Below, one piece after another: positions 1 to 64,000 of a stretch of DNA of 64,000 nt (positions are counted from its first letter, which is position 1; every line of letters starts with the position of its first letter). The position numbers and the translations under genes are program-made. The stretch comes from Shigella phage SH7. Location: sequence record KX828711; one strand, written 5' to 3'. Under the pieces are notes generated by a model that saw only the letters and a program-made list of their open reading frames with translations, was not told the DNA's origin and ran no database searches.

Positions 1-309
1 ATAATCGTCGTTTAAATAACAGACCGTCCATTCAGGAGAAACAAAATCAGTAAATTCAACGTCAAAATCGCATGTTAATAAATGAATTGATTCAATACTG
101 TTAATAAGTATTCCAGGACGTATTAAAGATTTTTTACCTCTAGAAAATCTTCCAGAAAGACTTTCATCAGTTTCATATGAAGAACCCCAATAATAATTAC
201 GTCCTTCTGCCATACGTTTAAGAGCATTTAATAATTGGTCTGGAACATCAACCTGTCTTTGGAACTCTTCAAACATTGAATTGAAATCACTTTGCATTTT
301 CATTTTCAT
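1..309 (-). CDS. hypothetical protein, N-terminal part only (gene runs off the window start)
   Basis: Minus-strand frame open from ATG near 307-309 (MKMKMQSDFNSMFEEF...) to position 1 with no stop; GGAG-like RBS upstream. Confidence 0.45.
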   Translation of the reverse strand, partial: MKMKMQSDFNSMFEEFQRQVDVPDQLLNALKRMAEGRNYYWGSSYETDESLSGRFSRGKKSLIRPGILINSIESIHLLTCDFDVEFTDFVSPEWTVCYLNDDY

Positions 310-328
310 TCCTATTTACTCCAAGTAA

Positions 329-346
329 TAGGGGCCGAAGCCCCTT
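329..346 (-). terminator. hairpin GGGGCCGAAGCCCC-type, likely terminator after ORF 351..944
   Basis: GC stem with CGAA loop directly 3' of the minus-strand ORF; same hairpin recurs near 40683 and 61163. Confidence 0.4.
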
Positions 347-350
347 ATCA

Positions 351-944
351 TTATTTCAGAGAATTAATGTATTCCTGAACATCAGCAGAGGTAGTTTCAA
401 CCCCAGAAATATTACCGTTAAAGGTTTCAACTCGAGCAAGAGTATCTTCAATATCAACCTTAGTCAGTGCTGCAATTTCAACTACATCATCAGCAGTACT
501 AATTCCGAGGGCATTCGCGGCGCGAGTTTCACGGATATATTCCAATTTAACTGCAAGTTCTTGGCGAGCATCATCTAACTCAACTACTTTCTTGGCGATT
601 TCAATTCGCATTTCAGCATAACCATCAGCTTTAGTAGTTAACTGCTCAGCTGTTCGACGATATAGTAAACCGAGTTTAGCATGCATTGTTACATCTTGAC
701 CTTCGGAAAGAAGCTTGCGAATTTCACGCTCTTTTGATTCGGCCTGTCGATTCTTTTCGACAATAAGTTCACGAATACGCTTTTCTTCATTAATAGATTT
801 AACAGAAGCAGTTTTTAGATCTTTAATCTTATCAAGTAGTTTTGCTGCCGCAGCAGTATACTGTTCTTCAACAGATAGATTTTTAGCCATAGCAGAACCA
901 AGTTTAGTGCGAATAAACTCAACAATTTTCTTCAGTGTGTTCAT
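351..944 (-). CDS. hypothetical alpha-helical coiled-coil protein (197 aa)
   Basis: ORF track; AAGGA RBS; T4-type early promoter-like element upstream; charged heptad-like sequence throughout. Confidence 0.6.
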
Positions 945-970
945 AGTATTTCCTTAGGTTGGTATAATTA

Positions 971-1000
971 GATAATATCACGTTTCTAATAGATTGTAAA
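971..1000 (-). promoter_or_regulatory. T4-type early promoter-like element (GTTTACA, 17-nt spacer, TGnTATTAT)
   Basis: Minus strand reads GTTTACA then 17 nt then TATTAT preceded by TG, about 25 nt upstream of the ORF 351..944 start. Confidence 0.45.
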
Positions 1001-1001
1001 C

Positions 1002-1337
1002 TTATTCTTCGTCTAGCTCGTCGATAAAGGCGTCGATGGCCTCGACAACGGCATCATTGATAGCCAATAAAATAAAATCATCGTCAGTACCTTTAGAAGA
1101 TTCTAAAGCATTGATATATGCTTGGTTGGCGAGTTCCCAAGCCTTTTTAAAATAAGGAGCTTCATCATCGGGGCCAACGAAACGCACGCCTTCAAAGATA
1201 CGGTTAGCATAATCCAATACCCACTGTACAGGCATGTTTTGAGAACGTTCGTTAAACTCTTTAAATTCCTTAGATTCAAAAAGCTCTTCAGGATAATCAT
1301 TTCTATTACAAAAAGCTTTACTAAAGTTACGTTTCAT
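1002..1337 (-). CDS. hypothetical protein (111 aa, acidic C-terminus)
   Basis: ORF track; own early promoter-like element at 1363-1392. Confidence 0.55.
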   Translation of the reverse strand: MKRNFSKAFCNRNDYPEELFESKEFKEFNERSQNMPVQWVLDYANRIFEGVRFVGPDDEAPYFKKAWELANQAYINALESSKGTDDDFILLAINDAVVEAIDAFIDELDEE

Positions 1338-1362
1338 AATGTTTTCCTTGTGATGATAAGTC

Positions 1363-1392
1363 TATAGTAACGCCTTCATACTTAGATGTAAA
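1363..1392 (-). promoter_or_regulatory. T4-type early promoter-like element
   Basis: Minus strand GTTTACA, 17-nt spacer, TACTAT. Confidence 0.45.
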
Positions 1393-1546
1393 CTATTTCA
1401 ACATCGCCTTTTGCTGCTTTATAACCTTCAGCCCAAGATACAACCGAGTTTTTATCTGAAGATTCAAATTCTGGCATTGGGCTTTCGCCAATGTTCACGC
1501 AGTATGTTTCTTCATTTTCGTCGAACCAAATAATTAAAGTAGTCAT
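1382..1546 (-). CDS. small hypothetical protein (54 aa)
   Basis: Hand-translated minus-strand ORF MTTLIIWFDENEETYCVNIG... with GGAG RBS; below the 60-aa ORF-track cutoff. Confidence 0.35.
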   Translation of the reverse strand: MTTLIIWFDENEETYCVNIGESPMPEFESSDKNSVVSWAEGYKAAKGDVEIVYI

Positions 1547-1583
1547 TTATTTCTCCGTTTCTGTATTTGTTTTGATAAGTCTA

Positions 1584-1612
1584 TAATAACACCATCCTTG
1601 GTGTTTGTACAC
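1584..1612 (-). promoter_or_regulatory. early promoter-like element (weaker -35 TGTACA, -10 TATTAT)
   Basis: 17-nt spacing between TGTACA and TATTAT on minus strand upstream of the 54-aa ORF. Confidence 0.3.
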
Positions 1613-1614
1613 AA

Positions 1615-1878
1615 TTATTTCATATTATTGAAATATTCTTCTGCGATTTCGTCGTTATCATGGTAAACTTTAGAAGACAGTTTAACATAACCTTCAGCAG
1701 TGAACATGTTAATCACAACCTTTACAGTATACCACTGACCGTCTTCATTACCCATTACTGCGTAAGTTTCAAACATCGGATGATCAGGACCGATAACTTT
1801 AATATCATTCACTGTACGACCGAAATCTTCTGAAACGCATTTCATAAAGAAGTTGAACAGTTCGCCGTAATTATCCAT
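1615..1878 (-). CDS. hypothetical protein (87 aa; start moved to internal ATG)
   Basis: ORF-track frame 1615..1998, but an early promoter-like element lies inside its 5' part; ATG at 1878 (MDNYGELFNFF...) has a GGAG RBS. Confidence 0.5.
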   Translation of the reverse strand: MDNYGELFNFFMKCVSEDFGRTVNDIKVIGPDHPMFETYAVMGNEDGQWYTVKVVINMFTAEGYVKLSSKVYHDNDEIAEEYFNNMK

Positions 1879-1921
1879 TTCGTTCTCCAAGTTGTTTTCT
1901 GTATCAGTAGTTGATAGTTGT

Positions 1922-1951
1922 ATAGTACCATGGAAGAACAGGGATGTAAAC
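1922..1951 (-). promoter_or_regulatory. T4-type early promoter-like element
   Basis: Minus strand GTTTACA, 17 nt, TACTAT. Confidence 0.45.
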
Positions 1952-2057
1952 AGTTTTGTGAAAAAATTTTTAGGGAATTCTAGGGCGGAGAGGGGCAATT
2001 AAAAGGTAGGATAATATATTATAAAGGGTATAAACTAAATGATGCTTAGAGAGGCCC

Positions 2058-2105
2058 GGAAAGGCCTAGATACCAAAAAGCCCCAACCTTTCGGTCGGGG
2101 CTAAG
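2058..2105 (-). terminator. tandem hairpins then T-run: terminator downstream of ORF 2110..2583
   Basis: GAGGCCCGGAAAGGCCTC hairpin plus AGCCCCAACCTTTCGGTCGGGGCT hairpin, CTTTTT on minus strand. Confidence 0.55.
2074..2105. repeat. direct repeat copy A of a 30-nt terminator hairpin module (copy B at 2630-2660)
   Basis: CAAAAAGCCCCAACCTTTCGGTCGGGGCTAAG versus TAAAAAGCCCCAACCTTTCGGCTGGGGCTAAG, flanking the internal-protein-like gene. Confidence 0.6.
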
Positions 2106-2109
2106 AATG

Positions 2110-2583
2110 TTATTTGATTTGTTTAGCAGACCAAATGCGGTCTTTAATAATTTTTTGGATGTCTTCAACATACTCAAGAGAGTGAGCATGTGGGTTATCT
2201 TTGAAACTATAAGCACGAGCTAGCTTTTGGCCTTCAGTTTTGATTACTAAAAGCTCTTTAAGGATAGCTTCATATTTGGAGATAATTCCTTTAACAATAT
2301 TTTTTTCTTGTGCAGCTTTAGGATCTGCTTTAGGAGCAGGTTTACCCGAAGCCTTTGCAAAAGCAGCGCCAGTAGCAACTAGACTTTTCCAGGCCATACT
2401 AACCGCATTTCCTGTAAATCCTTCTGCTTTCATGTCGCGAGCAAATTGGAATCGCGATTCGTCAGAAGCATCTTTATAGGAATATTTACCCGCGGCAATG
2501 GCAGCTTTTGCAACAGCTTGAATTTCAGTGCTAGATGCTTCATTTAACACCGCTTCATTTAAAAATTGAGCATATGATTTCAT
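2110..2583 (-). CDS. internal-protein-like head protein with N-terminal capsid targeting sequence (157 aa)
   Basis: N-terminus MKSYAQFLNE resembles the T4 internal protein CTS (MK-T/S-Y-x-E/Q-F-I/L-x-E, gp21 cleavage after E); minus-strand TATAAATA late promoter and AGGAAA RBS upstream; Ala/Lys-rich basic body. Confidence 0.6.
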   Translation of the reverse strand: MKSYAQFLNEAVLNEASSTEIQAVAKAAIAAGKYSYKDASDESRFQFARDMKAEGFTGNAVSMAWKSLVATGAAFAKASGKPAPKADPKAAQEKNIVKGIISKYEAILKELLVIKTEGQKLARAYSFKDNPHAHSLEYVEDIQKIIKDRIWSAKQIK

Positions 2584-2619
2584 CTTATTTCCTGTTTTAA
2601 TTCGTGGTTTTAATATACT

Positions 2620-2627
2620 TATTTATA
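2620..2627 (-). promoter_or_regulatory. late promoter TATAAATA
   Basis: Exact TATAAATA on minus strand about 35 nt upstream of the ATG at 2583. Confidence 0.55.
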
Positions 2628-2629
2628 CT

Positions 2630-2660
2630 AAAAAGCCCCAACCTTTCGGCTGGGGCTAAG
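2630..2660 (-). terminator. hairpin AGCCCCAGCCGAAAGGTTGGGGCT then T-run (near-identical copy of 2074-2105)
   Basis: Stem-loop followed by TTTTT on minus strand; closes the noncoding stretch downstream of the tRNA operon. Confidence 0.55.
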
Positions 2661-2960
2661 CCTTGCGGCAACCTTGTCGGGGTTCCACCTGCTAAGGCAA
2701 GTGTTTGTACGAAACGCCGGGATTCGAACCCGGTTACCAAGCAGTTGACGCTACTCAATATTTTTAAAAGGCCATATCTCGACCATATCCGAACGTTCCG
2801 TCAAAAACGCTACTCGGCTTACGGCAAAGATATTTCCTCGAATCGATAATTCGGTGCGCCGTTTCTGCTGTGATATAAGGGGACATTAACAGATCGTAAA
2901 GATTTGTTAATGCCAGTCCTTAAACAGGGAACATCAGTCCGACGACTTACCGGTAGCGAC
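2661..2960 (-). ncRNA. structured noncoding region, possible small stable RNA(s) or tRNA relic
   Basis: About 300 nt with no credible ORF between the 116-aa ORF and a terminator; contains a canonical tRNA T-arm (CCGGGTTCGAATCCCGG) without a full cloverleaf, an 8-bp hairpin at about 2884-2912 and a repeated GAGTAGCGT motif. Confidence 0.35.
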
Positions 2961-2968
2961 CCGGTTTC

Positions 2969-3319
2969 TTAATATTCTTTTAAAGCATCAATCTGTTCAC
3001 GACGTTTACGCCATAAATCAATTGCTTCATACGCAGATTCAGCATTTCGAATTGGACGGCATTTATATAAAGACTTGTGATTTTGATATTGCGTAGATAA
3101 CGGAATTTTATCTAAAAGGTCTTTACGTTCAAAGTATTCGTAACCATCTAAGCCAAATGAACGATTTTTGAGAAATTGCCAATGACCATATTCGTTTTCG
3201 ACATAAACATAATCCGCGTGTTGATAAAGCAAATTAATTACACGTTCAGAAATAATAGTGTCATTGTGATTAAAATAAAATGTTAAATCATGAACTACTA
3301 AATAAACATTACCTTTCAT
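2969..3319 (-). CDS. hypothetical protein (116 aa) immediately downstream of tRNA-Arg
   Basis: ORF track; GAGGAAA RBS; no separate promoter, so probably co-transcribed with the tRNA operon. Confidence 0.55.
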   Translation of the reverse strand: MKGNVYLVVHDLTFYFNHNDTIISERVINLLYQHADYVYVENEYGHWQFLKNRSFGLDGYEYFERKDLLDKIPLSTQYQNHKSLYKCRPIRNAESAYEAIDLWRKRREQIDALKEY

Positions 3320-3335
3320 ATTTTCCTCACTTAAT

Positions 3336-3411
3336 TGGTCGAGGCAGTAGGGATCGAACCTACGACCTAGGACTTAGAAGGTCCTTGCTCTTCCTTCTGA
3401 GCTATGCCCCG
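3336..3411 (-). tRNA. tRNA-Arg (anticodon UCU)
   Basis: Hand-folded 76-nt cloverleaf: 7-bp acceptor stem, anticodon loop CUUCUAA, T-loop TTCGATC, CCA encoded. Confidence 0.8.
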
Positions 3412-3415
3412 TAAT

Positions 3416-3491
3416 TGGGGTGACCGATGGGAGTCGAACCCATGACTACGAGAATCACAATCTCGAGTTCTACCAACTGAACTACGGCCAC
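3416..3491 (-). tRNA. tRNA-His (anticodon GUG)
   Basis: 76-nt cloverleaf, anticodon loop UUGUGAU, discriminator C, CCA encoded; no encoded G at -1. Confidence 0.6.
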
Positions 3492-3604
3492 ATTAATACC
3501 TACTCCAACAATCAAGATGTCTTCACACGAAATTAAGAGAAGAGTGATCAGTTCAACCCCGATAATCGCGTCAAGTAGATATTAATGTGACAGTTGTCAC
3601 AAAT
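3492..3604 (-). other. 113-nt spacer inside the tRNA array with no cloverleaf; possible small stable RNA
   Basis: tRNA-sized gap between tRNA-Asn and tRNA-His; contains the inverted repeat TGTGACA-N2-TGTCACA next to the tRNA-Asn 3' end. Confidence 0.3.
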
Positions 3605-3680
3605 TTGGCGGACGTGATAGGATTCGAACCTATAACCAATCGCTTAACAGGCGATCGCTCTGCCATTGAGCTACACATCC
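3605..3680 (-). tRNA. tRNA-Asn (anticodon GUU)
   Basis: 76-nt cloverleaf, anticodon loop CUGUUAA, T-loop TTCGAAT, CCA encoded. Confidence 0.75.
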
Positions 3681-3684
3681 AAAT

Positions 3685-3771
3685 TGGTGGGGAGTGATGG
3701 AGTCGAACCACCCGAGTCGCAATGACAATGGATTTACAGTCCACACCGCTACCTCTACGGGATAACTCCCC
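3685..3771 (-). tRNA. tRNA-Tyr (anticodon GUA), long variable arm
   Basis: 87-nt type II cloverleaf, anticodon loop CUGUAAA, acceptor GGGGAGT/ACTCCCC, CCA encoded. Confidence 0.7.
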
Positions 3772-3784
3772 TTAATTCTTAATT

Positions 3785-3859
3785 TGGTGGCCCTAGGTGG
3801 AATTGAACCACCATCTGGCGATTATGAGTCGCTTGCTTGAACCTTCCAGCTACAGGGCC
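3785..3859 (-). tRNA. tRNA with CAU anticodon (Ile lysidine-type as in T4, or Met)
   Basis: 75-nt cloverleaf, anticodon loop CUCAUAA; sits at the position of T4 tRNA-Ile in the conserved order. Confidence 0.7.
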
Positions 3860-3860
3860 T

Positions 3861-3936
3861 TGGTGCTGATTGACGGAATCGAACCGCCGACCTTCTCATT
3901 ACAAGTGAGTTGCTCTACCTACTGAGCTAAATCAGC
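3861..3936 (-). tRNA. tRNA-Thr (anticodon UGU)
   Basis: 76-nt cloverleaf, anticodon loop CUUGUAA, CCA encoded. Confidence 0.8.
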
Positions 3937-3941
3937 AAAAC

Positions 3942-4031
3942 TGGCGGAGGCAATAGGATTTGAACCTATGAGTCGCCGGAGCGACTGCCGGTTTTCAAGA
4001 CCGGTGCATTAAACCACTCTGCCACGCCTCC
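3942..4031 (-). tRNA. tRNA-Ser (anticodon UGA), long variable arm
   Basis: 90-nt type II cloverleaf GGAGGCGTGGCAGAGTGG..., anticodon loop CUUGAAA; matches recalled T4 tRNA-Ser. Confidence 0.85.
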
Positions 4032-4033
4032 AG

Positions 4034-4107
4034 TCTCCATACAAGGATTTGAACCTTGGACCTCCTGATCCCAAATCAGGCGCTCTACCAAACTGAGCTA
4101 CACGGAG
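4034..4107 (-). tRNA. tRNA-Pro (anticodon UGG), CCA not encoded
   Basis: Cloverleaf CTCCGTGTAGCTCAGTTTGGTAGAGC..., anticodon loop UUUGGGA. Confidence 0.85.
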
Positions 4108-4117
4108 TAAATTAAAT

Positions 4118-4191
<74 letters not shown>

Positions 4192-4196
4192 AAATT

Positions 4197-4283
4197 TGGT
4201 GCGAGAAGTGGGACTCGAACCCACAAGGAAATCATTCCGCAGCATTTTAAGTGCTGTGCCTTTACCAATTTGACCATTCTCGC
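4197..4283 (-). tRNA. tRNA-Leu (anticodon UAA), long variable arm
   Basis: 87-nt type II cloverleaf GCGAGAATGGTCAAATTGG..., anticodon loop CUUAAAA, CCA encoded. Confidence 0.85.
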
Positions 4284-4284
4284 G

Positions 4285-4357
4285 CTGGGAATAAAGGACT
4301 CGAACCTTTGCATCCTGGAATCAAAATCCAGTGCCTTACCAACTTGGCTAATTCCCA
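4285..4357 (-). tRNA. tRNA-Gln (anticodon UUG), CCA not encoded
   Basis: Cloverleaf TGGGAATTAGCCAAGTTGG..., anticodon loop UUUUGAU. Confidence 0.85.
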
Positions 4358-4368
4358 ATTATTAACAA

Positions 4369-4386
4369 AGGCTCTTAAGCAAGAGC
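4369..4386 (-). other. hairpin GGCTCTT-AAGC-AAGAGCC between the middle promoter and the first tRNA
   Basis: 7-bp stem followed by T-rich run on minus strand; could terminate the upstream small-gene operon, attenuate, or mark a processing site. Confidence 0.35.
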
Positions 4387-4420
4387 CCTTGATGATAGAG
4401 GGTATTAATCAGTGCGATAT

Positions 4421-4458
4421 GAGTTAATAATAACAAATAATTCTTAAAGCATATTTAC
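4421..4458. repeat. repeat copy A of a 35-nt middle-promoter module (copy B at 63247-63285)
   Basis: 29 identical nt TTAATAATAACAAATAATTCTTAAAGCAT plus matching flanks at both loci. Confidence 0.6.
4427..4452 (-). promoter_or_regulatory. MotA-dependent middle promoter-like element upstream of the tRNA operon
   Basis: Minus strand TATGCTTTA (MotA box) then 12 nt then TATTAT; same module repeated upstream of gene 31. Confidence 0.5.
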
Positions 4459-4742
4459 CATTTATGATAATACATATTTACGATGCATTCAAGACCCAAA
4501 GGATTTTTGAAAATATCATATTCAAGAGGACCTTTTTCTGTTTCGATAAAGAAATCAAAATTTACTGTATTAAATTTACGGTCTTCCTTCACTAATTTAA
4601 CTTGTGAAGATGAACGGTCAATGTAAACCTTTTCAACTTCAAAATATGTTAAAATGCCATAATCATCAATCAAGGCTTTAGCTGCTTCTTGATCATATTT
4701 ATATCCATTTTCAATGGATGATACTTTCGCATAAAGAATCAT
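4455..4742 (-). CDS. hypothetical protein (95 aa from ATG; ORF-track start is a TTG two codons upstream)
   Basis: ORF track; in the variable tRNA-to-ipI interval. Confidence 0.5.
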   Translation of the reverse strand: MILYAKVSSIENGYKYDQEAAKALIDDYGILTYFEVEKVYIDRSSSQVKLVKEDRKFNTVNFDFFIETEKGPLEYDIFKNPLGLECIVNMYYHKW

Positions 4743-4744
4743 TA

Positions 4745-5125
4745 TCAACCTTCATCAACAATAGTATGCGTATTGGCATTTACAATTTGCCACCAATCAA
4801 AGCGATTAGAACCATAATCTGGTTTGTTTTCATTTTCTTTGATAATGTCACGGAGTTCATCTTCGGTAGCGGCTTTCGCTATTAAATCAGCATATCCACC
4901 ACGAGGATAATAATTATCACCTGCAAAAAGTAAAAAGTTTGGTTTAATGTTATTGAACTCTTCAAGAGTAATAACTTTTCCTGACGGTTGAACAATCTCT
5001 ACATATTTATATCCCAATTTTTGAGCAGCATCTACTGCTTCAAGCAAAGTATCATGAGCCCATCCAATTTGACAACCTGGCTTTTCAGATGGATTAGCCT
5101 GATAATCCGCATACACTTTATACAT
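4745..5125 (-). CDS. hypothetical protein (126 aa from ATG; ORF-track start is TTG)
   Basis: ORF track; ATG MYKVYADYQ... preceded by AGGTG RBS, 1 nt after the stop of the upstream ORF. Confidence 0.5.
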   Translation of the reverse strand: MYKVYADYQANPSEKPGCQIGWAHDTLLEAVDAAQKLGYKYVEIVQPSGKVITLEEFNNIKPNFLLFAGDNYYPRGGYADLIAKAATEDELRDIIKENENKPDYGSNRFDWWQIVNANTHTIVDEG

Positions 5126-5126
5126 T

Positions 5127-5312
5127 CTATTCACCTTTAGAAATTTTATCCATAACGATAGCAATTAAACCAATTAAAAATGCTACTACAAGTGAAAAAA
5201 CATTTTCTGCTGTAGTCAATAATCCGCATATAAATCCAACAAACATTGAAAAACTAAAAGCGGAAGCAGAAATTGCAATAGCAACATTTCGAATTAATTC
5301 ACAACGTTTCAT
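5127..5312 (-). CDS. small predicted membrane protein (61 aa)
   Basis: Two hydrophobic segments (AIAISASAFSFSMFVGFICGLL and VFSLVVAFLIGLIAIVM); GAGGAG RBS; early promoter-like element upstream. Confidence 0.5.
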   Translation of the reverse strand: MKRCELIRNVAIAISASAFSFSMFVGFICGLLTTAENVFSLVVAFLIGLIAIVMDKISKGE

Positions 5313-5340
5313 TTTATTCTCCTCGGTAGTTGATAGGGTA

Positions 5341-5370
5341 ATAGTATCACTACTAAAACCCTATGTAAAC
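5341..5370 (-). promoter_or_regulatory. T4-type early promoter-like element
   Basis: Minus strand GTTTACA, 17 nt, TGATACTAT. Confidence 0.45.
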
Positions 5371-5388
5371 AACTTTGTGAAATATTTA

Positions 5389-5676
5389 TTACAAAAGATT
5401 TTTAGCAATAATCTTGAGATGTGCCGCAGAAATGTGTTTAGCTTTAAACAACGCAGTTTCTTCAGCAGGAGAGATAATGATTGTAGCACCATCCTTTTTA
5501 GCAGACCACCCATCACCTAGGTAAACAGTACCTTTGATTTCTTCGCCATCAACCAAGCTAATCATTGGTTTACCTTCTCGTCCTTTATTTGCTTTAATAA
5601 CTTCAGAAGTAAGAGTAGCTTCAGTAATAGTAGAAACCGGGGTAGTTGTAGAAGTAAACTCTTTGAAAGTTTTCAT
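5389..5676 (-). CDS. ipI: internal protein I-like (95 aa) at the ipI locus, with CTS-like N-terminus
   Basis: Position between tRNAs and gene 57B, 95 aa as for T4 IPI precursor, N-terminus MKTFKEF...; identity to T4 IPI not verified. Confidence 0.65.
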   Translation of the reverse strand: MKTFKEFTSTTTPVSTITEATLTSEVIKANKGREGKPMISLVDGEEIKGTVYLGDGWSAKKDGATIIISPAEETALFKAKHISAAHLKIIAKNLL

Positions 5677-5708
5677 TTTTTATTTTCCTAATTAATTTTG
5701 ATGAGATA

Positions 5709-5738
5709 ATAGTATCACTACCTCATCAGCATGTAAAC
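5709..5738 (-). promoter_or_regulatory. T4-type early promoter-like element upstream of ipI
   Basis: Minus strand GTTTACA, 17 nt, TGATACTAT. Confidence 0.45.
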
Positions 5739-5750
5739 AACTTTGTGAAA

Positions 5751-6447
<697 letters not shown>

Positions 6448-6448
<1 letters not shown>

Positions 6449-7161
6449 TATAGTACCTTTAGTGTATTTTTAATTTTAGAAAAAAGTTCTTCAAGAGAAC
6501 CGTCGTTTGTAATTACTAAATCGCCATCACGAATTGGCAATCCAGCTTCTGTAATATGTGTATCATTGGATTTTTGACCAGGACGAACTACATGAATTAC
6601 TGTAGCACCCATCGCCCTAGCCGCATCCATTTCATGATCTTGACGAGTATCAGGAACGATATAATAATCATAACCTGAGTTAAATTTATCAAGATAATCT
6701 AAAGCAAATAATTTTACCCAATACATGCGGTCGAAGTTATTAACAATCAAATCCGTACCTAGGGCTTGCATCAGACGACGGACTGACCATTGATCTTCAA
6801 TATTATTTATAACGTCAGTAATCTTGTTAAATGCTACGAAATTAACTGCGTCATCAAAAACAAACACACCTTTAATTGGGCTTTTACTATTAAGATAGCA
6901 AAATGCTTGTTCCATAATCGTAATTACTTCTAATTTAGTCAGATTTAAATTAGTCTCACGATCATAGTTAATTCCTTCAAACTCTTTACGAGTTAAGCAA
7001 GGATAGTCAGTGTTTGCTGCAAATACACCCCATGCATAAGCCAATGCATCCTTAATAGGACCAGCAAGTTGATATTTAACTGCAGAATAATTATTCATGA
7101 TAAAATCTGCAGTAGTATCTTTTCCACTACGCTTTACACCACTTAAAAAGATTAGTTTCAT
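6448..7161 (-). CDS. 1: deoxynucleoside monophosphate kinase gp1
   Basis: P-loop-like GVKRSGKDT near N-terminus; size and position match T4 gene 1. Confidence 0.9.
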
Positions 7162-7186
7162 ATGTTTCTCCTCAAATTTAGTTAAG

Positions 7187-7212
7187 ATTATAACACATGA
7201 AACTGAAGCATT
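7187..7212 (-). promoter_or_regulatory. MotA-dependent middle promoter-like element for gene 1
   Basis: Minus strand AATGCTTCA then 11 nt then TATAAT, upstream of gene 1 ATG. Confidence 0.5.
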
Positions 7213-7741
7213 AAACTTCTGCTATAATTTTGCCATCTTTTTCTACTTGAAAATACGTATAAGGAATCGTTGCTGTGCATACTAAGGCTGGGTCTGAATC
7301 TTCTGTGTAGCTAAATTCTACTTCAGACAGGTCAGAAACCCAAGGCTTATAAAAGTTTATTGACATCACGATTTCAGTTTTACTATTATCTAAAATGTAA
7401 AGTGTAATGTATTCAGGACCTGTTTTTTGGGCAGTATTTTCGCCTGTAAGATAGTTACTAGTTCCTAGCATCCATTCATACATTCCTATCCATGACTTAA
7501 GCTCTTCATCAACTATAAATCTCACGATGAGTGGATCGTACTCAAATGTAACTCCTGGACGTTGTGCTCTGCCTAGTCCAAACGGCCCAGTCACGGTATC
7601 AGTAACAGGTATTCTAATTCCCGGAATAGGAACTGACTGAGCATTTAAAGTAAAAGCAGATGTAGTATTACTATGTGGTATTGATACTACAAAGTTAGTT
7701 GTATTTGCTTGGTTAAAAATTTGTTGCAGTGCTTGCGACAT
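7211..7741 (-). CDS. 3: gp3 tail completion / sheath stabiliser (176 aa from MSQALQQ...)
   Basis: ORF-track frame 7211..7822; start placed at the internal ATG with GAGGAA RBS, giving the T4 gp3 length. Confidence 0.8.
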   Translation of the reverse strand: MSQALQQIFNQANTTNFVVSIPHSNTTSAFTLNAQSVPIPGIRIPVTDTVTGPFGLGRAQRPGVTFEYDPLIVRFIVDEELKSWIGMYEWMLGTSNYLTGENTAQKTGPEYITLYILDNSKTEIVMSINFYKPWVSDLSEVEFSYTEDSDPALVCTATIPYTYFQVEKDGKIIAEV

Positions 7742-7847
7742 ATATTCCTCATAATGCTTTATAAATGTTGGTGGTATAATGGGTCTAAGTCCCTTCCATT
7801 CAATTCCAATTAGAACAAACAATAGAAAAGAATGGAAGATAATAGAA

Positions 7848-8672
7848 TTAGATATTTGACCAGACTTTGTTTGCAGAGAAACGTTTTCCTTTTGAAACGA
7901 ACTGCTGAAGTGGCATTAACACAACGTTCGCCCAGTCTTTCGGGGCGATTTCAACAAGGCTACCCATAATATTACCGGGTATATATGCCTTGATCATTTG
8001 GTCTGCACCCCTAAATCCTTTCACTTGACTCCAATCAATTTTTAATTTCGTTTTATTAGTAATAGTAGGTGTATTTGCATATTGCTTTAAAAGCTCTTCT
8101 AGAAATTGCTGACGAGCTTTAGGTGGAATATAGTGCAAGTTTAATCCGTACATTAAATTATGCTTACCTAAGCCAAGGTAAATTATCAAAGGAAATTTAT
8201 CCCAGTAAGGAAGAGTTTCCTTGTGTTTAGCATCATAAGCAAAAGCATATATTCGCCCCGGCTGCAGGCGAACAACTTTATGTCCTTTTACTTGCTTAAT
8301 AGTTTCAGCAAACCACTTTCTGGTTTTATTATTAATTGCTGCGCCTTCATTACGAATTTTATCGCGCAATGTTTGTCTGAATGAATTTATCATAAGCAGT
8401 TGTCTTTCTTGCTTATTGAGTTTATTCATTGGTTTTGATTCAAGCTTTTGAATCTTTTCAGCCGTTTTAATTCCTGAAGCATATTTTGACATTGCTGAAG
8501 TAAACGTAGAGTATTTGATTCCTCTTTCTTCAGCAAATTGCTTTCCTGTCATTCCTTTTGCTTTGGCCTTTTTATATTCAAGACCTATCTGAATCCATTT
8601 CTTTTCGTTTAATGATTGCTTAACCTTTGGAACTTGGGGAGTGCTTTCATTAATTATTTGAAAAATAGCCAT
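7848..8672 (-). CDS. 2: gp2 DNA end protector protein
   Basis: 274 aa, order 4-2-3 as in T4. Confidence 0.85.
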
Positions 8673-9124
8673 TATGCCCCCTTAAAGCCAAGAGCTCGTA
8701 ATCCATCTTCTGTTAGAATTCTAAATTTTATTCCACGTTTTTCAGCTAAAGCTTGCGCTGCTTTCCATTTGTCGGTATTAACAGAATATGTATAAATTTC
8801 ATTCATAAATCTTTTCTTCGCTGCAGTTGTTAGATGTGCTGGTTTAACTGGTGGTTGTGTTTCTTTTTTAGGTTTTATTTCAATAAAAAATTCTTGCCCA
8901 GAAGAATCTTTCATCCAAATATCCATGAAGTATCTACGTTTTTTCCCTTCTGCATTACAAAAATAAGGAATTACTGCTGTTTCACTACCCCATGCAATAA
9001 TTTCTGGATTTTTATCTAACCATTCAAAAAAGAATTTTTCCCAATTTGATCTATACGTAATTTTTTTAGGGTCACCTCTATACTTTGATATATTTTTAGG
9101 AACCCATTTTCCAGAATATGCCAT
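8672..9124 (-). CDS. 4: gp4 head completion protein
   Basis: 150 aa, divergent from gene 53 as in T4; stop overlaps gene 2 start. Confidence 0.85.
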
Positions 9125-9135
9125 TGGATTCTCCT

Positions 9136-9143
9136 TATAAATA
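9136..9143 (+). promoter_or_regulatory. late promoter TATAAATA for gene 53
   Basis: Exact TATAAATA about 30 nt upstream of gene 53 ATG. Confidence 0.6.
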
Positions 9144-9150
9144 GATAATA

Positions 9151-9158
9151 TATTTATA
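9151..9158 (-). promoter_or_regulatory. late promoter TATAAATA for the 4-2-3 operon
   Basis: Exact TATAAATA on minus strand about 27 nt upstream of gene 4 ATG; divergent with the gene 53 promoter. Confidence 0.6.
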
Positions 9159-9171
9159 AACAGGAGGGCCC

Positions 9172-9762
9172 ATGCTCTTTACATTTTTTGATCCGATTGA
9201 ATATGCGGCCAAAACGGTGAATAAAAACGCGCCGACTATTCCTATGACAGATATTTTTAGAAACTATAAAGACTATTTTAAACGCGCTCTTGCGGGATAC
9301 CGCTTACGTACTTATTATATTAAAGGTTCACCACGCCCGGAAGAATTAGCAAATACTATATATGGAAATCCACAGTTGTATTGGGTTTTATTGATGTGTA
9401 ATGATAATTATGATCCGTATTATGGATGGATTACTTCGCAAGAAGCTGCTTATCAAGCATCTATACAAAAATACAAAAATGTAGGTGGAGACCAAATAGT
9501 ATATCATGTAAATGAGAACGGTGAAAAATTTTATAATTTAGTATCATATGATGATAATCCATATGTTTGGTATGACAAAGGTGATAAAGCTAGAAAATAT
9601 CCTCAATATGAAGGAGCACTTGCTGCGGTCGATACGTATGAAGCTGCTGTTCTTGAAAATGAAAAACTTCGTCAAATAAAAATAATAGCAAAATCAGACA
9701 TCAATTCATTTATGAACGACCTTATACGTATAATGGAGAAATCTTATGGAAATGATAAGTAA
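9172..9762 (+). CDS. 53: gp53 baseplate wedge protein
   Basis: 196 aa, immediately upstream of gene 5. Confidence 0.9.
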   Translation: MLFTFFDPIEYAAKTVNKNAPTIPMTDIFRNYKDYFKRALAGYRLRTYYIKGSPRPEELANTIYGNPQLYWVLLMCNDNYDPYYGWITSQEAAYQASIQKYKNVGGDQIVYHVNENGEKFYNLVSYDDNPYVWYDKGDKARKYPQYEGALAAVDTYEAAVLENEKLRQIKIIAKSDINSFMNDLIRIMEKSYGNDK

Positions 9763-11473
9763 TAACCTTAATTGGTTTGTTGGTGTTGTTGAAGATAGAA
9801 TGGACCCATTAAAATTAGGTCGTGTTCGTGTTCGTGTTGTTGGTCTGCATCCACCTCAAAGAGCACAAGGTGATGTAATGGGTATTCCAACTGAAAAATT
9901 ACCATGGATGTCAGTTATTCAACCTATAACTTCTGCAGCAATGTCAGGAATTGGAGGTTCTGTTACTGGACCGGTAGAAGGAACTAGAGTTTATGGTCAT
10001 TTTTTAGACAAATGGAAAACTAACGGAATTGTCCTTGGCACGTATGGTGGAATAGTTCGCGAAAAACCGAATAGACTTGAAGGATTTTCTGACCCAACTG
10101 GACAGTATCCTAGACGTTTAGGAAATGATACTAACGTACTAAACCAAGGCGGAGAAGTAGGATATGATTCCTCTTCTAATATTATCCAAGATAGTAATCT
10201 AGACACCGCAATAAATCCCGATGATAGACCGTTATCAGAAATTCCAACTGATGATAATCCAAATATGTCAATGGCTGAAATGCTTCGCCGCGATGAAGGA
10301 TTAAGACTAAAAGTTTATTGGGATACCGAAGGATATCCGACAATTGGTATTGGTCATCTTATCATGAAGCAGCCAGTTCGTGATATGGCTCAAATTAATA
10401 AAGTTTTATCAAAACAAGTTGGTCGTGAAATTACTGGAAACCCAGGTTCTATTACAATGGAAGAGGCGACAGCTTTATTTGAGCGTGATTTGGCTGATAT
10501 GCAACGTGACATTAAATCACATTCTAAAGTAGGACCAGTCTGGCAAGCTGTTAACCGTTCTCGTCAAATGGCGTTAGAAAATATGGCATTTCAGATGGGT
10601 GTTGGTGGTGTAGCTAAATTTAACACAATGTTAACTGCTATGTTAGCCGGAGATTGGGAAAAAGCATATAAAGCCGGTCGTGATTCATTGTGGTATCAAC
10701 AAACAAAAGGCCGTGCATCCCGTGTTACTATGATTATTCTTACGGGAAATTTGGAATCATATGGTGTTGAAGTGAAAACCCCAGCTAGATCTCTATCAGC
10801 AATGGCTGCTACTGTAGCTAAATCTTCTGACCCTGCTGACCCTCCTATTCCAAATGACTCGAGAATTTTATTCAAAGAACCAGTTTCTTCATATAAAGGT
10901 GAATATCCATATGTTCACACAATGGAAACTGAAAGCGGTCATATTCAAGAATTTGATGATACCCCTGGGCAAGAACGATACAGATTAGTTCATCCGACAG
11001 GAACATATGAGGAAGTATCACCGTCAGGAAGAAGAACAAGAAAAACTGTTGATAATTTGTATGATATAACCAACGCTGATGGTAATTTTTTGGTAGCCGG
11101 TGATAAAAAGACTAACGTCGGTGGATCAGAAATTTATTACAACATGGATAATCGTCTTCACCAAATAGATGGAAGCAATACAATATTTGTACGTGGAGAC
11201 GAAACTAAGACGGTTGAAGGTAATGGAACTATCCTAGTTAAAGGTAATGTTACTATTATAGTTGAAGGCAATGCTGACATTACAGTTAAAGGAGATGCTA
11301 CCACTTTAGTTGAAGGTAATCAAACTAATACAGTAAATGGAAACCTTTCTTGGAAAGTTGCTGGGACAGTTGATTGGGACGTTGGTGGTGATTGGACAGA
11401 AAAAATGGCATCTATGAGTTCTATTTCATCTGGTCAATACACAATTGATGGATCGAGGATTGACATTGGCTAA
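9746..11473 (+). CDS. 5: gp5 baseplate hub with cell-puncturing lysozyme domain
   Basis: 575 aa; central T4-lysozyme-like domain (LRRDEGLRLKVYWDTEGYPTIGIGHL); C-terminal beta-helix with repeated VxGxxxxx units. Confidence 0.95.
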   Translation: MEMISNNLNWFVGVVEDRMDPLKLGRVRVRVVGLHPPQRAQGDVMGIPTEKLPWMSVIQPITSAAMSGIGGSVTGPVEGTRVYGHFLDKWKTNGIVLGTYGGIVREKPNRLEGFSDPTGQYPRRLGNDTNVLNQGGEVGYDSSSNIIQDSNLDTAINPDDRPLSEIPTDDNPNMSMAEMLRRDEGLRLKVYWDTEGYPTIGIGHLIMKQPVRDMAQINKVLSKQVGREITGNPGSITMEEATALFERDLADMQRDIKSHSKVGPVWQAVNRSRQMALENMAFQMGVGGVAKFNTMLTAMLAGDWEKAYKAGRDSLWYQQTKGRASRVTMIILTGNLESYGVEVKTPARSLSAMAATVAKSSDPADPPIPNDSRILFKEPVSSYKGEYPYVHTMETESGHIQEFDDTPGQERYRLVHPTGTYEEVSPSGRRTRKTVDNLYDITNADGNFLVAGDKKTNVGGSEIYYNMDNRLHQIDGSNTIFVRGDETKTVEGNGTILVKGNVTIIVEGNADITVKGDATTLVEGNQTNTVNGNLSWKVAGTVDWDVGGDWTEKMASMSSISSGQYTIDGSRIDIG

Positions 11474-11507
11474 TATACTTCCAATGAGCGCTGATTTAGG
11501 AGAATCC

Positions 11508-12002
11508 ATGGAAGGTTCTTCTATCGACGTCACCTTTACCGCTCAATTAGAAACAGGTGAAACGTTAGTATCTATAAATATAACTAGTTACGAAGAAACT
11601 CCTGGGGTTTTAGTAGAAGAAAATCGCTTATATGGAACATATGAATCTGTATTTGGTTTCGGAAATGACGCGTTGAAATATCGTTTAGGCGATGAATTTA
11701 AAACTGCTGCTTCATGGGAAGAACTTCCTACTGATTCTGATACTCAGCTGTATTTGTGGAAAGCTCCTCAAAATCTCCAGAAGACATTCACTTACGAAGT
11801 AACATTAATATATGACTACCAAGAACAAAGTGAATCTGGGGGTTCTGGCAGTAATTCTAGGTCATCTTCTGATACTACTGAACCGACGGATCCTCCTGCT
11901 CCAGTAAGAAAAACTCTCGTTAAAAATTATACTAAAACTATAGTTGGAAATTGGAGTCGTTGGGCTAATAAACTGAGAAGCTATGTATATGAGAGGCCAT
12001 AA
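11508..12002 (+). CDS. 5.1: gp5.1-like protein (start at ATG with AGGAG RBS)
   Basis: ORF-track frame 11445..12002; chosen ATG lies after the gene 5 stop. Confidence 0.6.
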
Positions 12003-12296
12003 ATGTCAGGATTAAGTTATGATAAGTGTGTTACTGCTGGCCATGAAGCGTGGCCTCCAACAGTTGTGAATGCTACACAAAGTAAAGTATTCACTGGAGG
12101 AATTGCTGTTTTAGTAGCAGGCGATCCAATTACAGAACACACAGAAATTAAAAAGCCATATGAAACACATGGCGGAGTGACACAACCTAGAACTTCTAAG
12201 GTATATGTCACTGGAAAGAAAGCTGTTCAAATGGCTGATCCAATATCATGCGGTGATACTGTGGCTCAGGCATCATCTAAAGTATTCATTAAATAG
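12003..12296 (+). CDS. 5.4: gp5.4 PAAR-like spike tip protein
   Basis: 97 aa, between 5.1 and 6 as in T4. Confidence 0.8.
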
Positions 12297-12304
12297 GATT
12301 TAAA

Positions 12305-14287
12305 ATGGCAAATACCCCTGTAAATTATCAATTAACAAGAACAGCAAATGCTATTCCCGAGATATTCGTCGGGGGTACGTTTGCTGAAATAAAACAAAAC
12401 CTCATTGAATGGCTTAATGGCCAAAATGAATTTTTGGATTATGATTTTGAAGGCTCAAGATTAAACGTTCTGTGCGACCTTTTGGCTTATAATACATTAT
12501 ACATTCAGCAGTTTGGTAATGCTGCTGTGTATGAAAGCTTTATGCGTACTGCTAACTTACGAAGTTCAGTTGTTCAAGCTGCGCAAGATAACGGATATTT
12601 ACCTACTTCAAAATCCGCTGCGCAGACCGAAATTATGTTAACATGCACCGACGCATTGAATAGGAATTACATTACAATTCCTCGCGGAACTCGCTTTTTA
12701 GCATATGCAAAAGATACTTCTGTTAATCCATATAACTTCGTTTCTACCGAAGACGTTATTGCTATTCGTGATAAAAATAACCAATATTTTCCACGTTTAA
12801 AATTGGCCCAGGGACGTATAGTAAGAACTGAAATCATTTATGATAAATTAACACCTATTATCATTTATGATAAAAATATTGATAGAAACCAGGTTAAATT
12901 ATATGTTGATGGAGCGGAATGGATTAACTGGACGAGAAAGTCAATGGTTCATGCTGGTTCTACATCAACAATTTATTATATGCGTGAAACTATTGATGGA
13001 AACACTGAATTCTATTTTGGTGAAGGTGAAATTTCTGTTAATGCTTCTGAAGGAGCTTTGACTGCTAATTATATTGGAGGTCTTAAACCTACTCAGAACT
13101 CTACGATTGTTATTGAGTACATTAGTACTAATGGTGCTGACGCGAACGGCGCAGTCGGATTTTCATACGCAGATACATTAACAAATATAACTGTCATCAA
13201 TATTAATGAAAATCCAAACGGTGATCCAGATTTTGTTGGGGCAGATGGCGGCGGTGATCCAGAAGATATTGAGCGTATCCGCGAATTGGGTACTATTAAA
13301 CGCGAAACCCAACAACGATGCGTAACTGCGACTGACTATGATACATTCGTTTCAGAGAGATTCGGTTCTATTATTCAAGCTGTTCAGACTTTCACTGATT
13401 CTACTAAACCTGGGTACGCATTTATTGCTGCTAAACCTAAATCAGGATTGTATTTAACTACTGTACAACGTGAAGATATTAAAAATTATCTCAAAGACTA
13501 TAATTTAGCTCCTATTACACCATCAATTATTTCTCCTAATTATCTTTTTATTAAGACTAATTTAAAAGTCACATATGCTTTAAATAAACTACAAGAATCT
13601 GAGCAGTGGCTTGAAGGTCAAATAATTGATAAAATTGATCGCTATTATACCGAAGATGTAGAAATTTTTAACTCGTCTTTCGCTAAATCTAAGATGTTGA
13701 CATATGTAGATGATGCAGATCATTCTGTCATTGGTTCATCAGCGACTATTCAAATGGTTCGTGAAGTACAAAACTTCTATAAAACACCTGAAGCAGGTAT
13801 TAAATACAATAATCAAATAAAAGATCGTTCTATGGAATCTAATACGTTTTCATTTAATTCTGGACGAAAGGTTGTAAATCCTGATACTGGTTTAGAAGAA
13901 GATGTATTATATGACGTTCGTATAGTATCAACAGACCGAGATTCTAAAGGAATTGGTAAAGTTATTATTGGTCCATTTGCTTCTGGCGATGTTACAGAAA
14001 ATGAAAACATTCAGCCATATACAGGCAATGATTTTAATAAATTAGCAAATTCTGATGGACGCGACAAATACTATGTTATCGGTGAAATAAATTATCCGGC
14101 TGACATGATTTATTGGAATATCGCTAAAATTAATTTAACATCTGAAAAATTTGAGGTTCAGACTATTGAATTATATTCTGACCCAACCGATGATGTTATC
14201 TTTACTCGCGATGGTTCACTGATTGTATTTGAAAATGACTTACGTCCACAATACTTAACTATCGATTTGGAGCCTATATCACAATGA
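12305..14287 (+). CDS. 6: gp6 baseplate wedge protein
   Basis: 660 aa, T4 order. Confidence 0.95.
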   Translation: MANTPVNYQLTRTANAIPEIFVGGTFAEIKQNLIEWLNGQNEFLDYDFEGSRLNVLCDLLAYNTLYIQQFGNAAVYESFMRTANLRSSVVQAAQDNGYLPTSKSAAQTEIMLTCTDALNRNYITIPRGTRFLAYAKDTSVNPYNFVSTEDVIAIRDKNNQYFPRLKLAQGRIVRTEIIYDKLTPIIIYDKNIDRNQVKLYVDGAEWINWTRKSMVHAGSTSTIYYMRETIDGNTEFYFGEGEISVNASEGALTANYIGGLKPTQNSTIVIEYISTNGADANGAVGFSYADTLTNITVININENPNGDPDFVGADGGGDPEDIERIRELGTIKRETQQRCVTATDYDTFVSERFGSIIQAVQTFTDSTKPGYAFIAAKPKSGLYLTTVQREDIKNYLKDYNLAPITPSIISPNYLFIKTNLKVTYALNKLQESEQWLEGQIIDKIDRYYTEDVEIFNSSFAKSKMLTYVDDADHSVIGSSATIQMVREVQNFYKTPEAGIKYNNQIKDRSMESNTFSFNSGRKVVNPDTGLEEDVLYDVRIVSTDRDSKGIGKVIIGPFASGDVTENENIQPYTGNDFNKLANSDGRDKYYVIGEINYPADMIYWNIAKINLTSEKFEVQTIELYSDPTDDVIFTRDGSLIVFENDLRPQYLTIDLEPISQ

Positions 14288-17200
14288 CAGTAAAAGCACC
14301 TTCAGTCACTAGTCTCAGAATTTCCAAGTTATCCGCAAATCAGGTGCAAGTACGCTGGGATGACGTTGGTGCTAATTTCTACTATTTTGTAGAAATCGCT
14401 GAGACAAAAACAGACTCGGGGGAAAATCTCCCGAGCGATCAATATCGTTGGATTAATTTAGGATATACAGCAAACAATAGTTTCTTTTTTGATGATGCTG
14501 ATCCACTAACATCATACATCATTAGAGTAGCTACAGCTGCACAAGATTTTGAGCAATCTGATTGGGTTTATACAGAAGAGTTTGAAACTTTTGCTACGAA
14601 TGCTTACACATTTCAAAACATGATTGAAATGCAATTAGCCAATAAATTCATTCAGGAAAAATTTACTCTTAACAATTCTAATTATGTCAATTTTAATAAT
14701 GACACTATAATGGCTGCATTGATGAATGAATCGTTCCAATTCAGCCCATCATATGTTGATGTTTCATCAATCAGTAATTTTATTATTGGTGAAAATGAGT
14801 ATCATGAAATACAAGGTTCCATTCAGCAAGTATGTAAGGATATTAACCGAGTTTATTTGATGGAATCAGAAGGGATTCTATATCTTTTTGAGCGCTATCA
14901 ACCCGTAGTTAAAGTATCTAATGATAAAGGACAAACCTGGAAAGCTGTAAAGCTCTTCAATGACCGTGTAGGATATCCTTTATCTAAGACAGTATATTAC
15001 CAATCTGCAAACACGACATACGTTCTAGGATACGACAAGATTTTCTACGGCCGCAAATCTACTGATGTTAGATGGTCAGCTGATGATGTCAGATTTAGTT
15101 CACAGGATATAACATTTGCTAAACTTGGTGACCAATTGCATCTAGGATTTGATGTAGAAATTTTTGCCACTTATGCGACTTTACCAGCTAATGTATACCG
15201 CATTGCAGAAGCTATTACTTGCACCGATGATTACATTTACGTTGTCGCCAGAGACAAAGTTAGATACATAAAAACGAGTAATGCACCTATAGATTCTGAT
15301 CCATTATCTCCGACATATTCGGAAAGACTTTTTGAACCTGATACAATGACTATAACTGGAAATCCTAAAGCAGTATGCTATAAAATGGATTCTATCGGTG
15401 ATAAAGTTTTTGCTCTTATTATTGGTGAAGTTGAAACATTAAATGCTAATCCTAGAACATCAAAAATAATTGATTCTGCTGATAAAGGAATATATGTTTT
15501 AAATCATGACACGAAAACATGGAAAAGAGTTTTTGGCAACACTGAAGAAGAAAGAAGACGTATTCAACCCGGATATGCGAATATGTCAACTGACGGTAAA
15601 TTAGTTTCTCTGTCTTCGAGTAATTTTAAATTTTTAAGTGATAATGTTGTTAATGACCCTGAAACTGCAGCAAAATATCAGTTAATTGGCGCTGTTAAAT
15701 ATGAATTTCCTCGTGAATGGTTAGCTGATAAGCATTATCATATGATGGCATTTATAGCGGATGAAACATCTGATTGGGAGACTTTTACTCCTCAACCAAT
15801 GAAATACTACGCAGAACCGTTCTTTAACTGGTCTAAAAAATCTAACACACGTTGTTGGATAAACAACTCTGATAGAGCTGTAGTAGTTTATGCTGATTTA
15901 AAATACACTAAAGTTATAGAAAATATTCCGGAAACATCACCAGATAGATTAGTTCATGAATACTGGGATGATGGTGATTGCACTATAGTAATGCCAAATG
16001 TTAAATTCACTGGATTTAAAAAATATGCATCAGGAATGCTTTTCTACAAATCCTCTGGTGAAATAATTTCTTACTATGATTTTAACTATCGTGTGAGAGA
16101 TACAGTAGAAATTATTTGGAAGCCAACTGGTGTATTTTTAAAAGCATTTTTACAAAACCAAGAGCATGAGACTCCTTGGTCACCAGAAGAAGAGCATGGA
16201 TTAGCTGATCCTGATTTAAGACCATTGATTGGCACAATGATGCCTGATTCTTATTTGCTACAGGATTCGAATTTTGAGGCATTTTGCGAAGCATATATTC
16301 AGTATCTTTCTGATGGATATGGAACTCAGTACAATAATTTACGAAATTTAATTCGTAATCAGTATCCTAGAGAAGAACATGCGTGGGAATATCTGTGGTC
16401 AGAGATATATAAAAGAAACATTTATTTGAACGCGGATAAGCGAGATGCTGTAGCAAGATTTTTTGAATCACGCAGTTATGATTTTTATTCTACCAAAGGA
16501 ATTGAAGCATCATACAAATTTCTTTTTAAAGTTCTTTATAATGAAGAAGTTGAAATTGAAATTGAATCTGGGGCTGGTACTGAATATGACATAATCGTTC
16601 AATCTGATTCTTTGACTGAAGATTTAGTAGGACAAACGATTTATACAGCCACAGGAAGATGTAATGTTACTTATATAGAAAGAAGTTATTCTAATGGTAA
16701 ATTGCAATGGACCGTAACTATTCATAATCTTTTGGGAAGATTAATTGCTGGTCAAGAAGTTAAAGCAGAAAGACTTCCTAGTTTTGAAGGCGAAATTATT
16801 CGTGGGGTTAAAGGAAAGGATTTGCTTCAAAACAATATAGACTATATTAATAGAAGTAGATCATACTATGTAATGAAAATTAAATCCAATTTACCTTCTT
16901 CCCGCTGGAAATCTGACGTTATTCGTTTTGTTCATCCAGTAGGATTTGGATTTATAGCAATTACTCTTTTAACAATGTTTATTAATGTTGGTTTAACTCT
17001 TAAACATACAGAGACTATAATTAATAAATACAAAAACTATAAATGGGATTCTGGATTGCCTACTGAATATGCTGATAGAGTAGCTAAATTAACTCCAACT
17101 GGTGAAATTGAGCATGATTCAGTAACAGGCGAAGCAATTTATGAGCCTGGCCCAATGGCTGGTGTAGAATATCCTCTTCCTGATGACTATAATGCTGAAA

Positions 17201-17382
17201 ATAATAATTCAATATTTCAAGGTCAATTGCCGTCTGAACGACGTAAATTAATGAGTCCTCTATTTGATGCTTCTGGAACAACATTTGCGCAATTTAGAGA
17301 TTTAGTTAATAAACGTCTAAAAGATAATATAGGAAATCCAAGAGACCCTGAAAATCCAACACAGGTTAAAATAGATGAATGA
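14284..17382 (+). CDS. 7: gp7 baseplate wedge protein
   Basis: 1032 aa, ATGA overlap with gene 6. Confidence 0.95.
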   Translation: MTVKAPSVTSLRISKLSANQVQVRWDDVGANFYYFVEIAETKTDSGENLPSDQYRWINLGYTANNSFFFDDADPLTSYIIRVATAAQDFEQSDWVYTEEFETFATNAYTFQNMIEMQLANKFIQEKFTLNNSNYVNFNNDTIMAALMNESFQFSPSYVDVSSISNFIIGENEYHEIQGSIQQVCKDINRVYLMESEGILYLFERYQPVVKVSNDKGQTWKAVKLFNDRVGYPLSKTVYYQSANTTYVLGYDKIFYGRKSTDVRWSADDVRFSSQDITFAKLGDQLHLGFDVEIFATYATLPANVYRIAEAITCTDDYIYVVARDKVRYIKTSNAPIDSDPLSPTYSERLFEPDTMTITGNPKAVCYKMDSIGDKVFALIIGEVETLNANPRTSKIIDSADKGIYVLNHDTKTWKRVFGNTEEERRRIQPGYANMSTDGKLVSLSSSNFKFLSDNVVNDPETAAKYQLIGAVKYEFPREWLADKHYHMMAFIADETSDWETFTPQPMKYYAEPFFNWSKKSNTRCWINNSDRAVVVYADLKYTKVIENIPETSPDRLVHEYWDDGDCTIVMPNVKFTGFKKYASGMLFYKSSGEIISYYDFNYRVRDTVEIIWKPTGVFLKAFLQNQEHETPWSPEEEHGLADPDLRPLIGTMMPDSYLLQDSNFEAFCEAYIQYLSDGYGTQYNNLRNLIRNQYPREEHAWEYLWSEIYKRNIYLNADKRDAVARFFESRSYDFYSTKGIEASYKFLFKVLYNEEVEIEIESGAGTEYDIIVQSDSLTEDLVGQTIYTATGRCNVTYIERSYSNGKLQWTVTIHNLLGRLIAGQEVKAERLPSFEGEIIRGVKGKDLLQNNIDYINRSRSYYVMKIKSNLPSSRWKSDVIRFVHPVGFGFIAITLLTMFINVGLTLKHTETIINKYKNYKWDSGLPTEYADRVAKLTPTGEIEHDSVTGEAIYEPGPMAGVEYPLPDDYNAENNNSIFQGQLPSERRKLMSPLFDASGTTFAQFRDLVNKRLKDNIGNPRDPENPTQVKIDE

Positions 17383-18379
17383 TTCAAGTGTTATCTATCG
17401 TGCGATAGTTACTTCAAAATTTAGAACAGAAAAAATGTTGAATTTTTATAATTCAATTGGAAGTGGTCCGGATAAAAACACTATCTTTATCACATTTGGA
17501 AGATCAGAACCGTGGTCATCAAATGAAAATGAGGTGGGCTTTGCTCCACCTTATCCTACCGATTCTGTATTAGGTGTAACTGACATGTGGACTCATATGA
17601 TGGGAACCGTAAAGGTTCTTCCATCTATGCTTGATGCAGTTATTCCTCGTAGAGATTGGGGAGATACTAGATATCCGGATCCATACACATTTAGAATTAA
17701 CGATATTGTAGTGTGTAACTCAGCTCCTTACAATGCTACTGAATCAGGCGCAGGCTGGTTAGTATATCGTTGTTTAGATGTTCCTGATACCGGAATGTGT
17801 TCAATAGCATCTTTAACTGATAAAGATGAATGCCTTAAGTTAGGTGGAAAATGGACTCCTTCTGTTAGGTCAATGACTCCTCCTGAAGGTCGAGGAGACG
17901 CGGAAGGAACAATCGAACCCGGCGACGGATATGTTTGGGAATATCTTTTTGAGATTCCGCCTGATGTATCTATAAATAGATGCACGAATGAATATATCGT
18001 GGTTCCTTGGCCTGAGGAATTAAAAGAAGACCCGGCTAGATGGGGGTATGAAGATAATCTCACTTGGCAACAAGATGATTTTGGATTAATTTACCGTGTT
18101 AAGGCAAATACTATCCGTTTTAAAGCATATTTAGATTCAGTTTATTTTCCTGAGGCTGCATTGCCGGGAAATAAAGGATTTAGACAAATATCAATAATCA
18201 CGAATCCTCTTGAAGCTAAAGCTCATCCAAATGACCCAAACGTTAAAGCTGAAAAGGATTATTATGATCCGGAAGATTTAATGAGGCATTCGGGCGAAAT
18301 GATTTATATGGAAAATAGGCCACCTATTATCATGGCAATGGATCAAACAGAAGAAATCAATATTCTGTTTACATTTTAA
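17375..18379 (+). CDS. 8: gp8 baseplate wedge protein
   Basis: 334 aa, T4 order. Confidence 0.95.
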   Translation: MNDSSVIYRAIVTSKFRTEKMLNFYNSIGSGPDKNTIFITFGRSEPWSSNENEVGFAPPYPTDSVLGVTDMWTHMMGTVKVLPSMLDAVIPRRDWGDTRYPDPYTFRINDIVVCNSAPYNATESGAGWLVYRCLDVPDTGMCSIASLTDKDECLKLGGKWTPSVRSMTPPEGRGDAEGTIEPGDGYVWEYLFEIPPDVSINRCTNEYIVVPWPEELKEDPARWGYEDNLTWQQDDFGLIYRVKANTIRFKAYLDSVYFPEAALPGNKGFRQISIITNPLEAKAHPNDPNVKAEKDYYDPEDLMRHSGEMIYMENRPPIIMAMDQTEEINILFTF

Positions 18380-18384
18380 CTTAA

Positions 18385-18410
18385 GGGAGCCCATGGGCTC
18401 CCTTTTTCTT
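18385..18410 (+). terminator. rho-independent terminator after gene 8
   Basis: GGGAGCCCATGGGCTCCC hairpin followed by TTTTTCTT. Confidence 0.7.
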
Positions 18411-18418
18411 TATAAATA
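18411..18418 (+). promoter_or_regulatory. late promoter TATAAATA for gene 9
   Basis: Exact TATAAATA about 25 nt upstream of gene 9 ATG. Confidence 0.6.
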
Positions 18419-18442
18419 CTATAAACTCATAAGGAAACCGCT

Positions 18443-19309
18443 ATGTTCATTCAAGAACCAAAGAAATTGATTGATACCGGCGAAATTGGTAACGCTTCTA
18501 CTGGTGATATCTTATTCGACGGTGGTAATAAAATTAATAGTGATTTTAACGCAATTTATAATGCGTTTGGCGATCAGCGTAAAATGGCAGTAGCAAATGG
18601 TACTGGTGCTGACGGCCAAATTATCCATGCTACTGGATATTATCAAAAGCATTCTATCACAGAGTACGCAACTCCGGTGAAAGTTGGTACTAGGCATGAT
18701 ATTGATACCTCTACTGTAGGTGTTAAAGTTATCATTGAAAGAGGCGAACTTGGCGACTGTGTTGAATTTATTAACTCAAATGGATCAATATCAGTTACTA
18801 ATCCTTTAACGATTCAGGCTATTGATTCAATTAAAGGTGTTTCAGGTAATTTGGTAGTAACTGCTCCATATAGTAAAGTTACTTTACGCTGCATTTCATC
18901 TGATAATTCTACGTCGGTTTGGAATTATTCTATTGAAAGCATGTTTGGTCAAAAGGAATCACCGGTTGAAGGTACATGGAATGTTTCTACATCCGGATCA
19001 GTTGATATTCCACTATTTCATCGCACTGAATACAATATGGCTAAATTGCTAGTTACGTGCCAATCTGTAGATGGAAGAAAAATTAAAACAGCAGAAATAA
19101 ATATTCTTGTGGATACTGTTAATTCAGAGGTCATTTCTTCTGAATATGCTGTCATGCGAGTTGGGAATGAAACCGAAGAAGACGAAATCGCTAATATTGC
19201 ATTTAGTATTAAAGAAAATTATGTAACGGCGACTATAAGTTCTTCAACTGTCGGTATGAGAGCAGCAGTTAAAGTTATCGCTACGCAGAAAATCGGGGTG
19301 GCTCAATAA
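18443..19309 (+). CDS. 9: gp9 baseplate wedge protein (long tail fiber connector)
   Basis: 288 aa, T4 order. Confidence 0.95.
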   Translation: MFIQEPKKLIDTGEIGNASTGDILFDGGNKINSDFNAIYNAFGDQRKMAVANGTGADGQIIHATGYYQKHSITEYATPVKVGTRHDIDTSTVGVKVIIERGELGDCVEFINSNGSISVTNPLTIQAIDSIKGVSGNLVVTAPYSKVTLRCISSDNSTSVWNYSIESMFGQKESPVEGTWNVSTSGSVDIPLFHRTEYNMAKLLVTCQSVDGRKIKTAEINILVDTVNSEVISSEYAVMRVGNETEEDEIANIAFSIKENYVTATISSSTVGMRAAVKVIATQKIGVAQ

Positions 19310-21114
19310 TGAAACAAAATATTAATATCGGTAATGTTGTAGATGATGGTACCGGTGACTACCTGCGTAAAGGTGGTATAAAAATAAATGAAAACTTTGA
19401 TGAGCTTTATTATGAACTCGGTGATGGTGATGTTCCATATTCAGCCGGTGCCTGGAAAACTTATAATGCTTCATCAGGACAAACATTAACAGCAGAATGG
19501 GGAAAATCATATGCCATTAACACTTCATCTGGAAGAGTAACTCTGCAACTTCCTAAAGGAACCGTTAATGATTATAATAAAGTAATTAAAGCTAGGGATG
19601 TATTTGCAACATGGAATGTTAATCCAGTTACTCTAGTAGCCGCTTCTGGTGATACTATTAAAGGATCATCGTCATCAGTTGAAATTAATGTCCAATTTAG
19701 CGATTTAGAGTTAGTTTATTGTGCTCCAGGACGTTGGGAATATGTCAAAAACAAGCAAATTGACAAAATTATTAGTTCAGATATTAGTAATGTAGCACGT
19801 AAAGAATTTTTAGTCGAAGTTCAAGGACAAACAGACTTTTTAGATGTTTTCCGTGGAACTAGCTATAATGTTAATAACATCCGAGTAAAACACCGCGGTA
19901 ATGAATTATATTATGGCGATGTATTTAGTGAAAACAGTGACTTTGGCTCTCCTGGGGAAAATGAAGGAGAATTGATTCCTCTTGATGGATTTAATATTAG
20001 GTTAAGACAGCCTTGTAATATTGGTGACACTGTTCAAATTGAAACATTTATGGATGGTGTATCACAATGGAGAAGTTCATATACAAGACGCCAAATAAAA
20101 GTATTAGATTCAAAATTAACGTCAAAAACTTCTTTAGAAGGAAGTATTTACGTTACTGATTTATCAACAATGAAATCAATTCCATTCTCTGCATTTGGAT
20201 TAATTCCTGGAGAACCTATTAATCCTAATTCTCTTGAAGTTCGTTTTAATGGAATTTTACAACAACAAGCTGGAACAGCCGGATATCCTCTGTTTTTGTG
20301 TGAAGGTGCTAATTCAGATACGCAAGCAGGATGTATATCTCTTGGTGGTGAATGGAAAGAATCGAATACAGATTATTCTATAGAATATGAAGATGGAAAA
20401 CCTGTCAGTCTTTTATTTGATAGAAAATTTGAATCCGGCGATATAATCGTTATAACATGGTTCAATAATGATTTAGGAACTCTTTTAGAAAAAGATGACA
20501 TTATTGAATTAACTGATGACCGTTATGTTAGTAAAGGATCATCTACTGAAGTTACTGGTGATGTAGCCTTAACAGATTTTGATAAAATCGGTTGGCCAAA
20601 TGTTGAAAAAGTTGATTCTTATACTAGAACGTATAATTCAATATCATCTATTTTCGACAGCATTTATCCTGTTGGTTCAATTTATGAAAATGCTATAAAC
20701 CCAAATAATCCGGTGACTTATATGGGATTTGGTTCATGGAAATTATTTGGTAAAGGGCAGGTTTTAGTAGGATGGAATGATGATGTTACAGATCCAAACT
20801 TTGCATTGAACAATAATGATTTAGATTCTAGCGGAAATCCTTCACATACCGCCGGTGGAACAGTTGGTACAACATCAGTAACGCTTGAAAACGCAAATCT
20901 TCCTGCGACTAAAACTGATGAAAGAGTTTTAATTGAAGACGAAAATGGATCAGTTATTATTGGAGGATGTCAATATGACCCAGACGAAACTGGTCCTATA
21001 TATACAAAATATCGTGAAGACTACGCAACAACAAACTCTTCACATACTCCTCCTACTAATATTAGTAATATTCAACCGTCTATTACTGTATACCGTTGGA
21101 TAAGGATTGCATAA
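19309..21114 (+). CDS. 10: gp10 baseplate wedge protein
   Basis: 601 aa, TAATG overlap with gene 9. Confidence 0.95.
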
Positions 21115-21773
21115 TGAGTTTACTTAATAATAAAGCGGGAGTTATTTCCCGCTTAGCAGATTTTCTTGGTTTTAGAACTAAGAAAAATGATATTTCGGTT
21201 ATGAATAATCAGCCGGTAGGCGCTGTAACAATTTCACAAATAGCAAAAGGTTTTTATGACCCAAATGTAGAATCTGCTATCAACGATGTTAGAAATATGG
21301 CAGAGCAACAGGTTGGAGCTGTATTAATTAATATAAGCGGCGTATCTCCTACTGGCGTACAACAAACCGACTATTGGTCATTTGAAGGAACTGTTACTGA
21401 TACTTCAGCCAAACCAGGTGACCCAGTTATTGTTAACATGTTTGGTATTCCAGTTAAAGCTACTAACGGAATGACTTCAATTGAATTTACCAGTGCCGTT
21501 AGAATAGCTCTACAGGAAATGGTTGCAAAATTTATTGCAATTGATTCATTTGAAGACCATCCTACCATAGGAAATAAAATACAAGTTAAGTATTTAGATA
21601 ACCAAGAACATATCTTAGAGCAATACTCTGATAAAGGAATTACTTTCAAACAAGAAATAATTTCTCCTTCTAAACCTGGATATGGAACTTGGCAATTATT
21701 AGGTGCGCAAACTGTCACGTTAGATAGTCACACACAACCTACAGTATTTTATTATTTTGAGAGAATAGCATGA
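21114..21773 (+). CDS. 11: gp11 baseplate wedge / short tail fiber attachment protein
   Basis: Start at MSLLNNKAG... gives 219 aa as in T4; ORF-track start 21096 is an upstream in-frame extension. Confidence 0.9.
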
Positions 21774-23320
21774 GTAATAATACATATCAGCACGTATCAA
21801 ATGAATCAAAATATGTTAAATTCGATCCAGTTGGATCGAATTTTCCTGACACTGTTACGACGGTGCAGTCTGCATTATCAAAAATAAGTAATATCGGCGT
21901 AAATGGTATTCCTGATGCAACTATGGAAGTTAAAGGAATAGCAATGATTGCATCAGAGCAAGAGGTTTTAGATGGAACAAATAATTCTAAAATCGTTACA
22001 CCAGCTACATTAGCAACAAGATTATTGTATCCAAATGCTACTGAAACTAAATATGGTTTAACACGTTATTCATCAAATGAAGAAACATTAGAAGGCTCAG
22101 ATAATAATTCATCAATAACACCGCAAAAACTGAAATACCATACTGATGATGTGTTTCAAAATAGATATTCGTCTGAGTCATCAAACGGGGTTATTAAAAT
22201 ATCATCTACGCCTGCAGCTTTGGCTGGTGTCGATGATACTACGGCGATGACTCCGCTGAAAACCCAAAAACTTGCAATAAAATTAATTTCACAAATAGCT
22301 CCTTCAGAAGACACTGCAACAGAATCTGTGAGAGGAGTAGTTCAATTATCTACTGTTGCACAAACTCGTCAAGGAACTCTCCGCGAAGGATATGCAATTT
22401 CCCCGTATACCTTTATGAATTCTGTTGCAACACAAGAATATAAGGGTGTTATACGTCTAGGAACACAAGCAGAAATTAATAATAATTTGGGGGATGTTGC
22501 AGTAACAGGTGAAACACTAAATGGTCGAGGAGCTACCGGTTCTATGCGTGGGGTAGTAAAATTAACGACGCAAGCTGGTATTGCTCCTGAAGGTGATAGC
22601 TCTGGGGCATTAGCCTGGAACGCAGATGTAATTAATACTCGTGGTGGACAAACTATTAATGGTTCTTTAAATTTAGATCATCTCACAGCAAATGGAATTT
22701 GGTCGCGCGGTGGAATGTGGAAAAATGGCGATCAACCTGTTGCCACTGAAAGATATGCGTCCGAAAGGGTTCCGGTTGGAACTATTATGATGTTTGCGGG
22801 TGATTCAGCACCTCCAGGTTGGATTATGTGTCATGGTGGAACTGTGTCAGGAGACCAATATCCTGATTATAGAAACACTGTTGGAACAAGATTTGGTGGG
22901 GATTGGAATAATCCAGGGATTCCTGATATGCGAGGTCTTTTTGTTAGAGGAGCGGGCACCGGTGGTCATATTTTAAATCAACGAGGACAAGATGGTTATG
23001 GGAAGGATAGACTTGGTGTAGGATGTGATGGAATGCATGTTGGCGGTGTTCAAGCACAACAAATGTCATACCATAAACATGCTGGTGGTTGGGGAGAATA
23101 TAACAGAAGTGAAGGTCCATTTGGCGCGTCTGTTTATCAAGGATATCTTGGAACTAGAAAATATTCCGACTGGGATAACGCTTCATACTTCACCAATGAT
23201 GGATTTGAATTAGGTGGACCGAGAGATGCCCTTGGTACACTTAATCGTGAAGGATTAATTGGTTATGAAACTAGACCATGGAATATATCATTAAACTATA
23301 TTATTAAAATTCATTACTAA
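21770..23320 (+). CDS. 12: gp12 short tail fiber
   Basis: 516 aa, between 11 and wac. Confidence 0.9.
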
Positions 23321-23329
23321 GGATTACAA

Positions 23330-24787
23330 ATGATTGAATTAAAAGAGTTACCTTTTGTTGATAGCGTTCCTGGCGAAGGTCAGGAGCGTATTTCATGGAT
23401 TAAAAATGGTGAAGAAATATTAGGAGCTAGTACTAAGTATGGAAACGATGGATCAATGAATAGACCAACTGTTTCCGTGTTTAAAAATGTTGAGGTTCTT
23501 GACGAAAATATAGGAATTCTTAAAACAGCATTAGAAACATCCCAGGAAGATATTAAAACCATTCAGGGTATCTTAGATGTATCTGGTGATATAGAAGCTT
23601 TATCGCAAATAAGTATCAATAAAAAGGATATCACTGATCTTAAAACGCTTACGAGTGAACATACCGAAATATTAAATGGAACTAATAATACTGTCGATAG
23701 CATTCTTGCTGACATTGGTCCATTTAATTCGCAAGCAAATTCAGTTTATAGAACGATTAGAAATGATTTGTTATGGATTAAAAGGGAATTAGGACAATAT
23801 GCTGGGCAAGACATTAACGGTCTTCCTGTTGTAGGAAATAGCAGCACGGGTATGAAGCACCGTATCATTAATAATACAGATGCTATAACTTCCCAAGGAA
23901 TGCGTCTAAGTGATTTGGAAGAAAAATTTATTGAATCTGATGTAGGTTCACTGACAATTGAAGTCGGAAATCTTAGACAAGAACTTGGACAAAGACCATC
24001 TTCATTTAGTGAAAGCATATATTCACGTGTGCATAATTTAGATCAATCACAGATTAATCTTAGTTCCGAAATTAAATCTATCAAAACTTCTATTGGATAT
24101 CCAGGAAATACTTCAATAATCACAGATGTTAACACTAATACACGAGAAATTTCAGCTTTAAATGATGAACTAAATAAAAGCGGAGGTGTTAAACAACGAT
24201 TAACTATTATTGAAACATCGATTGGTTCAGATGATATTCCTTCTAGTATTAAAGGTCAAATTAAAGATAATACCACATCAATCGAGTTTTTAAATGGAAT
24301 TGTTGGTGAAAACACTTCATCTGGACTACGAGCAAATGTTTCATGGTTAAACCAAATTGTTGGAACTGATTCTAGCGGTGGACAACCTTCTCCTCCTGGG
24401 TCTCTTTTAAATAGAATTTCAACAGTTGAAACATCCGTTAATAGATTGAACAATGATGTTCAAAACTTACAAGTTGAAATTGGTAATAACAATTCCGGAA
24501 TTAAAGGACAAGTTGTAGCATTAAATAAATTAGTAAATGGAACAAATCCAAATGGCTCAACTGTCGAAGAACGCGGATTGACTAATTCAATAAAAGCTAA
24601 TGAGACTAACATTGCTTCAATTAATCAAGAGATTCGTAGCATTAAAAGCGATGTATCTTCATTACAAAGGGATGTCCAGACTTTACAGGAAGCCGGTTAT
24701 ATTCCTGAAGCTCCAAGAGATGGGCAAGCTTACGTTCGTAAAGACGGCGAATGGGTATTGCTTTCTACCTTTTTATCACCAGCATAA
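23330..24787 (+). CDS. wac: fibritin (whisker antigen control)
   Basis: 485 aa coiled-coil protein ending in the foldon sequence [27 protein letters not shown]. Confidence 0.95.
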
Positions 24788-24791
24788 CATG

Positions 24792-24807
24792 GGGCCGCAA
24801 GGCCCCA
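24792..24807 (+). other. GC hairpin GGGGCCGCAAGGCCCC after wac (weak terminator candidate)
   Basis: Perfect stem-loop but no T-run follows. Confidence 0.3.
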
Positions 24808-24818
24808 AAGGATTTTAA

Positions 24819-26520
<1,702 letters not shown>

Positions 26521-26561
26521 TAAATATTATAAACTAATTAAAGCCCAGATTAGGAGAAATC

Positions 26562-29702
<3,141 letters not shown>

Positions 29703-29730
29703 TATTAAAGCATATTAAAGAGGATTAAAA

Positions 29731-31710
29731 ATGACTTTATTATCTCCGGGCATTGAGCTCAAAGAAACTACGGTTCAAAGCACCGTGGTTAATAACTCTA
29801 CTGGTACAGCAGCTTTGGCCGGTAAATTCCAGTGGGGTCCTGCTTTTCAGATTAAACAGGTTACAAATGAAGTAGATTTAGTTAATACTTTTGGTCAACC
29901 AACCGCTGAAACTGCTGACTATTTTATGTCTGCGATGAATTTCTTGCAGTACGGAAATGACTTACGAGTAGTTCGTGCTGTTGATAGAGATACCGCTAAA
30001 AACTCATCACCAATCGCTGGTAATATTGAATACACAATTTCTACCCCAGGTAGTAACTATGCGGTTGGAGATAAAATCACGGTCAAATATGTTTCAGATG
30101 ATATTGAAACTGAAGGTAAAATTACTGAAGTAGACGCAGATGGAAAAATTAAGAAAATTAATATTCCTACTGCAAAAATTATCGCTAAAGCGAAAGAAGT
30201 AGGTGAATATCCAACACTAGGTTCTAACTGGACTGCGGAAATTTCTTCGTCTTCATCTGGTTTAGCTGCGGTAATAACTCTTGGAAAAATTATTACTGAT
30301 TCTGGTATTTTATTAGCTGAAATTGAAAATGCTGAAGCTGCTGTGACAGCGGTTGACTTTCAAGCAAATCTCGAAAAATACGGAATTCCAGGAGTAGTAG
30401 CTCTTTATCCAGGCGAATTAGGCGATAAAATTGAAATTGAAATCGTATCTAAAACTGACTATGCAAAAGGAGCTTCTGCATTACTCCCAATTTATCCAGG
30501 TGGTGGTACTCGTGCATCTACTGCCAAAGCAGTGTTTGGATATGGACCGCAAACTGATTCACAGTACGCTATTATAGTTCGTCGTAATGATGCTATTGTT
30601 CAAAGCGTTGTTCTTTCAACTAAGCGTGGTGAAAAAGATATTTACGATAGTAACATCTATATCGATGACTTTTTCGCAAAAGGCGGCTCAGAATATATTT
30701 TTGCAACTGCACAAAACTGGCCAGAAGGCTTCTCTGGAATTTTAACTCTGTCTGGTGGATTATCATCAAATGCTGAAGTAACAGCAGGAGATTTGATGGA
30801 AGCTTGGGACTTCTTTGCTGACCGTGAATCCGTTGATGTTCAACTGTTTATTGCGGGTTCTTGTGCCGGTGAATCTTTAGAAACAGCATCTACTGTCCAA
30901 AAACACGTCGTTTCAATTGGGGATGCTCGCCAAGATTGCTTAGTATTGTGCTCTCCTCCGCGTGAAACTGTAGTTGGAATTCCTGTAACTCGTGCTGTTG
31001 ATAACTTAGTCAATTGGAGAACTGCAGCAGGTTCATACACTGATAATAACTTTAATATCAGTTCAACCTACGCAGCAATTGATGGTAACTACAAGTATCA
31101 GTATGACAAATATAATGATGTGAATCGTTGGGTTCCATTAGCAGCTGATATTGCTGGTTTATGCGCGAGAACCGATAACGTTTCTCAGACTTGGATGTCT
31201 CCAGCTGGTTATAATCGTGGTCAGATTCTTAACGTTATTAAACTGGCTATTGAAACTCGCCAGGCTCAGCGCGACCGTTTATACCAAGAAGCTATCAACC
31301 CAGTAACTGGTACAGGTGGCGATGGTTACGTATTGTATGGTGATAAAACAGCTACTTCTGTTCCTTCTCCGTTTGATCGTATTAACGTTCGTCGTCTGTT
31401 TAATATGTTGAAAACGAATATCGGACGTAGTTCAAAATATCGTTTGTTCGAATTAAACAACGCGTTTACTCGTTCATCATTCCGCACAGAAACTGCCCAG
31501 TACTTACAGGGAATTAAAGCTCTCGGTGGAATTTATGAATATCGTGTAGTTTGCGATACAACAAATAATACTCCGTCAGTAATTGATAGAAATGAGTTTG
31601 TTGCAACATTCTACATCCAACCGGCTAGAAGCATTAACTACATTACCTTAAACTTCGTAGCAACTGCTACTGGTGCAGATTTCGATGAGTTAACTGGTCT
31701 TGCAGGTTAA
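29731..31710 (+). CDS. 18: gp18 contractile tail sheath protein
   Basis: 659 aa, T4 order. Confidence 0.95.
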   Translation: MTLLSPGIELKETTVQSTVVNNSTGTAALAGKFQWGPAFQIKQVTNEVDLVNTFGQPTAETADYFMSAMNFLQYGNDLRVVRAVDRDTAKNSSPIAGNIEYTISTPGSNYAVGDKITVKYVSDDIETEGKITEVDADGKIKKINIPTAKIIAKAKEVGEYPTLGSNWTAEISSSSSGLAAVITLGKIITDSGILLAEIENAEAAVTAVDFQANLEKYGIPGVVALYPGELGDKIEIEIVSKTDYAKGASALLPIYPGGGTRASTAKAVFGYGPQTDSQYAIIVRRNDAIVQSVVLSTKRGEKDIYDSNIYIDDFFAKGGSEYIFATAQNWPEGFSGILTLSGGLSSNAEVTAGDLMEAWDFFADRESVDVQLFIAGSCAGESLETASTVQKHVVSIGDARQDCLVLCSPPRETVVGIPVTRAVDNLVNWRTAAGSYTDNNFNISSTYAAIDGNYKYQYDKYNDVNRWVPLAADIAGLCARTDNVSQTWMSPAGYNRGQILNVIKLAIETRQAQRDRLYQEAINPVTGTGGDGYVLYGDKTATSVPSPFDRINVRRLFNMLKTNIGRSSKYRLFELNNAFTRSSFRTETAQYLQGIKALGGIYEYRVVCDTTNNTPSVIDRNEFVATFYIQPARSINYITLNFVATATGADFDELTGLAG

Positions 31711-31726
31711 TACGGTGCATTCTAAA

Positions 31727-31744
31727 GGCCTGTTTCGGCAGGCC
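31727..31744 (+). terminator. hairpin GGCCTGTTTCGGCAGGCC after gene 18
   Basis: Stem-loop right after the gene 18 stop; a late promoter follows immediately. Confidence 0.45.
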
Positions 31745-31745
31745 A

Positions 31746-31753
31746 TATAAATA
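31746..31753 (+). promoter_or_regulatory. late promoter TATAAATA (distal) for gene 19
   Basis: Exact TATAAATA. Confidence 0.5.
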
Positions 31754-31804
31754 CACTATATCCTTAATTCTTTAATTCTATATGCCCTAGGTTAAACATA
31801 GGGA

Positions 31805-31812
31805 TATAAATA
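31805..31812 (+). promoter_or_regulatory. late promoter TATAAATA (proximal) for gene 19
   Basis: Exact TATAAATA about 15 nt upstream of gene 19 ATG. Confidence 0.55.
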
Positions 31813-31826
31813 CTACAGAGGCTAAT

Positions 31827-32318
31827 ATGTTTGTAGATGATGTAACACGAGCGTTTGAATCTGGTGATTTTGCTCGACCTAACTTATTCCAAGTAGAAAT
31901 TTCTTATCTTGGACAAAATTTTACGTTCCAATGTAAAGCTACTGCTCTACCAGCTGGTATTGTAGAAAAAATTCCAGTCGGATTTATGAACCGTAAAATT
32001 AACGTAGCAGGCGATCGTACATTCGATGACTGGACTGTTACAGTAATGAACGATGAAGCTCATGATGCTCGCCAGAAGTTCGTTGATTGGCAAAGCATTG
32101 CTGCGGGGCAAGGAAACGAAATTACTGGTGGAAAACCTGCAGAGTATAAAAAGAGCGCTATCGTTCGTCAATATGCTCGTGACGCTAAAACAGTAACAAA
32201 AGAAATCGAAATTAAAGGTCTGTGGCCTACTAACGTGGGTGAACTTCAATTAGATTGGGATTCAAACAATGAAATCCAAACATTTGAAGTAACTCTTGCT
32301 CTCGATTATTGGGAATAA
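31827..32318 (+). CDS. 19: gp19 tail tube protein
   Basis: 163 aa, T4 order. Confidence 0.95.
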   Translation: MFVDDVTRAFESGDFARPNLFQVEISYLGQNFTFQCKATALPAGIVEKIPVGFMNRKINVAGDRTFDDWTVTVMNDEAHDARQKFVDWQSIAAGQGNEITGGKPAEYKKSAIVRQYARDAKTVTKEIEIKGLWPTNVGELQLDWDSNNEIQTFEVTLALDYWE

Positions 32319-32325
32319 AATGAAT

Positions 32326-32339
32326 GGGGAGAAATCCCC
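32326..32339 (+). other. hairpin GGGGAGAAATCCCC after gene 19
   Basis: Stem-loop with no clear T-run. Confidence 0.3.
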
Positions 32340-32350
32340 ATCCTGCTTAA

Positions 32351-33975
<1,625 letters not shown>

Positions 33976-33976
<1 letters not shown>

Positions 33977-34233
33977 TGGAAGGTTTAATTGAAGCTATTA
34001 AATCAAACGACCTCGTAGCCGCTCGTAAATTCTTTGCTGAAGCCATGGCTGCAAGAACGATTGATTTAATTAAAGAAGAAAAAATCGCTATCGCTCGCAA
34101 TTTCTTAATCGAAGGTGAAGAACCCGATGATGAGGATGATGACGAAGACGAGGATGATGAAGATAGCGATGATAAAGACGACAAAAAAGACAAAGACTCT
34201 GACGAAGATGACGAAGACGAGGATGATGAATAA
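33976..34233 (+). CDS. 67: gp67 prohead core protein with poly-acidic C-terminus
   Basis: 85 aa; C-terminal run of D/E residues; between 20 and 68. Confidence 0.85.
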
Positions 34234-34658
34234 TGCTTCTGATCCCTGAAACTCATGAATTAGTTCTCGAGAATGTCGAAGCACTTATTCCTGAAGCACA
34301 GGGTCGCTTTGACGAATTGTCTTCTGCTTTAAATAAAGACGATATAAATACAATTGTCGAGAATATGCTTGATGATGAAACTGATTTAGCGGTTGCATTA
34401 GCTTCTATTAATGAAAATATGCCGTTAAATGAATTCATCGTTAAACATGTTTCTGCCCGTGGTGAAATTACTCGCACTAAAGATCGCAAAACCCGCGAAC
34501 GAAATGCATTTCAAACCACTGGGTTGTCTAAAGCAAAACGTAGACAAATTGCTCGTAAAGCTACCAAAACGAAGATTGCCAATCCAGCAGGTCAATCTCG
34601 TGCTCAGCGTAAGCGTAAAAAAGCTCTTAAACGCCGTAAAGCATTAGGATTAAGCTAA
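34233..34658 (+). CDS. 68: gp68 prohead core protein
   Basis: 141 aa, T4 order. Confidence 0.85.
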
Positions 34659-35296
34659 TGAATGAACCCCAATTACTAATTGAAACTTGGGGTCAACCTG
34701 GCGAAATTATTGATGGCGTACCAATGCTTGAATCTCATGATGGAAAAGACTTAGGTTTAAAACCTGGTTTATACATCGAAGGAATATTCATGCAAGCGGA
34801 AGTCGTCAATAGAAATAAACGTCTTTATCCAAAACGTATATTAGAAAAAGCGGTAAAAGACTATATTAATGAGCAAGTTTTAACTAAACAAGCTCTCGGA
34901 GAATTAAATCATCCTCCACGCGCTAATGTTGACCCGATGCAAGCCGCTATCATTATAGAAGATATGTGGTGGAAAGGAAATGACGTATACGGACGAGCTC
35001 GTGTTATTGAAGGTGACCATGGTCCTGGAGATAAATTAGCAGCTAATATTCGTGCCGGATGGATTCCAGGAGTTTCTTCTCGTGGATTAGGTTCATTGAC
35101 TGACACAAATAAAGGTTATCGTATAGTAAACGAAGGATTCAAATTAACTGTAGGTGTTGATGCAGTATGGGGCCCAAGTGCTCCAGATGCATGGGTAACT
35201 CCTAAGGAAATTACCGAATCACAGACGGCGGAAGCCGATACAAGTGCCGATGACGCCTATATGGCTCTCGCAGAGGCCATGAAAAAAGCGTTATAA
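34658..35296 (+). CDS. 21: gp21 prohead core protease
   Basis: 212 aa, T4 order. Confidence 0.95.
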   Translation: MNEPQLLIETWGQPGEIIDGVPMLESHDGKDLGLKPGLYIEGIFMQAEVVNRNKRLYPKRILEKAVKDYINEQVLTKQALGELNHPPRANVDPMQAAIIIEDMWWKGNDVYGRARVIEGDHGPGDKLAANIRAGWIPGVSSRGLGSLTDTNKGYRIVNEGFKLTVGVDAVWGPSAPDAWVTPKEITESQTAEADTSADDAYMALAEAMKKAL

Positions 35297-35299
35297 ATA
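35292..35299 (+). promoter_or_regulatory. late promoter TATAAATA for gene 22
   Basis: Exact TATAAATA overlapping the gene 21 stop. Confidence 0.55.
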
Positions 35300-35326
35300 T
35301 TATTATCTAAACAACAGGACTACAAA

Positions 35327-36136
35327 ATGCTTAAAGAACAACTGATTGCCGAAGCGCAGAAAATTGATGCTTCTGTTGCTCTTGATAGTATTTTCGAATC
35401 AGTTAATATTTCTCCGGAAGCAAAAGAAACTTTCGGCACTGTATTCGAAGCTACCGTCAAGCAGCACGCCGTTAAATTAGCTGAATCTCATATCGCTAAA
35501 ATTGCTGAAAAAGCAGAAGAAGAAGTAGAAAAAAATAAAGAAGAAGCCGAAGAAAAAGCTGAGAAGAAAATCGCTGAGCAAGCTTCTAAATTCATTGACC
35601 ATCTTGCAAAAGAATGGCTCGCTGAAAATAAATTAGCAGTTGATAAAGGCATCAAAGCTGAACTGTTTGAATCCATGCTTGGTGGATTAAAAGAGCTCTT
35701 TGTTGAACACAACGTTGTTGTTCCAGAAGAATCAGTTGATGTTGTAGCTGAAATGGAAGAAGAGTTGCAAGAACATAAAGAAGAATCAGCTCGTCTGTTC
35801 GAAGAACTCAATATGCGCGACGCATATATCAATTATGTGCAGCGTGAAGTGGCATTGAGCGAAAGTACTAAAGATCTGACTGAGTCTCAAAAAGAAAAAG
35901 TCTCTGCTCTGGTCGAAGGTATGGATTATTCAGATGCATTCTCAAGTAAATTGAGTGCCATCGTAGAAATGGTGAAGAAGTCTAATAAAGATGAAAGCAC
36001 TATTACTGAGGGTATAAATACTCCTGATACTGAAGCAGCCGGACTGAATTTCGTCACTGAAGCTGTAGAAGATAAAGCTGCACAGGGTGCAGAAGATATT
36101 GTAAGTGTATATGCGAAAGTCGCATCTCGTTTCTAA
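35327..36136 (+). CDS. 22: gp22 prohead core scaffold protein
   Basis: 269 aa, acidic coiled-coil protein, T4 order. Confidence 0.95.
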   Translation: MLKEQLIAEAQKIDASVALDSIFESVNISPEAKETFGTVFEATVKQHAVKLAESHIAKIAEKAEEEVEKNKEEAEEKAEKKIAEQASKFIDHLAKEWLAENKLAVDKGIKAELFESMLGGLKELFVEHNVVVPEESVDVVAEMEEELQEHKEESARLFEELNMRDAYINYVQREVALSESTKDLTESQKEKVSALVEGMDYSDAFSSKLSAIVEMVKKSNKDESTITEGINTPDTEAAGLNFVTEAVEDKAAQGAEDIVSVYAKVASRF

Positions 36137-36154
36137 TTTTAAAGGTTAACACAA

Positions 36155-37720
36155 ATGACTATCAAAACTAAAGCTGAACTTTTGAACAAATGGAAGCCAT
36201 TACTGGAAGGTGAAGGTTTACCGGAAATTGCTAATAGCAAACAAGCGATTATCGCTAAAATCTTTGAAAACCAGGAAAAAGATTTCCAGACAGCTCCGGA
36301 ATATAAAGACGAAAAAATTGCTCAGGCATTCGGTTCTTTCTTAACAGAAGCTGAAATCGGTGGTGACCACGGTTACAATGCTACTAACATCGCTGCAGGT
36401 CAGACTTCTGGCGCAGTAACTCAGATTGGCCCAGCTGTTATGGGTATGGTACGTCGTGCTATTCCTAACCTGATTGCTTTCGATATTTGTGGTGTTCAGC
36501 CGATGAACAGCCCGACCGGTCAGGTATTCGCACTGCGTGCAGTATACGGTAAAGACCCAATCGCTGCCGGTGCTAAAGAAGCATTCCACCCAATGTATGG
36601 TCCAGATGCAATGTTCTCTGGTCAGGGTGCTGCTAAGAAATTCACAGCTCTGGCTGCTAGCACACAAACCACAGTAGGTGATATCTATACTCACTTCTTC
36701 CAGGACACTGGTACTGTGTATCTGCAGGCTTCTGCTCAAGTAACAATTAGTTCTACTGCAGATGATGCAGCTAAATTAGATGCTGAAATTAAGAAACAAA
36801 TGGAAGCTGGTGCACTGGTAGAAATCGCTGAAGGTATGGCTACTTCTATCGCTGAACTTCAGGAAAGTTTCAACGGTTCCACCGATAACCCATGGAATGA
36901 AATGGGCTTCCGTATCGATAAGCAAGTTATTGAAGCTAAATCTCGCCAGCTGAAAGCTGCTTACTCTATCGAATTAGCACAGGACCTCCGCGCTGTTCAC
37001 GGTATGGATGCTGATGCTGAACTGTCTGGTATTCTGGCTACCGAAATCATGCTGGAAATCAACCGTGAAGTTGTTGATTGGATTAACTACTCAGCTCAGG
37101 TTGGTAAATCTGGTATGACCCTGACTCCGGGTTCTAAAGCTGGTGTATTTGACTTCCAGGATCCGATTGATATTCGTGGTGCTCGCTGGGCGGGTGAATC
37201 CTTTAAAGCTCTGTTGTTCCAGATTGACAAAGAAGCAGTTGAAATTGCTCGTCAGACCGGTCGTGGTGAAGGTAACTTCATTATCGCTTCCCGTAACGTA
37301 GTTAACGTTCTGGCTTCAGTTGATACCGGCATTTCTTATGCTGCACAAGGTCTGGCTACCGGCTTTAACACTGATACTACCAAGTCAGTATTTGCTGGTG
37401 TTCTGGGTGGTAAATACCGTGTATATATCGACCAGTATGCTAAACAGGATTATTTCACTGTAGGTTATAAAGGTCCGAACGAAATGGATGCTGGTATTTA
37501 CTATGCTCCATATGTAGCTCTGACTCCGCTGCGTGGTTCCGATCCGAAGAACTTCCAACCGGTAATGGGGTTCAAAACTCGTTACGGTATCGGTATCAAC
37601 CCATTTGCAGAATCCGCTGCTCAGGCTCCGGCTTCTCGCATCCAGAGCGGTATGCCTTCTATTCTGAATAGCCTTGGTAAAAACGCTTACTTCCGCCGTG
37701 TATATGTTAAAGGTATCTAA
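36155..37720 (+). CDS. 23: gp23 major capsid protein
   Basis: 521 aa, T4 order; higher GC content and host-like codon usage typical of this highly expressed gene. Confidence 0.97.
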   Translation: MTIKTKAELLNKWKPLLEGEGLPEIANSKQAIIAKIFENQEKDFQTAPEYKDEKIAQAFGSFLTEAEIGGDHGYNATNIAAGQTSGAVTQIGPAVMGMVRRAIPNLIAFDICGVQPMNSPTGQVFALRAVYGKDPIAAGAKEAFHPMYGPDAMFSGQGAAKKFTALAASTQTTVGDIYTHFFQDTGTVYLQASAQVTISSTADDAAKLDAEIKKQMEAGALVEIAEGMATSIAELQESFNGSTDNPWNEMGFRIDKQVIEAKSRQLKAAYSIELAQDLRAVHGMDADAELSGILATEIMLEINREVVDWINYSAQVGKSGMTLTPGSKAGVFDFQDPIDIRGARWAGESFKALLFQIDKEAVEIARQTGRGEGNFIIASRNVVNVLASVDTGISYAAQGLATGFNTDTTKSVFAGVLGGKYRVYIDQYAKQDYFTVGYKGPNEMDAGIYYAPYVALTPLRGSDPKNFQPVMGFKTRYGIGINPFAESAAQAPASRIQSGMPSILNSLGKNAYFRRVYVKGI

Positions 37721-37735
37721 TCTTTGACGATTTAA

Positions 37736-37765
37736 GGGACCTTCGGGTCCCTTTAGTTGTTTTTA
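37736..37765 (+). terminator. rho-independent terminator after gene 23
   Basis: GGGACCTTCGGGTCCC hairpin followed by T-rich run. Confidence 0.7.
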
Positions 37766-37768
37766 TGG

Positions 37769-37776
37769 TATAAATA
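37769..37776 (+). promoter_or_regulatory. late promoter TATAAATA for gene 24
   Basis: Exact TATAAATA about 28 nt upstream of gene 24 ATG. Confidence 0.6.
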
Positions 37777-37803
37777 AATCATATAAACCAAAAGGAAAGC
37801 GCA

Positions 37804-39087
37804 ATGGCTAAAATCAACGAACTTCTGCGCGAATCAACCACAACGAATAGCAACTCAATCGGTCGCCCAAATCTCGTTGCTTTGACTCGCGCTACCACTA
37901 AATTAATATATTCTGACATTGTAGCAACGCAAAGAACTAATCAACCTGTTGCTGCTTTTTATGGTATCAAATACCTTAACCCAGACAATGAATTTACATT
38001 TAAAACTGGTGCTACTTATGCTGGCGAAGCTGGATATGTAGACCGAGAACAAATCACAGAATTAACAGAAGAGTCTAAATTAACTCTCAATAAAGGCGAT
38101 TTATTCAAATATAATAATATCGTTTATAAAGTATTAGAAGATACACCATTTGCTACCATTGAAGAAAGCGATTTAGAATTAGCTCTTCAGATTGCAATTG
38201 TTCTTTTAAAGGTTCGTCTATTTTCTGACGCAGCGTCAACGAGCAAATTTGAAAGCTCTGATAGCGAAATTGCGGATGCTAGATTCCAGATTAATAAATG
38301 GCAAACCGCAGTTAAATCTCGTAAACTTAAAACTGGCATCACAGTTGAATTAGCACAAGATTTAGAAGCAAATGGATTCGATGCTCCTAATTTCTTGGAA
38401 GATTTGCTTGCAACTGAAATGGCAGATGAAATCAATAAAGATATTCTGCAGTCTTTGATTACAGTATCAAAACGTTATAAAGTTACAGGAATTACTGATA
38501 CTGGATTCATTGATTTGAGTTATGCATCTGCACCTGAAGCTGGTCGTTCATTATACCGAATGGTGTGTGAAATGGTTTCACATATCCAGAAAGAATCAAC
38601 TTATACAGCAACGTTCTGTGTTGCTTCAGCTCGTGCTGCTGCGATTCTTGCTGCATCAGGTTGGTTAAAACATAAACCAGAAGATGACAAATATCTTTCA
38701 CAAAATGCCTACGGGTTCTTAGCTAATGGTTTACCGCTTTATTGCGATACTAACAGCCCATTAGATTATGTAATCGTTGGTGTAGTAGAAAATATCGGTG
38801 AAAAAGAAATTGTCGGATCAATTTTCTATGCTCCGTATACAGAAGGTCTTGACTTAGATGACCCTGAACATGTAGGTGCATTTAAAGTTGTAGTTGACCC
38901 AGAAAGCTTACAACCATCTATCGGTTTATTGGTTAGATATGCTTTATCTGCAAATCCTTACACTGTAGCAAAAGATGAAAAAGAAGCAAGAATAATTGAT
39001 GGTGGAGACATGGATAAAATGGCTGGTCGTTCAGATTTGTCTGTTTTATTAGGTGTTAAGCTACCAAAAATTATTGTTGATGAATAA
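37804..39087 (+). CDS. 24: gp24 capsid vertex protein
   Basis: 427 aa, gp23 paralog position. Confidence 0.95.
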   Translation: MAKINELLRESTTTNSNSIGRPNLVALTRATTKLIYSDIVATQRTNQPVAAFYGIKYLNPDNEFTFKTGATYAGEAGYVDREQITELTEESKLTLNKGDLFKYNNIVYKVLEDTPFATIEESDLELALQIAIVLLKVRLFSDAASTSKFESSDSEIADARFQINKWQTAVKSRKLKTGITVELAQDLEANGFDAPNFLEDLLATEMADEINKDILQSLITVSKRYKVTGITDTGFIDLSYASAPEAGRSLYRMVCEMVSHIQKESTYTATFCVASARAAAILAASGWLKHKPEDDKYLSQNAYGFLANGLPLYCDTNSPLDYVIVGVVENIGEKEIVGSIFYAPYTEGLDLDDPEHVGAFKVVVDPESLQPSIGLLVRYALSANPYTVAKDEKEARIIDGGDMDKMAGRSDLSVLLGVKLPKIIVDE

Positions 39088-39115
39088 AACAAAGGGACCG
39101 AAAGGTCCCCTTTGT
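39088..39115. terminator. bidirectional terminator between gene 24 and rnlB
   Basis: AACAAAGGGACC-GAAA-GGTCCCTTTGTT hairpin flanked by A/T runs, between convergent genes. Confidence 0.7.
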
Positions 39116-39119
39116 TTAT

Positions 39120-40124
39120 TTAGCTCACCAACTCAATCCAAGCTGGACGAAGTACATCTTGTACCATTTTAACTAATTCCTTCTTAATCAAAGAAGGATT
39201 ATCCGCTTGAGTTAGAGTAATACCTTCACGAGAAGTTTCTTCCAAAATATCTTGAACAGTTAGTCCCATCACCTTTCCAAAATCTTTAGGACCAATTTCA
39301 CCAATTTTAGAAATAACGTTATTTACTCGGTTCAGTGTAACGTAACAAGCTAAAATTCCTACCAATTTGTTATCAGCTTCTGATAGTTCAACTTTAACTT
39401 TAATAGGCTTATCAGACTTTTTCTTTTCACTAAATTTGGAATTCTTGCATTTAATTGCTACACGATTGCCATTAGGCATCCAAGAAGGATAACAAGGTTT
39501 CAATACATATCCTTCAGCGGTAAATACTTCGCCTTTTGCTTCGGCATTCCAAACGCATTTATTTGCATCAACTAATCCAGCATGGTCTACTGTAAAATTA
39601 TAATCTTGGACGACAGAATCTAAATCATTTGGCAATTTAATAAGCTCTTCAAATTTACCGCGACCTAAAAGTGGAGCAATTTTAAATTTAAATGTATTGC
39701 AGAATGATTCCATCATATAATCATCGACATAAGTCACGTCACCACTTTCCATAGTAACAATAATGTCAAATACATAGAAATCTTTATCACCATAATCAAC
39801 ATTCTTCTGAATGCCAGGCCCAGCGAATTCACCAAAGACTTGATAAGATACAACTGCTGAAGTTTCCATAATATCTTGTACTGCTTTAATGGAATCATCG
39901 TAATTCTTTAGAATAATTTCATACCCAAAGAAATCTTCAGCAGGAAGAATCGGTCCAGTACGTTTAGCGCAAGTTACTTTATCACGCTCGATAATTAGTG
40001 AAAAGTTTGTGCCGTGAATCTTTTCACGAGCTACCCACTCCCCACCAGTCAATCCCAGGCTATAAAGTTTTTCAATAAATTTAGAGTTGTAATGATTTTC
40101 AAGACTGCTATACTTTTTAAACAT
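39120..40124 (-). CDS. rnlB: RNA ligase 2
   Basis: 334 aa; N-terminus [20 protein letters not shown] and ligase motif I KIHGTNF recognised as T4 Rnl2. Confidence 0.95.
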
Positions 40125-40133
40125 AATTAATCC

Positions 40134-40412
40134 TCAAAATGTAATTTCTAACCAATCACCATCACGCTGATCACTATTGACTTTAAAGCTGAATCCTTCT
40201 TTTCTCAGCCAATCACCAATTTCTTCAGTAATCAATTTATCACGAGCAATACAATAATAATTAAAATGTGTTTTACCTTGTTCAGCTGCTTTATTAGCAA
40301 GTTCCGAAAAATCTTTAATAAAACACTCTAGTTTAAACTGTTTACTTTTAAGTGCTTTTTCGCGCAATTGATTAGCAAAAGATTCATTTTCATAAAGATC
40401 ATACTGTTCCAT
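40134..40412 (-). CDS. hypothetical protein (92 aa; T4 24.2 position)
   Basis: ORF track, between rnlB and hoc. Confidence 0.6.
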   Translation of the reverse strand: MEQYDLYENESFANQLREKALKSKQFKLECFIKDFSELANKAAEQGKTHFNYYCIARDKLITEEIGDWLRKEGFSFKVNSDQRDGDWLEITF

Positions 40413-40614
40413 TTTTCACCTTTTTATTGATATGTCTTTTTCTATAGACAACTTTTTCTCGAGTTTCAAATTTATTCTTAGCAGTCATAGCTCGAGCCCA
40501 TAATACAGCCACTTCTTTTGCCTGTAAGTTTAATTCACGAGCAATTTCAATGAATGACTTTCCAGACTCATGAAGAGTAAACACCACAACCTCAGTTCTC
40601 ATAATCAATCTCAT
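40399..40614 (-). CDS. small hypothetical protein with helix-turn-helix-like segment (71 aa; T4 24.3 position)
   Basis: Segment SFIEIARELNLQAKEVAVLWARA resembles an HTH; start codon choice uncertain. Confidence 0.5.
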   Translation of the reverse strand: MRLIMRTEVVVFTLHESGKSFIEIARELNLQAKEVAVLWARAMTAKNKFETREKVVYRKRHINKKVKNGTV

Positions 40615-40682
40615 GTTATCGAGTTGATGCCATTATATACATCGTTTTCTGATTGTGTTTTGTGTGCTTTCAAAATGAAGAA

Positions 40683-40699
40683 AGGGGCCGAAGCCCCTG
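40683..40699 (-). terminator. hairpin GGGGCTTCGGCCCC after hoc
   Basis: GC stem-loop immediately 3' of hoc on the minus strand. Confidence 0.45.
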
Positions 40700-40702
40700 A
40701 GA

Positions 40703-41833
40703 TTATGGATAAGTATAGATGATACCAGTTTCTAAAGCAGTTTTATGAATGATGTATCCATTACGTGATTCTTGAACATCAACTTCTGGATAGTCTTTCA
40801 TCATTTTCTGAAGAGTGTAACGGTGCAAGTAGTACTTACTATCTGGGTCGTCAGTTTTCCAATCTTTACCTTCTTCAGTCATTTTTTGGATTTCATCCAT
40901 AACCCACCAACCGCACCAGATATAAGCTGAAGTACGATGTGGAAGAGGATGAACATAAGGCAATTCACCTTTTGGTTCCGTAGCAACTTTATCAGTTACC
41001 TGAACTTGACCTGTTGTTTTAACTGTTTTGCTATCATAGTCAGTTGCTGTAACGACAGCAGTAACTTCAATAGTTTGACTTCCAACAGATGAGGTATCAA
41101 CAGTATATACGTTAGTTGACCCTTCTACAGGAGAAGAATCTTTCTTCCATGAATAAGTAATTTGCGCTTCTTCTGGAGCATCAGTGACATTAGCAGTAAA
41201 TGTAGCCGAAGCATCTTGCTGAACATTAATAGAAGGAGGAGTCAATGTAACCTGTGGATTCATTGTCTTTTTATTAACCGTCAGTGACACTTCATTAGAA
41301 GTAACGCTCAGTGCATCATAATCTGTCGCAGTTACTTGAGCTATGCACTTGATTTTTTTAACTCCGCTTGTGTCAGGAGTGTAATTGAATGTAGCAGAAG
41401 TTGCTTCGCCCACAGGAGAACCGTCAACGTACCATTGATACGTAGCAGATGCACCTGATGGCTGCGAAGCCAAAGCAGCGGTAAATTCAATAGCTGTTCC
41501 GATTACTCCAGCGTCAGGGCTATTAGGAGTTACAGCTAAGGTGGTCGTTTGTGTCTTATTTTGAACTGTGATAGTTGTTGTCGCTTCAGCCGTTTCCGGG
41601 CCTCCTTCAGAAAGTGTATTTGTTGCAACTACTTTAATAGTCTTTTGACCGGCAGGTCCTTTTAGTACATAACTAAAAGTTGCTTCAGCTCCATCTTGTG
41701 GAGCATCATCTACAGTCCAAGCATATGTAATAGTTCCGCCTCCAGTTTCACCACTGGGTGTAGCAGTAAACTGCTGAGTCTGATCTATAACTCCAGTAGG
41801 TGTTTTAGGAGTTATATCAACTGTAAAAGTCAT
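40703..41833 (-). CDS. hoc: Hoc highly immunogenic outer capsid protein
   Basis: 376 aa with tandem Ig-like Thr/Val-rich repeats and conserved C-terminal domain; T4 position. Confidence 0.92.
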   Translation of the reverse strand: MTFTVDITPKTPTGVIDQTQQFTATPSGETGGGTITYAWTVDDAPQDGAEATFSYVLKGPAGQKTIKVVATNTLSEGGPETAEATTTITVQNKTQTTTLAVTPNSPDAGVIGTAIEFTAALASQPSGASATYQWYVDGSPVGEATSATFNYTPDTSGVKKIKCIAQVTATDYDALSVTSNEVSLTVNKKTMNPQVTLTPPSINVQQDASATFTANVTDAPEEAQITYSWKKDSSPVEGSTNVYTVDTSSVGSQTIEVTAVVTATDYDSKTVKTTGQVQVTDKVATEPKGELPYVHPLPHRTSAYIWCGWWVMDEIQKMTEEGKDWKTDDPDSKYYLHRYTLQKMMKDYPEVDVQESRNGYIIHKTALETGIIYTYP

Positions 41834-41842
41834 AAGTTATCC

Positions 41843-42523
41843 TTATTTTAATGTTACGAAAGAAGAATTGCGTGTTTCACGAATTAAAACTGATCCATCG
41901 CGATTAATGTAATAAATTAAGCTAAATAAAGTTTGGTGCGCTGACGCATGTTCAAAACTAGTTGGGTGAGATTTCCAATCCGGAGTTTCAGCAATCCATT
42001 GATAAATCCACCAAGGAACAGTACAGAATCCTGGATTTTTTCCAATCAGCTGAAGATTCGGACTAAAGTTTTCTGGAAGAGTAAATACAGACGGCTTTTC
42101 AGATTCAATAATCTCAGCTACAGCCTGTTCAAACTTTTCTTCAACAAAGGGAGTATCTTCAATCAAAACATAGGTATTTTCAGGAATTTTATCCGTTTCT
42201 ACTACTTCAATTTTAATGTCAGATTTAACTGGAGAATCAATCAGAAGTGCTGCTTCTGGATTGACTTCTTCATCGTCATATTTTAATCCCTCTGCGGCAT
42301 CAGCAGCATCAATTAAGTCTTTAATAGATAACCCATCAGTCTCTGGCATAGGTTCACTAGCGAGCTTCTGGAGGGCTTCTTCAATATCAGCAACGATATT
42401 ATCAAAAGATTTATTCTTTTTGACCTTTATACCAAACTGTTCAGCATATTCAGCTAATTTAGCTTTAGCTTCTTTGTTATCATCAAGAGCCTTCAGCTCT
42501 GCAATATAATCTTTATCTATCAT
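41843..42523 (-). CDS. inh: Inh, inhibitor of prohead protease gp21
   Basis: 226 aa, downstream of hoc and divergent from uvsW. Confidence 0.85.
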   Translation of the reverse strand: MIDKDYIAELKALDDNKEAKAKLAEYAEQFGIKVKKNKSFDNIVADIEEALQKLASEPMPETDGLSIKDLIDAADAAEGLKYDDEEVNPEAALLIDSPVKSDIKIEVVETDKIPENTYVLIEDTPFVEEKFEQAVAEIIESEKPSVFTLPENFSPNLQLIGKNPGFCTVPWWIYQWIAETPDWKSHPTSFEHASAHQTLFSLIYYINRDGSVLIRETRNSSFVTLK

Positions 42524-42536
42524 AATATTTCCTCAG

Positions 42537-42544
42537 TATAAATA
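42537..42544 (+). promoter_or_regulatory. late promoter TATAAATA for uvsW
   Basis: Exact TATAAATA about 30 nt upstream of uvsW ATG. Confidence 0.55.
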
Positions 42545-42573
42545 TAGATATATTTATTACATGGTATTTAGAC

Positions 42574-44085
42574 ATGACTGACATTAAAGTACATTTTTAT
42601 GATTTTAGTCACGTGAGAATTGATTGTGAAGAAAGTACATTTCATGAACTCCGTGATTTCTTTAGCTTTGAAGCTGATGGGTATCGTTTTAATCCGAAAT
42701 ACAAATATGGCCACTGGGATGGACGAATCCGTCTTTTAGATTATAATCGCCTTCTTCCATTCGGCTTAGTCGGGCAAATTAAAAAGTTCTGTGATAACTT
42801 TGGCTATAAAGCCTGGATTGACCCACAAATTAACGAAAAAGAAGAATTATCAAGAAAAGATTTTGATGAATGGCTTTCTAAATTAGAAATCTATTCAGGA
42901 AATAAAAGAATTGAACCACACTGGTATCAAAAAGATGCAGTGTTCGAAGGATTAGTTAATCGTCGTAGAATTCTTAATCTTCCAACATCCGCCGGTAAAT
43001 CTTTAATTCAAGCTTTGCTTGCACGTTATTATTTGGAAAATTATGAAGGTAAAATTCTTATCATTGTTCCAACAACTGCTTTAACAACTCAGATGGCTGA
43101 TGACTTCGTTGACTATCGTTTATTCAGTCATGCAATGATAAAGAAAATCGGTGGAGGAGCATCAAAAGATGATAAATATAAAAATGATGCACCAGTCGTT
43201 GTTGGTACATGGCAAACTGTAGTAAAACAACCAAAAGAATGGTTCTCACAGTTTGGAATGATGATGAATGATGAATGCCATCTTGCTACAGGAAAAAGTA
43301 TTTCATCTATCATATCAGGTTTAAATAACTGCATGTTCAAATTTGGTCTATCTGGTTCATTACGTGATGGCAAAGCCAATATCATGCAGTATGTTGGAAT
43401 GTTTGGTGAAATATTTAAGCCAGTAACGACTTCTAAGTTAATGGAAGATGGACAAGTAACTGAGCTAAAAATTAATAGTATTTTTCTTCGCTATCCCGAT
43501 GAGTTCACTACTAAATTAAAGGGAAAAACTTATCAAGAAGAAATAAAAATTATTACGGGGCTTAGTAAAAGAAATAAATGGATCGCTAAATTAGCTATTA
43601 AGCTTGCGCAAAAAGATGAAAACGCTTTTGTCATGTTTAAACATGTATCGCATGGTAAAGCTATTTTCGATTTAATTAAAAATGAATACGATAAAGTTTA
43701 TTACGTATCAGGAGAAGTTGATACCGAAACCCGCAATATAATGAAAACCTTAGCTGAAAATGGTAAAGGAATAATTATAGTAGCTAGTTATGGTGTATTT
43801 TCTACTGGTATTTCAGTTAAAAATCTGCATCACGTTGTTTTAGCGCACGGTGTTAAATCTAAAATTATTGTATTGCAAACAATCGGTCGTGTATTACGTA
43901 AGCATGGTTCTAAGACAATAGCAACAGTCTGGGACCTCATAGATGATTGTGGCGTTAAGCCAAAATCTGCTAATACGAAAAAGAAATATGTTCATTTGAA
44001 CTATCTTTTAAAACACGGCATTGATCGTATTCAGCGCTACGCAGATGAAAAATTTAATTACGTAATGAAAACAGTTAATTTATAA
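42574..44085 (+). CDS. uvsW: UvsW DNA/RNA helicase
   Basis: 503 aa; Walker A PTSAGKS and DECH box. Confidence 0.95.
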   Translation: MTDIKVHFYDFSHVRIDCEESTFHELRDFFSFEADGYRFNPKYKYGHWDGRIRLLDYNRLLPFGLVGQIKKFCDNFGYKAWIDPQINEKEELSRKDFDEWLSKLEIYSGNKRIEPHWYQKDAVFEGLVNRRRILNLPTSAGKSLIQALLARYYLENYEGKILIIVPTTALTTQMADDFVDYRLFSHAMIKKIGGGASKDDKYKNDAPVVVGTWQTVVKQPKEWFSQFGMMMNDECHLATGKSISSIISGLNNCMFKFGLSGSLRDGKANIMQYVGMFGEIFKPVTTSKLMEDGQVTELKINSIFLRYPDEFTTKLKGKTYQEEIKIITGLSKRNKWIAKLAIKLAQKDENAFVMFKHVSHGKAIFDLIKNEYDKVYYVSGEVDTETRNIMKTLAENGKGIIIVASYGVFSTGISVKNLHHVVLAHGVKSKIIVLQTIGRVLRKHGSKTIATVWDLIDDCGVKPKSANTKKKYVHLNYLLKHGIDRIQRYADEKFNYVMKTVNL

Positions 44086-44100
44086 GGGCTTCGGCCCTTT
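44085..44100 (+). terminator. hairpin AAGGGC-TTCG-GCCCTT after uvsW
   Basis: 6-bp stem with TTCG tetraloop followed by T-rich run. Confidence 0.45.
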
Positions 44101-44110
44101 GGAGAAAAAG

Positions 44111-44341
44111 ATGTTACTAGAATTTAAACAATTTCTTTATGAAGCTTCTATTGATGAATTTATGGGTAAAATTGCCTCTTGTCAAACATTAGAAGGTTTA
44201 GAAGAACTTGAAGCTTATTATAAGAAAAGAGTTAAAGAAACTGAATTAAAAGATACTGATGACATCTCTGTGAGAGATGCTTTGGCAGGAAAAAGAGCTG
44301 AATTAGAAGATTCAGACGATGAAGTAGAAGAAAGCTTTTAA
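44111..44341 (+). CDS. uvsW.1: UvsW.1-like small protein (76 aa from ATG)
   Basis: ORF-track frame starts at TTG 44099; ATG at 44111 has GGAG RBS and gives the T4 UvsW.1 length. Confidence 0.75.
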   Translation: MLLEFKQFLYEASIDEFMGKIASCQTLEGLEELEAYYKKRVKETELKDTDDISVRDALAGKRAELEDSDDEVEESF

Positions 44342-44396
44342 ATTAAAAAAGGCCCAACCAAAAAGGAAGGGCCAAAACTATAGACTAAAGGTCACA

Positions 44397-44564
44397 CTAT
44401 AGCAAAAGTTGTGTTTCATTTAATTGTTCTTCCGAACTTTCTGAAACTGGTAGTTCTTTAATGTAATTATAGCAAGGCCCAGGATGTACAGGACCTTTGT
44501 CTGTTTCAACAACCAATGCAGAATCGATTGGAGTTTTACAGACAACACAAATCTTATCTGACAT
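44397..44564 (-). CDS. small Cys-containing protein (55 aa; T4 uvsY.-2 position)
   Basis: Hand-translated MSDKICVVCKTPIDS...HPGPCYNY; GAGGAG RBS; TATAAATA upstream; below ORF-track cutoff. Confidence 0.45.
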   Translation of the reverse strand: MSDKICVVCKTPIDSALVVETDKGPVHPGPCYNYIKELPVSESSEEQLNETQLLL

Positions 44565-44589
44565 GATTGTCTCCTCTGAATTATATATC

Positions 44590-44597
44590 TATTTATA
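44590..44597 (-). promoter_or_regulatory. late promoter TATAAATA for the small ORF 44397..44564
   Basis: Exact TATAAATA on minus strand. Confidence 0.5.
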
Positions 44598-44687
44598 ACC
44601 CCATCTTAAAACGCATTTCTTGTACACGCTTTAAACATGCTTCCATTTCTGCTAAAAGTCTAAATACTTCTTTATAATTTGTCATAT

Positions 44688-44915
44688 TTACCCCATATCT
44701 CTCATATGCATATCAATGCCCATATCTTTAGAATAAAAATATTCATCAAGATATCCGGCAAATTTTCCTTTAATATAAAGGACATCTTCACCACATGGGT
44801 GATCGGCCAGGATACGAATATCCTGACGCTTAAGATTATGCTTTTTCATTAAGAATTGAATTTCCGTTTCAAATTCTTCTTCATAATTAAAAGCATCATC
44901 AATGCTATATCTCAT
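44688..44915 (-). CDS. hypothetical protein (75 aa; T4 uvsY.-1 position)
   Basis: ORF track; directly downstream of uvsY with overlapping stop/start. Confidence 0.7.
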   Translation of the reverse strand: MRYSIDDAFNYEEEFETEIQFLMKKHNLKRQDIRILADHPCGEDVLYIKGKFAGYLDEYFYSKDMGIDMHMRDMG

Positions 44916-45328
44916 TATTTTCCAGCCTCAAATGCTCGCATGTCTTGAATATGCTTAATAGCAAATCCGCGTGATTTGATAGCATCAAGAGCTCCGCTAC
45001 AGAAATCCAATAAAATTCCCCAATATTGTAATGAAGTATCAACTTTTAAAACATCCTTATCAGCTGATAGAACTGTCTTCATTTCTGATTTCTCATAGCG
45101 GTCCATACTAAATTCATCACCATCTCCTCGTCCCGAGTAGTAGTCTAATTTAGCTTTAAGAGCAACTTTTTTCTGTGCATCAATTCTAAGCATTTCCTTT
45201 TTAATACTTGAATGCTTATTAAGCCATTTACTATATAACATCACATTATTAGCTGCTTCATACTGTAATTTAGTCGAATCTATAAACACATCTTTCTTCA
45301 ATTCTTCTTGAAGATCTTCTAATCTCAT
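44915..45328 (-). CDS. uvsY: UvsY recombination mediator protein
   Basis: 137 aa, between gene 25 and uvsW as in T4. Confidence 0.92.
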   Translation of the reverse strand: MRLEDLQEELKKDVFIDSTKLQYEAANNVMLYSKWLNKHSSIKKEMLRIDAQKKVALKAKLDYYSGRGDGDEFSMDRYEKSEMKTVLSADKDVLKVDTSLQYWGILLDFCSGALDAIKSRGFAIKHIQDMRAFEAGK

Positions 45329-45368
45329 ATTGTTCTCTATTCAATTGTTATTGGATGGACTTAGATTC

Positions 45369-45396
45369 ATTATACCACGTTTATACGTGAAGCATT
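45369..45396 (-). promoter_or_regulatory. MotA-dependent middle promoter-like element for uvsY
   Basis: Minus strand AATGCTTCA then 13 nt then TATAAT. Confidence 0.55.
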
Positions 45397-45793
45397 ATAC
45401 TCTATTACTGGAAGCCAGCTGCAGTTTTATCTGCTCAATATCATCAGGATTATCGATGACCGAAAAGCGTATTTCTACTATCAGAGTATAATCATCATAA
45501 ACTGGTATCACATTAACTGATAATTTATCAATACGTGGCTCATAGTTTCTTACTGCGCTTTCGATATTGCGCTCAACTGTGTCAGCAGTAAGAGGAGTCA
45601 TATTTTCAAAAAGTTGGTCTGATAAATCACATCCAAATTCAGGGTCAAACGGTCTTGAACCTTTTCTTGTTGTAATAATTCCCAAAAGGCTATTTTTAAT
45701 TGACCTTAATCCAAGGGATCTAGAAACGTCTTTGTCCCAATCCATTTTCATTTCTGGGTCGATGTCAGAATAAAGCTTATTAATATTTGCCAT
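45395..45793 (-). CDS. 25: gp25 baseplate wedge protein
   Basis: 132 aa, T4 order. Confidence 0.92.
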   Translation of the reverse strand: MANINKLYSDIDPEMKMDWDKDVSRSLGLRSIKNSLLGIITTRKGSRPFDPEFGCDLSDQLFENMTPLTADTVERNIESAVRNYEPRIDKLSVNVIPVYDDYTLIVEIRFSVIDNPDDIEQIKLQLASSNRV

Positions 45794-46419
45794 TATAGTA
45801 ACTCAAAGAACTCTTTGAGGCCTCTTATTACATGAGCATGGGTTTTTCCACACTCTGGACATTTAATTGGAACAGCCAAATAAACGGTAGGCTTTAAAAG
45901 CATATCTTTTATAGCCACAATATCTGACTCTGTGATGATAGAATATAAATCTTCTAGTTCCTTTTCATTTAAGTCTTCAACTGGAATGCTTTCCCCGTTA
46001 GCATGAATCGTTTCTATGCATGATACTATCATGTGGGCTATATTTTTATCATCAAAAATTTTAGGGTATCGGAATTTAATTTTAATGTCACCCAGTGTAT
46101 ACCAGAGGTCTTCTGGTGCATCTATTTGTGTATGTAATAGATTTATATGGGTCGGTATTTCAGTTCCACAGGTGCACTTCCAGGAGTTTTCGTGATTAAC
46201 TTCGCCGAGAGAATGTGCCCATAAATGAATCAACAATAGTTCTGATTCTTGGCGGTTTAAATCTTTTGCATTTGTGCAGTCTTTGATTAGCTTTTTAACA
46301 ATTACTTCTACAGAACCATTATTTTTGGCAGTAATAAGTTCTAGATATTCTTTAAGCGTGAATGCGCGACAATTGATTATTTTAGAACCAACTCTCACAT
46401 CAAATTTGTATTCATACAT
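45793..46419 (-). CDS. 26: gp26 baseplate hub protein
   Basis: 208 aa, divergent from gene 51. Confidence 0.9.
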
Positions 46420-46440
46420 ATTTAGCTCCTTTATTTATCA

Positions 46441-46448
46441 TATTTATA
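46441..46448 (-). promoter_or_regulatory. late promoter TATAAATA for gene 26
   Basis: Exact TATAAATA on minus strand, interleaved with the gene 51 promoter. Confidence 0.55.
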
Positions 46449-46452
46449 AATA
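46445..46452 (+). promoter_or_regulatory. late promoter TATAAATA for gene 51
   Basis: Exact TATAAATA about 18 nt upstream of gene 51 ATG. Confidence 0.55.
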
Positions 46453-46469
46453 GAATAAAAGGAGCATCT

Positions 46470-47219
46470 ATGGCAAACATTATTCGTTGTAAATTACCAG
46501 ATGGTGTTCATCGTTTTAAACCATTTACGGTAGAAGATTATCGAGATTTTTTGTTAGTTCGAAACGATATAGAACATCGGTCACCACAAGAACAAAAAGA
46601 AGTAATTGCTGATTTAATTGCTGATTATTTTGGAGACTATCCAAAGACTTGGCAACCATTTATATTTTTGCAGGTATTTGTAGGGTCAATAGGTAAAACT
46701 AAAGTACCAGTCACATTTGTATGTCCAAAATGTAAAAAAGAAAAGACAGTTCCATTTGAAATATACCAAAAAGAATTAAAGGAGCCTGTTTTTGATGTAG
46801 CTAATGTTAAAATTAAATTAAAGTTTCCTTCTGAGTTTTATGAAAATAAAGCAAAGATGATTACTGAAAATATTCATTCTGTTCAAGTAGATGAAATATG
46901 GTATGATTGGAAGGAAATTAGTGAATCAAGCCAAATAGAACTTGTTGATGCCATCGAGATAGAAACATTAGAAAAAATTCTCGATGCAATGAATCCTATT
47001 AATTTAACATTGCATATGTCCTGCTGTGATAAGTATGTAAAAAAATACACTGATATAGTAGATGTGTTTAAGCTATTAGTTAACCCAGATGAGATATTTA
47101 CTTTTTATCAAATTAATCACACACTCGTAAAAAGTAATTATAGCTTAAATTCAATAATGAAAATGATTCCTGCCGAGCGCGGATTCGTATTAAAACTGAT
47201 TGAGAAGGATAAACAATAA
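46470..47219 (+). CDS. 51: gp51 baseplate hub assembly catalyst
   Basis: 249 aa, T4 order. Confidence 0.9.
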
Positions 47220-48394
47220 TGAGTATGTTGCAACGCCCCGGATATCCAAATCTCAGCGTTAAATTATTTGATAGCTACGACGCTTGGAGTAATAATAGAT
47301 TTGTTGAATTAGCTGCTACTATTACCACATTAACTATGCGTGACTCTCTTTATGGTCGAAATGAAGGAATGCTACAATTTTATGATTCTAAAAACATTCA
47401 TACAAAAATGGATGGAAATGAAATAATTCAGATTTCTGTAGCTAATGCAAATGATATTAATAATGTTAAAACACGAATTTATGGATGTAAGCATTTTTCC
47501 GTGTCAGTAGATTCAAAAGGTGATAACATCATTGCTATTGAATTGGGAACTATTCATTCTATAGAAAATCTTAAATTTGGTAGACCGTTTTTCCCTGATG
47601 CAGGTGAATCTATAAAAGAAATGCTTGGTGTCATTTATCAGGATCGCACATTATTAACTCCAGCAATAAATGCTATAAATGCTTATGTTCCTGATATTCC
47701 ATGGACTAGCACATTTGAAAACTATTTGTCCTATGTAAGAGAAGTTGCTCTAGCTGTAGGAAGTGACAAATTTGTATTTGTATGGCAAGACATCATGGGA
47801 GTTAACATGATGGACTATGATATGATGATAAATCAAGAACCATATCCAATGATTGTCGGCGAGCCATCTTTAATAGGTCAATTCATCCAAGAATTAAAAT
47901 ACCCATTAGCATATGATTTCGTTTGGTTGACTAAATCGAATCCTCACAAACGTGACCCAATGAAAAATGCTACTATCTATGCGCATTCATTTTTAGATTC
48001 TTCATTGCCAATGATTACTACAGGAAAGGGTGAAAACTCTATTGTAGTGTCAAGGTCAGGTGCTTATTCTGAAATGACTTATAGGAATGGATATGAAGAA
48101 GCTATTCGTCTTCAAACTATGGCGCAATATGATGGCTATGCTAAATGTTCTACTGTCGGTAATTTTAACTTGACTCCTGGTGTTAAAATTATTTTTAATG
48201 ATAGTAAAAACCAATTTAAAACAGAATTTTACGTTGATGAAGTTATCCATGAATTATCCAATAATAATTCAATAACTCATCTATATATGTTCACTAATGC
48301 AACGAAACTGGAAACAATAGACCCAGTTAAGGTTAAAAATGAATTTAAATCTGATACTACCACTGAAGAAAGTAGTTCTTCCAATAAGCAATAA
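47219..48394 (+). CDS. 27: gp27 baseplate hub protein
   Basis: 391 aa, T4 order. Confidence 0.95.
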
Positions 48395-48872
48395 AGAAGT
48401 TTCTATTCCTAAAATGGGTCTTAAACATTATAACATTTTAAAAGATGTTAAAGGTCCTGATGAAAATTTAAAACTTCTTATTGATTCTATTTGTCCGAAT
48501 TTATCACCGGCAGAAGTTGATTTCGTTTCTATTCATTTATTGGAATTTAATGGAAAGATTAAATCTCGTAAAGAAATAGATGGTTATACTTATGACATTA
48601 ATGATGTTTATGTGTGCCAAAGATTAGAATTTCAATACCAAGGAAATACATTTTATTTTAGACCTCCTGGAAAATTTGAACAATTTTTAACGGTGAGCGA
48701 TATGTTATCCAAATGCTTGCTTAAGGTCAATGATGAAGTTAAAGAAATTAATTTTCTTGAGATGCCAGCATTCGTTTTAAAATGGGCAAATGATATTTTT
48801 ACAACTTTAGCAATTCCTGGCCCTAATGGTCCAATAACCGGAATTGGCAATATTATTGGATTATTTGAATGA
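48339..48872 (+). CDS. 28: gp28 baseplate hub distal subunit
   Basis: 177 aa; 56-nt overlap with gene 27. Confidence 0.85.
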
Positions 48873-50641
48873 AAAAGCCACAAGAAATGCAAACGATGCG
48901 TAGAAAAGTTATTTCAGATAATAAACCGACACAGGAAGCGGCTAAATCCGCTTCCAACACTTTATCTGGGCTTAATGACATTTCTACAAAATTGGATGAT
49001 GCTCAAGCTGCTTCTGAATTAATTGCTCAAACTGTCGAAGAAAAATCGAATGAAATAGTTGGAGCAATTGACAACGTAGAAAACGCAGTGAGTGATACTA
49101 CTGCTGGTTCTGAGTTAATTGCCGAGACCGTTGAAATTGGCAATAATATCAATAAAGAAATAGGCGAATCACTCGGAAGCAAATTAGATAAATTAACGAG
49201 TTTATTAGAACAAAAAATTCAGACAGCTGGAATTCAACAAACAGGAACCAGTTTAGCTACGGTTGAAAGTGCTATTCCTGTTAAAGTTGTTGAGGATGAT
49301 ACAGCTGAATCTGTGGGTCCTTTATTACCGGCTCCTGAAGCAGTTAATAATGATCCTGATGCTGATTTTTTCCCTACCCCTCAGCCAGTTGAACCCAAAC
49401 AAGAATCACCAGAAGAAAAACAGAAAAAAGACGCATTTAACTTAAAATTATCTCAAGCTTTAGATAAATTAACGAAGACTGTTGATTTTGGATTTAAGAA
49501 ATCCATTTCAATTACTGATAAAATATCAAGCATGCTATTTAAGTATACTGTCAGTGCTGCTATTGAAGCCGCTAAAATGACTGCAATGATATTGGCTGTT
49601 GTTGTTGGAATAGACTTGTTGATGGTTCACTTTAAATACTGGTCAGATAAATTTTCGCAAGCCTGGGACTTGTTTAGTACTAACTTTACTAAATTCTCTA
49701 GCGAAACCGGAACATGGGGTCCTTTATTACAGAGCATCTTTGATTCTATTGATAAAATTAAACAGCTTTGGGAAGCTGGAGATTGGGGTGGATTGACAGC
49801 AGCTATTGTTGAAGGACTCGGAAGTGTTCTTTTTAATTTAGGTGAACTTATTCAATTAGGTATGGCTAAATTATCTGCAGCAATTCTTCGAGTCATTCCT
49901 GGCATGAAGGATACTGCTGATGAAGTAGAAGGAAGAGCACTAGAAAATTTCCAAAATTCTACTGGAGCATCTCTCAATAAAGAAGACCAGGAAAAAGTTG
50001 CAAATTATCAAGATAAAAGAATGAATGGAGACCTTGGTCCGATAGCAAAAGGATTAGACAAGATTGCGAACTGGAAAACTCGCGCATCTAACTGGATTCG
50101 TGGTGTTGATAATAAAGAAGCACTAACTACCGACGAAGAACGTGCAGCAGAAGAAGAAAAATTAAAGCAACTTTCTCCTGAAGAAAGAAAAAATGCTTTA
50201 ATGAAGGCTAATGAAGCTCGAGCCGCGATGATTCGTTTTGAAAAATATGCTGATTCAGCTGATATGAGTAAAGACTCAACGGTTAAATCAGTTGAATCTG
50301 CCTACGAAGACCTTAAAAAACGGATGGATGACCCGGATTTAAATAATTCACCGGCAGTTAAAAAAGAACTTGCTGCTAGATTTTCTAAAATTGATGCTAC
50401 TTATCAAGAGCTCAAGAAAAATCAGCCTAATGCCAAACCTGAAACTTCTGCTAAATCACCAGAAGCAAAACAAGTCCAGGTAATAGAAAAGAACAAAGCA
50501 CAACAAGCTCCTGTTCAACAAGCATCTCCTTCGATCAATAATACTAATAATGTTATTAAGAAAAATACTGTCGTTCATAATATGACACCTGTCACAAGCA
50601 CAACTGCTCCTGGTGTATTTGATGCGACTGGAGTTAATTAA
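48869..50641 (+). CDS. 29: gp29 baseplate hub / tail length determinator
   Basis: 590 aa, T4 order. Confidence 0.95.
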   Translation: MKKPQEMQTMRRKVISDNKPTQEAAKSASNTLSGLNDISTKLDDAQAASELIAQTVEEKSNEIVGAIDNVENAVSDTTAGSELIAETVEIGNNINKEIGESLGSKLDKLTSLLEQKIQTAGIQQTGTSLATVESAIPVKVVEDDTAESVGPLLPAPEAVNNDPDADFFPTPQPVEPKQESPEEKQKKDAFNLKLSQALDKLTKTVDFGFKKSISITDKISSMLFKYTVSAAIEAAKMTAMILAVVVGIDLLMVHFKYWSDKFSQAWDLFSTNFTKFSSETGTWGPLLQSIFDSIDKIKQLWEAGDWGGLTAAIVEGLGSVLFNLGELIQLGMAKLSAAILRVIPGMKDTADEVEGRALENFQNSTGASLNKEDQEKVANYQDKRMNGDLGPIAKGLDKIANWKTRASNWIRGVDNKEALTTDEERAAEEEKLKQLSPEERKNALMKANEARAAMIRFEKYADSADMSKDSTVKSVESAYEDLKKRMDDPDLNNSPAVKKELAARFSKIDATYQELKKNQPNAKPETSAKSPEAKQVQVIEKNKAQQAPVQQASPSINNTNNVIKKNTVVHNMTPVTSTTAPGVFDATGVN

Positions 50642-50649
50642 GGAATAAT

Positions 50650-51744
50650 ATGGCAATTGTTAAAGAAATAACTACTGATTTAATTAAAAAGTCCGGTGAG
50701 AAAATTTCAGCTGGACAGAGCACTAAATCAGAAGTAGTAACTAAAACATACACTGCCCAGTTTCCAACTGGGCGTGCTAGTGGTAATGACACTACAGGGG
50801 ACTTCCAGGTAACAGATCTATATAAGAATGGATTATTATTTACTGCATACAATATGTCATCTAGGGATTCTGGAAGTCTTAGATCGATGAGATCTAACTA
50901 CTCTTCTTCATCTTCGAGTATTTTACGTACAGCCAGAAACACTATTAGTAGTACAGTATCAAAACTATCAAATGGATTAATATCAAATAATAATTCAGGA
51001 ACAATAAGTAAAGCTCCTGTCGCAAACATTCTTTTACCGAGATCTAAATCTGATGTTGACACATCATCGCATAGATTTAACGATGTTCAAGAAAGCCTTA
51101 TCAGTAGAGGCGGAGGTACTGCTACTGGTGTGCTAAGTAATATTGCTTCAACTGCAGTATTTGGTGCACTGGAAAGTATAACACAAGGTATAATGGCTGA
51201 TAATAATGAACAGATTTATACGACAGCCAGAAGTATGTACGGCGGTGCTGAAAATAGAACTAAAGTGTTTACATGGGATTTGACTCCACGTTCAACAGAA
51301 GATTTAATGGCTATTATTAATATCTATCAGTATTTTAACTATTTTTCTTATGGTGAAACAGGTAAATCTCAATATGCTGCTGAAATAAAGGGGTATTTAG
51401 ATGATTGGTATCGTTCTACATTAATTGAACCTTTATCTCCGGAAGACGCAGCTAAAAATAAAACACTATTTGAGAAAATGACAGCAAGTTTAACGAACGT
51501 TCTTGTAGTTTCAAACCCGACAATTTGGATGGTGAAAAACTTTGGTGCAACATCTAAGTTTGATGGAAAAACGGAAATATTTGGTCCATGCCAAATACAA
51601 AGCATCAGATTTGATAAAACGCCTAATGGTAACTTTAACGGATTAGCTATTGCTCCAAACCTCCCTAGTACATTTACTCTCGAGATTACTATGAGAGAAA
51701 TTATCACGTTAAACCGTGCTTCTTTATATGCGGGGACTTTTTAA
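50650..51744 (+). CDS. 48: gp48 baseplate tail tube cap
   Basis: 364 aa, T4 order. Confidence 0.95.
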   Translation: MAIVKEITTDLIKKSGEKISAGQSTKSEVVTKTYTAQFPTGRASGNDTTGDFQVTDLYKNGLLFTAYNMSSRDSGSLRSMRSNYSSSSSSILRTARNTISSTVSKLSNGLISNNNSGTISKAPVANILLPRSKSDVDTSSHRFNDVQESLISRGGGTATGVLSNIASTAVFGALESITQGIMADNNEQIYTTARSMYGGAENRTKVFTWDLTPRSTEDLMAIINIYQYFNYFSYGETGKSQYAAEIKGYLDDWYRSTLIEPLSPEDAAKNKTLFEKMTASLTNVLVVSNPTIWMVKNFGATSKFDGKTEIFGPCQIQSIRFDKTPNGNFNGLAIAPNLPSTFTLEITMREIITLNRASLYAGTF

Positions 51745-52709
51745 TGTATTCTTTAGAGGAATTTAATAATCAAGCAATAAACGCAGATTTCCAACGTAAT
51801 AATATGTTTAGCTGCGTTTTTGCGACAACTCCATCAACTAAAAGCTCATCGTTGATAAGTTCAATTAGCAATTTTTCTTATAATAACTTGGGTCTAAATT
51901 CAGATTGGTTAGGATTGTCTCAAGGCGATATTAATCAGGGAATTACAACGTTAATTACAGCTGGCACACAAAAACTAATAAGAAAATCAGGAGTCAGTAA
52001 ATATCTTATTGGTGCCATGAGTCAACGTACTGTCCAGAGTTTATTAGGCTCATTTACAGTTGGTACATATTTAATTGACTTCTTTAACATGGCATATAAC
52101 TCATCTGGATTGATGATATACTCTGTAAAAATGCCAGAGAATAGATTATCCTATGAAACTGACTGGAACTATAATTCTCCTAATATTCGTATAACTGGAA
52201 GAGAATTAGACCCTTTGGTTATTTCATTTAGAATGGATTCAGAAGCTTGTAACTATCGTGCAATGCAAGACTGGGTTAACGCTGTTCAAGACCCAGTAAC
52301 TGGATTGCGTGCTTTACCGCAAGATGTCGAGGCAGATATTCAGGTCAATCTTCATTCTCGCAATGGATTACCACATACTGCGGTGATGTTCACTGGCTGT
52401 ATTCCAATATCTGTGAGTGCTCCTGAGTTATCATATGATGGAGATAACCAAATAACTACATTTGATGTTACTTTCGCTTATAGAGTCATGCAGGCTGGAG
52501 CAGTTGATAGACAAGCTGCCCTTGAATGGCTTGAATCTGCTACTATAAATGGTATTCAAAGCGTTCTCGGAAATAGTGGAGGTGTTACTGGACTATCTAA
52601 TTCGCTTTCACGACTTAGTAGATTAGGGGGAACTGCAGGAAGCATTTCAAATATTAATACTATGACAGGAATTGTCAATTCGCAAAGTAAAATATTAGGA
52701 GCAATATAA
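51744..52709 (+). CDS. 54: gp54 baseplate tail tube initiator
   Basis: 321 aa, T4 order. Confidence 0.95.
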   Translation: MYSLEEFNNQAINADFQRNNMFSCVFATTPSTKSSSLISSISNFSYNNLGLNSDWLGLSQGDINQGITTLITAGTQKLIRKSGVSKYLIGAMSQRTVQSLLGSFTVGTYLIDFFNMAYNSSGLMIYSVKMPENRLSYETDWNYNSPNIRITGRELDPLVISFRMDSEACNYRAMQDWVNAVQDPVTGLRALPQDVEADIQVNLHSRNGLPHTAVMFTGCIPISVSAPELSYDGDNQITTFDVTFAYRVMQAGAVDRQAALEWLESATINGIQSVLGNSGGVTGLSNSLSRLSRLGGTAGSISNINTMTGIVNSQSKILGAI

Positions 52710-52711
52710 CA

Positions 52712-52733
52712 ATGGGGACCGAAAGGTCCCCAT
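52712..52733. terminator. bidirectional terminator between gene 54 and the alt block
   Basis: ATGGGGACC-GAAA-GGTCCCCAT hairpin flanked by T/A runs, between convergent genes. Confidence 0.7.
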
Positions 52734-52737
52734 ATTT

Positions 52738-53028
52738 TTATTTACGGAATGAAATAAAGGCAGCAACTGAAGCAACAGAGGTTTCTTCAATATAAACCTC
52801 AATTTTTACCGGAGCTTCTGACTCAAATTTACCTGTTACTACACCTTGGAAAATACTTTCAGTCTGTTCTGGCTTTGAAAAATTTTCAGAAGGAAAAATT
52901 CCAAACTTTTTATCGGTTCCGAAAATTTTAATAAATTCATCGTAAACTGCTTCATTAAAAGCATTATCAGCAGGAATAACGCCTTCAACTACAAGTTCTT
53001 GACCTAAAAAGCGCAAAGAAGATTTCAT
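52738..53028 (-). CDS. hypothetical protein (96 aa; T4 alt.-3 position)
   Basis: ORF track; GAGGAA RBS; early promoter-like element upstream; N-terminus MKSSLRFLGQE loosely CTS-like. Confidence 0.6.
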   Translation of the reverse strand: MKSSLRFLGQELVVEGVIPADNAFNEAVYDEFIKIFGTDKKFGIFPSENFSKPEQTESIFQGVVTGKFESEAPVKIEVYIEETSVASVAAFISFRK

Positions 53029-53059
53029 TTTGTGTTCCTCATGTTATGTCAGTAAGACT

Positions 53060-53089
53060 ACTATAACACAACACGAGGGACTTGTAAAC
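53060..53089 (-). promoter_or_regulatory. T4-type early promoter-like element
   Basis: Minus strand GTTTACA, 17 nt, TATAGT, overlapping the 3' end of the Alt paralog. Confidence 0.45.
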
Positions 53090-55146
53090 TACATTTTGAA
53101 CTTTTTAGACATTCCGTTAATGTTAACCAAAGAAGCTAAGATTTGAGAAACTTCGTTTTCCTCTTCTTTTGATTCTTCTACAAGGAATTGATTAAATCCA
53201 GCCATTGGACGAACTTCACCAGTTTCCATTAGATGGTCGCCATCATATACTGATTCTTCTAATTGTTCAGAAGGAGGAACGATTGTACCTTCGATTAGAT
53301 ACTTGTTATAAGCAGTTTCTTTCATAAAGTAAGTACTTACTTTATTAATCTTCAGTAAAATTCCACGTGGTAGAATAACTTCAGCTTCTGATGGAAATCC
53401 TGATAAATGACCCGGAACGATAACTTTAACTCGTTCAGCTCCTTTAATTACCATACCCACGCTAGTTTCAGCATCTTCATTAGCATATGTAGAATGACTA
53501 CCCATATGCATCAAATCTTCTGCATCAACGGAACCTTCTCCTTCACCAGAAAATACTGCTCCGGAATCATCTAAGGCCATATAATTTTTACCATACTCAC
53601 CAAAGATATTTGGTTTAAGTGATGTAGATACGAAGTTCTTGAAATAGAACATTTTATTTTCAATGTTATGACGCAAAGTTTTAAAAGTAACTTCTTGTCC
53701 ACGGTAAAGTGTAGTTCCTGGAGGAAGAACTGAACCTTTAGCAAACGCAGAATCCATAGTCTCGATGTGCTTAATAGCGCGCTCCATGTATTCTTCACGT
53801 GTAGAATCAGGTTTACCTAAAAGGAATGAGTTCATTTCAACATACGAATCTGCACAATAATCTTCAATTACATCAGATTCAGCCTGAGTCAATCCTTTTG
53901 GAGTTACTTCAGTGCTTGCATATTCATACGCCTGAGCAGCGGATTCATCAATTAATTTATAAATGCCATTCATGACAAATTGAATAATAGCTGTCTTTTC
54001 ATCTGGCGTAGCTTTAGAACCTTTAACTAAATCATTGACAATTTTCTTAATAACATCAAAGCTATTAGAAATATTAATGTCAGCAAGATCGCTTAAAATT
54101 TTATCAGTTTTATAATCAAAAAATTCTTTATTCTTTAAATATTCTTGAGAACTTTGATATGTTATATCGCTCTGCAACTTGATAGATGGATCACGTAAAC
54201 GTGCATGGGCTAATGCAATATGACTTCGGAAGCTTTCTAGTTCATAATCACTAGATTTAAAACGAGAAGCACTCCTCATATCACCGATAGCTCCTTTGCC
54301 GAAGTTTGAACCAATCTGAATAACGCCAGAGTTCATTGGTCCTTCTGCTTTATATACCGGAACTTTAGATTCAAACTCTTGATATTTCTTAGCAGCAAAG
54401 CTATCACCCTGAAGTGAAGCATCAACAGTAGAATATTGAGCTTGTGCTGCTAATCGACGACTAATTTTAGTTTTCTGAATAACAGCTTGATCCGTACGCT
54501 TATCATTTTCTAAAGCAATAGAAGCAGCAACTGCGACAGCTTTAGGAACAGCATTACCTGTTTTAACGTCTACATAAACATCACCGACTTTCGATTCAAC
54601 TTTTGTGAATAACTCAGTTGAAATAGGAGGTACACCTGGAATGTCTTCTAAATTGGCATTTTTACGGTAAACCATAATATATGCATATTTCTTATCATAG
54701 TCCCAGATTTCCTTTAAAAGAACATATCGACCTGCTCCTTTAGTACGTACTAAACGGTCAGCAATAACTTGCATTTGACGAGCAGCGCCATTTGTTTTAC
54801 TTTTTAGTACGCGGAATAGGCATGCATCAATTTTATACTGTTTCATTGTTTGAAGAGCAGTATCAAAAACAGCATTAATGACGCCAATTGGATTTCCACC
54901 CAAGTTTTTAAGCTTAACTAATGATAATTTTTCATTAACACCTATCATTACGATATGCATCATTTTGTCGCCTGGCTTAACGTTTTTATTCGTATCACCG
55001 CCAGAGGTGTATGTACAAAATCTAAATCCAGGAAGCACGCTTTCTTCACCGGCTTGAATAGCAAAAATTTGTGGTATTTTATGCTTAGGATTTAAGTTAA
55101 CAACCGGCGCCGAAGCGCCGTCAAATAATTCTGTAATAAGTTCCAT
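53089..55146 (-). CDS. Alt-family ADP-ribosyltransferase paralog (685 aa), tandem to alt
   Basis: Same N-terminus MELITELFD and conserved first 240 aa as the adjacent alt; divergent middle; C-terminal ART-like core with R (LYRGQ), STS (FVSTSL) and ExE (SEAEVILPRG); AAGGA RBS 3 nt after the alt stop. Confidence 0.85.
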   Translation of the reverse strand: MELITELFDGASAPVVNLNPKHKIPQIFAIQAGEESVLPGFRFCTYTSGGDTNKNVKPGDKMMHIVMIGVNEKLSLVKLKNLGGNPIGVINAVFDTALQTMKQYKIDACLFRVLKSKTNGAARQMQVIADRLVRTKGAGRYVLLKEIWDYDKKYAYIMVYRKNANLEDIPGVPPISTELFTKVESKVGDVYVDVKTGNAVPKAVAVAASIALENDKRTDQAVIQKTKISRRLAAQAQYSTVDASLQGDSFAAKKYQEFESKVPVYKAEGPMNSGVIQIGSNFGKGAIGDMRSASRFKSSDYELESFRSHIALAHARLRDPSIKLQSDITYQSSQEYLKNKEFFDYKTDKILSDLADINISNSFDVIKKIVNDLVKGSKATPDEKTAIIQFVMNGIYKLIDESAAQAYEYASTEVTPKGLTQAESDVIEDYCADSYVEMNSFLLGKPDSTREEYMERAIKHIETMDSAFAKGSVLPPGTTLYRGQEVTFKTLRHNIENKMFYFKNFVSTSLKPNIFGEYGKNYMALDDSGAVFSGEGEGSVDAEDLMHMGSHSTYANEDAETSVGMVIKGAERVKVIVPGHLSGFPSEAEVILPRGILLKINKVSTYFMKETAYNKYLIEGTIVPPSEQLEESVYDGDHLMETGEVRPMAGFNQFLVEESKEEENEVSQILASLVNINGMSKKFKM

Positions 55147-55149
55147 GAT

Positions 55150-57207
55150 TTATCCTTGAACGAACTTGTAAGGCATGTTTGTAATATCTATGCAAGACGC
55201 AATAATTCCAAGAGATGATTCTACTTTCTGTTTAACATTTGATGAAACAAATGATGCAAAGTCAACTCTGTCTTCTATTTCAATATCACCTGTCATTGCA
55301 ACCAATTCACCAGTTTCCATTAGACGGTCACCGTCATAAATGACTGATTCGGTGAGTTCTTCCGTAGTCATAACTTCAGCTTGAATAAGCTTGTTGTTAG
55401 TTTTGACTGTTCCATCATTGTAAGATGCATCAGTTATTTTATTAACTTTGACCATTAATCCACGTGGCAAAATGACTTCCATTTCATTTGAAGGCGCTAA
55501 ACTTCCGCCTGGTAAAACAACATTGACTTTATCAGCCCCAGTAATAACCCATCCAATTCCGACTAAATTATCGCTAGAATTAACAAGCCCTTCATCATTT
55601 TTATCGATAGAAATGTTTAGACGCTTTTCATCTGGTAAAACACCAACAGCTGAATCAGTCATCCAAGTACCAAAAATGTTTGGATATAATGATGTTGATA
55701 CAAAATTTCTAAAATAAAAAACTCGATTTTTTACCAATGCTTCATATATTGAAGGTAACATTCGCTGTGAACGATATAAAGTAATACCCTTTGGCAATCG
55801 ATCACCATTTTTAAAGGCTGAATCTAAATTATCGATGGCTTGTTCTATTTCAGGTGCTGTTAAAATACTTGTACGCTCATCTGGATTATATAATCCCAAA
55901 AGAGCATTATTCATGTCTACATATCCTGAACCTACATATTCACGAATTCCGCGTTTTTGCGCTGGCGTGTATTTAGATGAATCTTTATTTTCGACTATAG
56001 AATGCAATGACCATCCAACAGTAAGAGCATATCCACGTAATTCTCTTCGAATAATCTTTGTTTTTATTGCATTCCAAGAATTTTGCACTAACTCATTATT
56101 CGCAGTGTCTTGATTTAAATGCGAATGCTTGTTAATATTTCTTTCTAACCAAGCACCTTTATATTTTTCTAAAGTATCATCGACTATAGAAGCAATAGTT
56201 TCTAAAGTTTTTATTGAAGTAATAGATTCTTTTCGTAATCTTTCTAAAGCTTTATTTTTTATTTCTGTATTAACATCAGATTCTTTATCTTCAGGAATTA
56301 TAGAAGCTTCTCTGAATGCCATTCCAGCTGTAACACTATTAAGAGCATTCTCTAATGCAAATCCTGAAGTAGAAATAACAGTTAATTCATTAGCATCAGA
56401 AATTAAAGGAGCGTCAGCGGGTTTATTTAATTCTGCTGCTGAAGCCTCAAATTTTTGAAACATCGGCGTTTCAAATCTAGAAGATTCCAACGACTGACTT
56501 TGTGCAATTGCTCTACGGGAAATTTTAACTTTAACGATTACAGCTTGGTCAGAACGTTTATCATTTTCTTGTGCAATAGATGCTGCAATTGCCTCATTTT
56601 TAGTTACTTGGGCTCCAGTATCTTTATTGATATAAACATCACCGACCTTCGATTCAACTTTAGTAAAGAGCTCGGTACTAATTTCCGGAACTCCTGGAAT
56701 GTCTTCTAGTGATACATTTTTGCGATGTATAAGAATATATGCATACTTTTTATCATAATCCCAGAGTTCCTTAAGAAGGACGTATCTGCCACCTGAACGA
56801 CTACGGATAAGTCTATCAGCAATAACTTGAATTTGTCGAGCTTGGCCAGCAGTTTTAGACTTAAGAATACGAAGCATACAAGCATCAATTTTATACTGAC
56901 GCATCGTTTGCATTGCAACAGTAAAAACTGAATTGATATAATTAATTGGGCTTGGACCAAGACCTTTTAATTTAGCAATTGAACCTTTAGCAGTTAATGT
57001 AAAAGGAACAATATGCATCATTTTATCGCCCATTTTTAAATCGCGATTAGTATCACCTCCAGATGTATAGGTACATAAACGAAAGCCTGGTTGTTCAATT
57101 GCGTCATCGACATGAACTGAAAAAATTTGTGGTATCTTCTTCTTTGGATTTAAGTTTGTAATCGGAAGAGTAGTATCTTCGTCAAATAATTCTGTAATAA
57201 GTTCCAT
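55150..57207 (-). CDS. alt: Alt ADP-ribosyltransferase (packaged in the capsid, modifies host RNA polymerase)
   Basis: 685 aa from second ATG; recognised as T4 Alt-like; ART motifs LYRSQ, FVSTSL, NEMEVILPRG; late promoter upstream. Confidence 0.92.
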   Translation of the reverse strand: MELITELFDEDTTLPITNLNPKKKIPQIFSVHVDDAIEQPGFRLCTYTSGGDTNRDLKMGDKMMHIVPFTLTAKGSIAKLKGLGPSPINYINSVFTVAMQTMRQYKIDACMLRILKSKTAGQARQIQVIADRLIRSRSGGRYVLLKELWDYDKKYAYILIHRKNVSLEDIPGVPEISTELFTKVESKVGDVYINKDTGAQVTKNEAIAASIAQENDKRSDQAVIVKVKISRRAIAQSQSLESSRFETPMFQKFEASAAELNKPADAPLISDANELTVISTSGFALENALNSVTAGMAFREASIIPEDKESDVNTEIKNKALERLRKESITSIKTLETIASIVDDTLEKYKGAWLERNINKHSHLNQDTANNELVQNSWNAIKTKIIRRELRGYALTVGWSLHSIVENKDSSKYTPAQKRGIREYVGSGYVDMNNALLGLYNPDERTSILTAPEIEQAIDNLDSAFKNGDRLPKGITLYRSQRMLPSIYEALVKNRVFYFRNFVSTSLYPNIFGTWMTDSAVGVLPDEKRLNISIDKNDEGLVNSSDNLVGIGWVITGADKVNVVLPGGSLAPSNEMEVILPRGLMVKVNKITDASYNDGTVKTNNKLIQAEVMTTEELTESVIYDGDRLMETGELVAMTGDIEIEDRVDFASFVSSNVKQKVESSLGIIASCIDITNMPYKFVQG

Positions 57208-57230
57208 CATATCCTCTCTAGTGTTTATTC

Positions 57231-57238
57231 TATTTATA
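57231..57238 (-). promoter_or_regulatory. late promoter TATAAATA for alt
   Basis: Exact TATAAATA on minus strand between a terminator hairpin and the alt RBS. Confidence 0.6.
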
Positions 57239-57243
57239 AAATT

Positions 57244-57261
57244 AAAGGCCCGAAGGCCTTT
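57244..57261 (-). terminator. hairpin AAAGGCC-TTCG-GGCCTTT after ORF 57260..57448
   Basis: 7-bp stem with tetraloop, T-run on minus strand. Confidence 0.55.
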
Positions 57262-57448
57262 AGTAATCTAGTGGTAAGAGAGTACGATATATTTCAAACT
57301 TTGGTCCTTTTTCATAGGCATCAAATGTTTCTGTAAATTTATTGTAAGCGTATGCATCTACAAATTCGAGAATGACTTGTGATACAGAAGTAGAAACATC
57401 TCCACCTTCTTTTTGAGCAATGACAATTGTTTCTAAGTAAGCTTTCAT
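57260..57448 (-). CDS. hypothetical protein (62 aa; T4 alt.1 position)
   Basis: ORF track; overlaps the stop of gene 30. Confidence 0.6.
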   Translation of the reverse strand: MKAYLETIVIAQKEGGDVSTSVSQVILEFVDAYAYNKFTETFDAYEKGPKFEIYRTLLPLDY

Positions 57449-58908
57449 AAACCAGTTACCTCATGAAAATCACCAAATACATCCTCGAATGTATTAGCTT
57501 TAGTTTTATCTTCACGTAAACGAATCGCAATCGGAAGAAATAATTTAACGTAATCGGTGCGGCCATCAGATTTTAACCAACCGTTGCATTCGCACTCTAG
57601 AATTTTTCCAATATAATAATTTTGGTTTTCCATAATGCGAGTACGGTCAAGTTCATGCGATTTTACACCGGCTTTATCTTTTAAGCCTGAACCAGCATTT
57701 ACTTTAATTTTTCCACACTCTGACTCAAGAATAAATCCACCAGCTTTAGTAGGGTCTTTACGGTGAGGATAAATTCCTACAATTTTTAAATCAACATCAA
57801 TTACTTCTTTAAATTTATAAAGATTTTTTGAACGAGCATTTTCCCATAATCCATCGGTATTTTTGAGAATAATACCTTCAAGACCTTGGTCAATATACTT
57901 TTTGTAAATTACCTTAGCTTCATCTAGGTTATTTACTAGCTGGTTTTCAATTAAAATTACTTTATCATAGCCTGATGTCATTTGTTCTAGTTTAGAAAAA
58001 CGTACATCATACTTTAAACGAAATGCAGGAAGACCATATATTTCTACTAATGGAACATAGTCCCAGACCTGAAACTTCATGCATTGAGCTTCTTTTTCTG
58101 AAATAGTTCCCTTTAAAGATTTATTAGCGATTCCATTAGAAGCAGTACGTGATTCAGCTACTTCGGCGAATTCTTTAGCTTTACTAATTTCAGGATAAGC
58201 ATCAAAAAGAAAATCTAGGCCTTCTGGCTCCTTTTTAACTTGCTCATGGTATACCAATTCGCCATCAATTAACACACCTTCTGGATGAATCTGGCGAGCT
58301 TCTGCAGTCATTTTAATTAACTCTTCCTTAAGAAGATCTAATCCTAGATATTCATTACCAGCTCGTGATAAAAGACGAACATCATCTAATTCATCACCTC
58401 TGACTTCAGCAAAGCACCGAGCTCCATCAGCTTTTAATTGGGCAAAGGCTGGAAATTTGATATTCTTATTAATGCCTTTTTCATCATAAGAACTTGCCAG
58501 CATTTGAGGTTGTTCAGGAATTAAACCTGGCCAAACTTTGTTTGCAATAGATACTGAAGCACCGCATTCAAGGTCTCGCATCATCACCCGACGCAAAACT
58601 TCAACATCATCTTTTTTACCGTCAGTAATATATCCAGTTAATTCCTCAATTGCCGCATTTCCGGTCAATTTCCGAGTAGCTAACGTGAATTCAATGAAGT
58701 CAAGCATATCGGTAAGAGTTAACATTCCAAAACTCTGGGTAGCAATACCCGGTTTAGGCCATTTCTTGATATAATACTGTAACCCACGAGAATAAGTCAG
58801 ACGATATACTCGTTTAAGCAATTCATTATCTTTATTCTTTTCAAGAATTGCTTGCTTCTGTTTAGTTGAACCAATAGATGCTATTTCATTCAGAATTTTA
58901 AGAATCAT
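57445..58908 (-). CDS. 30: gp30 ATP-dependent DNA ligase
   Basis: 487 aa; N-terminus MILKILNEIASIGSTKQKQAILEKNKDNELLKRVYRL... and adenylation motif KADGAR recognised as T4 DNA ligase. Confidence 0.97.
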   Translation of the reverse strand: MILKILNEIASIGSTKQKQAILEKNKDNELLKRVYRLTYSRGLQYYIKKWPKPGIATQSFGMLTLTDMLDFIEFTLATRKLTGNAAIEELTGYITDGKKDDVEVLRRVMMRDLECGASVSIANKVWPGLIPEQPQMLASSYDEKGINKNIKFPAFAQLKADGARCFAEVRGDELDDVRLLSRAGNEYLGLDLLKEELIKMTAEARQIHPEGVLIDGELVYHEQVKKEPEGLDFLFDAYPEISKAKEFAEVAESRTASNGIANKSLKGTISEKEAQCMKFQVWDYVPLVEIYGLPAFRLKYDVRFSKLEQMTSGYDKVILIENQLVNNLDEAKVIYKKYIDQGLEGIILKNTDGLWENARSKNLYKFKEVIDVDLKIVGIYPHRKDPTKAGGFILESECGKIKVNAGSGLKDKAGVKSHELDRTRIMENQNYYIGKILECECNGWLKSDGRTDYVKLFLPIAIRLREDKTKANTFEDVFGDFHEVTGL

Positions 58909-59174
58909 TGTTCATCCTTTAGAGTTTGGTTTACAGCTCTATTATAAATCAATTCATCATTAAGCTCAGGCAAAGACCTATGATATGTAGTTCTAACTTT
59001 ATTTCCTTGCATCCAGTGCTTGACGTAAATGAAACCTTGCTCTACACATTTTTTAAAAATTCGTTCGTCTTTTTGAGCTCGAAATTCTGGATTGCATCTA
59101 AAAAATTGATTTACGTGACCGTAATCACGTGTAGTATTACCTTCATTTTCATAAATAGTGTGAACAACAAACAT
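58905..59174 (-). CDS. hypothetical protein (89 aa)
   Basis: ORF track; first gene downstream of ligase, overlapping stop/start. Confidence 0.6.
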   Translation of the reverse strand: MFVVHTIYENEGNTTRDYGHVNQFFRCNPEFRAQKDERIFKKCVEQGFIYVKHWMQGNKVRTTYHRSLPELNDELIYNRAVNQTLKDEQ

Positions 59175-60013
59175 TAGAATGCTCCTTGGAAAATATTATC
59201 ACCACCAGTAGGTCTATTATACAAATACTCTATGCCACCAGGTTTAATATAGTTCCATGTCTGAAACGGATGTGTCTGATATGGATGATATAGATGATTA
59301 TAAGGATTAAATCCAGGAGTTCTCCAGGTAGTGTTCCAAGGAAAAGAATCGTTTTTAACCATCTTCTCAATTAAATCTTTTATAGCTTTTTCACTATCAA
59401 AACTTTCTTTATTTTCCTTCGATGGAAAAAGCTTATTCTCTACATCATTCCATGTATAAACTCGCTGCGCAGTTTTTGGAATACTGTCACGCTCCCCTCG
59501 AGCCATCCAATAAACAGGAACATTTAATATTTCACTCGCGTGATCGCAGTGGTGAGCGAGATCGTCAATATAACAAATTACGTTATATTTCTCTTTTGCC
59601 TTTTTGAACAACTCTTCTTTTGAAGAATCATGACCACACATCAATACTTCTGAGAAGGCACCAGGAAAAAGAGCATTCAAATTAAATTGACGATTTAGCA
59701 GAGCGTCAATAGAATCACCCAATGCTGTAACAGCTACAAAATTATAATCTTCTTTTAATTTGTTAATTACACACAGGGCATCTTTATACGGAGACAAGTA
59801 ACGAATAAAATCTGAACGATTGTATTTTTCAATTAACTTGACACCAAGTTCTTCATCGCAATTAAAGAGCTTACCAGGAGAAATAAATTTTTCGTCCTGA
59901 ATCATTTTTAAAATATGTTCCAACGGAAGATTATATTTTTGGGCAAAATAAGGAAGACCTGATTGCCAGCTTAAACATACACCATCAATATCAGTTAAAA
60001 TAGTAGGCTTCAT
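59174..60013 (-). CDS. HAD-superfamily phosphatase-like protein with aromatic/Pro-rich C-terminal tail (279 aa)
   Basis: N-terminal HAD motif I ILTDIDGV and motif IV-like ICYIDD; C-terminal 80 aa rich in W, Y, P, H. Confidence 0.65.
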   Translation of the reverse strand: MKPTILTDIDGVCLSWQSGLPYFAQKYNLPLEHILKMIQDEKFISPGKLFNCDEELGVKLIEKYNRSDFIRYLSPYKDALCVINKLKEDYNFVAVTALGDSIDALLNRQFNLNALFPGAFSEVLMCGHDSSKEELFKKAKEKYNVICYIDDLAHHCDHASEILNVPVYWMARGERDSIPKTAQRVYTWNDVENKLFPSKENKESFDSEKAIKDLIEKMVKNDSFPWNTTWRTPGFNPYNHLYHPYQTHPFQTWNYIKPGGIEYLYNRPTGGDNIFQGAF

Positions 60014-60474
60014 AGAGAGTCTCTTAATAGGTTTAACACATCAATAAATTCAGCTTCAGTTAGTATTGTATCATCTTTTGTTAGACCACTAGCCATGCTG
60101 TGCTTCAAAACTTTTCCTTTCGAGGCTTGTAATGCATCACGAAAGCCCTTGTTTTGGATCGCTGCCTCAAAATACGCATTTGTGTATAATTCTTTCCAGG
60201 CTGGGGAGTATCTTGAAAACGGAACTCCAAGCCAGAAGAGGGTCCCACGGTCCTGAGCTCTAGTATAAGACCTTCCAGCTTGTTGGGCGGCAAGCCCGGA
60301 TAACCCAAATATACGTCTTTGTTGTTCAACATTTTTCACCTTACATCCTTGGAGGAATCCTTCGAGACCTCCAAATTGAATGCCATCCATAACGAAAGGC
60401 CAATAGGCGAAATTACTTAATGCACATGATGGCCACCTAAAATTACTTCTAATCTCTAACTCAGACATTTTCAA
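60010..60474 (-). CDS. YbiA/NADAR-family protein (154 aa)
   Basis: Segment RWPSCALSNFAYWPFVMDGIQFGGLEGFLQGCK aligns with the YbiA signature FSNFAAWPIKVDG...EHYFQAQK. Confidence 0.7.
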   Translation of the reverse strand: MKMSELEIRSNFRWPSCALSNFAYWPFVMDGIQFGGLEGFLQGCKVKNVEQQRRIFGLSGLAAQQAGRSYTRAQDRGTLFWLGVPFSRYSPAWKELYTNAYFEAAIQNKGFRDALQASKGKVLKHSMASGLTKDDTILTEAEFIDVLNLLRDSL

Positions 60475-60667
60475 TGCTTATAATTTCAACATCAGCCCAA
60501 TGACCATAGTTTGGTAGACGAAATTCAACTGGCCAGTCACTGCCTTTTTCTAATATAATAGACTTAACTTGCGGTTCTTCATGTTCATCAGTATATGGAT
60601 TTTTATCTGTTACTTTATATGTGACCTTAATGTACTGAATTCCAAAAATCTTATTAATTATATTCAT
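60461..60667 (-). CDS. hypothetical protein (68 aa)
   Basis: ORF track; overlapping stop/start with neighbours. Confidence 0.55.
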   Translation of the reverse strand: MNIINKIFGIQYIKVTYKVTDKNPYTDEHEEPQVKSIILEKGSDWPVEFRLPNYGHWADVEIISIENV

Positions 60668-60861
60668 ACTAATTCCTTTAATCCGTAAATAGGAGATAAT
60701 TCATCACCCATACGAAGGTCTTCATTTCCATCTACCCAGGAAACAATATAAGCCTCTTTTATTTGAACACCACTCCATTTAAATGGAGGTAGAACCTTAG
60801 AAATTAATCCAGGTATACCAACTCCCTTTAATTCAACAGTTTGACCTAAAAAGAATTTCAT
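60664..60861 (-). CDS. hypothetical protein (65 aa)
   Basis: ORF track; overlapping stop/start with neighbours. Confidence 0.55.
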   Translation of the reverse strand: MKFFLGQTVELKGVGIPGLISKVLPPFKWSGVQIKEAYIVSWVDGNEDLRMGDELSPIYGLKELV

Positions 60862-61148
60862 CAGAACCTCATCTGAAAGCCGTGTGATTTAACATTACCG
60901 CCGCCAATATCAGAAATATTAATTTCACGCGCAATTGAAGGGTCAATGTCAATTTCACGATTAAGTTTAGCGATAGCTAAAGTATCACGCCCATTTACTG
61001 TACGGAATTCTAAAGGACAAACCACATCAACATAATTTTTAATCGATTCACTGGTAGGTTGCAAATGAGCAGGAAGGTCTTTAGGCGCCTTAGAGAAAAC
61101 AACTTCACAGAAATTTTTGCGGGTATCAAAATAAGTAGTCATAAACAT
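60861..61148 (-). CDS. hypothetical protein (95 aa from ATG MFMTTYFD...)
   Basis: ORF-track frame extends to 61199, but that extension runs through a hairpin; ATG at 61148 has GAGGAAAA RBS. Confidence 0.5.
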   Translation of the reverse strand: MFMTTYFDTRKNFCEVVFSKAPKDLPAHLQPTSESIKNYVDVVCPLEFRTVNGRDTLAIAKLNREIDIDPSIAREINISDIGGGNVKSHGFQMRF

Positions 61149-61162
61149 AGTATTTTCCTCAG

Positions 61163-61178
61163 TAAGGGGCCGAAGCCC
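61163..61178 (-). terminator. hairpin GGGGCTTCGGCCCC after ORF 61189..61554
   Basis: Third copy of this GC hairpin, at the 3' end of a minus-strand gene. Confidence 0.4.
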
Positions 61179-61188
61179 CTGTTTTATT

Positions 61189-61554
61189 TTAAATATCAAA
61201 TTCGTTAAGAACTACATCAAAGATTGCTTCAAGATGCTCAGGTTTAGCTCTGTTACTCAGAATATGACGAATCCAAGTTTTAACCAGAAGCTTACGATTA
61301 ACGCCATTCCAGCAAGGATGAGTCCCTAAATCACGTTGACGAAAATCATCATCCAAAGCGATTTTGAAGTTGGAGCCTTCCATTGTGATTGAAACCGTGA
61401 TGCCATTTTCAAATCGCATATAAACGTAGTTAGGAGTCATATACTGTTCAATTTCGCATACTGATCCATTTTGATGTTTCCAAAGGCAGATAGTATCAAT
61501 AGAACCTGCAATACCATTAGAAACATATTTACGTTCAAAGTTGATGTAGTTCAT
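61189..61554 (-). CDS. hypothetical protein (121 aa)
   Basis: ORF track; early promoter-like element upstream. Confidence 0.6.
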   Translation of the reverse strand: MNYINFERKYVSNGIAGSIDTICLWKHQNGSVCEIEQYMTPNYVYMRFENGITVSITMEGSNFKIALDDDFRQRDLGTHPCWNGVNRKLLVKTWIRHILSNRAKPEHLEAIFDVVLNEFDI

Positions 61555-61591
61555 TTTTATTCTCCGAGATGTTTAATTGCGGTACAGGTAT

Positions 61592-61620
61592 ATAATATCA
61601 TATCCTGTACCAAAGTAAAC
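61592..61620 (-). promoter_or_regulatory. T4-type early promoter-like element with -10 inside an 8-bp inverted repeat
   Basis: Minus strand GTTTAC, 17 nt, TATTAT; the -10 lies in the loop of GGTACAGG...CCTGTACC at about 61585-61615. Confidence 0.45.
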
Positions 61621-61622
61621 AA

Positions 61623-61955
61623 TTATTTTACTACTTTCCAATGCTTCATATCAAGTTTACCAACTTTTTTCATCTTCTCAATTAAGCGTTCGGCACGTTG
61701 GCGAGCTGTAACATAATACCATTCACCTAATTCATTTTGTTCAATTTTTCCAACGATTACTGTATTCAATTCATAAATCCAACCAGTAAAGAAATTATGA
61801 ACTTGAATTGTAAAGGTGAAATCTGTTCCCATACCTTCTGTTGTTTCTACTTCAATAATATCACCTTCAACTGCCATTAAGAACCACATAGTTTCATCAT
61901 ATTTACCAGTGAAGCATTTAGTTTTAACTGCAGCGTTCAGATTAATCGTTTTCAT
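61623..61955 (-). CDS. hypothetical protein (110 aa)
   Basis: ORF track; early promoter-like element upstream. Confidence 0.6.
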   Translation of the reverse strand: MKTINLNAAVKTKCFTGKYDETMWFLMAVEGDIIEVETTEGMGTDFTFTIQVHNFFTGWIYELNTVIVGKIEQNELGEWYYVTARQRAERLIEKMKKVGKLDMKHWKVVK

Positions 61956-61983
61956 TTTATTCTCCTTTGTTTGTGTAAGATAA

Positions 61984-62012
61984 TACTATCACAAAGGAAC
62001 CATACTGTAAAC
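61984..62012 (-). promoter_or_regulatory. T4-type early promoter-like element
   Basis: Minus strand GTTTACA, 17 nt, TGATAGTAT. Confidence 0.45.
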
Positions 62013-62065
62013 AACTTTATGCAATCTTTGGAAAATAAAAAAGGACTCCCGAAGGAGTCCTCAAC

Positions 62066-62242
62066 TTATGCTTTCTGCTTACCAAAACGAGAAGCATCAT
62101 CTCGAAGAACCGCACGTGCTCGACGCATGATCTTCTCAACAGTTTGATTGATACGAGAGTTCGACCCACGCTTGTAGCCAGCGCGTTTAGAATCACCAAC
62201 TTTCTTTTCAACTGCTTTCTTTGCTTTAACTTGTTTTGCCAT
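62066..62242 (-). CDS. small basic protein (58 aa from MAKQVKAKK...; T4 30.9 position)
   Basis: ORF-track frame 62066..62284; start choice between two ATGs uncertain; Lys/Arg-rich. Confidence 0.5.
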   Translation of the reverse strand: MAKQVKAKKAVEKKVGDSKRAGYKRGSNSRINQTVEKIMRRARAVLRDDASRFGKQKA

Positions 62243-62488
62243 TATAAATTCTCTTTTAAATGAAAATGCAGGACTTATTGGCATTGCCTGCGCAAGCCCT
62301 CAAGGGGAACATAGGTTTTTTGGATATTTAACGACCAGGATAACCATAAACCCGTCATCATTCACATTCAAGAGGTACACCGTAAAACTGCCGGGGTCTT
62401 AAAACTATAATGATTCGCAAATCATTAATCAGACAGTTCGACGGCTCCTCGATTTTAGCTCACGCTAATGCAGTGAATCTCCAATAAA

Positions 62489-62737
62489 TTACTTCAATGT
62501 TACCACAAAGTGACGAACTGCTTTTCGTGCAGCAGAAGCCAAAGGCTTAGCATATTTAAGTTCATCTTTTTCCTGAAGCTCAGCAGCTAATGCAGTTTGA
62601 GCAGGATTCAGATGTTTGAAATAACGCAGGATTTCAAGAGCTTCGGCTTCAACATCAATAGATGCACCATAGTTTTCGTGACCATTATTCCATGCGTTTC
62701 GTTGCAGTTCAAGAGCGTGTTGTAATTGTTTAATCAT
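62489..62737 (-). CDS. rIII: RIII lysis inhibition accessory protein
   Basis: 82 aa, immediately downstream of gene 31 as in T4. Confidence 0.85.
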   Translation of the reverse strand: MIKQLQHALELQRNAWNNGHENYGASIDVEAEALEILRYFKHLNPAQTALAAELQEKDELKYAKPLASAARKAVRHFVVTLK

Positions 62738-62876
62738 TTAAAAATTCTCGTTAGAGATTAAAACTCGGTAGTCACGTTCTTCTGAATTTCATCTTCTTTC
62801 GACAGATCTCTCAGTTGTAGACTACCACGTAGAATTGTTCGGTTAACTTATTATTCCGACACCCAATTCATATTAT

Positions 62877-62884
62877 TATTTATA
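62877..62884 (-). promoter_or_regulatory. late promoter TATAAATA upstream of rIII
   Basis: Exact TATAAATA on minus strand just 3' of gene 31, about 140 nt upstream of rIII ATG. Confidence 0.45.
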
Positions 62885-63220
62885 TCACTTATAAAGACAT
62901 GGAATAGCTTTATAGTGACAAGTAACGAATTTTTGTTTAATTTCTTTTGGCTGCTTAAGACCCAGAGCTACAAAAGGATGCGGAACATTTCGAATTTGAC
63001 CAACTGGAAGAGAAGTCAAATCACCAACTTCGCAGAAACCTTCAGGAACATCAGGACCGACAGAGTGAACTACACACAGTTCAGGAACTTCACCTTGAAC
63101 ACGTTTACCGATAATAAGTCCTGATTCTGTAACTTCTTCATCACCGGCTTGTGCAGGTTCAGAAACTAAAATAACATATTCACCGACAGCACGAATTGGT
63201 AGCTGTTGTACTTCAGACAT
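62885..63220 (-). CDS. 31: gp31 co-chaperonin (GroES functional analogue for capsid folding)
   Basis: 111 aa; [30 protein letters not shown]... recognised as T4 gp31. Confidence 0.95.
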
Positions 63221-63250
63221 CGTTTTTCCTTTTTGTTAACAGATGAATTA

Positions 63251-63277
63251 ATAATAACAAATAATTCTTAAAGCATT
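63251..63277 (-). promoter_or_regulatory. MotA-dependent middle promoter-like element for gene 31
   Basis: Minus strand AATGCTTTA then 12 nt then TATTAT; near-identical to the module upstream of the tRNA operon. Confidence 0.5.
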
Positions 63278-63585
63278 TATTTACCAATAAATTGAAGCAA
63301 ATGCTCAACTTTCATACCATTAACAGAAATCAATTTGTCAATAGAAAAACCTCGCCATGCACCAAGTTCAACATCAAATACTGGAATCATATCCGTAGAT
63401 TCTTTCCGAGTAGATTCAGTCAATTTACCAGTTTGCATGGTTGGCATAAAATCTGCATCACGAGTACCTTCCATAGTACGAATAGTACCATCAGACTTTT
63501 CAAAAACTACGTTTGAAACACCCATGGACAGTTTAGTTTTCAAAATTTCACGAATTGCTACTTTCTGCTCAGTTGTCAGTTTCAT
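63277..63585 (-). CDS. hypothetical protein (102 aa; T4 31.1 position)
   Basis: ORF track. Confidence 0.65.
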   Translation of the reverse strand: MKLTTEQKVAIREILKTKLSMGVSNVVFEKSDGTIRTMEGTRDADFMPTMQTGKLTESTRKESTDMIPVFDVELGAWRGFSIDKLISVNGMKVEHLLQFIGK

Positions 63586-63822
63586 TTATTTACCTATTAC
63601 AGTTTTAATATGAGTTGTTCCACGTTCTTTAAGAGTGGAAAGCAATTTTTGGCATTTTTCTAAATCAGATTTCCAACTATACGGACTATCAATACAAACC
63701 CAGTTTGACTTATAATACTGCTTCCATTTAGAGAAAAAATACTTCTTATACTCTACAGCAAATGAAATATTCTCGTTGGAATAAGAACTAATTGCTGTGA
63801 GTTGTACCAAACGAAATTTCAT
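63586..63822 (-). CDS. hypothetical protein (78 aa; T4 31.2 position)
   Basis: ORF track; start overlaps the cd stop (TAATG). Confidence 0.65.
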   Translation of the reverse strand: MKFRLVQLTAISSYSNENISFAVEYKKYFFSKWKQYYKSNWVCIDSPYSWKSDLEKCQKLLSTLKERGTTHIKTVIGK

Positions 63823-64000
63823 TATTCACCACAGAATTCGTTGATATTTTCCCAATTTAACTTATTCAAGTTTTTCTTAGGAACATTAAACACTTCAATA
63901 CCCGCATTTCGCAGAATATCATCCCAGCCAGGTTTATTTTTATCGTATGTTTCACAATAAACCAACTTTTTAATACCAGATTGAGCTATCGCTTTTGCAC
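63822..64000 (-). CDS. cd: dCMP deaminase, C-terminal part only (gene starts beyond the window end)
   Basis: Hand translation of the minus-strand frame gives ...AKAIAQSGIKKLVYCETYDKNKPGWDDILRNAGIEVFNVPKKNLNKLNWENINEFCGE, recognised as the T4 Cd C-terminus. Confidence 0.8.
   Translation of the reverse strand, partial: AKAIAQSGIKKLVYCETYDKNKPGWDDILRNAGIEVFNVPKKNLNKLNWENINEFCGE

What the first reader, a model, noticed from the sequence alone, without database searches (positions are those of the whole stretch)
59174..60474. NADAR/YbiA-like gene and HAD-like phosphatase gene in the ligase-proximal 30.x block, close to the Alt genes
ORF 60010..60474 carries the YbiA/NADAR signature (LSNFAYWPFVMDG ... 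LEGFLQGCK). Members of this family are N-glycosidases acting on riboflavin intermediates, and some remove ADP-ribose from guanine. ORF 59174..60013 has HAD motifs (DIDGV, YIDD) followed by an unusual 80-aa C-terminal tail rich in W, Y, P and H. Both lie about 3 kb from two ADP-ribosyltransferase genes, so a role in ADP-ribose or nucleotide metabolism, or in countering ADP-ribosylating host toxins, is a reasonable hypothesis. This is inference only.
Basis: partly seen in the sequence, partly recalled or inferred. Interest (0 to 1): 0.55.

Follow-up and report, generated by a model that had tools for sequence, protein, structure and literature searches.

The report
T4 anti-DarT NADAR plus HAD phosphatase
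These are phage T4 genes 30.3 and 30.2: 30.3 is the already characterised enzyme AdfN, which strips a host defence toxin's ADP-ribose marks off phage DNA, and 30.2 is a conserved, still untested phosphatase that most resembles nucleotide phosphatases.

Summary
The window is a T4-type phage (Tequatrovirus), and the two ORFs are genes 30.3 and 30.2.

**Gene 30.3.** The true CDS is 60010..60468, 152 aa. It is 149/152 identical to T4 gp30.3, now named AdfN. Published work shows AdfN is a NADAR ADP-ribosylglycohydrolase that removes DarT1-made ADP-ribose from guanine in phage DNA and defeats the DarTG1 defence (PMC11825919, PMC11125620). E36, K43, H123 and the C-terminal helix are all intact. My model matches only the three solved NADAR structures.

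**Gene 30.2.** It has a HAD fold and all four catalytic motifs are invariant. Its wider family connects to 5'(3')-deoxyribonucleotidases (NT5C). The last ~60 residues are a disordered, fast-evolving tail that many homologues lack. I found no paper on it.

**Linkage.** Across relatives, 30.2 stays beside the DNA ligase gene (68/79 loci) more often than beside adfN (32/79). Neither gene shows a functional tie to Alt.

**Verdict.** One open lead remains: AdfN needs an unidentified T-even protein for full activity, and 30.2 is an untested candidate. Interest is low.

The parts
60010..60468 (-). Gene 30.3 = adfN (anti-DarT factor NADAR), 152 aa. Catalytic codons: E36 at 60361-60363, K43 at 60340-60342, and the family-specific H123 at 60100-60102.
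   Evidence: 149/152 identical to T4 gp30.3. The T4 annotation starts at the ATG. Pfam PF08010, E 3e-69. AF2 model pLDDT 93.6; its only significant or probable PDB matches are YbiA 2b3w, G. lovleyi DarG1 NADAR 8bat and Phytophthora NADAR 8bau. E36 and H123 are invariant and K43 nearly invariant in 82 homologues. Function shown for the T4 protein in PMC11825919.
59174..60013 (-). Gene 30.2, 279 aa: HAD-superfamily phosphatase-like protein with a variable C-terminal tail.
   Evidence: 96% identical to T4 gp30.2. phrog_420, function unknown, E 2e-92. Homologues in 1438 phage records.
59429..60013 (-). HAD catalytic domain with a helical C1-type cap (residues 1-195). Motif I is D8-x-D10 (59984-59992), motif II is T96 (59726-59728), motif III is K132 (59618-59620) and motif IV is D150-D151 (59561-59566).
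59174..59428 (-). C-terminal extension of gp30.2 (residues 196-279 plus the stop codon): a charged helix at 200-220, then a disordered region rich in W, Y, P and H that contains TWRTPG and GGIEYLYNRPTGG.
   Evidence: pLDDT 39-56 after residue 221. About one third of homologues have a tail of 15 residues or fewer, and the rest fall into several classes. dN/dS 0.18-0.48, so the tail is under weaker constraint but still coding.
60010..60013 (-). ATGA overlap of the adfN stop codon with the 30.2 start codon.
   Evidence: Read directly from the sequence. The same overlap is seen in 14 close viral loci, L081-L087 and L089-L094 (L088 is cut at the contig end), and in L128. Similar overlaps join 30.2/30.1 and 30.1/30, so it is not specific to this gene pair.
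57243..57262 (-). Terminator-like hairpin downstream of alt.1 and the ligase gene. It marks the likely 3' end of the 30.x/ligase block and separates that block from alt.
   Evidence: Consensus scan: 8-pair stem followed by a T-rich tail. This is a pattern match only, and the count of such sites in the region is not above the shuffled expectation.

Best explanation
Two adjacent early-region genes of a T4-type phage, with different levels of knowledge.

**(1) Gene 30.3 is AdfN.** It is a minimal NADAR-fold ADP-ribosylglycohydrolase. When the host toxin DarT1 ADP-ribosylates guanines in phage DNA and blocks replication, AdfN cleaves the ribose-guanine bond, using E36, K43 and the phage-specific H123. 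This releases ADP-ribose, restores normal DNA, and lets the phage grow on DarTG1 hosts. The function is shown experimentally for the 98% identical T4 protein and is inferred by identity for this copy.

**(2) Gene 30.2 is most likely an active, Mg2+-dependent HAD phosphomonoesterase acting on a small molecule.** It has a C1 cap. Its wider family grades into the NT5C 5'(3')-deoxyribonucleotidase group, so the substrate is probably a (deoxy)nucleoside monophosphate. Its most likely role is in shaping or cleaning the nucleotide pool during infection. The fold and catalytic motifs are shown here; the activity, substrate and role are inferred.

**The tail and the linkage.** The disordered C-terminal tail is an optional, lineage-specific appendage, possibly a docking peptide. 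The juxtaposition of the two genes with each other and with alt reflects T4-family synteny, not a demonstrated pathway.
For: **AdfN:**
- 149/152 identical to T4 AdfN, with all named residues and the C-terminal helix present.
- The model matches only NADAR structures. The profile of homologues hits YbiA at E 0.0077.
- Genetics and biochemistry are in PMC11825919, PMC11125620 and PMC12945103.

**gp30.2:**
- The DxD, T, K and DD motifs are invariant or nearly so.
- Strong purifying selection on the domain.
- An exhaustive profile search finds 1271 cluster representatives, mostly about 200 aa. Of 134 distant members, 34 hit Pfam NT5C (best E 4e-10) and 13 hit HAD Hydrolase.
- The broadened profile aligns full-length to 3bwv, a putative 5'(3')-deoxyribonucleotidase, at E 7.8e-7. 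Yeast pyrimidine nucleotidase SSM1 and mitochondrial dNT follow.
- In distant viral relatives the gene sits next to MazG, IMPDH/GMP-reductase-family and HIT genes.

**Synteny:**
Against: **gp30.2:**
- The protein itself gives no significant hit to any HAD or NT5C model.
- The neighbour evidence comes from a handful of distant loci.
- T4 is thought to recycle dNMPs from host DNA (general knowledge), so a broad dNMP phosphatase would seem wasteful. A narrow specificity would have to be assumed.

**AdfN:** no activity was measured for this allele. It differs from T4 at three positions: Y22Q, T69A and M125I.
Confidence: 0.75

Rival explanations
1. gp30.2 is functionally coupled to AdfN. It would be the unidentified T-even protein that AdfN-T4 needs for full activity. 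It could act as a physical partner, or by disposing of ADP-ribose-derived or ADP-ribosylated nucleotide products.
For: - PMC11825919 reports that AdfN-T4 does not rescue uninfected E. coli from DarT1 and only weakly rescues T5 and Bas25. DNA modification is excluded as the reason, and an additional T-even protein is proposed.
- adfN and 30.2 overlap by ATGA.
- adfN lies just upstream of 30.2 on the same strand in 32 of 79 HAD loci, including distant lineages.
- The two genes have almost the same distribution over phage records and host genera.
- RB69, in which ectopic AdfN-T4 works fully, has a 30.2 gene.
Against: - 61 of 80 adfN loci have no 30.2-type gene within 6 kb.
- In several T4-like genomes the two genes are about 55 kb apart.
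- ATGA overlaps are common throughout this block.
- Shared distribution is expected for any two near-core Straboviridae genes.
- No interaction was predicted or measured.
- NADAR hydrolysis needs no phosphatase step.
Confidence: 0.1
2. gp30.2 is a DNA- or RNA-end 3'-phosphatase that prepares ends for the adjacent DNA ligase, forming an end-healing and sealing pair.
For: - The ligase gene lies next to the HAD gene in 68 of 79 loci. In three distant loci the order is reversed but the genes remain adjacent.
Against: - The model has a roughly 70-residue helical C1 cap over the active site. From general knowledge of HAD enzymes, this goes with small substrates, whereas polynucleotide phosphatases are capless.
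- Sequence links go to NT5C, not PNK.
- T4 already has PseT.
- Adjacency to the ligase is confined to T4-like genomes, where synteny is generally conserved.
Confidence: 0.08
3. One reading: both genes belong with the Alt ADP-ribosyltransferases in one ADP-ribose pathway, for example by reversing or processing Alt-made modifications.
For: Physical proximity only, at 2-4 kb.
Against: - A terminator-like hairpin lies between the blocks.
- In some relatives alt is on the opposite strand.
- adfN is relocated far from alt in many genomes.
- The T4 record annotates Alt as a virion-packaged RNA polymerase ADP-ribosyltransferase; that it modifies arginine is general knowledge.
- The T4 NADAR removes guanine-linked ADP-ribose from DNA and does not counter thymidine-ADP-ribosylating DarTG2. 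Protein-arginine ADP-ribose was not addressed in what I read.
Confidence: 0.03
4. gp30.2 is a catalytically dead HAD-fold scaffold whose function resides in the tail.
For: The tail carries short motifs conserved within classes, such as GTGIEYLxxQPT and DLRAYY.
Against: - All catalytic residues are invariant across 94 homologues.
- Domain dN/dS is 0-0.05.
- About one third of homologues lack the tail altogether.
Confidence: 0.04

Closest known systems
AdfN of phage T4 (gp30.3; 'phage NADAR' family, Pfam PF08010)
   Same: 98% identical. Same length, same genomic position, same catalytic residues E36, K43 and H123, and an intact C-terminal helix.
   Different: Three substitutions: Y22Q, T69A and M125I. 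This allele has not been tested.
DarG1 antitoxin NADAR (G. lovleyi 8bat) and E. coli YbiA (2b3w)
   Same: Same YbiA/NADAR fold and the same conserved Glu/Lys pair. All remove ADP-ribose from guanine (PMC11125620, PMC12945103).
   Different: AdfN is the bare core without the N-terminal extension of DarG1. It has His where DarG1 has Asp and YbiA has Glu. It is an orphan with no DarT partner, and it does not protect uninfected E. coli.
5'(3')-deoxyribonucleotidases of the HAD superfamily (Pfam NT5C; human cdN/mdN; S. epidermidis 3bwv)
   Same: Same fold with a helical C1 cap, the DxD nucleophile/acid pair and the DD metal site. Distant members of the 30.2 family score above the NT5C gathering threshold (for example P0320, 34.6 bits against a cut-off of 24.8), and 34 of 134 match NT5C at E<=0.001. 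The family profile aligns full-length to 3bwv.
   Different: gp30.2 itself does not reach NT5C significance. Identity is only 15-20%. gp30.2 has a long disordered tail, and its substrate is unknown.
Phage T5 Dmp, deoxynucleoside-5'-monophosphatase
   Same: A phage-encoded dNMP phosphatase, annotated as such in NC_005859, with a DLDGT motif like HAD motif I. It is a functional precedent.
   Different: There is no detectable profile similarity beyond motif I (hhalign probability 4.6%) and no Pfam hit. It is not a demonstrated homologue.
T4 polynucleotide kinase/phosphatase (PseT), phosphatase domain
   Different: PseT acts on polynucleotide 3' ends and lacks the C1 cap (general knowledge). gp30.2 has a large cap.

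Membership tests
NADAR superfamily, phage NADAR (gp30.3/AdfN) family | YbiA-type fold: a helical core flanked by small sheets. | tested here: met
   AF2 model pLDDT 93.6. Foldseek hits to 2b3w (E 1e-4, TM 0.66), 8bat and 8bau (probability 0.96-0.98), and nothing else above noise.
NADAR superfamily, phage NADAR (gp30.3/AdfN) family | Conserved catalytic Glu and Lys in the E-G-F-x-Q-x-x-K segment (E36 and K43 in T4 numbering). | tested here: met
   Both are present. E36 is invariant and K43 at least 90% conserved in 82 homologues. The segment aligns with the SEHYFQAQK segment of YbiA.
NADAR superfamily, phage NADAR (gp30.3/AdfN) family | His at the family-distinguishing position in the last strand (Glu in YbiA, Asp in DarG1-type). 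| tested here: met
   H123 is invariant in the alignment. The rule is stated in PMC11125620 and PMC12945103.
NADAR superfamily, phage NADAR (gp30.3/AdfN) family | Hydrolysis of guanine-linked ADP-ribose, and protection from DarTG1. | not testable with these tools
   Shown for the 98% identical T4 protein (PMC11825919). Inferred here by identity.
HAD (haloacid dehalogenase-like) superfamily, phosphatase type | Rossmannoid core with the four motifs at the strand ends: I DxDx[TV], II S/T, III K/R, IV DD or similar. | tested here: met
   D8-I-D10-G-V follows strand 4-7. T96 ends strand 91-96. K132 precedes helix 133-142. D150-D151 end strand 145-150.
HAD (haloacid dehalogenase-like) superfamily, phosphatase type | Structural similarity to solved HAD enzymes. 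| tested here: met
HAD (haloacid dehalogenase-like) superfamily, phosphatase type | Significant match to a curated HAD sequence model. | tested here: not met
   gp30.2 itself has no Pfam or NCBIfam HAD hit at E<=1. The link exists only through relatives: 13 of 94 close homologues and 13 of 134 distant ones hit PF00702.
HAD (haloacid dehalogenase-like) superfamily, phosphatase type | Mg2+-dependent phosphoryl transfer through an aspartyl-phosphate intermediate. | not testable with these tools
   Needs an enzyme assay.
5'(3')-deoxyribonucleotidase family (Pfam NT5C, PF06941) | Sequence membership in the family model. | tested here: inconclusive
   gp30.2 has no hit. Six of 94 close homologues and 34 of 134 distant homologues hit NT5C, best E 4e-10. 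The family profile matches 3bwv at E 7.8e-7. gp30.2 is therefore a neighbouring or outlying clade, and membership is not proven.
5'(3')-deoxyribonucleotidase family (Pfam NT5C, PF06941) | Hydrolysis of dNMPs. | not testable with these tools
   Needs an enzyme assay.

The most novel reading that the evidence does not exclude
gp30.2 is the missing T-even-specific factor that AdfN-T4 needs for full anti-DarTG1 activity. The two translationally coupled genes would then form a two-component counter-defence module. In one version the HAD enzyme dephosphorylates ADP-ribosylated dGMP or other ADP-ribose-derived nucleotides, so that they cannot re-enter phage DNA synthesis. In another, its variable tail tethers the pair to the replication machinery.
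Probability: 0.1. Interest if true: 0.55.

Novelty: already known. Interest (0 to 1): 0.2.

Why it matters
The main point of the finding is that a phage NADAR counters an ADP-ribosylating host toxin. That was published in 2024-2025 for the T4 orthologue, so this window adds one more intact allele and nothing new in kind.

The residual value lies in gene 30.2:
- It is present in about 1400 sequenced T4-like phages and is under strong purifying selection, yet I found no paper that studies it.
- It is shown here to be a HAD phosphatase of nucleotidase type.
- It is a cheap, testable candidate for an open question left by the AdfN paper: which T-even protein potentiates AdfN?
- It could also be a new enzyme of phage nucleotide-pool control.

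Tried and rejected
- **Direct scans of 30.3.** Pfam, NCBIfam and PADLOC gave no NADAR or DarG hit. phmmer against PDB gave only noise. The assignment had to go through profiles of homologues and structure prediction.
- **Direct scans of 30.2.** These gave only noise: thiamin pyrophosphokinase at E 0.09 and 0.015. I rejected these hits because they are far below the cut-offs and are contradicted by the fold.
- **T5 Dmp as a homologue.** Rejected: hhalign probability 4.6%, covering motif I only.
- **Promoter scan.** Promoter-like sites are no more frequent than in shuffled sequence (19 found against 20.6 expected), so I draw no promoter conclusions.
- **Literature.** A search for gp30.2 found no paper that uses the term. 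The AdfN paper mentions gene 30.2 only once, in a figure legend. A search for deoxyribonucleotidase in T4-like phages found nothing about this gene.
- **Fusion proteins.** The N-terminal parts of HAD-family fusion proteins (P0257, P0306, P0207, P0248) had no Pfam domain that could hint at function.

Full report
**Where we are.** The 2.1 kb around the finding is 97-99% identical to many Tequatrovirus genomes such as phage 4E10 and RB14. In those records the ORFs are annotated as genes 30.1-30.5 next to DNA ligase gene 30. Against the T4 reference record the order on the minus strand is 30.9 ... 30.4, 30.3, 30.2, 30.1, 30 (ligase), alt.1, alt. The window has the same order. The one difference is a complete second alt paralogue (53089..55146) where T4 keeps only the remnants alt.-1 and alt.-2.

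**Checking the observation.** Both ORFs exist as described.
- The 465-nt ORF 60010..60474 begins at a TTG. T4 annotates the ATG two codons downstream, so the gene is 60010..60468 and encodes 152 aa. With that start the published catalytic residues fall at E36 and K43.
- The quoted peptide strings are all present.
- The stop codon of 30.3 overlaps the start of 30.2 (ATGA). 30.2/30.1 and 30.1/30 overlap in similar ways.
A direct Pfam scan gives PF08010 'Phage_30_3' (E 3e-69) and no NADAR hit for 30.3, and nothing for 30.2. NCBIfam, PADLOC and single-sequence PDB searches are equally silent. More sensitive methods were needed.

**Gene 30.3 is AdfN.** A literature search for 'gp30.3' led to three papers.
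- Johannesman et al., Nat Commun 2025 (PMC11825919), mapped resistance of T-even phages to the DarTG1 toxin-antitoxin defence to gene 30.3 and renamed it adfN. They showed it is necessary in T4 and T2, and sufficient for RB69. The E36A and K43A mutants and a C-terminal truncation weaken it. Purified protein removes ADP-ribose from DarT1-modified DNA.
- Two Toxins papers (PMC11125620, PMC12945103) tested the T4 'phage NADAR' in vitro. They describe the family as a bare NADAR core with His in place of the Glu or Asp found in other families.
- The window's protein is 149/152 identical to T4 AdfN, with E36, K43, H123 and the whole C-terminal helix intact.
- Independent checks agree. In an alignment of 82 homologues E36 and H123 are invariant and K43 nearly so. 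The profile hits YbiA in PDB (E 0.0077). The AlphaFold model (pLDDT 93.6) matches YbiA 2b3w, the G. lovleyi DarG1 NADAR 8bat and the Phytophthora NADAR 8bau, and nothing else.

**Gene 30.2 is a HAD phosphatase-like protein.**
- I collected 100 homologues. In 94 of them D8, D10, K132, D150 and D151 are invariant and T96 nearly so. These are the four HAD motifs, including the DxD pair that marks phosphotransferases (general knowledge of the superfamily).
- The model is very confident for residues 1-195 (pLDDT at least 94). Each motif sits at the expected strand end, and a six-helix insertion (residues 16-86) follows motif I, which is a C1 cap.
- Foldseek finds 103 PDB hits at E<=1e-3. All 50 listed are HAD-fold entries, led by cytosolic 5'(3')-deoxyribonucleotidase.

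**Which kind of HAD.**
- An exhaustive profile search found 1271 cluster representatives at E<=1e-3, mostly about 200 aa, which is the domain alone.
- Of 134 distant members, 34 hit Pfam NT5C (best E 4e-10), 13 hit HAD Hydrolase and 8 hit HAD_2. In a separate scan of ten members, two pass a curated cut-off: P0320 for NT5C and P0300 for Hydrolase.
- A profile that includes them aligns full-length to 3bwv at E 7.8e-7. Yeast pyrimidine nucleotidase SSM1, XMP phosphatase and mitochondrial dNT follow.
- In distant viral relatives (30-33% identity) the gene sits beside a MazG-type NTP pyrophosphohydrolase, an IMPDH/GMP-reductase-family gene, or near a HIT hydrolase.
- A few database depositors already label homologues as 'deoxyribonucleotidase' or 'HAD hydrolase'.
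- I therefore favour a (deoxy)nucleotide monophosphatase, at moderate confidence. Phage T5 Dmp is a functional precedent, but it is not detectably homologous beyond motif I.

**The tail.**
- Residues 200-220 form a predicted charged helix, and residues 221-279 are disordered.
- About one third of homologues have a tail of 15 residues or fewer. The rest fall into several classes, each with its own conserved terminal peptide: GTGIEYLxxQPT (the window's class, GGIEYLYNRPTGG), DLRAYY, PDYVLLNKVxANDS and TALLGMAxLPIITG.
- Against close relatives, dN/dS is 0.18-0.48 in the tail and 0-0.05 in the domain.
- RB69's tail diverges after TWRTPG.
- The tail is real coding sequence under weak constraint. 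A docking function is possible but untested.

**Are the genes linked to each other, to the ligase, or to Alt?**
- Of 80 viral loci that encode an AdfN relative, 19 have a 30.2-type gene within 6 kb.
- Of 79 loci that encode a 30.2 relative, 32 have adfN just upstream on the same strand, and 68 have the ligase gene adjacent.
- Several T4-like genomes, including the 175,774-bp contig that matches Erwinia phage Cronus in length, carry adfN about 55 kb from 30.2 (coordinates).
- Both genes occur in about 1450-1500 phage records with almost the same host-genus distribution. That is expected for near-core genes of Straboviridae.
- alt follows the ligase in most loci but is on the opposite strand in some. 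In the window a terminator-like hairpin (57243-57262) lies between alt.1 and alt.
- I conclude that proximity to alt is synteny. The 30.2-ligase adjacency is the most conserved link, but it is confined to T4-like genomes. The adfN-30.2 adjacency is common but dispensable.

**The open lead.** The AdfN paper reports that AdfN-T4 does not protect uninfected E. coli and only weakly rescues T5 and Bas25. It rules out DNA modification as the reason and proposes an unknown T-even protein. gp30.2 is translationally coupled to adfN, is present in RB69 where AdfN-T4 works fully, and is found across the same phage family. My evidence does not exclude it. The weak gene linkage outside Tevenvirinae and the lack of any chemical need for a phosphatase argue against it. 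I put it at about 10%.

**Verdict.** This is a correct reading of two real genes. The interesting half is already published, and the other half is a new, uncharacterised member of a very well known enzyme superfamily.

Noticed in passing
window 60105..60332 (-): A 75-aa ORF lies in a different reading frame inside adfN. It corresponds to the T4 annotation 30.3' ('internal translation, in a different reading frame, within gene 30.3'), and it is intact in this phage.
   Followed up: partly
window 53089..55146 (-) and 55150..57210 (-): There are two full-length tandem alt paralogues of 685 and 686 aa. T4 has one alt plus the short remnants alt.-1 and alt.-2, which its record describes as an old partial duplication. 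The close relatives L081 and L084 also carry two long copies.
   Followed up: partly
proteins P0107, P0113, P0115, P0117, P0148; L092 5636-6001: Many natural Tequatrovirus and Mosigvirus isolates carry truncated or fused adfN alleles of 86-126 aa, for example phages SV76, vB_Eco_NR1, UGJNEcP4 and vB_EcoM-RPN226. These resemble the RB69 frameshift allele, so the phages may be DarTG1-sensitive.
   Followed up: no
L095-L115 versus L027, L029, L035, L051, L065, L066, L070 (same contigs): In Klebsiella-, Enterobacter- and Erwinia-type T4-like genomes the adfN homologue (about 40% identity) lies about 55 kb from the 30.2-ligase block. In Tevenvirinae and several Aeromonas- and Acinetobacter-type genomes it lies immediately upstream.
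   Followed up: partly
gp30.2 homologues: The C-terminal tails fall into at least four classes. Each ends in its own conserved short peptide: GTGIEYLxxQPT, DLRAYY, PDYVLLNKVxANDS or TALLGMAxLPIITG. This pattern suggests lineage-specific docking motifs.
   Followed up: partly
phrog_652; P0131 and P0132; PMC11125620 methods: The PHROG profile that contains AdfN is 296 positions long, and AdfN matches only positions 126-272. Some homologues are 201 aa. The Toxins 2024 paper lists its T4 gp30.3 construct as residues 1-208, although the T4 gene encodes 152 aa. I could not explain this discrepancy.
   Followed up: no
L157 6694-7002, L152 6107-6415, L153 6939-7271; L158 6750-7613: In distant non-Tevenvirinae viral contigs, the 30.2-type HAD gene is followed by a small MazG-type nucleotide pyrophosphohydrolase gene or by an IMPDH/GMP-reductase-family gene. 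Together they could form an NTP to NMP to nucleoside route.
   Followed up: partly
P0257 (591 aa), P0306 (660 aa), P0207 (430 aa), P0248 (365 aa): These are long proteins in which the 30.2-type HAD domain is fused to large regions with no Pfam match.
   Followed up: partly
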